This document shows, in pieces, positions 1-43,346 of a DNA stretch of 43,346 bases. Positions within the stretch are counted from its first letter, which is position 1, and each line of letters begins with the position of its first letter. The stretch is from Burkholderiales bacterium. Lineage in GTDB: Bacteria > Patescibacteriota > Minisyncoccia > Phycocordibacterales > UBA9973. Location of the stretch: positions 1 through 43,346 of the forward strand of contig JAMPXW010000002.1 of the NCBI GenBank assembly GCA_023701005.1, in the 5' to 3' direction. The notes under the pieces are model-generated. The model was not told the origin of the DNA. It saw only the letters and a list, made by a program, of their open reading frames with translations, and did no database searches. A program made the translations under genes and the position numbers.

Positions 1-90
1 ACCTACTTCTTCTTTGCTGAAACCTCTTCTTACCATGTACACAGCATCTCTGCGTACCTTAGGCATGTGTGGATTTTTTGTATATGACAT
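1..90 (-). CDS. 5' part of a probable transposase/integrase (IS481-like N-terminal HTH), runs off the window edge
   Basis: Hand translation MSYTKNPHMPKVRRDAVYMVRRGFSKEEVG; resembles from memory the HTH N-termini of CPR rve-type transposases; TATCAT 6 nt before the ATG; catalytic domain not visible. Confidence 0.45.
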   Translation of the reverse strand, partial: MSYTKNPHMPKVRRDAVYMVRRGFSKEEVG

Positions 91-207
91 ATATTTATGA
101 TATTACCTTCAGTCCGTCCAAGCTATTGAACCATTACGAAAAATTTGACTATTGTTTGCATAAGTAGTAATTTAAAGAAAAAGTACATCACAAAAATAGA
201 GGAAAAA

Positions 208-717
208 ATGGAAGAGAAATTATTAGTTCCTGATCCGCCACAAGTAACTATTGTAGTGGAAGAGAAAGCAAAAGAAAATCTACAAAAATGGATATCTTTT
301 ATAAAGAATTTATCTCCTAGAATTTTAATAGAAGATAATATTTCTAGAGAAAGATTGTATTCTTTGTATAATGCTTCAAGAAAACTTTGTCATCTTGATG
401 AAGATGATCAAATTGTAGATTGGCCAGAACTTCAAGATGTTGCTTTCGTTGTTTTCATTAATTCTTCACATACCAAATCTGATAATTATCTTCTTCCAGA
501 TATTTATATTTTTTGTTATAGAAATTGGGCTTTTTCTTTAGATCATTTTCAACGTGATAGTAATGATGAAAAAGATGAGTATGTAGACTACAACACATAT
601 TCACTTAAAGACTTTCCAGAAGAAGCATTATCTTGGGAACATGTTTCTGGTACATTAATAGTTAGTGATTTAGAAAGAATTGAAAAAACTGTTCCAGATT
701 TAAAAACTAAATCTTGA
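208..717 (+). CDS. hypothetical protein
   Basis: ORF 145..717; ATG at 208 preceded by GAGG is the likelier start; followed by a terminator. Confidence 0.6.
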   Translation: MEEKLLVPDPPQVTIVVEEKAKENLQKWISFIKNLSPRILIEDNISRERLYSLYNASRKLCHLDEDDQIVDWPELQDVAFVVFINSSHTKSDNYLLPDIYIFCYRNWAFSLDHFQRDSNDEKDEYVDYNTYSLKDFPEEALSWEHVSGTLIVSDLERIEKTVPDLKTKS

Positions 718-728
718 TCCAAAAAGAG

Positions 729-756
729 AAAAGCCGTACATCTGTACGGCTTTTTT
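729..756. terminator. bidirectional intrinsic terminator
   Basis: aaaagccgtaca-tc-tgtacggctttttt between convergent genes. Confidence 0.85.
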
Positions 757-757
757 G

Positions 758-1177
758 TTATGCTATCTTTGCTCCCAATTTTTCCAAAGGTTCAAATATT
801 GGATCTTTGTTGGTATTTTGTTGATTCCATGGATGAAGGAAGTGTCTTTTATTTAAACCGAAAGATCCAGGAATTCTTTTAGTAGCTACTTCATGCCAAG
901 AGCTAAGAAACCAAATTTGAGAATCATTATTTTTGCTTTTGGCTGCTTCTGCTATATGCCAACCAAGTCCATTTGGTGATATCATTATCAAGTAGTCATC
1001 GTTTATTGAATCGATGTCTACTTCTAAAGAAATAATACGAAACTGATCTTCCTCGATAAATTTCATAGCTTCATTAATTTTTGATGTCGCTATTATCTCA
1101 GCATCAGGAAAAAGTTCATTCCATTTTAAAACTAGTTTAGAGAGATATTTTTTTTCGTCTACTACTAGAATTTTCAT
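758..1177 (-). CDS. single-domain receiver (REC)-like protein, atypical
   Basis: MKILVVDE start with GGAGG upstream; REC-like pattern including NGLG, FLSS and K. Confidence 0.6.
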   Translation of the reverse strand: MKILVVDEKKYLSKLVLKWNELFPDAEIIATSKINEAMKFIEEDQFRIISLEVDIDSINDDYLIMISPNGLGWHIAEAAKSKNNDSQIWFLSSWHEVATKRIPGSFGLNKRHFLHPWNQQNTNKDPIFEPLEKLGAKIA

Positions 1178-1258
1178 CAGCCCTCCGATGATTAATAGTT
1201 TATTATTGAATGTACAATTTGTAGTAGGGTAACACAATTAACTTATATTGTCAAAATT

Positions 1259-3244
1259 TTACAACAAATCTTCTGGATCTACAAAGACCTCATAAGAAAA
1301 AGGTAAAGAGTATAAAAGGTTTGATAAATGTGAATCGAGTGAAGAATTAAGAGAAAATATTGGTAAAGACCATTTTTTAGGATCTAATTTTATTAATGCA
1401 TTCATGATATATTGGTTTTTATTTTTTGAAATAAATCCACCAAAGATGTCTGGCTCATAATCTTTGAATAATTCAGCTAATACTTTTTTAGCTTCAATAG
1501 ACCCTTCTTTGTCACCTAAATATGTTATTTTTATAAAACGTTTATATGGTGGATACTTTAGATTTTTTCTGTCTTGTAATTCTCCACGAACAAAAGAAAG
1601 TAGATTTTCTGATTTTACAGCAAGTAATGCTCCATCATTTTTGTTTTTAGTTTGTATTATTAATTTTCTTTCAGTATTAGAAAGGATAGAGATTAGAAGC
1701 TGAATAATTTTCTCGCTTATTTTATAATTTGGTATCGTCCAAAGTCCATCGAAAGAAGCCATGACAGATAAATTAACTTTTTCTTTTAAATAGAAAAATG
1801 CCATTTCAGTTCCTATTAAAATAGAACCGTGATTCTTTGTAAATTCTTTTATTACTTTTTCTGCTTCATTTGATGTTTTAACAGATTCTTTATCTAATTT
1901 AAAAATTTTATTGTTTGGAAAATGATTTTTTATTTCTTCAAAAATAGTATCTGTGCCTATACCAAGTGGCATAAGATTCCAGCTATTGCAATTAAGGCAT
2001 CTGGTTTCAGGGTCTTTTTCAGTATTACACTTATTACAAGCAAACATTCTTTTTTTACCATCACGAGAAAGATACAAAACAAGGGGAGCCAGACATTTAT
2101 CACAGTTTATTGTTTCATTACAATCTTTACATACTGTATACGTGGCCAAGCCTTTTCTTAAAGAGAATATAAAAACATTTTTCTTATTGTTCAAAGTATT
2201 TTCTATCTCTTCCAAAGATTCGTCACTAATTATTTTAAATTTTGTTGTTTTTTTATTTTGTTCTATCTCTGTTATGTGTTTTTTGTTTTTGTTTGTGTCT
2301 ATTATATCTATTTTTATTCTGTCAAAATTTGTTCTAAATGATATAGGATATACTTCACCAAGGCCTTCAGTGTTTAACCTTTCTATGGTTTCAAATCGCA
2401 ATAATGTATCAGCTAATATGAATTTGGCCCCTATTTTTGAAGCGAAAATTTCTGCGAAAGTTCTCATGTCTAAATGAGGTTTTGGAATCATTTTATAAGC
2501 ATTTGAACTTTCATGTTCTACGATTATTGTAGAGATATCCATACGAGGAATAGACAAAAATTGTGTAGTTCCCAATATCAATACTCCATGTTGAGAATTT
2601 ATTATTTTTTCATAATTTTCTAAAATCTTTTTTGTTTTTAAACCTCCATGCATAGAAAAAGTGAAATTCTCTATTCCTTTTGAGAGAGCTTGTTCGAAAA
2701 GTTCTATGTCGTACTGAGAAGGTAAAACTATAAAAACAGATTTTTTGAGTGCAAAATTTCCTCTTATTAAAGTTTTATAAAAAGACAACCTATCTTCTAA
2801 GCTTGCTTGAAATAATAATTTTTCAGTTAGGATGTTCTTTTCTAAGGACAGTCCTTGGGTAGGCTCTTTTAAGGACTGTCCTTTAGGAGAAAATTTTTCT
2901 ATTTCGTCGTACTTTTCTCTGAAGAGAGATGGAACTAAGGAAATTACAGCATTGTTTTTCTTTGCTACAAAATAAGAACTTAAAAGAAAAGTTGATTCTA
3001 AAAATTCATCTCGAAAGATTGAATGTTTTTTTACTTCAACAATTTTTTTTAATTTGAAAGACATATCTTTGATTCCAGATTTTATATCTTCTACATCTTG
3101 AGAAGAGATTACCAATCCTAAGATATTTTTGTTACGTACCGGCACGTTTACGATACTGCCATTTTTGACGTCTTTCGAAGTAAAATAAGTCAAATCTGTC
3201 TTAAAAACTCCTTTTTGTAACGGGATAACGGTCACAATTTTCAT
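1259..3244 (-). CDS. priA: primosomal protein N' (PriA), helicase motifs degenerate
   Basis: N-terminal 3'-binding-domain pattern (LTY...GSIVNVPVR), CKDC/CDKC/CNKC/CLNC Zn region, GxGT, ILIGTE, YPPY, VDPEDLL. Confidence 0.85.
   Translation of the reverse strand: MKIVTVIPLQKGVFKTDLTYFTSKDVKNGSIVNVPVRNKNILGLVISSQDVEDIKSGIKDMSFKLKKIVEVKKHSIFRDEFLESTFLLSSYFVAKKNNAVISLVPSLFREKYDEIEKFSPKGQSLKEPTQGLSLEKNILTEKLLFQASLEDRLSFYKTLIRGNFALKKSVFIVLPSQYDIELFEQALSKGIENFTFSMHGGLKTKKILENYEKIINSQHGVLILGTTQFLSIPRMDISTIIVEHESSNAYKMIPKPHLDMRTFAEIFASKIGAKFILADTLLRFETIERLNTEGLGEVYPISFRTNFDRIKIDIIDTNKNKKHITEIEQNKKTTKFKIISDESLEEIENTLNNKKNVFIFSLRKGLATYTVCKDCNETINCDKCLAPLVLYLSRDGKKRMFACNKCNTEKDPETRCLNCNSWNLMPLGIGTDTIFEEIKNHFPNNKIFKLDKESVKTSNEAEKVIKEFTKNHGSILIGTEMAFFYLKEKVNLSVMASFDGLWTIPNYKISEKIIQLLISILSNTERKLIIQTKNKNDGALLAVKSENLLSFVRGELQDRKNLKYPPYKRFIKITYLGDKEGSIEAKKVLAELFKDYEPDIFGGFISKNKNQYIMNALIKLDPKKWSLPIFSLNSSLDSHLSNLLYSLPFSYEVFVDPEDLL
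2844..2883. repeat. in-frame palindromic element (two AAGGAC-W-GTCCTT 13-mers in inverted orientation)
   Basis: aaggacagtcctt (2844-2856) and aaggactgtcctt (2871-2883); encodes KGQSL...QGLSL. Confidence 0.75.
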
Positions 3245-3281
3245 ATTTCTATTCTAACATAACTTGTGATATATTTACTTT

Positions 3282-4295
3282 ATGGGATTTTTTTCAAGGA
3301 AATTGGGTATAGATTTAGGTACAGCTAATACGTTGGTTTTTCTTCCTGGCCGAGGTATCGTTTTAAACGAGCCTTCTGTCGTTGCTGTTTCTGAACAAGA
3401 TAATAAAATATTAGCTATAGGTTTTGAAGCTAAAGACATGATAGGAAAAACTCCAGAGTCTATAATTACTTACTGCCCAATGAAAGATGGAGTTATTGCA
3501 GATTATAGAGTCACAGAAGCAATGCTTCATTATTTTATTAATAAAGCCTTAGGTAAATTTAATTTATTCAAACCAGACGTGATGGTCTCTGTTCCTGCTG
3601 GAGTCACAAGCACTGAAAGACGAGCTGTGGTGGAAGCCGCTATTCGTGCAGGGGCTAGAAATGCTTATGTCGTTAAAGAACCAATACTCGCAGCTATAGG
3701 AGCAGGTATTCCTATTTATGAATCTAAAGGATACATGGTAGTAGACATAGGAGGAGGCACCACAGATGTAGCTGTGATATCTTTAGGAGGAATTGTAGCT
3801 TCTACTTCAGTAAAATGTGCTGGAAATAAAATTGATCAAGCCATCGCAGATTATATAAAGAAAACTTTTAATCTTGCTATTGGAGACAGGACAGCAGAAG
3901 AAGTAAAGATAAAGATAGGCGCAGCTGTTCCATTGGAAGAAGAATTAAGAGTCACAATAAAAGGACGAGATTTTATTCAAGGTTTGCCAAGATCAGCACA
4001 AGTCGGGACGAATGAGATAGTGAAAGCAATCGATGCAGAATTAAAACAAATCGTTAAAGCTATAAAAGATGTATTACAAGAAACCCCTCCAGAGCTTGCT
4101 TCAGACATAATGGATTATGGCATCATAATGACAGGTGGTTCTTCTCAGTTACGAAATCTTACGGATTTGGTTTATAGGAAAACAGGTGTTAAAGCTGCTC
4201 TCGCAGAAGATGCTTTGTTTTGTGTGGTAAAAGGTACAGGCATAGCTTTAGAACATTTAGATGTTTATAAAAAAACAGTTTTAAGTAAGAAATAA
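3282..4295 (+). CDS. mreB: rod shape-determining protein MreB/Mbl
   Basis: GIDLGTANT, EPSVVA, VVDIGGGTTD motifs. Confidence 0.97.
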   Translation: MGFFSRKLGIDLGTANTLVFLPGRGIVLNEPSVVAVSEQDNKILAIGFEAKDMIGKTPESIITYCPMKDGVIADYRVTEAMLHYFINKALGKFNLFKPDVMVSVPAGVTSTERRAVVEAAIRAGARNAYVVKEPILAAIGAGIPIYESKGYMVVDIGGGTTDVAVISLGGIVASTSVKCAGNKIDQAIADYIKKTFNLAIGDRTAEEVKIKIGAAVPLEEELRVTIKGRDFIQGLPRSAQVGTNEIVKAIDAELKQIVKAIKDVLQETPPELASDIMDYGIIMTGGSSQLRNLTDLVYRKTGVKAALAEDALFCVVKGTGIALEHLDVYKKTVLSKK

Positions 4296-5023
4296 TGGAT
4301 ATTTTTAAACATTTAGATAAAAATAATTTACATCATGCTTATTTAATAGAAGGCGCATATGAAGAAGTCGTGCCCGAGATTTTTTCTTTTATAGAAAGTT
4401 TAGGAATAGCAACTAATCAAAATCCTGATTTTTCTCACATAATATTAGATTCTTTTAAAATAGAAGATGCTCGTAATTTAAAAACTGTAGAGTATGAAAA
4501 AGGATTTTCTGGAAATAAAAAAATATTTTTAATTACAGCTAATAATTTTTTATTAGAAGCTCAAAATACTTTATTAAAAATATTTGAAGAGCCGATAGAA
4601 GATACTCATTTTTTCTTAGTTGTTCCTAATAAGAATATTTTATTGAAAACATTGCTTTCTAGATTTTATGTTATTTCTACTAAAAAGGATCAGACAGAAG
4701 AAATAAAAAAAGCAGAGCAATTCATTAAGATGAATAAAAAAGAAAGAATTGAGTTTATAAAAGAATTATTAACGGATGCAGAAGAAGACGAAGAGGATGA
4801 TTTATCAATTAGAGAAGAGAGTCCTAGGTCAAAATGTATTAATTTATTAAATGCTGTAGAATTTTTATTGCAAAATAAATTTATTACAAAAGATGAACTT
4901 ATTAAAAAGTCATTACAAATTTGTTTTGCTCACATATTGAAAGTTCGTCAATTTTTAAATCAACCAGGTTCTGCCATGAAGACTTTGATGGAAAGTGTGG
5001 CCTTAATTATTCCCAATTTTTAA
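4295..5023 (+). CDS. holB: DNA polymerase III delta'-like subunit (short)
   Basis: LHHAYLIEG, NPDF, EAQNTLLKIFEEP, TLLSR clamp-loader motifs. Confidence 0.75.
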   Translation: MDIFKHLDKNNLHHAYLIEGAYEEVVPEIFSFIESLGIATNQNPDFSHIILDSFKIEDARNLKTVEYEKGFSGNKKIFLITANNFLLEAQNTLLKIFEEPIEDTHFFLVVPNKNILLKTLLSRFYVISTKKDQTEEIKKAEQFIKMNKKERIEFIKELLTDAEEDEEDDLSIREESPRSKCINLLNAVEFLLQNKFITKDELIKKSLQICFAHILKVRQFLNQPGSAMKTLMESVALIIPNF

Positions 5024-5052
5024 TTGTTTTTATTAAATGATATACTAAATAT

Positions 5053-5604
5053 ATGCAATACAATTTTTCAAATTTTAAATTAGAGATTAACAAGATAGCG
5101 GAGTTTTTAGGTAAAGAATACAGTCAATTAAACATAGGTCGTGCTTCTCCGATGATACTCGACAGTGTGTCTGTAGATTCTTATGGGTCTAGAATGCCTT
5201 TAAAAAACGTCGCTTCTGTGTCTATTGAAGATCCTAAGACCTTGCGTGTAATTCCTTGGGATAAAAATCAAATAAAAGAAATAGAAAAAGCTATTTTGGC
5301 TGCAAATCTTGGATTGTCAGTGGCCGTAGATGGTTCTGGTATTAGGGCAATATTTCCACAATTAACTACCGAAACGAGACAAACTTTGGTAAAAGTTCTA
5401 AAAGAAAAGTTGGAAGACAGCAGAATAACTGTTCGCAAAGAAAGAGAAAGGATCTGGGATGATATACAAAAATTAGAAAAAGAAGGGAAGATGACAGAAG
5501 ATGAAAAGTTTAGAGCTAAGGATGATTTACAAAAAGTTATTGACGAAATTAATCAAAAATTAGAAGAAGTTTTTGCAACAAAAGAAAAGGAAGTTTTAGG
5601 ATAA
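5053..5604 (+). CDS. frr: ribosome recycling factor
   Basis: GRASP, YGSRMPL, PWDK, PQLTTETR motifs. Confidence 0.97.
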   Translation: MQYNFSNFKLEINKIAEFLGKEYSQLNIGRASPMILDSVSVDSYGSRMPLKNVASVSIEDPKTLRVIPWDKNQIKEIEKAILAANLGLSVAVDGSGIRAIFPQLTTETRQTLVKVLKEKLEDSRITVRKERERIWDDIQKLEKEGKMTEDEKFRAKDDLQKVIDEINQKLEEVFATKEKEVLG

Positions 5605-5611
5605 TTGGGAA

Positions 5612-6712
5612 ATGAATATATTTATTTTTATTATAATTTTATTAGTTTTAGTTTTAGTTCATGAATTTGGACATTTTTTTACTGCTAAAAAATTTGGTAT
5701 AAGAGTAGATGAGTTTGGTTTTGGTTTTCCCCCAAAATTATTTTCTAAAAAATATGGAGAGACAGAATACAGTTTTAATCTTTTACCTATTGGGGGTTTT
5801 GTAAAAATATTTGGAGAGAATATAACAGAAGAAAGTATTTCGGGAGTAGATTCTTCAAGGAGTTTTGTAAACAAACCAAGATGGCAACAAGCCATAGTAC
5901 TTTTAGCTGGAGTCATGGCTAATTTTTTATTGGCGTGGTTTTTGTTTTCTTTTAGTTTTATGTCCGGGTTGCCTACTTCGGCTGGCAATGAAGTTAAGGG
6001 ATATGAATTGGAAAATGTTAATTTAGTTGTCGTTTCTGTTATTTCAGATTCTCCTGCAGAAAAGGCAGGTTTGAAATCTGGAGATAAAATAGTTTCAGTG
6101 AAAAATGAAAACGATGTTTTAAATGATATTAATCCAGATTCTTTAAGATCTTTTGTTATAACGCATTCTGGTAAGGAAGTAGAGTTTGGTTATTTGAGAG
6201 GCAAAAGTGACATTATAAATAATATTAAAGTAATTCCGGTTGTTAATGCTAAAAATGACAATCCTAGTATAGGGATAGCAATGGATATGATAGGTACAGC
6301 CAAATTGCCATTTTTTAGGGCTTTTTGGGAGGGTTTGAAGCTTGACATAGAAGTCACAAAAAGTACTGTTTTGGGGCTTTATACGCTTATAAAAGAGGGT
6401 TTGATGGGTAAAGGGAGCTTTTCTTCTGTCACTGGTCCTGTGGGCATGGTGGGGATAGTAGGAGATGCTTATGAATTTGGTTTTGTTTATTTGATGTCTT
6501 TTGCAGCCCTCATCTCTGTAAATTTGGCAATTATAAATCTTGTTCCTTTCCCAGCCTTAGATGGAGGGAGGTTACTTTTTTTGCTTATAGAAAAAATAAA
6601 AGGTTCTAGTATAAATCCTAAGTTTGCAAATACTGCAAACATGGTTGGTTTTGCTATCTTGATAATTCTTATGCTTTTTGTTACTTATCATGATGTTGTT
6701 AAATTGTTTTAA
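5612..6712 (+). CDS. rseP: RIP metalloprotease RseP (M50 with PDZ)
   Basis: HEFGH, PDZ SPAEKAGLKSGD, NLVPFPALDGG. Confidence 0.95.
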   Translation: MNIFIFIIILLVLVLVHEFGHFFTAKKFGIRVDEFGFGFPPKLFSKKYGETEYSFNLLPIGGFVKIFGENITEESISGVDSSRSFVNKPRWQQAIVLLAGVMANFLLAWFLFSFSFMSGLPTSAGNEVKGYELENVNLVVVSVISDSPAEKAGLKSGDKIVSVKNENDVLNDINPDSLRSFVITHSGKEVEFGYLRGKSDIINNIKVIPVVNAKNDNPSIGIAMDMIGTAKLPFFRAFWEGLKLDIEVTKSTVLGLYTLIKEGLMGKGSFSSVTGPVGMVGIVGDAYEFGFVYLMSFAALISVNLAIINLVPFPALDGGRLLFLLIEKIKGSSINPKFANTANMVGFAILIILMLFVTYHDVVKLF

Positions 6713-6726
6713 TCTCGGATAAAGAA

Positions 6727-8445
6727 ATGGAAGCACAAATTAAAATTTGTCAGAATTGTAAAAAAGACTTTATTATAGAGTCAGAAGATTTTAATTTTTA
6801 TGAGAAAATAAAAGTTCCTCCACCTACTTTTTGTCACATTTGTAGATTCCAAAGAAGATTAGTTTGGAGAAATGAAAGATCTTTATATAGACGTACGTGT
6901 GATCTTTGTAAAAAAAATATTATTGCAGCATATCATTCTTCCGCTCCTTTCCCTGTATATTGTCGTGAGTGTTGGTATGGAGACAATTGGGATGCATTTT
7001 CTTATGGTGTAGAATATGATTTTTCTCGCAATTTCTTTGAACAATATAAAGAACTTTCTAATAAAGTTCCCAGATTAGCGCTTTTTCAAAGAAATGTTAT
7101 TAATTCTGATTATTCAAATATGTGTGGAGAAAGTAAAAATATTTATTTATCTGCTTCCGTTGTGAAAGGATCAGAAAATGTTTTTTATTCAAAATCAGTA
7201 GATAAATCTAAAGATATTGTAGATTGTTTAAATATCATAAATGGGTCAGAGGGTTTATATGAAAACGTAGAAGCACAAAATAATTATTATTCTCAATTTT
7301 TATTACTTTGTAGGAGTTGCATTGACTCTTTTTATTCTGTTGATTGTATAAATTGTAGTAATTGTTTTCTTTGTTTTAACTTACGCAATAAACAATATTT
7401 TATACGCAATAAACAATATTCAAAAGATGATTATTTTAAAGAGATAGAAAAATTTAATTTAAAAAGTAGAATCTCACGTTATATTTTATTAAAAGAGTTT
7501 ACAGAAATTAAGAAACAAGCTATTTATCGTTTTGCAAATATAAACAAATGTGTCGATGTGACTGGTAATAATCTTTTAAATGTAAAAAATGCTAAAGATT
7601 CTTTTGAAATTTACAACGTTGAAAATGTTAAATTTTCTTATAGAGGTTTTGATTTTAAAGATAGTATGGATCTAGAATATCTTGGTTGGTCTGAATTGTT
7701 ATATGAATATACTACGGGAGCTTTGAATGACTATAATGTTAAATTTAGTTTTTGCGCCATGGATTCTGTAAGAAATGCCGATTATACAGAATTTTGTAGA
7801 ACAAGTGACGGCTTGTTTGGATGTATTTCTCTTCGAAATACGAAAAATGCGATTTTTAATAAAGTTTACAAAGAAGAAGAATTTTTAAAACTCAAAGAAA
7901 AAATAATAAAACAAATGAGTGATATGCCTTATGTAGATAAAAAAGGAAATATTTATAAGTATGGAGAATTTTTTCCCATAGAAATTTCTACTTTATTATA
8001 CAACGAGAGTCAGGCTCAAGAGTTTTTTCCGCTTTCTAAAGAAGAGATTTTACAAAGAGGGTATGGTTGGAGAGAAAAAGATTTGAAAAATTTTGAAATA
8101 ACTATTGATTCAAAAAATATACCGGATTGTATAGATGATGTTGATGAAAACATGTTGAAAGAAGTTTTAGCATGTGAGCATGGTGGAAAATGTGAACATC
8201 AATGTAGCTCTGCTTTTAGATTGACTGATTATGAATTGAAGTTTTATAAAAAACACAATATTCCACTGCCTGTTTTGTGTTCTAATTGTCGTTATTATGA
8301 AAGAGTAAAGGTGATGCCTTCTTTAGTGCTCTATCACAGAATGTGCATGAAAGAAGGTTGTGAAAATGAGTTTGAGACACCGTATGCTCCAGATAGACCA
8401 GAGAAAATATATTGTGAGAAGTGCTATCAACAAGAGGTTTATTAA
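6727..8445 (+). CDS. Cys-rich protein with terminal zinc ribbons and internal repeats, function unknown
   Basis: Many CxxC pairs (CQNC, CHIC, CDLC, CREC, CSNC, CEKC) and repeats such as CIDSFYSVDCINCSNCFLC. Confidence 0.8.
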   Translation: MEAQIKICQNCKKDFIIESEDFNFYEKIKVPPPTFCHICRFQRRLVWRNERSLYRRTCDLCKKNIIAAYHSSAPFPVYCRECWYGDNWDAFSYGVEYDFSRNFFEQYKELSNKVPRLALFQRNVINSDYSNMCGESKNIYLSASVVKGSENVFYSKSVDKSKDIVDCLNIINGSEGLYENVEAQNNYYSQFLLLCRSCIDSFYSVDCINCSNCFLCFNLRNKQYFIRNKQYSKDDYFKEIEKFNLKSRISRYILLKEFTEIKKQAIYRFANINKCVDVTGNNLLNVKNAKDSFEIYNVENVKFSYRGFDFKDSMDLEYLGWSELLYEYTTGALNDYNVKFSFCAMDSVRNADYTEFCRTSDGLFGCISLRNTKNAIFNKVYKEEEFLKLKEKIIKQMSDMPYVDKKGNIYKYGEFFPIEISTLLYNESQAQEFFPLSKEEILQRGYGWREKDLKNFEITIDSKNIPDCIDDVDENMLKEVLACEHGGKCEHQCSSAFRLTDYELKFYKKHNIPLPVLCSNCRYYERVKVMPSLVLYHRMCMKEGCENEFETPYAPDRPEKIYCEKCYQQEVY

Positions 8446-8471
8446 ATAAATAAAAGTGGTATACTCTTAAA

Positions 8472-9440
8472 ATGGTAAAAAATAAATTAAAAATTGGTGT
8501 ACTTTTTGGGGGTAAATCAGCCGAACATGATGTGTCTTTAGTATCAGCAAAAAATGTGATAGGAGCTTTAGATAAAAATAAATATCAGATTTTTCCTATA
8601 AAAATAGGCAAGAAGGGTAAATTTGATTTGAATAAAGTTAAGAAGATGGATGTCATATTTCCTGTTCTTCATGGACCGTACGGTGAAGATGGAAGCATGC
8701 AAGGTTTGTTGAAAATTTTTGAACTTCCTTTTGTTGGCCCTGGTGTTTTAGGTTCTGCTGTCGGAATGGACAAAGATGTAATGAAAAGACTTTTCAGAGA
8801 AGCAGGTATCCCTATTGGTAAATTTGTCACCCTTTATAAAGATGAAGAAATATCTTTCAATAAGATAAAAAAGACTTTAGGGTTACCAATGTTTATAAAA
8901 CCTGCAAATATGGGTTCTTCTGTGGGTATTCATAAAGTCAAAAATGAAAAAGAATTTAATTCTGGAATAAAAGATGCTTTCCAATATGATTCAAAAATAG
9001 TAATAGAAGAAAATATAGATGGAAGGGAAATAGAATGTTCTGTTTTGGGTAATGAGGTGCCCATGGCGTCTATTCCTGGAGAGATAATTCCAAATGCTGA
9101 ATTTTATTCTTATGATTCAAAATATGTAGATGATAAATCTGTTTGTGAAATTCCAGCAAAACTTTCAAAGAAAACAACTTTAAAAATCCAAGATCTTTCA
9201 ATAAAAGTTTTTAAAGTTTTAAATTGTGAGGGGATGGGAAGGATTGATTTTTTTGTTGGGAAAAATGAAGAAATTTTAGTAAATGAGATAAATACACTTC
9301 CAGGATTTACTGCTATAAGCATGTATCCTAAATTATGGGAAGCTAGTGGCATATCTTTACCGAAATTATTAGATAAATTGATAGTGCTTGCAATAGAACG
9401 TTTTGAAAGAGAACAGAGTTTAAAAACTACTGCTAAATAA
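8472..9440 (+). CDS. ddl: D-alanine--D-alanine ligase
   Basis: GGKSAEHDVS, LHGPYGEDG, GSSVG, NEINTLPG. Confidence 0.97.
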   Translation: MVKNKLKIGVLFGGKSAEHDVSLVSAKNVIGALDKNKYQIFPIKIGKKGKFDLNKVKKMDVIFPVLHGPYGEDGSMQGLLKIFELPFVGPGVLGSAVGMDKDVMKRLFREAGIPIGKFVTLYKDEEISFNKIKKTLGLPMFIKPANMGSSVGIHKVKNEKEFNSGIKDAFQYDSKIVIEENIDGREIECSVLGNEVPMASIPGEIIPNAEFYSYDSKYVDDKSVCEIPAKLSKKTTLKIQDLSIKVFKVLNCEGMGRIDFFVGKNEEILVNEINTLPGFTAISMYPKLWEASGISLPKLLDKLIVLAIERFEREQSLKTTAK

Positions 9441-9446
9441 AATAAT

Positions 9447-10577
9447 ATGGAAAATTCCCCGCTTTCTCGTATAGAATTATCTAAAAACAATTTAATTCAT
9501 AATTTTAAAGCATTAAAAAGTATTACAAAAAATACTAAGATTATAGTTGCGATAAAAGGCAATGCTTATGGTCATGGACAAAATGAGGTAGCTTCTATTT
9601 TAGAAAAATATGTAGATGCTTTTCAAGTAAATAGTTTTTCGGAACTTAAACTTTTAAGAAAAATAAGTAAAAAGAAAACATTTGTCTTGGGGTATATACA
9701 AAAAGACAATTTAAAAGAAACCATGAAGCTTGATTGTGTGTTATCTTTATTTTCTTTAGAAAATTTAGAAGAGATAAATAAAATAGCGAAATTATTAAAA
9801 ATAAAACAAGAGATACATATACCAATAGATGCTTATTTAGGGAGAGAAGGATTTTTGAAAGAAGGATTAATAGAATTTTTGAAAAAGATAAAAGATTATA
9901 AAAATATAAAATTAACAGGTATTTATGCTCATTTTGCAAACATAGAAGATACTAATAATTTTACTCACGCGAGAAAACAGATCAAAAAATATGAAGAGGC
10001 TGTAAAAATAACAAAAAAAGCTGGTTTTAAAAATATACAAACACATATCTCTGCAACTTCTGGACTTTTGGTGTATGAAAAAAACAAAGCTATCAATTCT
10101 TTCGTACGTTTAGGTATAGGCATATATGGTTTATGGCCTTCAGAACATATTAAATTTCTATATAAAAATAAATTAGAATTAAAACCAGTTCTTTCATGGA
10201 AAACTAAAATAGCTCAAATAAAAAATGTTCCTGCTGGATATACTATAGGTTATGGATTAACTTATATGACGTACGCACCAAAGAAAATAGCAGTGATTCC
10301 ACTTGGGTATGCTGATGGTATAAGTAGGAATTTTTCTAATAAAGGTGAAGTTTTAATAAAAGGAGAAAAATGTAAAATTTTAGGACGCTTAGCTATGAAT
10401 ATGTTTGTTGTGGATGTCACACACATCAAAGATATAAAAAATGAAGAAGAAGTTGTGATTTTAGGCAAACAGGGAAGTGAACATATCACAGCTGACGAAA
10501 TGGCAAATAAAATAGGCTCTATCAATTATGAAATTGTCACAAACATAAGCCCACTTTTACCTAGGGTTATTGTTTAA
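9447..10577 (+). CDS. alr: alanine racemase
   Basis: IKGNAYGHG (PLP lysine), GYADG, INYEI. Confidence 0.95.
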   Translation: MENSPLSRIELSKNNLIHNFKALKSITKNTKIIVAIKGNAYGHGQNEVASILEKYVDAFQVNSFSELKLLRKISKKKTFVLGYIQKDNLKETMKLDCVLSLFSLENLEEINKIAKLLKIKQEIHIPIDAYLGREGFLKEGLIEFLKKIKDYKNIKLTGIYAHFANIEDTNNFTHARKQIKKYEEAVKITKKAGFKNIQTHISATSGLLVYEKNKAINSFVRLGIGIYGLWPSEHIKFLYKNKLELKPVLSWKTKIAQIKNVPAGYTIGYGLTYMTYAPKKIAVIPLGYADGISRNFSNKGEVLIKGEKCKILGRLAMNMFVVDVTHIKDIKNEEEVVILGKQGSEHITADEMANKIGSINYEIVTNISPLLPRVIV

Positions 10578-10595
10578 ATAGAAATTATATTAATA

Positions 10596-10623
10596 TTGAT
10601 TTTTGTAAACTTTGTGCTATAAT
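10596..10623 (+). promoter_or_regulatory. sigma70-type promoter
   Basis: TTGATT-16 nt-TATAAT with extended TG. Confidence 0.6.
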
Positions 10624-10679
10624 CATAAATTATAGTTTTTTGAAAACACTAATTAAATAAAACAAAAAAGAGGTGTATT

Positions 10680-11492
10680 TTGGAAAAAGAATCAAAAAAC
10701 CCTTTGTCTGAGGATATGAAAAAGTTGTTATGTAGAGTAAACACCTTAATTCCTCAAAAGAAAAATCTTAAAAAAGTTGCCCTTTTATTAGATGACTTTA
10801 ATACTAGTCCACATACTCTATCAAAAGAAATAAGTAAAAATTTAAGTCTTTTAGCGAAAGTTTTTGCTATTGCGAATTCCCCATTCTTTGGTTTAGTTAA
10901 AAGAGTCTCAGCTATAGAATTTGCAATAATGACTATTGGTTTTGAGGAGATACGTAATGTTACTGCAGCTTTACTTGCCTGGGAAAGCTTAGATTTAAAT
11001 GATAGACAAAAAAGTATAATAAAATATTCGGTTTTGTCTTCGCGTATAGCGAGAAAGATTGCCATGGATTATGGATTAGCAAAATCTGCGGAGGCTGGTC
11101 TTATTGCTTTATTTGCCAACTCAATTTTCATTTCTTCTCAAAAAATTACCGAAGAAATTGAAAATAATAATTTTTCTCATTACGAAGCTTCTGCTTTTGT
11201 TCTCGAAAAATGGAATTTCCCTCAAATTATTACTAATGGGATTAAAAACTTCGAAAAACCAGAACTTGCAGAGGGTTCATACACGATAACTTCTGTAGCT
11301 AATCTGGCTTCTTATATTGCGGCAGATTTGCTCGGTCTAAAAGAGAATTGGAGGATTGAGGATCCTTCTTTGTATGTATTAGAAAAATTAGGCTTAGAAG
11401 AAGAAAAAAAATTAAAGGAATTTAGGGATACATATGAAGAATCTTTTTTGGTCATGAAAAAATCTTTAGATTCAGATGAAGATTTATTTTAA
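10680..11492 (+). CDS. HDOD-domain protein
   Basis: LLAKVFAIANSPFFG, AIMTIGFEEIRN, HYEASAFVLEKWNFP. Confidence 0.85.
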   Translation: MEKESKNPLSEDMKKLLCRVNTLIPQKKNLKKVALLLDDFNTSPHTLSKEISKNLSLLAKVFAIANSPFFGLVKRVSAIEFAIMTIGFEEIRNVTAALLAWESLDLNDRQKSIIKYSVLSSRIARKIAMDYGLAKSAEAGLIALFANSIFISSQKITEEIENNNFSHYEASAFVLEKWNFPQIITNGIKNFEKPELAEGSYTITSVANLASYIAADLLGLKENWRIEDPSLYVLEKLGLEEEKKLKEFRDTYEESFLVMKKSLDSDEDLF

Positions 11493-11497
11493 AACGA

Positions 11498-11526
11498 GCC
11501 CTTTACTTACAAAAGTAGGGGGCTTT
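11498..11526 (+). terminator. intrinsic terminator
   Basis: agccctttactt-acaa-aagtagggggct followed by T-rich tail. Confidence 0.65.
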
Positions 11527-11580
11527 CTGCTTTTTATATAATATATTGCTATTTTTGTTATTTTATATTAATCTATATGT

Positions 11581-11739
11581 ATGTCACAAGAAAGACTTAT
11601 AAAACTTGCATGTACTACCTGTAAGCGCATAAATTACTGGTCTAGTAAGAATAAAAAACTCGTCACTAAAAAGATTGAGCTCAGAAAGTATTGCAAATGG
11701 TGTAAAAAGCAAGTAAAGCATAAAGAAATTAAGAAATAA
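11581..11739 (+). CDS. rpmG: 50S ribosomal protein L33 (Zn-binding form)
   Basis: Not in ORF track; hand translation MSQERLIKLACTTCKRINYWSSKNKK...IELRKYCKWCKKQVKHKEIKK (52 aa). Confidence 0.95.
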   Translation: MSQERLIKLACTTCKRINYWSSKNKKLVTKKIELRKYCKWCKKQVKHKEIKK

Positions 11740-11888
11740 TTTTTTATATTTTCCTAGTTATGGTACAATTCATTTGCAGTAAAAGTTTACTGCAAGTTCT
11801 TTTTATTGGAGTTTTTCTCTCGAGGAAGACTCTGGGAATACTTTATTTTTAATTTTGTATTTCCATACCCTGGCTTTTGTCGGGGTAT

Positions 11889-11959
11889 GGGCGATTAGTT
11901 TAGTGGTAGAACGAAGGTCTCCAAAACCTTTGGCGGGAGTTCGATTCTCTCATCGCCCG
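11889..11959 (+). tRNA. tRNA-Trp(CCA)
   Basis: Acceptor GGGCGAT/ATCGCCC, anticodon arm AAGGT-CTCCAAA-ACCTT, GTTCGATTC T-loop; no encoded CCA. Confidence 0.95.
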
Positions 11960-11961
11960 CA

Positions 11962-12633
11962 GTGAATAAAAACTATAAATATTTGAATAGTATTGGAGTA
12001 TTTTTTGTTTCAGTTTTATTGATTTCTAATGTAGCTTCAACAAAAATATTAAATTTAGGGTGGTTTACTTTTGACGGAGGAACATTGCTTTTTCCTCTTT
12101 CTTATATTTTCGGAGATATTTTGACGGAAGTTTATGGTTATAAAAAATCTAGAAACGTTATTTGGCTTGGATTTTTTATGGCACTTATTATGTCTATTGT
12201 TTTCATCATAGTTGGCAAGCTTCCAGCTGCACCAGATTGGAATAATCAAAATGCTTATGATCTTATTTTGGGCTTAACACCTAGAATTGTTTTTGCTAGT
12301 TTGGTTGCGTATTTTTTTGGAGAATTTTCTAATTCTTTTATTTTAGCTAAAATGAAGATATGGACAAAAGGTAAAATGTTATGGTTAAGAACGATAGGTT
12401 CTACGATAGTTGGAGAATTTATTGATAGTACTTTATTTATTGTAATAGCTTTCTTCGGAATTTTGCCAAACTCACTACTTTTGACTTTAATCATTTCAAA
12501 TTATTTATTTAAGACGGGCATAGAGATATTGTTTACACCCTTAACTTACAAGATAGTTAGATTTTTAAAGAAAGAAGAGGCAGAAGATTATTATGACACA
12601 GACACAAACTTCAACCCTTTTGTGAAAAACTAA
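11962..12633 (+). CDS. queuosine precursor transporter (YhhQ/Vut_1 family)
   Basis: SNVASTK, FPLSYIFGDILTEVYG, RTIGSTIVGEFIDS; multiple TM segments. Confidence 0.9.
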   Translation: MNKNYKYLNSIGVFFVSVLLISNVASTKILNLGWFTFDGGTLLFPLSYIFGDILTEVYGYKKSRNVIWLGFFMALIMSIVFIIVGKLPAAPDWNNQNAYDLILGLTPRIVFASLVAYFFGEFSNSFILAKMKIWTKGKMLWLRTIGSTIVGEFIDSTLFIVIAFFGILPNSLLLTLIISNYLFKTGIEILFTPLTYKIVRFLKKEEAEDYYDTDTNFNPFVKN

Positions 12634-12647
12634 GCATTATGTAACTA

Positions 12648-12676
12648 TTGACTTTTAGTATAAATAATGCTATCAT
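12648..12676 (+). promoter_or_regulatory. sigma70-type promoter
   Basis: TTGACT-17 nt-TATCAT with extended TG. Confidence 0.65.
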
Positions 12677-12805
12677 ATATAGTATATTAAGTTCGTTGAT
12701 AATACCATCAAGTTATATTTATTAAGTTATTTTTGCTTCTTTAAATGGAGGTAAAGATAACTTAATAAAAATAACTAAATAAAAAACCACACAGGGAGTG
12801 TTAGT

Positions 12806-13615
12806 ATGAAAAAGCTAGTTTTACTTTTAGTTTTTCTTTCTTCATTTTTAGTAGCACAAGTTCCTAAATTTGAAAATTACATCAATGATTTAGGAAACAT
12901 GCTTTCCACAGAAGAAGAAAATCAGTTGAATCAATTTTTGAAAAGTTACCAAGATTCAACTAGCAATCAGATCGCCATACTTACTTTGTTGAATTACGAC
13001 GATCGCAACGAAGGACCTTTGTTTGATTTTACTATGAAAGTTTTTCAAAATTGGAAAATTGGGCAAAAATCAAAAAATAATGGAGTCCTTCTAATAATTG
13101 TAAAAAATCTTGCTACGAAAAATGCGGCAGGGCTTAGGATTGCTGTTGGTTATGGGCTCGAAGGAGCTCTTCCAGATGCAAGATGTAGTCAAATCATTGA
13201 AAATATTCGTCCCCTAATAAATGAAGGTAAATATTTTCAAGGGATTAGTACGGGTATTTTTAGTATAATTTCTTCCATAAAAGGAGAATTTGTAAATGAA
13301 GAGATAAAAACAAAACCTTCTTTGTCTTCTCATCAAAAAAGAATTATTATTGTGGTGAGTATCACTTCTGTAGTAGTAATACTATTTTTAATAGTATTAC
13401 TGAATAATAAAAAATCTAAAAGACGAAATTATTATGATAGAAATGATAGTAATGATCAAAATGAAAATTCTTTTAATACATTTTTTTCTTCCCATTCTTC
13501 TGGTTCTTCATATTCTTCTGATTCTTTTAGTAGTTTTAGCGGGGGAGGAGACTCTAGTGGTGGATTTGATGGTGGTGGTGGAGGAGATTGCGGCGGCGGT
13601 GGTGCAGGTGATTAG
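12806..13615 (+). CDS. TPM-domain membrane protein (YgcG-like)
   Basis: Signal peptide, W(K)IGQK..NNGVLL, RIAVGYGLEGALPD, TM helix, Gly-rich tail. Confidence 0.9.
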   Translation: MKKLVLLLVFLSSFLVAQVPKFENYINDLGNMLSTEEENQLNQFLKSYQDSTSNQIAILTLLNYDDRNEGPLFDFTMKVFQNWKIGQKSKNNGVLLIIVKNLATKNAAGLRIAVGYGLEGALPDARCSQIIENIRPLINEGKYFQGISTGIFSIISSIKGEFVNEEIKTKPSLSSHQKRIIIVVSITSVVVILFLIVLLNNKKSKRRNYYDRNDSNDQNENSFNTFFSSHSSGSSYSSDSFSSFSGGGDSSGGFDGGGGGDCGGGGAGD

Positions 13616-13625
13616 TGTTTATTCT

Positions 13626-13658
13626 AGAGTGGTTGTCTTATGGACGACCACTCTTTTT
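13626..13658. terminator. intrinsic terminator between convergent genes
   Basis: agagtggttgtc-ttatg-gacgaccactct-tttt. Confidence 0.8.
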
Positions 13659-13662
13659 GTTT

Positions 13663-14517
13663 TTATAAGATATTTTTTAGATCTATTGGCTTAGAAGCAT
13701 CAATCCATTTGATATCTTTATCTCTTTTAAACCATGTTATTTGGCGTTTGGTATATTTAATAGTTTCTTTTACTACTTTTTCATAAGTTGGATCATCATA
13801 TTCAAAACCAAATTCTTTTAATCTTTTTTCTGATACTCCAGATTTTTTGAGTTTTTTTATTTCATTAAGCAGACCATCTTTAAACATCTCTTTGACTCTT
13901 TTTTCTATTTTCTTTTTTGACTCTTCGGGGGTTAAATACAATCCGATTTTTACAAAATTATAAGCAGGGGAGTTTTGTTTAATTTTTGGGACTTTGCCTA
14001 AAGATTTCGCAATTTCAATCGCTCTTATCAAACGTACTTTATTATTTAACTCATTTTTATTTTTAATATCTTTTGCCCGTCTAGTATCAAGTTTATTTAA
14101 TATTCTGAAAAGTTCTGTTGCAGATTTTTTTTCTAATATTTTTCGAAGTTTTATATTTGGTGGAACTTCTGGAAAAGCGACACCTTTTGTAATTGCATCA
14201 ATATAAAATCCAGTTCCTCCACAAATAATTGGTATTTTGCCTCTTTTTTGTATGTCAGTGATAGCTGATATTGCTAATTTTTGATATTCTACAACTGTAA
14301 ATTTCTTTTTTGGATTCATAACATCAAGCAAATGATGAGGAATACCCTTCATTTCTTTTTGTGTAATTTTGCCTGTACCTATATCAAGCTTTTTGTATAC
14401 TTGTCTAGAATCAGCTGAAATAACTTCGCCATTCAAGATTTTAGCTGTTTTAACGGCCAAATTGCTCTTTCCTGTAGCCGTGGGGCCTAATATTATTATG
14501 ATTTTTGTTTTCTTCAT
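13663..14517 (-). CDS. miaA: tRNA dimethylallyltransferase
   Basis: GPTATGKS, SADSRQVY, GGTGFY, KRQITWF. Confidence 0.96.
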   Translation of the reverse strand: MKKTKIIIILGPTATGKSNLAVKTAKILNGEVISADSRQVYKKLDIGTGKITQKEMKGIPHHLLDVMNPKKKFTVVEYQKLAISAITDIQKRGKIPIICGGTGFYIDAITKGVAFPEVPPNIKLRKILEKKSATELFRILNKLDTRRAKDIKNKNELNNKVRLIRAIEIAKSLGKVPKIKQNSPAYNFVKIGLYLTPEESKKKIEKRVKEMFKDGLLNEIKKLKKSGVSEKRLKEFGFEYDDPTYEKVVKETIKYTKRQITWFKRDKDIKWIDASKPIDLKNIL

Positions 14518-14565
14518 TATCTATATGCTAGCATATTTATTTATAATATATATAATAGATTTATC

Positions 14566-15171
14566 ATGGATATTTATAATGAAAGTTATGGTAACTTTGT
14601 TGGTTCCGAAAATGGATATAGCGCCATCAGAAATAAATTACGTACAAACAAATTTGCCAAAATAGTTAACCCTCAAAAAGATGAATCTATTTTAGATATT
14701 GGATGCAATAAAGGTTTGTTATTATATCGCTTAATTCCCCATGCAAAAGAAGTTATCGGTATTGATATAAATGAAAAGCTAGTTTCATCTTTGAAGGATG
14801 AAAAAATAAAGTTTATGTCCGCAACCAATTTAAAATTTGCTGAAAATTCCTTTGACAAGGTTTGTGCTTTTGAAGTCATCGAACATATAGAAGAAATAGA
14901 TAAAGTTTTTTCTGAAGCTTCTAGGGTTTTGAAAAATGGAGGTAAATTTATTGTTTCTTTTCCTTTTGAGATGGTGAGAGGACAGTCTGCTATTTTGGAT
15001 GCTCTTTTTGTCTATAAAGATATATCCTATGCACGCAAATTACATGTACATAAACTCACACCAAATAAGATAAAAAAGATAGTTAAGAATTTACCTTTAC
15101 GCACAACAAAAACTCAAATAGTATTGATACCTTTCCCATCTTTTTTGATGATTTTAGAAAAAACAGATTAA
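14566..15171 (+). CDS. class I SAM-dependent methyltransferase
   Basis: ILDIGCNKG, FDKVCAFEVIEH, RVLKNGG. Confidence 0.9.
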   Translation: MDIYNESYGNFVGSENGYSAIRNKLRTNKFAKIVNPQKDESILDIGCNKGLLLYRLIPHAKEVIGIDINEKLVSSLKDEKIKFMSATNLKFAENSFDKVCAFEVIEHIEEIDKVFSEASRVLKNGGKFIVSFPFEMVRGQSAILDALFVYKDISYARKLHVHKLTPNKIKKIVKNLPLRTTKTQIVLIPFPSFLMILEKTD

Positions 15172-16706
15172 TTCTTTTTATATAATAATAAAGAAGAATT
15201 TGATATTTGCTCTGCACTAAGATCTTCCACCCAGGAAGGTTTTTTTTCTAAGACATAACCTCCGACGAGATGATAATTTTTATTTAATAATTCGTATATA
15301 AAATCTTTAAAATTTGTTGGATTTTCTTCATTTACAAAACCACTTTCTTCTCTTTGTGATACGACGATAGCCTTAGGATCATTTCGCAATATTTCATTCA
15401 TGGCTTCCTCTTTATAATCCATTTGTACTGGACTTTTAATCAAAAAAGGATAAGTGATTACAAATCTAGAACTACTTTTTCTATTTGCATAGAAAAGAAT
15501 TTGTGGTTCTGATCCAGCAATGAATATTGTGTCATTTTCCTTTGTAATTTCTTTTATTTTTTGAGCGATTATTTTTGATTCTATAAAAGGGTTGCCCATG
15601 CCATATATCCAAGTAGATATTTCGTTTGGATTTTTAAAGAATTGTGTTTGTATTGGTATGAGTATAGATATTACCAAAATAGATGAGATTATTGGGAGTG
15701 AATTATTTATATTATATTTTTTATTTAAATATGAAGATATGTATTCTATAGATCCGACTATCAATATGGCCCAAAAGGGAATTAGAATAATATAATAATG
15801 ATAAAGATTTGATTTAAAAATCATCAAGAAAGAAGTTAAAAATAAACCCAAATAAATAAAATAATTTTTAGGTTTTATGAATAAATATGATATGAGTAAT
15901 ATACATAGAAGTGGCCATTTGCTCCAAAATATATTTATTTGTCTAAAAAGAGTAGAGAAATTATTACTGACAGCGTCTAAATAATAAAAATTGTAAGTGA
16001 TAACATTTTCAAAAAAAGATTTACCCCCATCTTTCAATAAGAAATAACCTAAAAATAATAGAAGAGAAGTTGCAATACCTAAAAATATGAAAAATTTGCT
16101 TAATAAAATATTTTTGATACTTTTGTTGTTTTGCCAAATTTTAAAAAGCCAAATACAGAAAATAAATATTAAAGGTAAGAGAGAAATAGGCTTGTACAAT
16201 AAAGCTGTAATTCCTAAAAATCCAGCTGAAAATAAAACTAGAAAAGAAGATTTTTCTTTTTCATAATTAAATATAAATAGAGCCACCACACCTGTTAGTG
16301 GTAATAACATAAAAATTTCAGTATTTGCAGCTAGGCTCGTGAGATATGGGAAAGAAAGCATTGGGGCTAATATATACATGTTGGCGATGTCTGCATTTTC
16401 TCCATATTCTTTTTTGACGATTAACCCGACAAGAAAGACTATTCCAAATATAGTAATTATTTTTAACACTCTAGGAGGCCATATAGCGTTAGGATCTATT
16501 ATTTGTCCTAATGCATATGTGTAAATTATCATAGGGGGTTTCAATAAGAATGTATCTTTATATGGTAGACCTCCATTGAGTAAAATTTTAGCCGAATAAG
16601 CATATTCACCCTCATCTCTTTCAAAAGGAGTATTTATGCTGTTCCAATTTAAAATAACTATAAAAAATATTATTCCTAATATAGCTATTATTTTTTTATA
16701 TTTCAT
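15168..16706 (-). CDS. GT-C fold membrane glycosyltransferase (ArnT/PMT_2-like)
   Basis: ERDEGEY, PYKD...KPP, many TM helices. Confidence 0.85.
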   Translation of the reverse strand: MKYKKIIAILGIIFFIVILNWNSINTPFERDEGEYAYSAKILLNGGLPYKDTFLLKPPMIIYTYALGQIIDPNAIWPPRVLKIITIFGIVFLVGLIVKKEYGENADIANMYILAPMLSFPYLTSLAANTEIFMLLPLTGVVALFIFNYEKEKSSFLVLFSAGFLGITALLYKPISLLPLIFIFCIWLFKIWQNNKSIKNILLSKFFIFLGIATSLLLFLGYFLLKDGGKSFFENVITYNFYYLDAVSNNFSTLFRQINIFWSKWPLLCILLISYLFIKPKNYFIYLGLFLTSFLMIFKSNLYHYYIILIPFWAILIVGSIEYISSYLNKKYNINNSLPIISSILVISILIPIQTQFFKNPNEISTWIYGMGNPFIESKIIAQKIKEITKENDTIFIAGSEPQILFYANRKSSSRFVITYPFLIKSPVQMDYKEEAMNEILRNDPKAIVVSQREESGFVNEENPTNFKDFIYELLNKNYHLVGGYVLEKKPSWVEDLSAEQISNSSLLLYKKN

Positions 16707-16718
16707 TTTATTGAAATT

Positions 16719-18047
16719 TTATTTCAAGATTTTAATATTTGCACCAATAGAATTTAATCGTTTTGCTATCTCTTCATATCCACGATTTATCATATATACA
16801 TTTCTTAATATAGAAGTTCCAGAAGCAGCAAGCATGGATATAAGGATGACCATGGAAGGACGTAGAGCAGGAGGACAAACGACTTGAGCTGGTTTTAATT
16901 TAGTTCCGCCGTTTATATAAACTCTATGCGGGTCAGCCAAAGTGATGTTTGCTCCAAGGCGATTTAATTCTGTGAAATATATTGCTCTATTTTCATAAAC
17001 CCAGTCGTGTATCATTGTTTGCCCTTTAGCTTTTATTGCTATTGGTACAAAAAAAGGAAGATTGTCTATATTTATTCCAGGATAAGGATTGGAATGAATT
17101 TTGTCAGCGAGGGCTTTTAAATTACTTGGGAAAATCTCTATGTCTGCTAGTTTTGTTCTTTTGTTATGAGAATAATATTTTTTAAGAATTTTAAATTTTA
17201 AATTCATTCTTTTTAATTTTTCAAGTTCGAGAGAAAGAAAATCAATAGGAGAGCGAGTGATGGTCAATCTGGAATCAGTGACGATGGCAGCAGAAATAAA
17301 CATCATAGATTCTATTGGGTCCTCACTATTCCAATATTCTATATTCTTATTTATTTCTTTTATCCCGTGTACTGTCAAAGTAGAAGTTCCTATGCCTTCT
17401 ATTTTTACGCCTAAAGTTTCCAAAAAGAAACATATTTCTTGAACCATATAATTTGCACTAGCAAAAGATATGATAGTTTTTCCAGGAATGAGAGCTGAGG
17501 CTGTCAAAACATTTTCACAAGCTGTGTCTCCAGATTCGTACATGACTATTTCAGCAGGTTTTAACTTCTTGTAACTAACATCATAACTACAATTTGTGGT
17601 TTTAATTTTAAAACCTAATTTTTCTAAAGCATAAGTGTGAGCTGAGATTGTACGTTTACCTAAGTTGCATCCTTGCGCATGAGGCAATGAAAAAGATTTC
17701 AAGAAATGAGCGATAGGTCCCATAAGCATTATTATGGATCTAGTTTTTATTGCAGATTCTACATTTATTTTTTTTAATTCATATTTTTTAGGAGGAGTTA
17801 TTTTAACAGAATTTTGATTTATCCATTCTATTTTTACACCGATACTTTCTAAGATTTCTATTACTCTATAAACTTCTTCTATGCGGGCGATACCGTGAAG
17901 AGTCGTTATTCCTTTATTTAAAAGTGAAGCACAAAGAAGACCAACGGATCCATTTTTAGAAAAATTAGTAGTGATTGTTCCTGAAAGTTTATTTCCTCCT
18001 TTTACTTCAAAATCGATTAAAGAATTGTCAGATTTTTTATTTTTCAT
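16719..18047 (-). CDS. murA: UDP-N-acetylglucosamine 1-carboxyvinyltransferase
   Basis: SKN, GCNLGKR catalytic Cys loop, PYPG, YENR, RGYE; ATG at 18047 preferred over the GTG inside an upstream hairpin. Confidence 0.95.
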   Translation of the reverse strand: MKNKKSDNSLIDFEVKGGNKLSGTITTNFSKNGSVGLLCASLLNKGITTLHGIARIEEVYRVIEILESIGVKIEWINQNSVKITPPKKYELKKINVESAIKTRSIIMLMGPIAHFLKSFSLPHAQGCNLGKRTISAHTYALEKLGFKIKTTNCSYDVSYKKLKPAEIVMYESGDTACENVLTASALIPGKTIISFASANYMVQEICFFLETLGVKIEGIGTSTLTVHGIKEINKNIEYWNSEDPIESMMFISAAIVTDSRLTITRSPIDFLSLELEKLKRMNLKFKILKKYYSHNKRTKLADIEIFPSNLKALADKIHSNPYPGINIDNLPFFVPIAIKAKGQTMIHDWVYENRAIYFTELNRLGANITLADPHRVYINGGTKLKPAQVVCPPALRPSMVILISMLAASGTSILRNVYMINRGYEEIAKRLNSIGANIKILK

Positions 18048-18056
18048 AAGTTTTTT

Positions 18057-18142
18057 GGTCACAAATAATTTTTTGCTAAAAATTTTCGCGACCCGCTCCT
18101 CGCGCCGACACGCTGCGGACTCACAAAACTTTCAGTTTTGTG
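18057..18142 (-). other. structured tRNA-trailer element (two hairpins flanking a GC-rich core)
   Basis: Minus strand: cacaaaact-gaa-agttttgtg, GC-rich linker, then ggtcgcga-aaatttttagcaaaaaattat-ttgtgacc. Confidence 0.55.
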
Positions 18143-18224
18143 CCCAGGGAGAGAATCGAACTCTCATGATGTTGCCATCAATGGATTTTGAGTCCATCGC
18201 GTCTACCAATTCCGCCACCTGGGC
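18141..18224 (-). tRNA. tRNA-Leu(CAA)
   Basis: Acceptor GCCCAGG/CCTGGGC, anticodon arm ATGGA-CTCAAAA-TCCAT, long variable arm. Confidence 0.95.
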
Positions 18225-18319
18225 TTTTTACTAATCAATATTAGCAATTAACACATTTTACACAAAAAAGACTTTAAAATCAATTATTATAAAAATGAAA
18301 TTTATGTTAATATAGATTC

Positions 18320-19327
18320 ATGTCTAATTTATATTCTAATTCAATTTTTTGGATTGATACAGATAAAATCAAACCAAATCCATATCAGCCAAGAAGAGAT
18401 TTTGATGAAACACATCTACAGAATTTAGCTGATTCTATAAAACAATACGGAGTACTCCAACCTCTCACTGTGTCTAGGGTAGAAATAGAAAAAGAAGATG
18501 GAGGGCTTTCTACTGAATATGAATTGATAGCAGGAGAGCGTAGATTGCGCGCAGCCATACTAGCTAGAGTATCTCAAGTGCCAGTGATCATTCGTGAAGG
18601 GGATTCTTCAATGATGAAACTTGAATTAGCTATTATTGAAAATTTACAAAGAGAAGATTTGAATGTTGTAGACAGAGCTCGTGCTTTCGCTAGACTTGCT
18701 ACAGAATTTAATTTTAAACATGCAGAAATAGCAAAGAAAATGGGTAGAAGTAGGGAGTATGTTTCAAACACATTACGTATTTTGTCTCTACCAGAAGAAA
18801 TATTACAAGGATTGTCTGAAGGTAAAATATCAGAAGGGCACACAAGACCACTCTTAATGTTGGTAGATCATCCAGAACAACAAAATGTTTTATTTAAAGA
18901 AATAGTTTATAAGAAAATAACAGTACGAGAGGCTGAAAGTTTGGCAAGAAAGATCGCGACTGATCGTGTGCGAAAAAAGGAATATGCTCCAGACCCAGAG
19001 ATAATGGAACTTGAAGGAGAATTTCAAGATAAGTTAGGCACTCGTGTACATATAGATAGGAGTGATTTGGGTGGTCAAATAAAGATAGATTTTTTCTCGG
19101 TAGAAGATTTACGTACCATTTTAGATTCTATAAACAAGAGTGCCGTAGATAAGAAGCCGGGTGAAATGTTGGATAATTATATTGCAAAAAATGCTATCAC
19201 GGAGAGTGAAAATGTTGTAGCAATAGATGACAGATCAAAAGATGAAATAAAAGAATCAGCCTCGACTGACGCGAGTCTAGGCGGGGACGACTCTAGCCTT
19301 TACGATATTTCTAATTTTAGTGTTTAA
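18320..19327 (+). CDS. parB: chromosome partitioning protein ParB/Spo0J
   Basis: NPYQPR, LIAGERRLRA, IENLQREDL, HTH. Confidence 0.95.
   Translation: MSNLYSNSIFWIDTDKIKPNPYQPRRDFDETHLQNLADSIKQYGVLQPLTVSRVEIEKEDGGLSTEYELIAGERRLRAAILARVSQVPVIIREGDSSMMKLELAIIENLQREDLNVVDRARAFARLATEFNFKHAEIAKKMGRSREYVSNTLRILSLPEEILQGLSEGKISEGHTRPLLMLVDHPEQQNVLFKEIVYKKITVREAESLARKIATDRVRKKEYAPDPEIMELEGEFQDKLGTRVHIDRSDLGGQIKIDFFSVEDLRTILDSINKSAVDKKPGEMLDNYIAKNAITESENVVAIDDRSKDEIKESASTDASLGGDDSSLYDISNFSV
19256..19285. repeat. in-frame palindromic element, family A
   Basis: tcagcctcgact-gacgcg-agtctaggcggg (30 nt), encodes SASTDASLGG. Confidence 0.75.
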
Positions 19328-20796
19328 GAACGTCCAAAAGATTTGAGCTTAGAAATCAAACTATTTTTTTCTAAATAAGAACGAATGTTCTTTTTTGCCA
19401 TGTTTGTCTTTACATGTTCTAACCATTTTGAAGATGGATGAGAGTCTTTTTTGGTAACTATTTCTACGATATCTCCATTTTTTAGAGTTGAAAGTATTGG
19501 AGCTATTTTATTGTTTACTTTTACTCCAGATATGTGATTACCAAGGTCTGAGTGTATAGAATAAGCGAAATCAATAGGAGAAGAACCTTCTGGTAAATCT
19601 ACAACATCTCCTTTTGGTGTAAAAATGAATATTCGATCATTGAAAAAATCAGTTTTTAGATGTTCAAGATATTTTTTAGGATCATCTAATTCATAATTAA
19701 AATTTTTTAGTTCTTCTATCCATTTAAATTTTTCACTTTCACTTTGACTGTTTTTCTTTCCTGTGCCTTCTTTGTAAGCGAAATGAGCAGCGATACCATA
19801 AGCTGCTTCATTATGCATTTCTTGAGTTCTTATTTGTATTTCAGCTGTTCCTCCTAGTCCTGTAAATATTGTAGTATGTATGGAACGATATCCGTTTGGC
19901 TTAGGTACAGCGATATAATCTTTAATTCTTCCCGGCAAAGGTCTCCAGATAGAATGAATGATTCCTAATACTCTATAACATTCTTCTATGTTTTCTACTA
20001 TCACTCTGAGAGCAACTATATCATCTATCTTTTCTAGATCCATGTCATGCCTTAAGAGTTTTTTCCATAAACTGTATTTATGTTTTGTTCTATAATTTAT
20101 TTCAACAAATTTAACTTTATTTTTCTTTAATTCTTTTATTAATTCTTCATGAACTTCTTTCAAGTATTCTTGATACATATCTTTACTGTCTTTCAACATA
20201 TCTTCTACTTCTTTATATTCCTTGGGATATGCAAAAGGGAAGGCAGCATCTTCTATTTCTCCTTTTAATTTACCCATACCGAGTCTGTTTGCTAGAGGTG
20301 CATACACTTCTATAGATTCCATTGCTATTCTTTTTCTTTTTTCCTCTTTTAGAGATTGAAGAGTTCTCAAATTATGTAATCTATCAGCAAATTTGATGAT
20401 GACAACTCTTAAATCGTTCGTCATAGCAACAAAGAATTTTCTTAAACTCTCAACATGTCTTTCATGACCCCTATATTTTAGGGTTCCCAATTTGGTGACA
20501 CCATTTACGAGAAATACAATATCATCACCAAATTCTTTGCGCATTTCTTCTTCAGTTATTTGAGTATCTTCTAAAACATCATGCAAAAGACCAGCGATTA
20601 TCGTTGGTGTATCCATACCTAATTTAGCTAAGATTTTTGCTGTTTCTAGTACGTGAGTAAAATAAGGACTTCCATCCATCCTTTTTTGATCTTTATGAGC
20701 ATTCTCTGCGAATTTATACGCTTTGTCTAAAAGCTCTTCCTCTTTCTTAGATACTTTACCAGTTATAAGATCGATTATTTCTTTTAGATTTGACAT
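19324..20796 (-). CDS. RelA/SpoT homolog (HD + synthetase + TGS), C-terminally short
   Basis: LHDVLED, KFADRLHN, KDYIAVPKPNGYRSIHT, EIQIRT, FTPKG..DFAY.IH. Confidence 0.95.
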   Translation of the reverse strand: MSNLKEIIDLITGKVSKKEEELLDKAYKFAENAHKDQKRMDGSPYFTHVLETAKILAKLGMDTPTIIAGLLHDVLEDTQITEEEMRKEFGDDIVFLVNGVTKLGTLKYRGHERHVESLRKFFVAMTNDLRVVIIKFADRLHNLRTLQSLKEEKRKRIAMESIEVYAPLANRLGMGKLKGEIEDAAFPFAYPKEYKEVEDMLKDSKDMYQEYLKEVHEELIKELKKNKVKFVEINYRTKHKYSLWKKLLRHDMDLEKIDDIVALRVIVENIEECYRVLGIIHSIWRPLPGRIKDYIAVPKPNGYRSIHTTIFTGLGGTAEIQIRTQEMHNEAAYGIAAHFAYKEGTGKKNSQSESEKFKWIEELKNFNYELDDPKKYLEHLKTDFFNDRIFIFTPKGDVVDLPEGSSPIDFAYSIHSDLGNHISGVKVNNKIAPILSTLKNGDIVEIVTKKDSHPSSKWLEHVKTNMAKKNIRSYLEKNSLISKLKSFGRS

Positions 20797-20844
20797 TTGG
20801 GAATTATAACATTCCTTTATTTTTTGGTCAATTTTAAATAAAAA

Positions 20845-23106
20845 TTAAGATTTTAGTATTTTGTGAGGGTTATGGTTTGGGCAAGATTTATTACTACATC
20901 TTTCAGGTATTGTTTTTGTGCCTTCCATCATTAAAGATCCGCATTCTTTACATATTTTACCTGTTGGTTTTGCTTTTATTGCAAATTTACAATCTGGATA
21001 ATTTGAACAAGAATAAAATATTCCAAATCGGCCGCGTCTTTCGCTGATGTCTCCTTTCTTACAAGTAGGGCAGATGACTCCTGTCCTTTTTCTTTTTTCT
21101 TCGGCTTCGTCTTTCTTTATAAATTTACATTTTGGATATCTAGAACAAGAAATAAATGTTCCTGTGCCATCTCTTCTTTCTTTTATTATTAGTTTACCTC
21201 CACCTTGTTTGCCTTTCTTTTCTCCACAATCGGGGCACATCTCTCCAGTTTCTTTTGGACCTTCCAGTTGTGTTCCATCGAGTCTTAAGGCGCCATCACA
21301 ATCTGGATAATCTGAACAAGAATAGAATTTACCACCGCGAGAAAGCTTGATGATCATTTTCTTTCCACATTTTGGACATTTTATATTTTCTGGAGCTTCA
21401 CCTAGGTTTGTAGCTTTCTCTAATTTTTCTTTTATTTTAATATCTTTTAGAAATGGAGTATAAAAATCTTTTAAAGTTTTTTCGTATTCTCTTTCACCTC
21501 TAGATATCTCGTCTAATTCATCTTCCATTTCTGCAGTAAATGTATCTGAAATATAATTTGCAAAATTATTTTCTAAAAAGTCAGATACGACTTCTCCGAC
21601 GTCAGTAGGGAAAAGAGTTTTATTTTCTTTTCGGACATATTCTCTATCTTCCAGTGTCTTCATTATAGAAGCATAAGTAGAAGGTCTACCTATGTCTCTT
21701 TGTTCTAATTCTTTGATGAGCCCTGCTTCGCTGTATCTGTTTGGGGGTTCTGTAAATTTTTCTTCTTTTACCAAATTTAACAAATTTAATTTTTCTCCTA
21801 TTTTTACTTCTCCTAATTCCAAATCATCACTTCCACTTTGTGTGTCTGCCTTTAGCCAACCCAAGAACAAGACCCTTGATCCTGTGGCAGAAAAATCAGG
21901 AAATTCAAAATCTAATTTTGGAGCTTCTTTGATGTTTGCTGTTATTTTTGTTTTTAACAATTTAGCATCAGACATTTGAGAAGATATAGTTCTTTCCCAT
22001 ATCAATCTGTAAAGCTTTTGTTGTTCTTCTGTTCCAGCACTCATATTTTCTATGTGAGTAGGACGAATAGCTTCATGAGCTTCTTGAGCATTTTTTGATT
22101 TAGTTTTATAAACTCTTGCTTGGGCATATTCTTTGCCGTATTTTTTCTCCACAAGTGAGATTATTTGTACTTGGGCTACAGATGAAAGATTTGTACTATC
22201 TGTTCTCATGTATGTAATATGTCCAGCTTCATAAAGTTTTTGGGCTATTTGCATTGTCCTAGAAGGAGAATATCCAAGCCTAGAGCTGGCTGTCTGTTGT
22301 AATGTGGAAGTAGTGAAAGGTGCACGAGGAGATCTTTTTTGTTCTGATTCTTTTACATCTTTTACAAACCAAGTTCCTTTTTCCCCTTCGTCAAAAATAT
22401 TTTCAACCAATTTTTCATCTCTTGGTTCTTCAGTACAATTCAAGGTTAGTTTATTCCCGCCTCGCGTCGACGAGTCGCCACGAGTCGAGGCGGGCTTCTT
22501 TTCAGTTTCAAATAAACCAAATATTTTCCAATATTTTTCTGGTACGAATGCACGAATTTCTCTTTCACGTTCCATTATAATACGAAGAGCAGGAGATTGG
22601 ACTCTTCCTGCAGATAAGCCATAACGTACTTTCTTCCAAATGATTCCTGACAAATCATAACCCACGAGTCTATCGAGGACTCTCCTAGCTTCTTGTGCTT
22701 TTCTAAGATTGGTATCTATATCTCTAGGATTTTTCAAAGCTTCTTTTATTGCTTCTTCTGTGATTTCATGAAAAGTGACACGCCTTGTTGGTGCTTTTAT
22801 TTTTTTGTCTTTTTTCAATAATTCTTGTATATGCCAAGCGATAGCTTCTCCTTCACGGTCAGGGTCTGTCGCTAAAAGTATCTCAGAAGCTTTCTCTCCC
22901 AATGATTGAAGTTCATGTACGACTTTTTCTTTACCTTTTGATATTTCATAATGAGGTACAAAACCAGCTTCTATGTCGATAGCTATTTTGTTTGATTTAG
23001 GCAAATCACGTATATGTCCAATAGAAGCACGCACTGTGTATGCGCCTTCTAAATACTTTTCTATTGTCTTTGCTTTTGATGGTGACTCGACAATTAATAA
23101 TTTCAT
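20845..23106 (-). CDS. topA: DNA topoisomerase I
   Basis: IVESPSKAKTI, ATDPDREGE, SAGRVQS, ITYMRTD, C-terminal Zn ribbons. Confidence 0.97.
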   Translation of the reverse strand: MKLLIVESPSKAKTIEKYLEGAYTVRASIGHIRDLPKSNKIAIDIEAGFVPHYEISKGKEKVVHELQSLGEKASEILLATDPDREGEAIAWHIQELLKKDKKIKAPTRRVTFHEITEEAIKEALKNPRDIDTNLRKAQEARRVLDRLVGYDLSGIIWKKVRYGLSAGRVQSPALRIIMEREREIRAFVPEKYWKIFGLFETEKKPASTRGDSSTRGGNKLTLNCTEEPRDEKLVENIFDEGEKGTWFVKDVKESEQKRSPRAPFTTSTLQQTASSRLGYSPSRTMQIAQKLYEAGHITYMRTDSTNLSSVAQVQIISLVEKKYGKEYAQARVYKTKSKNAQEAHEAIRPTHIENMSAGTEEQQKLYRLIWERTISSQMSDAKLLKTKITANIKEAPKLDFEFPDFSATGSRVLFLGWLKADTQSGSDDLELGEVKIGEKLNLLNLVKEEKFTEPPNRYSEAGLIKELEQRDIGRPSTYASIMKTLEDREYVRKENKTLFPTDVGEVVSDFLENNFANYISDTFTAEMEDELDEISRGEREYEKTLKDFYTPFLKDIKIKEKLEKATNLGEAPENIKCPKCGKKMIIKLSRGGKFYSCSDYPDCDGALRLDGTQLEGPKETGEMCPDCGEKKGKQGGGKLIIKERRDGTGTFISCSRYPKCKFIKKDEAEEKRKRTGVICPTCKKGDISERRGRFGIFYSCSNYPDCKFAIKAKPTGKICKECGSLMMEGTKTIPERCSNKSCPNHNPHKILKS
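22456..22494. repeat. in-frame palindromic element, family A
   Basis: cccgcctcg...cgaggcggg perfect 9-bp terminal IR, 39 nt, encodes PASTRGDSSTRGG. Confidence 0.85.
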
Positions 23107-23172
23107 ACTTGCTAAGTATTACACGAAAATCATTTTTTTGGCAAACTTATCTTAATATAAACAAAAATTAAA

Positions 23173-24042
23173 TTAATTTAAATAAAGTTTTATCTCACCC
23201 ATTTCTTCTTTTATTATTTCTTTTATTTCCATTATTGAAAGTATCGCATTTGCATTAGGAATAGGTATTTTCATTGCTCTTATTAAATCATCTCTGGGGA
23301 TAGGTTCACGAAGTAATTCAATGACCTTTTTCTCTTCTGGTGATAGATCTAAAAATAGACTTTTTTGTTTTTCTTTATCATTTTTTCTTTCGAAACCCAA
23401 TGCTTCTAAAACATCATCAGCGCATGTTATGGGCGTAGCACCTTGTCTTATTAATCTATTAGTTCCATTTGAACTTGAAGAAAATATAGATCCAGGAATA
23501 GCGAGTACGTCTCTGTTGTATTCTGTTGCTAGCCTAGCTGTGATGAGTGTGCCTGATCTTTCTTCTGCTTCTATGATGAGAACTGCTTTTGATATTCCAG
23601 CCATCAATCTATTTCTCATAGGGAAGCTCCATTGTGTAGCTTTAAAGTTTGGTTCAAATTCAGAAATTAGACATCCACCACTTTCTACTACTTCTCTCAT
23701 TAGCCGCACATTTGTTTTGGGATATATTGCTTCATCACCCAAGCCTGAGCCAGGGAAAACTATTGTTTTGAGACCGACTTGCATAGCTTTCTTGTGAGAT
23801 ATCGTGTCTATGCCAATAGCAAAACCAGAAACAATGACTATGGGGTATCCTTGTAAGCCAGCTATTATCTTTTCGCAAGATTCTTTTCCATATGAAGTAA
23901 ATTTGCGAGATCCTACGATAGATAAAAAAATCAAATTTTCATCTTTTGGTAATTCTCCGATAATCCATAAATCTTCAGGAGGTTGAGGAATCTCTAGTAA
24001 AGATTTTGGAAATTCTTTTTTGGATAATTTTTTTATTTTCAT
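23173..24042 (-). CDS. dprA: DNA-processing protein DprA
   Basis: IVGSR, VSGFAIGID, FPMRNR, SGTLITA; dprA-topA synteny. Confidence 0.95.
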   Translation of the reverse strand: MKIKKLSKKEFPKSLLEIPQPPEDLWIIGELPKDENLIFLSIVGSRKFTSYGKESCEKIIAGLQGYPIVIVSGFAIGIDTISHKKAMQVGLKTIVFPGSGLGDEAIYPKTNVRLMREVVESGGCLISEFEPNFKATQWSFPMRNRLMAGISKAVLIIEAEERSGTLITARLATEYNRDVLAIPGSIFSSSSNGTNRLIRQGATPITCADDVLEALGFERKNDKEKQKSLFLDLSPEEKKVIELLREPIPRDDLIRAMKIPIPNANAILSIMEIKEIIKEEMGEIKLYLN

Positions 24043-24047
24043 GAATT

Positions 24048-24149
24048 TTAAAAATTAATAAAATCAAAAGATTTCTGAGCCTTCGCCCTCGGAGTCCATG
24101 AGGACAGGGAACCCACGACTCTTAAAATCTTTTATTTTTTAATTTTTAA
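24048..24149. repeat. MITE/REP-like intergenic element
   Basis: Imperfect AT-rich IRs (ttaaaaattaataaaatcaaaagattt / aaatcttttattttttaatttttaa) around a GC-rich core. Confidence 0.55.
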
Positions 24150-24189
24150 CTACTTTGTAATTATAACAGCATTGATATATAATAGATAT

Positions 24190-25503
24190 ATGTTAGATAT
24201 TAAATTTATACGTGAAAATAAAGACATTGTGCAAGTTGGTGCAAAGAAAAAGCTTATTGATGTAGACATAGAAAAGCTTATTTCTCTCGACGATGAACGT
24301 CTAAAACAATTGAAAGAAGTTGAAGATTTGAGAAGCGAGATCAACAAAGTTTCAAATGATATTGGTATTGAAAAAGATCAGGCAAGGAGAATGCAATTGA
24401 TCGAAGAAATGCGTCTTGTAAAAGAAGATATCAAGCAAAAAGAAGAAAAATTAAAATCAATTACAGAAGAGTGGCAGAAGATAATGCTAAAGATACCAAA
24501 TATTCCATCTGTCGATACTCCAGAAGGCCCAGATGATTCGGGGAATGTAGTTTTGAGAAGTTGGGGAGAAAAACCACAATTTTCTTTCGCACCTAAAGAA
24601 CATTTTGAATTAGGAAAATCGTTGGGGATCATAGACACAGAAACAGCAGCAGATGTTTCTGGTGCAAGATTTTCTTATTTAAAGGGAGATTTAGTTTTTA
24701 TGCAATTTGGGTTAATCCAGATGTGTTTAGATATTTTAAATAATGAAGAAATATTAAAAAATATAGCAGAAGAATCAAACATTTCTGTTAATCCAACTAA
24801 ATTTTTACCTATAATACCACCAGTATTTATAAAACCAATCGTTCAGACTAAAATGGCTCGATATATGACACCTGAAGAGCATTATATGTTTCCGAATGAT
24901 AATCTGATGCTCATAGGAAGCGCAGAACACACATTAGGTTCAATGCATATGGGTAAAATTTTTGAAGAAAAAGATTTACCTATTAGATATGCTGGATATT
25001 CTACAGCTTTCAGGAGAGAAGCAGGTGCTGCAGGGAAAGACACAAATGGAATTTTACGTCAACATCAATTTGATAAATTAGAAATGGAAGTTTTTTCTTT
25101 GCCAGAAAATGGAATTCAAGAACAAAATTTTCTTGTTGCAATTCAAGAATATATATTAAAAAGTTTGAAATTATCTTTCCAAACAGTCGCTATTTGTACT
25201 GGAGACATGGGTTTTCCAGACACTAGACAAATAGATATTGAAATTTGGATGCCAGGTCAAAATAAATATAGAGAAACTCATAGCGCAGATTACACTGGGG
25301 GGTTTCAGTCACGTCGTTTGAATACTAGAGTCAGAAGAAGTGATGGAAAGATAGAACCAGTGCATATGAATGATGCCACTGTCGTCGCTATAGGACGAAT
25401 GCTTATAGCTATCTTGGAAAACTACCAACAAGAAGATGGCTCTATTAAGATACCAGAAGTATTAAGAAAATATATGGGGAATAAAGAATTTATAACAAAG
25501 TAG
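24190..25503 (+). CDS. serS: serine--tRNA ligase
   Basis: MLDIKFIREN start at ATG 24190, FRREAG, RQHQFDKLE, AILENYQ. Confidence 0.97.
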   Translation: MLDIKFIRENKDIVQVGAKKKLIDVDIEKLISLDDERLKQLKEVEDLRSEINKVSNDIGIEKDQARRMQLIEEMRLVKEDIKQKEEKLKSITEEWQKIMLKIPNIPSVDTPEGPDDSGNVVLRSWGEKPQFSFAPKEHFELGKSLGIIDTETAADVSGARFSYLKGDLVFMQFGLIQMCLDILNNEEILKNIAEESNISVNPTKFLPIIPPVFIKPIVQTKMARYMTPEEHYMFPNDNLMLIGSAEHTLGSMHMGKIFEEKDLPIRYAGYSTAFRREAGAAGKDTNGILRQHQFDKLEMEVFSLPENGIQEQNFLVAIQEYILKSLKLSFQTVAICTGDMGFPDTRQIDIEIWMPGQNKYRETHSADYTGGFQSRRLNTRVRRSDGKIEPVHMNDATVVAIGRMLIAILENYQQEDGSIKIPEVLRKYMGNKEFITK

Positions 25504-25528
25504 TTTTAGTTATTAGAGAAATATAAAA

Positions 25529-26398
25529 ATGCGAAGAAAAATTATTTTAAATTCTCCTCGAATTCAAGAATTAAAAAGAAGAAAACGACAAACTGTTTTA
25601 AAAAAATTATCTTGGGTAGTTTTTTTCTTTTTGTTGGTGTTGGTAGGTTTATCTTTTTTATCTAGATGGAGCAAATTAAATATAGATAAAATAGAAGTCA
25701 CAGGAAATAAAATAGTAGAAACAAAAATAATAGAAGATTTTATCCAACAAGAATTGGCTGGTAATTATTTTTGGATTTTTCCAAAGACGAATTTTATTCT
25801 TTTTCCTCAAAATAGAATAGAGAATGAGTTGAAAAATAAATTTAAAAGGATTGAAACGATTTCAGTTAATGATAAAAATATCAAAACTTTAGAAGTCTCT
25901 ATTTCTGAGAGAAATGCTTTATATACTTGGTGTGGAGTAGAGCCATTGATAGTAGAAGATTCTGATCAGAAATGTTATTTCTTAGATAAAGAAGGATATC
26001 TTTTTGATGAGGCGCCTTATTTTTCAGGTGATGTTTATTTTAGATTTTATGGAGTTAATGACATTGATACAGAAAATCCTTTAGGAAATTATTTCTTTAA
26101 GCAACATTTTAATAGATTGATTCATTTAAAAGATTTGTTAGAAAAAACTGAATTGAGAGCGATAGCTTTTTATGTAATGGAAAATGGAGATATAAAGATT
26201 TTACTAAAAAAACAAGGAGAAATGACAGAAAATCCAAATGTGATTCTCAAAACAGAATCAGATTTCGATAAAATAATAGAAAACTTACAATCGGTTTTGA
26301 ATACTGAACCATTACAAAGTGATTTTAAAAATAAATATAGCTCACTTATGTATATTGACCTACGCTTTGGCAATAAGGTTTACTATAAGTTTAAATAA
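25529..26398 (+). CDS. FtsQ/DivIB-like cell division protein
   Basis: Basic N-terminus, one TM, POTRA-like IEVTGN, C-terminal YIDLRFGNKVY. Confidence 0.7.
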   Translation: MRRKIILNSPRIQELKRRKRQTVLKKLSWVVFFFLLVLVGLSFLSRWSKLNIDKIEVTGNKIVETKIIEDFIQQELAGNYFWIFPKTNFILFPQNRIENELKNKFKRIETISVNDKNIKTLEVSISERNALYTWCGVEPLIVEDSDQKCYFLDKEGYLFDEAPYFSGDVYFRFYGVNDIDTENPLGNYFFKQHFNRLIHLKDLLEKTELRAIAFYVMENGDIKILLKKQGEMTENPNVILKTESDFDKIIENLQSVLNTEPLQSDFKNKYSSLMYIDLRFGNKVYYKFK

Positions 26399-26401
26399 AG
26401 G

Positions 26402-26553
26402 TAATATACATAAAAGTATATTTTATAAAACACACATATTTGCAAGCTTGCAAATTGCTATGCTCGTCGTTCAAGAAAAAAATAGTCGGAATACCTCCTT
26501 ATTTTTCTAAACTCCTGTGCAATGTTTTCTAAAACATACTTTTATATATATTA
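26402..26553. repeat. MITE/REP-like intergenic element with ~31-bp terminal IRs
   Basis: taatatacataaaagtatattttataaaaca / tgttttctaaaacatacttttatatatatta (3 mismatches); internal palindrome tttgcaagcttgcaaa. Confidence 0.65.
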
Positions 26554-27590
26554 TGAATTTTTGGAAAAAATTGAATAAACCATTTTTTTGCTTAGCGCCT
26601 ATGTCTGATGTCACAGATATAGCTTTTCGTCGTATGCTTGCTAAATATGGCAAGAACAGAGAAAACAAAGATAGTGTTGTTTTCTGGACAGAATTCGTTG
26701 CGGCTGATGGATTGGCAAATAAACTTGCTAAAAAGAAATTGTCTCATATTTTAAAATATTCTGAAGCCGAGAGGCCCATTTTGGCTCAAGTATTTGGTGC
26801 GAATGAAGAGAATATGGAGACAGCTTGTAGATATATAGCGAGCCTTGGTTTCGATGGAATAGATATAAATATGGGTTGTCCAGATAAATCTGTCATAGCG
26901 CAAGGAGCAGGTTCAGCTTTAATAAAGACACCAGAACTCGCAAAGAAAATAATAAATGCAGCAAAAAGAGGTATAAAATCCGCAGGGGTTGATATTCCTT
27001 TGTCTGTAAAAACTAGAATTGGTTTCAACAAAGAAGACATAGACAATTGGATACCTATTTTGCTTAAAGAAAATATTTCAGCTTTGACCGTACATTTGCG
27101 TACCACTAAAGAATTGTCTTTAGTTCCTGCACATTGGATTTTGATGAAAAAAGTTATTGAGTTAAGAGATAAAATAAATCCTGATACTTTAATAATTGGA
27201 AATGGGGATGTTGTAGATTTAAATGATGCAGAAAATAAAATAAAAGAATTTGGTTGTGATGGTGTGATGATAGGTAGGGGGGTTTTTGGTAATCCATGGT
27301 TTTTTAAAAGGTGGGCCCTTAAATCTTCAGAAAGGGCCGACCTTGAAGTTTCTCTTGAAGAAAGACTCTTGGCATTAATAGAACATACTCAAATTTTTGA
27401 TAAAGAACTTTTAAAACCTAAGCATAAAAATTTTGCTGTCATGAAAAAACATTTTAAAGCTTATGTAAAAGATCCTGCCTCGACGCAAGGCGGGTTTCCG
27501 GGTGCAAAAGAACTCCGTATGAAATTAATGGAGACAAATAACGCCAAAGAAGTAGAAAAAATAATTAAAGATTTTTTAAAGACAAAATAA
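26553..27590 (+). CDS. tRNA-dihydrouridine synthase (DusB-like)
   Basis: LAPM, DINMGCP, SVKTRIG, NGD, GVMIGRG; ATG at 26553 preferred. Confidence 0.95.
   Translation: MNFWKKLNKPFFCLAPMSDVTDIAFRRMLAKYGKNRENKDSVVFWTEFVAADGLANKLAKKKLSHILKYSEAERPILAQVFGANEENMETACRYIASLGFDGIDINMGCPDKSVIAQGAGSALIKTPELAKKIINAAKRGIKSAGVDIPLSVKTRIGFNKEDIDNWIPILLKENISALTVHLRTTKELSLVPAHWILMKKVIELRDKINPDTLIIGNGDVVDLNDAENKIKEFGCDGVMIGRGVFGNPWFFKRWALKSSERADLEVSLEERLLALIEHTQIFDKELLKPKHKNFAVMKKHFKAYVKDPASTQGGFPGAKELRMKLMETNNAKEVEKIIKDFLKTK
27308..27344. repeat. in-frame palindromic element (inverted pair of AAGG-N5-CCTT 13-mers)
   Basis: aaggtgggccctt (27308-27320) and aagggccgacctt (27332-27344), 1 mismatch as an IR. Confidence 0.65.
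27474..27494. repeat. in-frame palindromic element, family A
   Basis: cctgcctcgacgcaaggcggg (21 nt), encodes PASTQGG. Confidence 0.8.
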
Positions 27591-27617
27591 AAAACTCGGA
27601 GATAACTCCGAGTTTTT
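27590..27617. terminator. bidirectional intrinsic terminator
   Basis: aaaaactcggag-ataa-ctccgagttttt. Confidence 0.85.
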
Positions 27618-27627
27618 GTTAAAAACA

Positions 27628-28191
27628 CTATTTTAAACCATTATCTGCAAAAAATTTCTTTTTCATAGAAGAAGCAATTTCTAGAATTAAATCATTTTTA
27701 GAATTATTTTCTTTCATGTACTGATCAGAAAATATTTCCAAAGAAATAAAAAATTCACCCGGACTGATTGATTTATTTTTGTAATAAATTTCCTTTGCAG
27801 CAAGAAACAAAGCAGAAATTGTTTCATTAATGGGGTAGCCATGTCCCGAAGCTACTGCAGAAGAAAATTTTACGGTCTTTTTTTTGTACTTTCTTTCTAC
27901 AGAGAAAAAACCAGCACCATGGAAATAAAAATGTTCCCGATCTTCTTTTAGTATCATGTTTTTTGAAAAAAGTAGTTCCGAAATTTGCATAATAACTTTC
28001 AAATGATTATTGCGTGTTTCAAAAAAATTTATTTCTCCTATTTTTTCTATTTTTATAGATTCTTTTTTGGGATTTATGTAACCCAAAAAGATGCCTTCTT
28101 TACCACATCCTTTGTCTATCAGGATAAGTTGAAGGTATTTAAAAAAAAGATTTAAATAGGGAAATTCTCTAGAGAATAAAATATTTTCCAT
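27628..28191 (-). CDS. hypothetical protein
   Basis: ORF 27628..28203; ATG at 28191 preceded by GGAGG; own TTGACT promoter-like element and terminator. Confidence 0.6.
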   Translation of the reverse strand: MENILFSREFPYLNLFFKYLQLILIDKGCGKEGIFLGYINPKKESIKIEKIGEINFFETRNNHLKVIMQISELLFSKNMILKEDREHFYFHGAGFFSVERKYKKKTVKFSSAVASGHGYPINETISALFLAAKEIYYKNKSISPGEFFISLEIFSDQYMKENNSKNDLILEIASSMKKKFFADNGLK

Positions 28192-28317
28192 CTGTTCCTC
28201 CAAATGATATAAGTTGTTTTTTGTTTGTTATGACGAAGAATTATTTCCAATACAATACTACTTAAACAGCTAAAAGTCAAGTATTTTTAATCAATAAAAT
28301 TATAGTATAATCAATAC

Positions 28318-29433
28318 ATGCATGATTTGGCATTATATAGAAAATACAGGCCTCAGAGCTTTAAAGAAGTCGTAGGGCAAGATCATATTGTAAAAGTTTT
28401 AGAAAGCTCTGTAGAGACAAATAAAGTTTCTCATGCGTATCTTTTTGTTGGTTCACGTGGTATCGGTAAGACATCCGTCGCAAGAATTTTTGCTAAAGAG
28501 ATAGGCGTATCAGTAAATGATTTATATGAAATAGATGCTGCTTCAAACAGAGGCATTGAAGACATTAGAGAGCTTCGTGATGGAGCTAGAGTTCTTCCGT
28601 TTGATTCTAAATATAAAGTTTACATAATAGACGAGGTGCACATGCTTTCCAAGGATGCATGGGGAGCGTTATTGAAAACTTTGGAAGAACCACCAAAACA
28701 TGTCATTTTTATTTTAGCTACGACAGAAGTTCATAAAGTTCCAGAGACTATCGTGTCTCGTTGCCAAGTTTTTACATTTAGAAAAGCTTCAGAATTAATT
28801 TCTAAAAAAATGATTTTAGAAATTTCAGAAAAAGAAGGTTTTGTTTTAGATTCTAGTGGTGCAGAATTGATAGCCATTTTAGGAGATGGATCTTTCCGTG
28901 ATGCGTTAGGCATACTTCAAAAAGTTTTAAATTTCTCTGTTGATGCTAAAGGTAAAAAAGTTAAAAAGATAAATAGGGAAGACATAGAAAAGATAACAGG
29001 AGCTCCAAAAACTATTCTAGTAAATGATTTCATCACATCTATAGCAAAGAAAGATTTAGAAAATGGAATTTTAACAATTAAAAAAGCTGCTTCAGAAAAT
29101 TTAGATATGAAACTTTATTTGAAACTTATAATAGAAAAATTTCGCATGGCTATAATATTGCGTTATGCACCTAAATTATTAAAAGACCTGTCTGCCGGCA
29201 GGGCAGGAATGGCAGGGGATTTAGGAGAAGAAGATTTAGAATTTTTGAAAAATTTAGTGAAAGAAGACCCCGAACAAAAGCCTTCGGCTTCGGACGGGGC
29301 AGGCAAGAAAGCTCATATGTTTACATCTTCTTCTTTGGGTGTGTTATTAGAGGCTTACAGCGACATAGATAAGGCTTTTATTAGTGAATTACCCCTAGAA
29401 CTCGCTTTAGTAAAAATCTTGTCAAAAGATTAA
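28318..29433 (+). CDS. dnaX: DNA polymerase III subunit gamma/tau
   Basis: LYRKYRP, GSRGIGKTS, EIDAAS, IDEVHML, LKTLEEPP, SRC. Confidence 0.96.
   Translation: MHDLALYRKYRPQSFKEVVGQDHIVKVLESSVETNKVSHAYLFVGSRGIGKTSVARIFAKEIGVSVNDLYEIDAASNRGIEDIRELRDGARVLPFDSKYKVYIIDEVHMLSKDAWGALLKTLEEPPKHVIFILATTEVHKVPETIVSRCQVFTFRKASELISKKMILEISEKEGFVLDSSGAELIAILGDGSFRDALGILQKVLNFSVDAKGKKVKKINREDIEKITGAPKTILVNDFITSIAKKDLENGILTIKKAASENLDMKLYLKLIIEKFRMAIILRYAPKLLKDLSAGRAGMAGDLGEEDLEFLKNLVKEDPEQKPSASDGAGKKAHMFTSSSLGVLLEAYSDIDKAFISELPLELALVKILSKD
29187..29207. repeat. in-frame palindromic element, family A variant
   Basis: cctgtctgccggcagggcagg (21 nt), encodes LSAGRAG. Confidence 0.8.
29268..29303. repeat. in-frame palindromic element, family A variant
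   Basis: ccccg-aacaa-aagcc-ttc-ggctt-cgga-cgggg-cagg, encodes PEQKPSASDGAG. Confidence 0.7.
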
Positions 29434-29479
29434 AATTAATTAATAGTCGTTATTAAAAAATAATTATATTAATAAACAT

Positions 29480-29662
29480 ATGATCTCACATAGTTCAAAA
29501 ATTAAAGAAAGAGCAGTAATGCTTAGGAAGAAAGGCAAAAGTTTTAGCCAGATTGCAGAGACTCTTAAAATAGGCAAAAGCACGGTTGGTTTTTGGTTTA
29601 AAAATGGTGTTGTTAAATCTAAAGCATTAAAAAAATCAACCAAAACAAAAAAGAGAAAATAA
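29480..29662 (+). CDS. small HTH protein (possibly a truncated remnant)
   Basis: LRKKGKSFSQIAETLKIGKSTVGFW helix-turn-helix with basic tail. Confidence 0.7.
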   Translation: MISHSSKIKERAVMLRKKGKSFSQIAETLKIGKSTVGFWFKNGVVKSKALKKSTKTKKRK

Positions 29663-29742
29663 GTTTGATTTTTATTAAATAAATACAATTACTATTTGTT
29701 TTTTTGTCCTTTTTAGTGTATTTTATATAAGTGTATTCTCAT

Positions 29743-29813
29743 TGGGAGATCGTCTAACGGTAGGACAGAGGCCTTTGAAGCCTTTAATCTAGGTTCGATT
29801 CCTAGTCTCCCAG
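29743..29813 (+). tRNA. tRNA-Gln(TTG)
   Basis: Acceptor TGGGAGA/TCTCCCA, anticodon arm GAGGC-CTTTGAA-GCCTT, GGTTCGATTCC. Confidence 0.95.
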
Positions 29814-29859
29814 CAGGGTTAAGTTAACTTAAAAAATTAAATATTGTGGATAACTTTTC

Positions 29860-29897
29860 TTGACTATCTATACCATATACCCTATAGTATAGGGTAT
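29860..29897 (+). promoter_or_regulatory. copper operon promoter with CsoR-type operator
   Basis: TTGACT-17 nt-TATAGT; perfect palindrome ATACCCTATA-G-TATAGGGTAT (29877-29897) overlaps the -10. Confidence 0.8.
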
Positions 29898-30185
29898 ATG
29901 AAAAAAGAAACACATACTCATGTTCACAAACATGGTGAGCCCAATACAAAAGCTCGTAAAGTTATCAATATGGCGATAGGAAGTGTCGCAAGGATTCCAG
30001 CTATGGTCGATGATGGACGATACTGTCCTGAAATTATTCAACAGATCGACAGTGTCATCGGTCTTTTACATAGTGCAAGGAAAGAATTATTAAAAGGCCA
30101 CTTGGAATCTTGTCTCGTAGAAAGATTAAAAACAGATAAAGAAGGTTCAATAAAAGAATTACTAAAAATCTACAACATGCAATAG
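29898..30185 (+). CDS. csoR: CsoR/RcnR-family metal-sensing repressor
   Basis: RYCPEIIQQ and HLESC give the Cys-His-Cys Cu(I) ligand pattern; His-rich N-terminus; ATG at 29898. Confidence 0.85.
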   Translation: MKKETHTHVHKHGEPNTKARKVINMAIGSVARIPAMVDDGRYCPEIIQQIDSVIGLLHSARKELLKGHLESCLVERLKTDKEGSIKELLKIYNMQ

Positions 30186-30223
30186 ATTCTTTAGGAATTT
30201 ATTATTAAATTTAAATAAAAATT

Positions 30224-30790
30224 ATGTCTAAAATTTCAACAATGTTAGCATTTTCTCTTATTATAGTAACAGGTGTTTTAGGGTGGGTTCTTGGGTATTA
30301 CAATACTTCTGATTATAAAATAAATATGTATGACAAAACTGCTATGGATTTTGGTCGTGCAGATAAAACATTGGACCTTCGTTATATAAATGCGATGATA
30401 GCTCACCATAGAGGAGCTATGCTTTTAGCTGAACAAGTAAATAAAGAAACAAAAAGACAAGAAATGAAAGATTTGTCCATAATGATTTTAAATGATGAAC
30501 CAAAAGCAATTGATGAACTTTATAATTGGAAAAAAGATTGGTATGAAGATACTAAAATAGTCAAAGATCCTTTAGTCGCTAATCTAGGAGCTTATGATGA
30601 AAAATTTGATTTACGTTTCTTGAATGCACTTATCGCACACCATAAAGAAGGGTTGCTCATGACAGAAGAAATAAAAACTAAATCAAGTAGAAATGAAATT
30701 CTAAATAATGCAGATGCAGTAGATACTTTTTTGACAACAACATTAAAACTCTTCAAAGATTGGAGAATAGAATGGTATAACATTAATTAA
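30224..30790 (+). CDS. DUF305 (CopM-like) protein
   Basis: Two repeats: YINAMIAHHRGA and FLNALIAHHKEG; N-terminal TM. Confidence 0.85.
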   Translation: MSKISTMLAFSLIIVTGVLGWVLGYYNTSDYKINMYDKTAMDFGRADKTLDLRYINAMIAHHRGAMLLAEQVNKETKRQEMKDLSIMILNDEPKAIDELYNWKKDWYEDTKIVKDPLVANLGAYDEKFDLRFLNALIAHHKEGLLMTEEIKTKSSRNEILNNADAVDTFLTTTLKLFKDWRIEWYNIN

Positions 30791-30798
30791 ATTTCTAT

Positions 30799-33018
30799 AT
30801 GATAAAAAAAACATTACAAATTAAAGGAATGCATTGTGCTAGTTGTGCAAGTATTATTACTAACAAAGTTTCTACTTTGAGGGGTGTAAACACTATTAAT
30901 GTTAATTTTGCGACAGAAAAAGCAAATATTTCTTTTGATGATGCTGTTGTTTCTATAGATCAAATGAATAATGGGATCGAAAAATTAGGATATACATTTA
31001 TTGATGAAATAAAAGAAGATAAAGTAAAAGATCTGCTCGCAATAAAATCAAAAATGCAATTTGTCTTACCAATCTCACTTTTAGTTTTTTTTCTTATGCT
31101 CTGGGATATCGGTGCAAAATTGTTTTATTTAATTCCAAATCTTCCTTTACCAATGTCTACACTCAATATCATTTCTATGATATTCGCAAGTATTATACTT
31201 TTTTGGATTGGACAGCCATTTTTACAAGGTGTAGTAAGATTTGTTAAATATCGTGTTGCCAATATGGACACGCTTATCGGTATTGGTACTCTTGTTGCAT
31301 ATCTTTACAGCATGAGCATCACATTATTTCCTACAATAAGAACAATATTAAAACTTCCTGAAACTACTTATTTTGATGTCACGATAGTAGTAATAGGTTT
31401 TGTAATATTAGGAAAATATCTCGAAGCTCGTTCAAAACTTCGTACAGGAGAAGCGATAGAAAAACTTCTAGACCTTCAAGCAAAAACTGCTTTACTTTGG
31501 CGGAATGACAGAGAAGTGGAAATCCCTATAAATGAAGTAAAAATAGGCGACATTCTTATTGTAAAACCAGGATCAAAAATTCCAGTTGATGGAATAATAA
31601 TTGAAGGATTTTCTTCTATTGATGAATCGATGATCACAGGAGAGTCTATCCCTGTAGATAAAAAAATTGGAAATTTTGTTATTGGTGCAACAATAAACAA
31701 ACAAGGTAATTTTAAATTTAAAGCAACAAAAATCGGATCTGATACAATGCTCGCTCAGATCATTAAAATGGTTGAAGATGCACAAGGATCAAAAGCACCG
31801 ATACAAGCTGTAGCTGATAAAATTTCAAGTGTTTTTGTCCCTACAGTTCTTCTCATAGCTTTATCTTCATTAATCTTATGGCTTAGTGTGGGTGTGTATG
31901 CATTAGGTTTTTCAAATGCACTTTCGTATGGAATAATTTCTTTTGTTGGTGTTCTCATCATCGCATGTCCTTGCGCATTGGGTTTGGCTACTCCAACTGC
32001 GATAATAGTCGGCGTGGGTAAAGGAGCAGAAAATGGTATTCTCATAAGAGATGCTGAAGCATTAGAGAAACTTAGTCACATAGATACTGTAGTCTTCGAC
32101 AAAACAGGCACAATAACAAAAGGAGAACCAGAAGTTACTGATATTATTTCTTTAGATAATTCATTTATAGAAGTAGACATACTTCGCATGAGTGCAAGCA
32201 TCGAAAAACTTTCAGAACATCCTTTAGCAAATGCTATCGTAATAAAAGCCGAGGAACAAAAAATAAATTTAGAAAAAGTTGAAAACTTTCAAAGCCTAGA
32301 GGGTATCGGCGTAGAAGGCACAATCAATAATAAATATATAACAATCCATAAGCCATTACATGATGATTTAAAAATAAATAAAATTAAAGAATTACAAGAA
32401 CAAGGGAAGACCGTCGTTATAGTTGAAATTGATAAAAAACAAATTGGTATCATTGCACTTTCAGATACAATAAAAGAAGAATCGAAAGATGCTATTGCAA
32501 AGTTACACGAAAGAAACATTAAAGTGATAATGCTCACAGGCGACAATCATCTAGCAGCAAATTATATATCTAAACTTACAGGTATAGATGTCGTCATAGC
32601 AGAAGTATTACCTCAAGAAAAAGCGCTTAAAATTAAAGAATTGCAAGATAGTGGAGCTGTCGTCCTAATGGTTGGAGATGGAATCAATGATGCTCCTTCT
32701 TTAGTGCAAGCTGATGTCGGCATAGCTATGAGCACAGGGACGGATGTGGCTATAGAATCAGCAGGCATGACTCTTTTGGGTGGAGATATTTCAAAAATTA
32801 CGAAAGCAATAAAATTATCAAAGATGACAATGAAGGGGATAAAGCAAAATCTTTTCTGGGCTTTTATTTTTAACATCATTGGCATACCTCTTGCAGCTGG
32901 ATTATTTTTCCCATTATTTGGTTGGTCTTTAAATCCTGTTTTTGCAGGACTCGCTATGGCATTCTCAAGTGTTTTTGTAGTGTCGAACTCATTACGAATT
33001 AAAACTAAAAAATTATAA
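30799..33018 (+). CDS. copA: copper-translocating P1B-type ATPase
   Basis: GMHCASC, TGES, CPC, DKTGT, SEHP, GDGIND. Confidence 0.95.
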   Translation: MIKKTLQIKGMHCASCASIITNKVSTLRGVNTINVNFATEKANISFDDAVVSIDQMNNGIEKLGYTFIDEIKEDKVKDLLAIKSKMQFVLPISLLVFFLMLWDIGAKLFYLIPNLPLPMSTLNIISMIFASIILFWIGQPFLQGVVRFVKYRVANMDTLIGIGTLVAYLYSMSITLFPTIRTILKLPETTYFDVTIVVIGFVILGKYLEARSKLRTGEAIEKLLDLQAKTALLWRNDREVEIPINEVKIGDILIVKPGSKIPVDGIIIEGFSSIDESMITGESIPVDKKIGNFVIGATINKQGNFKFKATKIGSDTMLAQIIKMVEDAQGSKAPIQAVADKISSVFVPTVLLIALSSLILWLSVGVYALGFSNALSYGIISFVGVLIIACPCALGLATPTAIIVGVGKGAENGILIRDAEALEKLSHIDTVVFDKTGTITKGEPEVTDIISLDNSFIEVDILRMSASIEKLSEHPLANAIVIKAEEQKINLEKVENFQSLEGIGVEGTINNKYITIHKPLHDDLKINKIKELQEQGKTVVIVEIDKKQIGIIALSDTIKEESKDAIAKLHERNIKVIMLTGDNHLAANYISKLTGIDVVIAEVLPQEKALKIKELQDSGAVVLMVGDGINDAPSLVQADVGIAMSTGTDVAIESAGMTLLGGDISKITKAIKLSKMTMKGIKQNLFWAFIFNIIGIPLAAGLFFPLFGWSLNPVFAGLAMAFSSVFVVSNSLRIKTKKL

Positions 33019-33022
33019 TTGT

Positions 33023-34033
33023 ATGAAAAATTATACCTTTCATGTTTCTGGTACTCATTGCGCTTCATGTAAAATATTGATTGAAGATATTCTTAAAAAA
33101 GAAGATTGTATAAAAAATGCTCAAGTCGACTTAAAAAAAGAAATTATTCACATTAACACAAATAGTAATAATAGCCAAGAAGAATTAGCAGAAATACTCA
33201 CTGATAAAATTAAAACACACGGATATACTCTTTCTCTAGAAAAAATTATAAAAAAAGAAGAAACTGATAATACTATTTGGAAAGCAATACCAATAGGTAT
33301 CATGTTTTTAATATTATTTTTTTTACTTCAAAAATCAGGCATTCTAAATTTTGGTATTGGCGGAAAGATCACACCCATAACAAGTTTTATCATTGGTTTG
33401 ATAGCTTCTGTTTCTAGTTGTCTCGCTATTGTTGGAGGCCTTGTACTTTCATTGTCGGCTAAGGTTATACAAGATGACAATAAATCTACTAAAAAACCAT
33501 TTATTTTGTTTCATTTAGGAAGAATATTTGGGTTTGCTTTGCTTGGGGGTATACTTGGTTTTATCGGTAAAACTATCGGCATTAACTTTATATTTTCAGC
33601 AATTTTAGGATTACTTACTTCAATAGTAATGATTTTCCTTGGACTTAATCTTTTAGGAATTTTAAGAAAAAATAAATTTACACTATCAAGTAATTTATTT
33701 GCTTACTTTAGAAAAGTAGAACATACGACAATAGCCCCTATCCTTGTCGGCATAGGAACATTCTTTTTACCTTGTGGGTTTACTCAATCTATGCAGGTCG
33801 CAGCACTTTCAAGTGGATCCTTTGTTTCTGGAATGGGGTTAATGTTTACATTTGCTCTTGGTACACTTCCAGTGCTCGCTCTTCTGTCTTTCAGTTCTGT
33901 TTCATTTGCTCATTCAAATTATGCTCCACTCTTTTTCAAATCAGCAGGAATAGTAGTCATTGGTCTTGGAATTTTCTCATTTCTTTCTTTACTTGCAGGT
34001 ATAGGTATTATTAATCCTTTATTTAATATATAA
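33023..34033 (+). CDS. HMA domain + DsbD_2/TauE-like membrane protein
   Basis: GTHCASC, SSCLAIVGG, FHLGR, LPCGF, FALGTLP. Confidence 0.85.
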   Translation: MKNYTFHVSGTHCASCKILIEDILKKEDCIKNAQVDLKKEIIHINTNSNNSQEELAEILTDKIKTHGYTLSLEKIIKKEETDNTIWKAIPIGIMFLILFFLLQKSGILNFGIGGKITPITSFIIGLIASVSSCLAIVGGLVLSLSAKVIQDDNKSTKKPFILFHLGRIFGFALLGGILGFIGKTIGINFIFSAILGLLTSIVMIFLGLNLLGILRKNKFTLSSNLFAYFRKVEHTTIAPILVGIGTFFLPCGFTQSMQVAALSSGSFVSGMGLMFTFALGTLPVLALLSFSSVSFAHSNYAPLFFKSAGIVVIGLGIFSFLSLLAGIGIINPLFNI

Positions 34034-34040
34034 TAATTTT

Positions 34041-34427
34041 ATGGATAAAAAAGTTTCAATAATAATCATAAGTGCAATTATTCTAAGTATTGGAATAATT
34101 ATATTTAGTGGATCTATATTTAAGAATGTCACTGATACACAAAATAGCGTCATTAAAGATGGTATTCAATATATAACCATAGAAGCAAAGGGAGGATATT
34201 CTCCTAGGAAATCTACTGCGAAAGCAGGCATTCCAACAAAACTCATTATAAAAACAAATGATACTTATGATTGTTCACTTGCTCTTGCTATTAAATCTTT
34301 AAATTATCAAAAAATTCTTTCTCAAAATGGGGAAGAAATTATTGATATTGGAACACCTGTAGCAGGAAGCCCCCTAAGAGGAGTGTGCAGTATGGGAATG
34401 TATAATTTCGTTGTTAATTTTAATTAA
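34041..34427 (+). CDS. cupredoxin-like domain protein
   Basis: N-terminal TM, GYSP..AKAGIP, C-terminal CSMGMY. Confidence 0.85.
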   Translation: MDKKVSIIIISAIILSIGIIIFSGSIFKNVTDTQNSVIKDGIQYITIEAKGGYSPRKSTAKAGIPTKLIIKTNDTYDCSLALAIKSLNYQKILSQNGEEIIDIGTPVAGSPLRGVCSMGMYNFVVNFN

Positions 34428-34439
34428 AAAATGAGAGTA

Positions 34440-34471
34440 TCAAAAATACCCCTATTGTGGGGTATTTTTGA
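34440..34471. terminator. terminator after copper operon
   Basis: tcaaaaatacccc-tattgt-ggggtatttttga. Confidence 0.75.
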
Positions 34472-34502
34472 TTTTAAGTGATATAATTATATTAATAATT
34501 TT

Positions 34503-34634
34503 ATGAAAAAGATTAAAATTAGTTTTAAATTTTTGTGGTATGATTTTTGGATAGGAGCTTTTTATGATAGAAATTTAAAGGTACTTTATATATGCCCATT
34601 ACCAATGTGCGTGATAAGAATTTGGAAAGATTAA
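34503..34634 (+). CDS. small hydrophobic/aromatic protein (43 aa)
   Basis: Hand translation MKKIKISFKFLWYDFWIGAFYDRNLKVLYICPLPMCVIRIWKD; TG-TATAAT upstream; ends 3 nt before the next ATG. Confidence 0.65.
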   Translation: MKKIKISFKFLWYDFWIGAFYDRNLKVLYICPLPMCVIRIWKD

Positions 34635-34637
34635 AAT

Positions 34638-35168
34638 ATGGATTCATATAAATTTAGTCCAATAGAAAATGAAGAGCAGCTTATGAAAGCTATAAAATAC
34701 ACTCATATTGAGTGTTCCAGATTGTGTTATGAAGCTTTTAATAAATATCTTCCAGTCGCAGGTAATATTGGAATATTTTGTCATTATGATACTGAATATG
34801 AAGTTCTTACAAAATTAAGAAAAGGTCTCACTGAAGAATCAGACAATTGGAATCAAAAGTATTTTCGTTTATATAAACCAATTGTTATTCCTGAAGGAAA
34901 TGGAGTTCCGGGAGCAGTTTATACTTATCTTTATATCCGCCACCCAGACAAGGAAAAACCTCAAGTTGGTGATGTTGATTTTGTTTTAGGAAAAGATGAA
35001 TTCGATGAATTAAAAAATTTGTCATTAAATGGTAGTAATATTAATAATATTGATATTTTTTATCGTCCAGATCTAGATATGGTAAGATTATCTAAGATAA
35101 ATGTTGATGTTTTACCTTATATAACTACAAAAACAATAAAGGAAGTTTTAAAAAAATTATCAATTTAA
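34638..35168 (+). CDS. hypothetical protein
   Basis: 176-aa ORF in operon-like spacing. Confidence 0.75.
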   Translation: MDSYKFSPIENEEQLMKAIKYTHIECSRLCYEAFNKYLPVAGNIGIFCHYDTEYEVLTKLRKGLTEESDNWNQKYFRLYKPIVIPEGNGVPGAVYTYLYIRHPDKEKPQVGDVDFVLGKDEFDELKNLSLNGSNINNIDIFYRPDLDMVRLSKINVDVLPYITTKTIKEVLKKLSI

Positions 35169-35178
35169 CAATAAAAAC

Positions 35179-35481
35179 ATGAAAGGATTCATAAATTTTA
35201 TTAGAGAACAAGGTGTTATAGGATTGGCAATTGGTTTTATTTTAGGAGGAGCTGTGTCGAAAGTAGTCACAGCACTCGTCACGGATATCATAAATCCATT
35301 ACTTAGTGTCGTTTTAGGAGCCACAGAAGGCCTAAAAACAGCTTCTTTTGGCATAGGGAGTGCTCAGATACTATATGGAGATTTGATAAGCGTAATAATC
35401 GATTTTCTTATAATAGCTTTGGTCGTTTATTTTGGATTTAAAATGTTAGGTATTGAAAAATTAGATAAACCTAAAGCATAA
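35179..35481 (+). CDS. mscL: large-conductance mechanosensitive channel (short)
   Basis: FINFI..GVIGLAIGFILG, LVTDIINP, YGDLISVIIDFLIIA. Confidence 0.9.
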   Translation: MKGFINFIREQGVIGLAIGFILGGAVSKVVTALVTDIINPLLSVVLGATEGLKTASFGIGSAQILYGDLISVIIDFLIIALVVYFGFKMLGIEKLDKPKA

Positions 35482-35486
35482 TATAC

Positions 35487-35849
35487 ATGACAACAAGAAA
35501 TGTAAACCAAGAACACAAAGAGAAATTAACTTTTTTTGATAAAGTAGCTTTATCTATCACAAAGATGGTTGGTACTATGTGGTGTGCAATAATTTTTACC
35601 ATCATCGCACTCATAGGCTTGCCGTATGCTTTGAATAACGGGACAGCTGAGACGATAACTTGGCTAGTTCAAACATTCTTGCAACTCGTATTATTGGCTG
35701 TGGTTTTGGCAGGACAAAATCTTCAAAATAGACATTCAGAGATAAGGGCAGACGCAGATTATGAAAATAATGTGAATGTCAGAAAAGATGCAGAGATTAT
35801 TATGAAAAGATTAGACGAAATAGAAAAGAAAATTGATTCATTAAAATAA
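35487..35849 (+). CDS. DUF1003-like membrane protein
   Basis: DKVA..IT..VGT, LQLVLLAVVLAGQN, ADADYE. Confidence 0.75.
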   Translation: MTTRNVNQEHKEKLTFFDKVALSITKMVGTMWCAIIFTIIALIGLPYALNNGTAETITWLVQTFLQLVLLAVVLAGQNLQNRHSEIRADADYENNVNVRKDAEIIMKRLDEIEKKIDSLK

Positions 35850-35850
35850 A

Positions 35851-36501
35851 ATGAAAACTGTTGAACAAATATATTCCGAATATAAAATAAATTCTGGCTT
35901 GCAATTACATCAGTTAAGAACTGGTGCAGTTGCTAAAATTATTTGTGATAATTTCAAAGGAGATTTAGATAAAAAATCAATAATTTTAGCCTGTCTTTTC
36001 CACGATATGGGCAACATAATTAAATTTGACTTAAATTTTTCTCCAGAATTATTAGAACCAGAAGGAGTAGAATATTGGCAAAAAATTAGAGGAGAATTTA
36101 TAGAAAAATATGGGGAAAGTGAACATGTTGCTACAGAAATTATAGCCGAGGAGATTGGTTTGCCAAAAGAAGTTATTGATCATATAAAAAGTATCGGATT
36201 TTCTAATGCTATTAAAAATAATTTAAGTAGTTCATACGAAAATAAGATATGTAATTATTCCGATATGAGAGTTAGCCCGCTAGGAGTACTTCCTTTTAGG
36301 GAACGCGCCTTAGAAGGGAGAAAAAGATATTTAGCAAGAAAAGATAATCATGCGATAGCATCTGATAATTTTGAAGAACTTTTTAGTTCTATGGAAAACA
36401 TTGAAAAACAAATTTTTGTTAAAACTAAAATAAAACCAGAAGAAATAACAGAAGAAAGCATACAAGAAATAATGAAAGAATTAAGAAATTTAACCATATG
36501 A
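35851..36501 (+). CDS. HD-domain phosphohydrolase
   Basis: H...LFHDMG...H...YSD pattern. Confidence 0.8.
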   Translation: MKTVEQIYSEYKINSGLQLHQLRTGAVAKIICDNFKGDLDKKSIILACLFHDMGNIIKFDLNFSPELLEPEGVEYWQKIRGEFIEKYGESEHVATEIIAEEIGLPKEVIDHIKSIGFSNAIKNNLSSSYENKICNYSDMRVSPLGVLPFRERALEGRKRYLARKDNHAIASDNFEELFSSMENIEKQIFVKTKIKPEEITEESIQEIMKELRNLTI

Positions 36502-36513
36502 TATAATAAATTT

Positions 36514-36969
36514 ATGTTATCAAAAAATGGGAAAAAGATTTGTGTATATTGTTCAAAGCCCGAAATCAAAGAACGCATGATTATAAAAAATAATCTTGCT
36601 TGGGCATTTCCTACAAATATTCCAATTGTTCCAGGGCATATTTTAATATGCCCAATAAGATGTGCTGCTAATTTTAATGATTTAACAAAAAAAGAAATTA
36701 CAGCAATATTTGATTTACAAAAAATACTAAAAAAATCTTTACAAAAAACATTCAAAGCAAGGGGGTTTAATTATGCTTGGAATGAAGAAGAAGTAGGAGG
36801 CCAAGCTGTGCCTCATTTTCATTTACATATGTTGCCAAGAAAAAAGGGAGATAATGGAATTACAAAATATGATCCGAGAAAATTTCTTTATAGACCGGGA
36901 AGCAGAGAACCCTCAAAAGAAAAGGAGTTAATTTCTGTTGTAAAAATGGTAAAGAAAAATTTAAAATAG
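36514..36969 (+). CDS. HIT-family hydrolase
   Basis: CVYC, PGHIL, GQAVPHFHLH. Confidence 0.92.
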   Translation: MLSKNGKKICVYCSKPEIKERMIIKNNLAWAFPTNIPIVPGHILICPIRCAANFNDLTKKEITAIFDLQKILKKSLQKTFKARGFNYAWNEEEVGGQAVPHFHLHMLPRKKGDNGITKYDPRKFLYRPGSREPSKEKELISVVKMVKKNLK

Positions 36970-36988
36970 AGTAATTCAAATAAATAAA

Positions 36989-37537
36989 ATGTCACACGAA
37001 ATTGAGACAAAAATTCTAGATGTTGATAAAGAAATTATAAAAGAAAAAATGATTTATTTGGGTGCAGAAAAAATAAAAGAAACTAGATTATTTGTAGATT
37101 GGTTTGGTTTAAAAAGTTTTTCTCACAAGAGTGAAGAAGATCCTTGGTTTTTGAGAATTAGAACTGATAGTGAAGGAAATAGTGAAGTAACTTGGAAAAA
37201 AGCTCGAAATTTTTTAGGAGCATCCAGCTCGCACAAAGAGATCAATTTTAAAATTTCAAACAAAGATGCCATGGCAGATTTATTTATTGAATTAGGTATG
37301 GAGCTTTATGCTCATCAAGAAAAAGATAGAATTTCTTGGATTTACAAAGATTGGTCTTTTGATTTAGATCAATATCCAGAAATGCCAGCATATTTTGAAA
37401 TTGAAGGTAAGAGCGAGGAAAGTATACAAGAAGCAATCAAACTACTTGAATTAGAAAATAAAGTAGCTACTCCAAAAGGAGAAACAGATATTATAGTAAA
37501 TAATTACGGTTTAAATTGGTATAACATGAGATTTTAA
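36989..37537 (+). CDS. CYTH-domain protein
   Basis: EIETK (ExExK), LRIR, TWK, EKDR, FEIEG. Confidence 0.88.
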   Translation: MSHEIETKILDVDKEIIKEKMIYLGAEKIKETRLFVDWFGLKSFSHKSEEDPWFLRIRTDSEGNSEVTWKKARNFLGASSSHKEINFKISNKDAMADLFIELGMELYAHQEKDRISWIYKDWSFDLDQYPEMPAYFEIEGKSEESIQEAIKLLELENKVATPKGETDIIVNNYGLNWYNMRF

Positions 37538-37593
37538 TTATGAAAAAATTATTAATTGATTTTTAGACGTTGGACGTCTATAGTTATCCACAT

Positions 37594-38109
37594 ATGAGTG
37601 AAATATTGGAATTTGGAATTAAAAGAGAAAATGAAGAGAGAAGAGACGGTGGCTGTGCCGTCGTATTTGACCCTAAAAGTCAAAAATATGCAGTAAATAG
37701 AATAATCGACAACAATTGGTTGGGATTTTTTTCTGGGGGAGTTGAAGATGGTGAAGATATGCAAGAAGGAATATTGAGAGAAGTTACAGAAGAAGGCGGT
37801 TTATATGATTTTTTATATGTTGAAAAAATTGCAGAAGCGGAATGTCATTTTTATGCTAGTTTAAAAAAATTAAATCGTGTCGCTCATGCCACTTGTCTTT
37901 TAGTTATACTTAAAAGTACGGATTTAAAACCTACTAAGCTGGAAGAACATGAAAAATTTGAATTAACTTGGGTGACTACAGAAGAAATGTTTTTAGATTT
38001 AAATAAAAATAATAAAGATAAAAATAGAGATCATTGGATTTACTTTTTTAAAAAAGCTGTAAACAGGGCAATTGAATTAGGGTACGACAAAACTAGCAAA
38101 AAAATATAA
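37594..38109 (+). CDS. NUDIX hydrolase
   Basis: GGVEDGEDMQEGILREVTEEGG Nudix box; ATG 37594 or TTG 37570 start. Confidence 0.88.
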   Translation: MSEILEFGIKRENEERRDGGCAVVFDPKSQKYAVNRIIDNNWLGFFSGGVEDGEDMQEGILREVTEEGGLYDFLYVEKIAEAECHFYASLKKLNRVAHATCLLVILKSTDLKPTKLEEHEKFELTWVTTEEMFLDLNKNNKDKNRDHWIYFFKKAVNRAIELGYDKTSKKI

Positions 38110-38180
38110 TATATTTAATTTTCAAATTATGATACAATGTATTTGGTCGTATTTTGTCAGCCTAATTTCTATATATTTCT

Positions 38181-38300
38181 ATGGACAACACAAATACACA
38201 AGGTACTGATGTTCCTGCAACAGAAGTTCCTACAACTGAAGAAGTTCAAACTCCAGCTGAAGAGACTACAACTCCAGCCGAAGAAACTACAACTGAATAA
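38181..38300 (+). CDS. small acidic Thr/Glu/Pro-rich protein (39 aa)
   Basis: Hand translation MDNTNTQGTDVPATEVPTTEEVQTPAEETTTPAEETTTE; repeat differences are synonymous in this frame; own -10 and terminator. Confidence 0.6.
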   Translation: MDNTNTQGTDVPATEVPTTEEVQTPAEETTTPAEETTTE

Positions 38301-38328
38301 AGTAGTGACTTTTAAATCAAAATGATTT

Positions 38329-38372
38329 AACTAAAAAACCTAGCAAAATAGCTGGGTTTTTTAGTTTTTTTA
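38329..38372. terminator. intrinsic terminator
   Basis: aactaaaaaacctagc-aaaata-gctgggttttttagtt plus T tail. Confidence 0.8.
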
Positions 38373-38403
38373 TTAGTAATTATATGTTATAATGTCTCGT
38401 AAT

Positions 38404-39957
38404 ATGCAAAAAATAAAAAATATGTTTGAAAAAACAAGAAATTGGTCACTTAAAAAGAAAATTATTTATGGAATAATTGTTCTTATTTTAATATTAATTG
38501 GTTTTATGGTATTTAAACCTAAAGATAATAGTGCAAATATCACGACAGATACAGTCAAATTAATGAATTTAAAACAAACAGTTTTGGCTACAGGACAAGT
38601 GACATCAAATACTGATTTAAATTTATCCTTTTTTTCTAGTGGTATAGTCCGTTCTCTCAAGGTTAAAGTCGGAGATGAAGTTAAAGAAGGTCAAATATTG
38701 GCTACTTTAGATCAAGGCAATGAATTAGCAGCTTTAACTCAAGCTCGTGGTGCAGTGGCAGCTGCAGAAGCTAGATACAAACGCACATTAGATGGTGCTT
38801 CAAACGAAGAAATTAAACTTTCAGAACTTGCTTTAGAAAATGCAAAACGTGATTATGAAAGAGTAAAATCTCAACAAGAAACTCTCGTTAAAAGTGCTTA
38901 CAAGAATTTATTAAATTCAACCCCCGAAGCTTTGCCTTCTACTGGCGGAAGTGATTATACAGCACCGACAATAAGTGGTAATTATAATCTAGAGAAAGAA
39001 GGTAAGATAATTATTTCTATTTATTATAGTGGTAATGGTACCAATTTCAACGTGAATGGAATAGTAAATGGTAGTGGACAAGTAACAACGACAACTCCTC
39101 AACCAATAGGAGATTCTGGTTTGTATATCAAATTCCCAACTTCTAGTTCAATGAACATTTCAGAATGGATAATAGACATTCCTAATAAAAAAGCTTCAAA
39201 CTATACTACAAACTTAAACGCTTATGAATCTGCTCTAAAAACACAAGTATCTGCTTTAGGCTCTGCGCAGGCATTGACAGATCAAAGAGAAGCTGAGCTT
39301 TCAATTAAAAAAGCAGCAGCTCGTCCCGCAGACATAGAATTAGCAAAAGCTGATATTTTGACTGCCCAAGGTAGCTTGCAATCTGCAAGTGCAAATTTTG
39401 AACACACGATATTGCGTGCTCCAAGCAAAGGAACAATAACAAAAGTAGATATTAAAATAGGGGAACTTGCTCAAGCACTAAAAAATGTTATGACCTTGCA
39501 AGACGTAGGAAGTGTCTATTTGGAAGCAAATATAAATGAAGCAAATATTACAAGTATAAAAGTCGGAGCCCCAATAGATATTACTTTCGATGCTTTCGGA
39601 ACAGAACAAATTTTTAAAGGTAGTATTTTGAATATAGATCCTGCCTCTACTGTTATTTCTGGAGTAGTAAATTATAAAATCACAGCAAATATCTTTAATT
39701 CTCCAGAACTTCGTCCTGGAATGACAGCCAATATGACTATATTAGTAGAAGAAAAAGATAATATTCTCACAGTTCCTTCTCGCGCTGTCATTAAAGATAA
39801 AACTGGATTGCAAACTATAAGAGTCGTCACCAATCCAAAAACTAAAACATATAAAGATGTAGAAATAAAAACAGGCATGGAAGGAGATGGCGGACTCGTT
39901 GAAGTTGTGTCTGGTTTAAGCAAAGACGAAGAAGTTGTAGTACTAATAAAAAAATAA
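38404..39957 (+). CDS. efflux membrane fusion (periplasmic adaptor) protein, MacA-like
   Basis: N-terminal TM, lipoyl halves VKVGDEVKEGQ and LRAPSKG, LRPGMTA; the ATG at 38392 overlaps the -10 so 38404 is preferred. Confidence 0.88.
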   Translation: MQKIKNMFEKTRNWSLKKKIIYGIIVLILILIGFMVFKPKDNSANITTDTVKLMNLKQTVLATGQVTSNTDLNLSFFSSGIVRSLKVKVGDEVKEGQILATLDQGNELAALTQARGAVAAAEARYKRTLDGASNEEIKLSELALENAKRDYERVKSQQETLVKSAYKNLLNSTPEALPSTGGSDYTAPTISGNYNLEKEGKIIISIYYSGNGTNFNVNGIVNGSGQVTTTTPQPIGDSGLYIKFPTSSSMNISEWIIDIPNKKASNYTTNLNAYESALKTQVSALGSAQALTDQREAELSIKKAAARPADIELAKADILTAQGSLQSASANFEHTILRAPSKGTITKVDIKIGELAQALKNVMTLQDVGSVYLEANINEANITSIKVGAPIDITFDAFGTEQIFKGSILNIDPASTVISGVVNYKITANIFNSPELRPGMTANMTILVEEKDNILTVPSRAVIKDKTGLQTIRVVTNPKTKTYKDVEIKTGMEGDGGLVEVVSGLSKDEEVVVLIKK

Positions 39958-39961
39958 TTAA

Positions 39962-40684
39962 ATGCTAATAGAATTAAAAAATATTACAAAAGAATACGAC
40001 AATAGTGGCGTAGTCACAAAAGTATTAAGAGGAGTGAGTCTTAGCGTCAAAGAAGGAGAATTTCTATCTATTATGGGACCTTCTGGTTCTGGAAAATCTA
40101 CATTAATGCATATAATAGGATTTTTAGATAGAGCTACAGATGGTACATATCTTTTTGATGGTGAAAACATAAAAGATTTCTCTGATGATGAATTGGCATA
40201 TATTCGTAATGAAAGAATCGGTTTCGTTTTCCAATCTTTCAATCTACTTGCACGTACAAGCGTGCTAGACAACGTCATCTTGCCATTAACATATAGTAAA
40301 AAGAAAAATCATCAAGAATTAGCAACGAAGGCTTTAGAGGCTGTTGGTCTCGGCAACAGATTAAATTTTCTCTCAAATCAAATTTCAGGAGGACAAAAAC
40401 AACGCGTAGCTATTGCTCGAGCACTCGTATGTGATCCAAAAGTCATTTTTGCCGATGAACCTACGGGTAATCTAGACTCTAAAAGCGGAACTACTGTAAT
40501 GAGTATTTTAGGTAAATTAAACGAAGAAGGACGTACTATTATATTAGTCACTCATGATAGAACAGTGGCTGAACATGCAAATAGAATAATAACTATCAAA
40601 GATGGAGAAATAATTTCTGATGAACATAATCCAAATCCAAGAAGAAGTAAAATCATAGAAGATCCGACAGATGATATAGCATAA
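39962..40684 (+). CDS. ABC transporter ATP-binding protein (MacB/LolD-like)
   Basis: [30 protein letters not shown]. Confidence 0.95.
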
Positions 40685-40686
40685 AA

Positions 40687-41952
40687 ATGAGAACTTTATT
40701 AAAAAATGCCCATGGAGTAATAAAAAATCTTGCATCTCGTAAAGCGAGAAGTTTTTTGACTATACTAGGTATAGTTATTGGTGTGGCTGGAGTCATCATC
40801 ATTATATCTTTAGGTGCTGGTGCTCAAGCTTTAGTGTTAGGACAAATCACAAAGTTAGGTACCAATATTATTGGTATTTTGCCAGGTAAAAGTAATGAGA
40901 AAGGTCCACCGGCTGCTGTTTTTGGTATACAAATAAAGACCCTTAAAACAAACGATCTCGAAATGATAAAAGATAAAGACAGAGTTCCTCATGCAGAAGA
41001 AATCGTCGGAGTAGTGAAAGGAGATGTGACTATTATTTCTGGAAAAGAATCTGTCGACACGACTTTCACTGCGACAGATGGAAGTTATCCAAGAGTTCAA
41101 AATGTAAAATATGAAAGTGGATCATTCTTTACTGATGAAGAAGCTAGATCAGGCGCAAATGTAATTGTTTTAGGTTATGACGTGAGAGAGCAATTATTTC
41201 CAAATGGAGGAGAATTAGGATCTATTGTCACTTTAAAAAGTTCAGGAGAAAATAAAACTAGTATTCCTTTTAGGATTATAGGAGTACAAGAAAAACTAGG
41301 AACAGTCGCTTTTCAAAATCAAGATGATCAAGTCTTCATACCTTTTACTATAGGACAAAGACAAATTTTAGGAATAGATTATCTACAATTTATAAGAATA
41401 AAAGTAGACAATGCAGATAACATAAAAGAGACAATTACTGACGTAGAACAAGTTTTAAGAGATCAGCATAGAATAAAAAATCCAGATAACGATGATTTCT
41501 CTGTAAGAGACTTAGCTGACGCTATCAAAATATTAACAAGCATTACTGATGCTTTGAGAATGTTTTTGAGCTTAATGGCTGGAATATCACTCATAGTTGG
41601 AGGTATAGGTATTATGAATATAATGCTTGTGACAGTATCAGAACGTACAAGAGAAATAGGCTTAAGAAAAGCTTTAGGTGCAACTTCACACCAAATTCGA
41701 AATCAGTTTTTAGTAGAAGCTGTAGTTTTGACAGGGCTAGGAGGATTGATAGGAATAATAGTAGGAGTACTTATCTCTTATCTTATCGCTCTTGGAGCAC
41801 GTTATGCTGGGTATGATTGGTCTTTTGTCATATCGCCCACAGCTATTTTTCTAGCTGTATTTGTATCGACAATGACTGGTATAATATTTGGACTTTTCCC
41901 AGCGATGAAAGCTTCCAAGCTCGATCCAATTAATGCATTACGTTATGAATAA
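40687..41952 (+). CDS. ABC transporter permease (MacB/FtsX family)
   Basis: LTILGIVIGV, VGGIGIMNIM, ERTREIGLRKALGA, ALRYE. Confidence 0.95.
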   Translation: MRTLLKNAHGVIKNLASRKARSFLTILGIVIGVAGVIIIISLGAGAQALVLGQITKLGTNIIGILPGKSNEKGPPAAVFGIQIKTLKTNDLEMIKDKDRVPHAEEIVGVVKGDVTIISGKESVDTTFTATDGSYPRVQNVKYESGSFFTDEEARSGANVIVLGYDVREQLFPNGGELGSIVTLKSSGENKTSIPFRIIGVQEKLGTVAFQNQDDQVFIPFTIGQRQILGIDYLQFIRIKVDNADNIKETITDVEQVLRDQHRIKNPDNDDFSVRDLADAIKILTSITDALRMFLSLMAGISLIVGGIGIMNIMLVTVSERTREIGLRKALGATSHQIRNQFLVEAVVLTGLGGLIGIIVGVLISYLIALGARYAGYDWSFVISPTAIFLAVFVSTMTGIIFGLFPAMKASKLDPINALRYE

Positions 41953-41962
41953 ATAAAATAAA

Positions 41963-43228
41963 ATGAAATCATATTTTTTACAAGCAATAAGAGGAATCAC
42001 ACATAACAAAAGCCGTACTTTTTTAACGACTTTGGGTATCATGATAGGTATAGGAACAGTGATCATGGTTTTTTCTACTGGGGAAGGTTTTAAAAGTTAT
42101 ATCAATTCTCAAATTGAAATGTTTGGTACCAACACCATCACGATAGAGACAGTCGTTCCTGCTTCTACAAAAACAAGAGATGCTGGCGATAAAGCAGACA
42201 ATGCAAACATGGACAACAATGTTGCAAACAGAGCTATCCCTATAAAAACTTTTAAAAATAAAGATATACAAGATATAAAAAATGTAGCAAATGTAAAAAA
42301 TGCTTATGGTTCTGCTTTCGGACAAGAAGTCGTCACTTATAAAGACAATTCAAAAACTACTTTGATTTTAGGGGCAGATGCATCACGTTTTGAAATAGAT
42401 AAAGGGGTAATAGAATTTGGACGTCCATACACAAATGAAGAGAATAGCAGTTTGGCGCAAGTAGCCATATTGGGACACACATTAGCTGAAGATCTTTTTG
42501 GAGATAGTGATCCTTTAGGAGAACTCGTGCGTGTTGGAAATTATAATTTTGAAGTTATTGGTGTATATGAACCGAGAGGAGGCCTAGGATCTTTTGATGA
42601 TGAGCAAATTTTTATACCTATCACCACCTTACAGAAAAAAATATTAGGAACAGATTATCTTGGTTATGGAATAGTAGAGTTAATAGACGGCGATAAAGCT
42701 GACTCGACTTCTCTAGATATACAAGATGTCTTAAGAAGAAATCATGATATTGATGATCCATTAAAAGATGACTTTAGCATAAAAACTCAAGAACAAAATA
42801 TGGAGACTTTCAATGTTATTTTAAGTGCTACAACATTTCTTTTGATAGCTATCGCCCTCATATCTCTCGTTGTGGGAGGAGTAGGAGTAATGAATATAAT
42901 GTACGTCGTTGTGACCGAAAGAATAGGGGAAATAGGCCTTAAAAAGGCCCTAGGAGCTCGGAATAAAGACATTTTGTATGAATTCCTCATAGAAGCAATT
43001 TTGCTTACATTGTTAGGTGGAATTGTCGGAATCATTTCTGGTTCAATGCTTTCTTTTGGAGTAGCTAAACTTGCCCAAAATTTTGGTTTTGCTTGGAAGT
43101 TTTCAGTACCTATTTACGGCATAATTTTATCCATTTCCATTTCTACAATGATAGGTATTGTCTTCGGAGTTTTCCCTGCAAAAAATGCTTCTAAATTAAA
43201 TCCGATCGAAGCTCTGAATAAAGAATAA
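41963..43228 (+). CDS. ABC transporter permease (MacB/FtsX family), second paralog
   Basis: LTTLGIMIGI, VGGVGVMNIM, EIGLKKALGA. Confidence 0.95.
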   Translation: MKSYFLQAIRGITHNKSRTFLTTLGIMIGIGTVIMVFSTGEGFKSYINSQIEMFGTNTITIETVVPASTKTRDAGDKADNANMDNNVANRAIPIKTFKNKDIQDIKNVANVKNAYGSAFGQEVVTYKDNSKTTLILGADASRFEIDKGVIEFGRPYTNEENSSLAQVAILGHTLAEDLFGDSDPLGELVRVGNYNFEVIGVYEPRGGLGSFDDEQIFIPITTLQKKILGTDYLGYGIVELIDGDKADSTSLDIQDVLRRNHDIDDPLKDDFSIKTQEQNMETFNVILSATTFLLIAIALISLVVGGVGVMNIMYVVVTERIGEIGLKKALGARNKDILYEFLIEAILLTLLGGIVGIISGSMLSFGVAKLAQNFGFAWKFSVPIYGIILSISISTMIGIVFGVFPAKNASKLNPIEALNKE

Positions 43229-43249
43229 AATTTGTTATAATAAAGTTAT

Positions 43250-43346
43250 ATGATTTTAAAAAAATTTAGTTTAATTTTATTTTTAATTTTATCTCTTTTC
43301 CCATTTACAAAAATAAATGCTCAATCTTCTGAAGTGGGTTTTGTGC
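43250..43346 (+). CDS. 5' part of a secreted protein, runs off the window edge
   Basis: MILKKFSLILFLILSLFPFTKINAQSSEVGFV signal-peptide-like; TG-TATAAT upstream. Confidence 0.65.
   Translation, partial: MILKKFSLILFLILSLFPFTKINAQSSEVGFV

What the first reader, a model, noticed from the sequence alone, without database searches (positions are those of the whole stretch)
19256..29303. Family of tiny GC-rich palindromes inserted in frame in housekeeping genes (candidate coding-sequence mobile element system)
Seen: five GC-rich hairpins inside AT-rich ORFs, at parB 19256-19285 (30 nt), topA 22456-22494 (39 nt), dus 27474-27494 (21 nt), dnaX 29187-29207 (21 nt) and dnaX 29268-29303 (about 36 nt). 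In coding orientation all end in GGCRGG, most begin CCYGYC-like, and three share GCCTCGAC, giving related peptides in unrelated proteins (SASTDASLGG, PASTRGDSSTRGG, PASTQGG). As delimited, all lengths are multiples of 3 and no ORF is broken. Known analogues: Rickettsia palindromic elements in ORFs (much longer) and mostly extragenic REP sequences spread by RAYT HUH transposases. Inference: a very short non-autonomous element inserts widely, survives in genes when frame-preserving, and adds peptide loops to core proteins. No mobilising enzyme is visible in this window.
Basis: partly seen in the sequence, partly recalled or inferred. Interest (0 to 1): 0.85.

Follow-up and report, generated by a model that had tools for sequence, protein, structure and literature searches.

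The report
Tiny in-frame hairpin repeats in genes
Five short GC-rich hairpin sequences sitting in frame inside essential genes of an ultra-small bacterium are recent insertions of tiny repeated DNA elements that are spread through this whole bacterial phylum and add small floppy loops to core proteins.

Summary
Contigs of about 90-94% identical strains in other metagenomes lack the parB, topA and second dnaX inserts at the same boundaries.

They belong to at least three repeat families, not one:
- B: CCYGCCTCG...CAAGGCGGG (parB, topA, dus)
- A: CCTGCCTRCCGGYAGGCAGG (first dnaX insert)
- an unclassified third type (second dnaX insert)

Family A occurs in 135 of 401 sampled genomes of the phylum. 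Family B recurs letter for letter across many Patescibacteria classes. Copies in long ORFs are multiples of three in 56 of 58 cases, against 14 of 26 outside them, and they use only the benign reading frames. That shows a selective filter.

The mobilising enzyme is unresolved. The genome has three RAYT-like transposases, each flanked by other hairpins, and 0 of 53 RAYT loci carry A or B. Small GIY-YIG nuclease genes at tRNA genes carry A or B just upstream in three relatives or viral contigs, but this genome has none.

Intragenic REPs and Rickettsia RPEs are published precedents, so this is a new variant of a known kind. Earlier work in this scan found the same phenomenon on other DNA, including another piece of this genome.

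The parts
19256..19285 (+). 30-nt family B (subfamily B2) element in parB, read as SASTDASLGG in the C-terminal linker.
   Evidence: Sequence. It is absent in 17 of 17 ParB orthologs. A contig of run X4 (about 90% identical) leaves out exactly 30 nt at 19256 (table 4). At least 6 copies of CCAGCCTCGACT-N6-GAGTCTAGGCGGG occur in this genome.
22456..22494 (-). 39-nt family B (long form B3) element in topA, read as PASTRGDSSTRGG.
   Evidence: Sequence. The codon alignment shows a clean 13-codon indel absent in 17 of 17 relatives. A contig of run X3 (about 94% identical) joins 22455 to 22496 with one letter between, a net loss of 39 nt (table 5c). This is the best hairpin of the five, z = -2.0.
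27474..27494 (+). 21-nt family B (short form) element in dus, read as PASTQGG.
   Evidence: Sequence. It is absent in 17 of 17 Dus orthologs. The identical 21-mer lies in other genes of G007, G059, G071 and G073. In the AlphaFold model it falls in coil 305-317, where the 10-residue-block pLDDT is 77-79 against 92 and 96 in the adjacent blocks.
29187..29207 (+). 21-nt family A-like element in dnaX, read as LSAGRAG.
   Evidence: Sequence. It is absent in 15 of 15 DnaX orthologs. Residues 291-297 coincide with model segment 292-300, which has pLDDT below 50. A contig of run X4 covering 28305-29268 has 21 gap letters; that this is the missing element is my inference (table 8).
29268..29307 (+). 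About 39-nt GC-rich insert in dnaX (PEQKPSASDGAGK), with an imperfect hairpin CCCCG...CGGGG around AAGCC...GGCTT. Its family is not assigned; it somewhat resembles the CCCCGAAGC family.
   Evidence: Sequence. There is a 13-residue gap in 15 of 15 orthologs. Run X4 replaces 29269-29346 by 39 letters, a net loss of 39 (table 5c). Model segment 320-330 has pLDDT below 50. Fold.
18320..19327 (+). parB, host gene.
   Evidence: ORF. Pfam ParB_N, HTH_ParB and ParB_C.
20845..23106 (-). topA, host gene.
   Evidence: ORF. Pfam Toprim, Topoisom_bac and Zn_ribbon_Top1.
26553..27590 (+). dus, host gene. The listed ORF starts at GTG 26517, but orthologs align from Met 26553.
   Evidence: Pfam Dus.
28318..29433 (+). 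dnaX-type clamp-loader ATPase gene, host of two inserts.
   Evidence: ORF. Pfam DNA_pol3_delta2 and AAA.
29743..29814 (+). Intact tRNA-Gln. Its 5' part is the same sequence that, as a duplicated fragment split by a family A or B palindrome, precedes small GIY-YIG genes in relatives G080 and G093. No such cassette is present here.
   Evidence: Rfam tRNA match. Sequence. Comparison with L467 and L468. No GIY-YIG remnant was found.

Best explanation
The five inserts are copies of miniature repeated DNA hairpins, 16-40 nt long and GC-rich in a 32% GC genome. They belong to at least three sequence families that are dispersed through Patescibacteria and a few other low-GC lineages.

**Shown**
- New copies appear at unrelated sites as exact insertions without target-site duplication.
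- Different species carry them at different sites.
- Closely related strains differ by presence or absence at exact boundaries.
- Copies inside genes are almost always 3n long and lie in the reading frames that give small, polar, Cys-poor peptides (PAS..GG, LP..AG).

**Inferred**
- The element moves as a single-stranded DNA hairpin. One strand keeps a G-T pair where the other has a C-A mismatch. There is no TSD, and no DDE transposase in the genome.
- It lands more or less anywhere in a genome that is about 92% coding.
- Selection then removes every copy that breaks a frame, encodes a harmful peptide or hits a structured part of the protein. What remains looks like neat loop insertions in housekeeping proteins.
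- The inserts are translated. If they were not, there would be no constraint on frame.

**Not resolved: the enzyme**
- About 0.35: small Ssn-like GIY-YIG single-strand nucleases lodged at tRNA genes.
- About 0.15: the abundant RAYT-like Y1 transposases acting in trans.
- The rest: another agent or none.

This genome has no small GIY-YIG gene. Its copies are therefore either orphans of a lost partner, moved by its three RAYTs, or imported with alleles by recombination.

The confidence given is for the reading as dispersed, selection-filtered insertion elements, not for any one enzyme.
For: **Clean lineage-specific indels.** All five sites show them. In 15 window genes with at least 3 orthologs, the only insertions of 3 or more codons unique to this genome (4 of 4) are these elements.

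**Genome-wide against relative G006.** 712 kb of G006 was fetched. 34 of 91 de-duplicated insertions of 4 or more codons found only in this genome have GC of at least 0.55. Random same-length pieces of the same ORFs give a mean of 4.5 and a maximum of 11 in 200 draws. The reciprocal figure for G006-only insertions is 30 of 105.

**Strain-level presence/absence at exact boundaries**.

**Recurrence**
- Family B pattern: 56 hits against 1 control hit in 101 genomes of the genus, present in 25 of 101. The nearest relatives G006 and G010 have 0.
- Family A: 266 sites against 1 control site, present in 61 of 101. In the phylum sample it is in 135 of 401 genomes and 117 of 319 genera.
The same 24-mer accounts for 25 of 103 low-GC matches.

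**Selective filter.** 56 of 58 copies in long ORFs are 3n, against 14 of 26 in short ORFs. Frames in long ORFs: forward-0 37, reverse-1 12, forward-2 6, forward-1 2, reverse-0 1. Family A's 18-mer is read as LPAQAG in 10 of its 11 copies that lie in ORFs of 90 aa or more.

**No TSD** in the filled/empty comparisons.

**Other mobile-DNA enzymes in the genome.** No DDE_Tnp_1, TnpB or reverse transcriptase, and one tyrosine recombinase.

**Loops.** The only internal DnaX model segments with pLDDT below 50 are the two inserts.
Against: - **No enzyme is linked.** 0 of 53 RAYT loci have A or B as their flanking hairpin. 0 of 103 low-GC family B copies in named genomes lie within 900 bp of a RAYT or small GIY-YIG homolog. 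This genome has no small GIY-YIG gene at all, yet it gained copies recently.
- **Weak hairpins.** Four of the five window copies fold barely better than shuffles of the same letters.
- **No transposition intermediate or excision product was seen.** Only assembled contigs were available, not reads.
- **Translation is inferred** from the frame filter, not observed. No RNA or protein data were available.
- **Identity across classes** could also reflect a conserved function rather than selfish spread.
- **Low pLDDT at the inserts is partly built in**, because the alignment has gaps there.
- **Gene calls are crude.** They are my own longest-ORF calls. The pairwise indel list needed removal of antisense shadow ORFs.
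Confidence: 0.8

Rival explanations
1. They are ordinary REP/REPIN elements mobilised by the genome's own RAYT (REP-associated Y1/HUH tyrosine transposases). They sit in genes only because there is almost no intergenic space.
For: - The genome has three RAYT-like genes: C1:5003-5692, C1:67505-68173 and C2:237947-238675. They match Pfam Y1_Tnp, and NCBIfam REP_Tyr_transpos is their only hit, though below its cut-off.
- Each is flanked by its own 19-29-nt GC hairpins. One hairpin copy lies in frame in the end of the RAYT gene itself.
- RAYT homologs occur in 79 of 101 genomes of the genus, with up to 15 per genome.
- Hairpins of RAYT-linked types also appear among the in-gene insertions.
- 23 of 28 A/B sites lie in ORFs, where about 26 would be expected at 92% coding density, so there is no preference for genes.
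Against: - 0 of 53 RAYT loci have family A or B as the flanking pair. Their cognate hairpins have another build: a 6-8-bp stem, a 5-nt loop, and often TA at both ends.
- Family A is present in 12 of 22 genomes without a RAYT hit, against 49 of 79 with one. G050 has 21 copies and no RAYT hit. Copy number against RAYT count gives rho = 0.02.
- No conserved GTAG-type tag is seen in the printed flanks.
Confidence: 0.15
2. They are the cognate hairpin repeats of small Ssn-like GIY-YIG single-strand nucleases that lodge in tRNA genes, in the manner of NTS/SRM repeats with SsnA. The nuclease either creates the nicks at which copies are laid down or uses the copies as its cutting sites. This genome has lost the nuclease.
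For: - Small GIY-YIG ORFs of about 80-130 aa are common in the genus. There are 322 Pfam matches (uvrC included) in 98 of 101 genomes. 10 of the 30 best loci have a tRNA gene within a few hundred bases.
- In three independent places an A or B palindrome is cleanly inserted in a duplicated tRNA 5' fragment 17-28 bp upstream of such a gene, followed in two of them by the intact tRNA-Gln:
  - G093: family B, 21 nt
  - G080: family A, 18 nt
  - viral contig L463: family A, 20 nt
- Family A copy number correlates weakly with the GIY-YIG count: rho = 0.28, p = 0.004, not corrected for relatedness.
- Published Ssn nucleases cut ssDNA next to hairpin repeats that flank their genes (PMC11893778, abstract and sections 6, 7 and 10 read).
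Against: - This genome has only uvrC and no remnant of a small GIY-YIG gene, yet it gained copies after splitting from strains that are 90-94% identical.
- Only 2 of the 30 best GIY-YIG loci have an A-type palindrome within 400 bp. The other upstream hairpins are of unrelated sequence.
- 0 of 103 family B copies in named genomes lie within 900 bp of a GIY-YIG homolog, and the density of such genes in those loci is no higher than the genome average.
- Ssn enzymes are nucleases. No copy-and-paste activity is known for them.
- Membership of these proteins in the Ssn clade (CDD cd10448) could not be tested. NCBIfam gave no hit.
Confidence: 0.3
3. They are not selfish at all. They are short motifs kept for a function of their own, such as a pause or structure signal in mRNA, a nuclease or uptake-related site in DNA, or a useful flexible linker in proteins. 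Their identity across lineages reflects that constraint.
For: - The same 18-24-mers are conserved letter for letter across classes of the phylum.
- Some insertions are shared at the same protein site by different species, so they persist:
  - G085 and G072, loci L112 and L120
  - G100 and G101, loci L110 and L134
  - G010 and G033, topA zinc-ribbon site, loci L182 and L199
- Hosts are rich in DNA and RNA enzymes: RecA, RecJ, UvrC, TopA, DnaX, ParB, PNPase, RNase R, TruB, Dus and tRNA synthetases. The paper on intragenic REPs noted the same tendency (PMC3733652, passages read).
Against: - Presence is patchy even between the closest relatives. G006 and G010 have 0 family B copies.
- Sites differ from genome to genome in the same gene.
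- Strains about 90-94% identical lack them.
- The window copies are decaying.
- The frame and length bias is what a purifying filter on random insertions predicts.
- In a genome made up largely of information-processing genes, enrichment in such genes was not tested against a background.
Confidence: 0.1
4. The hairpins arise on the spot through replication errors (template switching or fold-back synthesis), or come in only with imported alleles by homologous recombination after DNA uptake. Nothing transposes within this genome.
For: - No linked enzyme was found.
- There is no TSD.
I did not test this.
- Import of ready-made alleles would explain how a genome without the nuclease gained copies.
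Against: - Local copying errors cannot give the same 18-30-nt sequence at hundreds of unrelated sites in hundreds of genomes.
- Import of alleles only moves the question to the donor. I could not test it, because contigs of close strains were seen only as difference tables.
Confidence: 0.1

Closest known systems
Intragenic REPs: GTAG- and CGTC-tagged palindromic repeats (Di Nocera, De Gregorio and Rocco 2013, PMC3733652; passages read)
   Same: - Both are 20-40-nt stem-loops in many copies.
- Several families occur per genome.
- G-T pairs occur in stems.
- Some copies lie wholly inside ORFs of known proteins, often replication and repair genes (uvrABC, recB, dnaE, truB).
- One superfamily is tied to RAYTs and the other has no dedicated transposase.
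   Different: - Here no GTAG or CGTC end tag is conserved.
- The elements are GC islands in a 32% GC genome.
- 23 of 28 copies are inside genes, rather than being a minority there.
- They reach down to 16-18 nt.
- The same sequences recur across a whole phylum.
- That paper did not cover Patescibacteria. Its supplementary tables of intragenic copies were not open to me.
Rickettsia palindromic elements (RPE; Ogata et al. 2000, recalled from my own knowledge; summarised in PMC3733652)
   Same: Both are selfish palindromic repeats inserted in frame in essential genes of a small, AT-rich genome. Both are thought to be translated into extra surface segments.
   Different: Classical RPEs are about 100-150 nt (recalled), 3-8 times longer than these. 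They are confined to Rickettsia and relatives. The short RPE-4 and RPE-6 are CGTC-tagged REPs according to the paper. Sequence relatedness was not tested here.
Ssn GIY-YIG single-strand nucleases with NTS/SRM hairpin repeats (Chenal et al. 2025, PMC11893778; abstract and sections 6, 7 and 10 read)
   Same: In both, a hairpin repeat of 20-30 nt is scattered in tens to hundreds of copies, some flanking a small GIY-YIG nuclease gene. Both occur in naturally competent bacteria.
   Different: - NTS repeats surround genes rather than sitting in frame within them.
- In the paper, 71% of regions surrounding genes for SsnA homologs hold a repeat. Here only a few GIY-YIG genes carry A or B, and this genome has no such gene.
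- Family membership of the Patescibacteria nucleases is untested.
GC clusters and double-hairpin elements of fungal mitochondrial DNA, and the byp elements of Magnusiomyces (recalled from my own knowledge; not read here)
   Same: Both are short GC-rich hairpin elements spreading in a very AT-rich, compact genome. Some copies lie inside coding sequence.
   Different: Those are organelle elements. Byps are bypassed by the ribosome and need not keep the frame. Here the frame and length filter shows read-through translation. There is no sequence relation.

Membership tests
REP/REPIN with RAYT (REPtron) | Short imperfect palindromes (about 20-40 nt) present in many dispersed copies. | tested here: met
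   - 23 pattern hits in this genome against 0.75 in shuffles.
- 28 A/B sites in this genome.
- 56 family B and 266 family A sites in 101 genomes of the genus, against 1 control hit each.
REP/REPIN with RAYT (REPtron) | A cognate RAYT gene flanked by copies of the same palindrome. | tested here: not met
   0 of 53 RAYT loci carry A or B as the flanking pair: 30, 3 and 20. The three RAYTs of this genome are flanked by other hairpins.
REP/REPIN with RAYT (REPtron) | A conserved GTAG (or CGTC) tetranucleotide at one end of the stem-loop. | tested here: not met
   The flanks printed for 23 sites in this genome and for 30 family A loci show no conserved tetranucleotide. GACG/CGTC occurs inside some family B variants only. 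This was checked by eye, not with a formal motif test.
REP/REPIN with RAYT (REPtron) | Mainly extragenic location. | tested here: not met
   23 of 28 sites lie in ORFs of 200 aa or more. With about 92% of the genome in ORFs, this is close to random placement.
Rickettsia palindromic elements | In-frame insertion in ORFs that stay intact, absent from orthologs. | tested here: met
Rickettsia palindromic elements | Element length of roughly 100-150 nt and sequence similarity to the RPE families. | tested here: not met
   Lengths here are 16-39 nt. Similarity to RPE consensus sequences was not tested, because none was at hand from a tool.
Ssn nuclease / SRM repeat system | Repeat copies flank the gene of a small single-domain GIY-YIG nuclease. 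| tested here: inconclusive
   - Three clean cases: L467, L468 and L463.
- Only 2 of the 30 best GIY-YIG loci have an A-type copy within 400 bp.
- 0 of 103 family B copies lie within 900 bp of such a gene.
- This genome has none.
Ssn nuclease / SRM repeat system | The nuclease belongs to CDD family cd10448 and cuts single-stranded DNA next to the repeat. | not testable with these tools
   CDD is not on hand. NCBIfam gave no hit for two of the proteins. The cleavage assay is a bench experiment.
[quoted passage not shown] | Terminal inverted repeats with a target-site duplication, and a related DDE transposase somewhere in the genome. | tested here: not met
   There is no duplication at the filled sites compared with empty orthologous sites. 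No DDE_Tnp_1 match in the genome. Other DDE families were not searched.

The most novel reading that the evidence does not exclude
These are the smallest mobile DNAs yet seen (16-24 nt cores). They are kept letter for letter across an entire phylum and beyond, and they spread without a linked transposase. Spread would come either from an unlinked single-strand nuclease acting in trans or from capture of nuclease-resistant hairpin oligonucleotides taken up from the environment. They would be a main source of new loops in the essential proteins of ultra-small bacteria: about a third of species-specific in-frame insertions in the two genomes compared.
Probability: 0.3. Interest if true: 0.8.

Novelty: new variant of a known kind. 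Interest (0 to 1): 0.6.

Why it matters
**Protein evolution.** If the reading holds, a large share of the length differences between orthologous housekeeping proteins in Patescibacteria comes from a rain of tiny hairpin insertions filtered by selection, not from ordinary indel mutation. In the G000-G006 comparison, 34 of 91 and 30 of 105 species-specific insertions are GC islands. This matters for several reasons:
- It gives a natural, replicated experiment on which loops of RecA, TopA, DnaX, UvrC, tRNA synthetases and others tolerate insertions.
- It can mislead alignments, trees and structure predictions for this phylum.

**How very short palindromic repeats move.** This is an old open question. 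Here the families are short, conserved and numerous enough for direct biochemistry with two candidate enzyme families that sit in the same genomes.

**Practical use.** The elements are handy markers of very recent divergence between strains.

Tried and rejected
**Detection methods that did not work well**
- GC-island scans with fixed windows or score segments missed most copies.
- A sliding-window fold scan gave 1466 windows against 309 in a shuffle and 476 regions. It was too permissive to define families, and I did not use it for counts.
I replaced it with a faster pairwise aligner.

**Expression and polymorphism within one population**
- No RNA holder was listed, and all four runs were kept as contigs only. 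Nothing can be said about expression, excision products or within-population polymorphism.
- Parts of the window without cover in X2-X4, the dus insert among them, are uninformative.

**Searches for a partner enzyme**
- A family A cluster in G067 (6 copies in 8 kb) turned out to be secA and mur-type genes, with no candidate enzyme.
- The five sites of this genome that lie outside long ORFs (four intergenic, one in a 61-aa ORF) are 5.8-46 kb from the nearest tRNA gene.
- The spacer between dnaX and tRNA-Gln holds no GIY-YIG remnant.

**Viral contigs**
- Family B gave 0 matches.
- The family A 20-mer gave 35 stretches, but 28 of the 35 loci have 54-68% GC. There it may be another repeat or partly chance, so I draw no vector conclusion.

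**Orientation of family B.** The bias relative to replication could not be separated from gene orientation: 12 of 15 follow the GC skew and 13 of 15 follow the gene.

**Literature.** Seven full-text searches found no description of such elements in Patescibacteria. The 'RAYT' search returned only unrelated word matches, and 'palindromic repeat' returned CRISPR mentions.

**Rejected readings**
- Convergent selection for PAS-rich linkers. The identity is at the DNA level, synonymous positions included.
- Assembly artefact. The same copies are in an independent metagenome, X2.

Full report
**What is there.** The window is the first 43 kb of contig C2 of a 692-kb, 5-contig genome with 32-33% GC, reported as 99.4% complete. 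Earlier notes of this scan, and the named records that share its elements, place it in Patescibacteria.

They lie in parB, topA, dus and a dnaX-type clamp-loader gene (Pfam). All are in frame and none breaks its ORF. The loose pattern CCYGYC-N(2-34)-GRCRGG is found 23 times in the genome, against 0.75 +/- 0.70 in 20 triplet-shuffled genomes. Exact GC-rich hairpins with 6-bp stems number 107, against 12-16 in three shuffles, though many of those are terminator-like intergenic hairpins.

As isolated DNA hairpins the five copies are weak. Their z-scores against shuffles of their own letters run from -0.7 to -2.0. They are best seen as partly decayed copies.

**They are insertions, and recent ones.** I fetched orthologs from up to 30 relatives (18 of the same genus) and aligned them.
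- The 39 nt in topA are a clean 13-codon indel absent from 17 of 17 relatives.
- The 21 nt in dus are absent from 17 of 17.
- The two dnaX inserts are absent from 15 of 15.
- The parB insert, in a variable linker, is absent from 17 of 17.

Other species carry other small GC palindromes at other topA sites, for example CTGCCTACCGGACAGGCAGGC (LPTGQAG) in G015 and CTGCCTGCGCAGGCAGGA (LPAQAG) in G010.

In 15 window genes with at least three orthologs in syntenic DNA of seven relatives, this genome has four unique insertions of 3 or more codons, and all four are these elements.

Contigs from other metagenomes give a finer time scale:
- A strain about 90% identical (run X4) leaves out exactly 30 nt at 19256.
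- A strain about 94% identical (X3) joins 22455 to 22496 with one letter between, so the topA element is gone.
- X4 replaces 29269-29346 with 39 letters, so the second dnaX insert is gone. It also has 21 gap letters in the piece that spans the first dnaX insert; that this is the missing element is my inference.
- A roughly 96-99% identical strain (X2) has the parB insert and both dnaX inserts.

Since all outgroups lack them, these are gains in this lineage. X1 may be the source of the window and is not independent.

**Families.** The five copies are not one family.
- **Family B** has conserved ends, CCYGCCTCG at the 5' end and (GAGT)CAAGGCGGG at the 3' end, with a variable middle. It covers the dus 21-mer, the topA 39-mer and the parB 30-mer. 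The parB copy belongs to a 30-nt subfamily, CCAGCCTCGACT-N6-GAGTCTAGGCGGG, with at least six copies here, read as PASTxxSLGG.
- **Family A** is CCTGCCT-N(2-7)-AGGCAGG. Its main forms are the perfect 18-mer CCTGCCTGCGCAGGCAGG and the 20-21-mers CCTGCCTRCCGGYAGGCAGG. The first dnaX insert is a variant.
- The second dnaX insert fits neither family.

This genome has 28 A/B sites. 23 lie in ORFs of 200 aa or more, which is about what 92% coding density predicts. The hosts are RecA, RecJ, PNPase, UvrC, TruB, PheT, NusB, RNase R, GluRS, another class I tRNA synthetase, TsaD, G6PD, GAPDH, SecD, MreC and others.

**Spread.**
- In 101 genomes of the genus, the family B pattern has 56 hits against 1 for the reversed-pattern control. 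It occurs in 25 genomes, and the two nearest relatives have none.
- Family A has 266 sites against 1 control site. It occurs in 61 genomes, with up to 21 per genome.
- In an even sample of the phylum, family A is in 135 of 401 genomes and 117 of 319 genera, with up to 49 copies.
103 of the 122 matches are in low-GC loci. The titles I saw (80 of 120) name many Patescibacteria classes, and also WOR-3, Bacteroidota, Omnitrophota and MAGs labelled Gammaproteobacteria. The 19 matches in high-GC loci have long, non-palindromic middles and look like chance.
- One 24-mer, CCTGCCTCGCCGAGTCAAGGCGGG, makes up 25 of the 103.

The genus counts include genome G072, which is flagged unpublished (2 B sites, 6 A sites, 2 RAYT hits and 7 GIY-YIG hits; loci L120, L139 and L193). 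No conclusion depends on it.

**A selective filter.** Among the 103 low-GC family B copies, 56 of the 58 in open frames of 200 aa or more have a length divisible by three. In frames under 100 aa the figure is 14 of 26 (Fisher p = 5e-6). In long frames the copies use forward frame 0 (PAS..QGG, 37), reverse frame 1 (RLDSARQ, 12) and forward frame 2 (LPR..KAG, 6). The Cys- or Arg-rich frames are nearly empty. Family A's palindromic 18-mer is read as LPAQAG in 10 of the 11 copies that lie in ORFs of 90 aa or more. In this genome, 13 of 15 family B copies in long ORFs have the same orientation as the gene, 11 of them in frame 0.

AlphaFold models built on the ortholog alignments place the inserts in loops.
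- In DnaX (mean pLDDT 84.7) the only internal segments with pLDDT below 50 are 292-300 and 320-330, which are the two inserts.
- In Dus (mean pLDDT 91.2) the insert lies in a 13-residue coil where block pLDDT is 77-79.

The dip is partly built in, because the alignment is gapped there.

**Weight in protein evolution.** I compared this genome with 712 kb of relative G006 (TopA 86% identical). After removing antisense shadow ORFs, 34 of 91 insertions of 4 or more codons found only in this genome have GC of at least 0.55. Random pieces of the same ORFs give a mean of 4.5 and a maximum of 11. For G006-only insertions the figure is 30 of 105.

**How they move.** The filled/empty comparisons show no target-site duplication. 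The genome has no DDE_Tnp_1, TnpB or reverse-transcriptase match, and one tyrosine recombinase. In family B the 5' arm CCTGCC faces GGCGGG, which gives a G-T pair on one strand and a C-A mismatch on the other, whichever way the copy lies in its gene. I read this as a sign that one particular DNA strand is the active hairpin, as in single-strand transposition, but the pattern I searched with fixed that T.

I tested two enzyme families.

*RAYT-like Y1 transposases*
- The genome has three, all outside the window. Each is flanked by its own hairpin: AGGGCGGTCCTTT..AAAGGACCGCCCT, CCCGAGGATAACCCTCGGG and TCCCGGACACCAGGTGTCCGGGA.
- Homologs are in 79 of 101 genomes of the genus, with up to 15 per genome. 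Most of the 53 loci I read have a cognate hairpin pair that changes with the RAYT clade.
- None has A or B as that pair.
- Family A is as common in genomes without a RAYT hit (12 of 22) as in those with one (49 of 79), and copy number does not correlate with RAYT count (rho = 0.02).

*Small GIY-YIG nucleases, a lead from earlier notes of this scan*
- Pfam GIY-YIG has 322 matches in 98 of 101 genomes, mostly 80-130-aa ORFs beside uvrC. 10 of the 30 best loci have a tRNA gene within a few hundred bases.
- In G093, G080 and one viral contig, a family B or A palindrome is cleanly inserted in a duplicated tRNA 5' fragment 17-28 bp upstream of the nuclease ORF. In the two genomes the intact tRNA-Gln follows the gene.
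- Family A copy number correlates weakly with GIY-YIG count: rho = 0.28, p = 0.004, uncorrected for relatedness.
- Against this, only 2 of the 30 best GIY-YIG loci have an A-type copy within 400 bp. 0 of 103 family B copies in named genomes lie within 900 bp of either enzyme. This genome has no small GIY-YIG gene or remnant.

The partner is therefore unresolved.

**What is known.** Di Nocera et al. 2013 (PMC3733652, abstract and passages read) describe REPs of 20-40 nt in two superfamilies, GTAG-tagged (tied to RAYTs) and CGTC-tagged (without a transposase). They report REPs located wholly inside genes in several species, often replication and repair genes, and note that the short Rickettsia RPE-4 and RPE-6 are of this kind. 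Chenal et al. 2025 (PMC11893778, abstract and sections 6, 7 and 10 read) show that Ssn GIY-YIG nucleases cut single-stranded DNA next to hairpin repeats that flank their genes. Seven full-text searches found nothing on such elements in Patescibacteria.

Earlier follow-ups of this scan reported the same phenomenon in a dozen other genomes and on another piece of this one. I used them as leads and re-tested the RAYT and GIY-YIG claims here.

**Verdict.** The finding is a new variant of a known kind (intragenic REP- or RPE-like repeats). It is remarkable for its small size, its conservation across the phylum, its share of protein insertions and the absence of a linked enzyme.

Noticed in passing
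window 27313-27343: There is a further hairpin inside dus, GGCCCTT..AAGGGCCGACC. It resembles the GGTCGGCCCTTTTGAAAAGGGCCGACC hairpin at C1:6390 and lies in a loop where many orthologs carry their own insertions of different length. It may be a sixth element, of a family seen near a RAYT gene.
   Followed up: partly
G000 C1:5003-5692 (-), C1:67505-68173 (+), C2:237947-238675 (-): Three RAYT-like Y1 transposase genes are each flanked by their own GC hairpins. One hairpin copy lies in frame at the 3' end of its own RAYT gene. Homologs reach 15 copies per genome in relatives of only 0.6-0.8 Mb.
   Followed up: partly
window 29480-29662 (+): A 60-aa ORF with a helix-turn-helix-like sequence sits alone between dnaX and tRNA-Gln. 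In relative G009 a small GIY-YIG gene lies directly after dnaX at this position.
   Followed up: no
window 18087-18118, beside the tRNA at 18141-18224 (-): A 32-nt tract of about 80% GC (CGCGACCCGCTCCTCGCGCCGACACGCTGCGG) lies just beyond the 3' end of a long-arm tRNA gene in the spacer before parB. It belongs to no family I defined.
   Followed up: no
L467 (G093:C32:2700-4300), L468 (G080:C9:32700-34300), L463 (a viral contig): Small GIY-YIG genes are preceded by a duplicated tRNA 5' fragment split by a family A or B palindrome. In the two genomes an intact tRNA-Gln follows the gene. The nuclease start codon lies inside the tRNA fragment.
   Followed up: partly
G000 C4:55706-55748, C4:9417-9457, C5:7445-7485: Perfect palindromes of 41-43 nt, built around CGAAGCCCAGCTTAGGGGA..TCCCCTAAGCTGGGCTTCG, lie inside ORFs. 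One is a 19-codon insertion relative to G006.
   Followed up: no
L010, L011, L019 (topA of G001, G007, G028), alignment columns 240-248: Three other species have different insertions at the very topA site where this genome has its 39-nt element. This suggests a tolerant loop or an insertion hot spot.
   Followed up: no
L432, L438, L452, L454, L455, L461 (viral contigs with 60-68% GC): The family A 20-mer and near variants occur in 2-7 copies per contig in GC-rich viral contigs. The same palindrome may therefore be a repeat in quite different hosts.
   Followed up: partly
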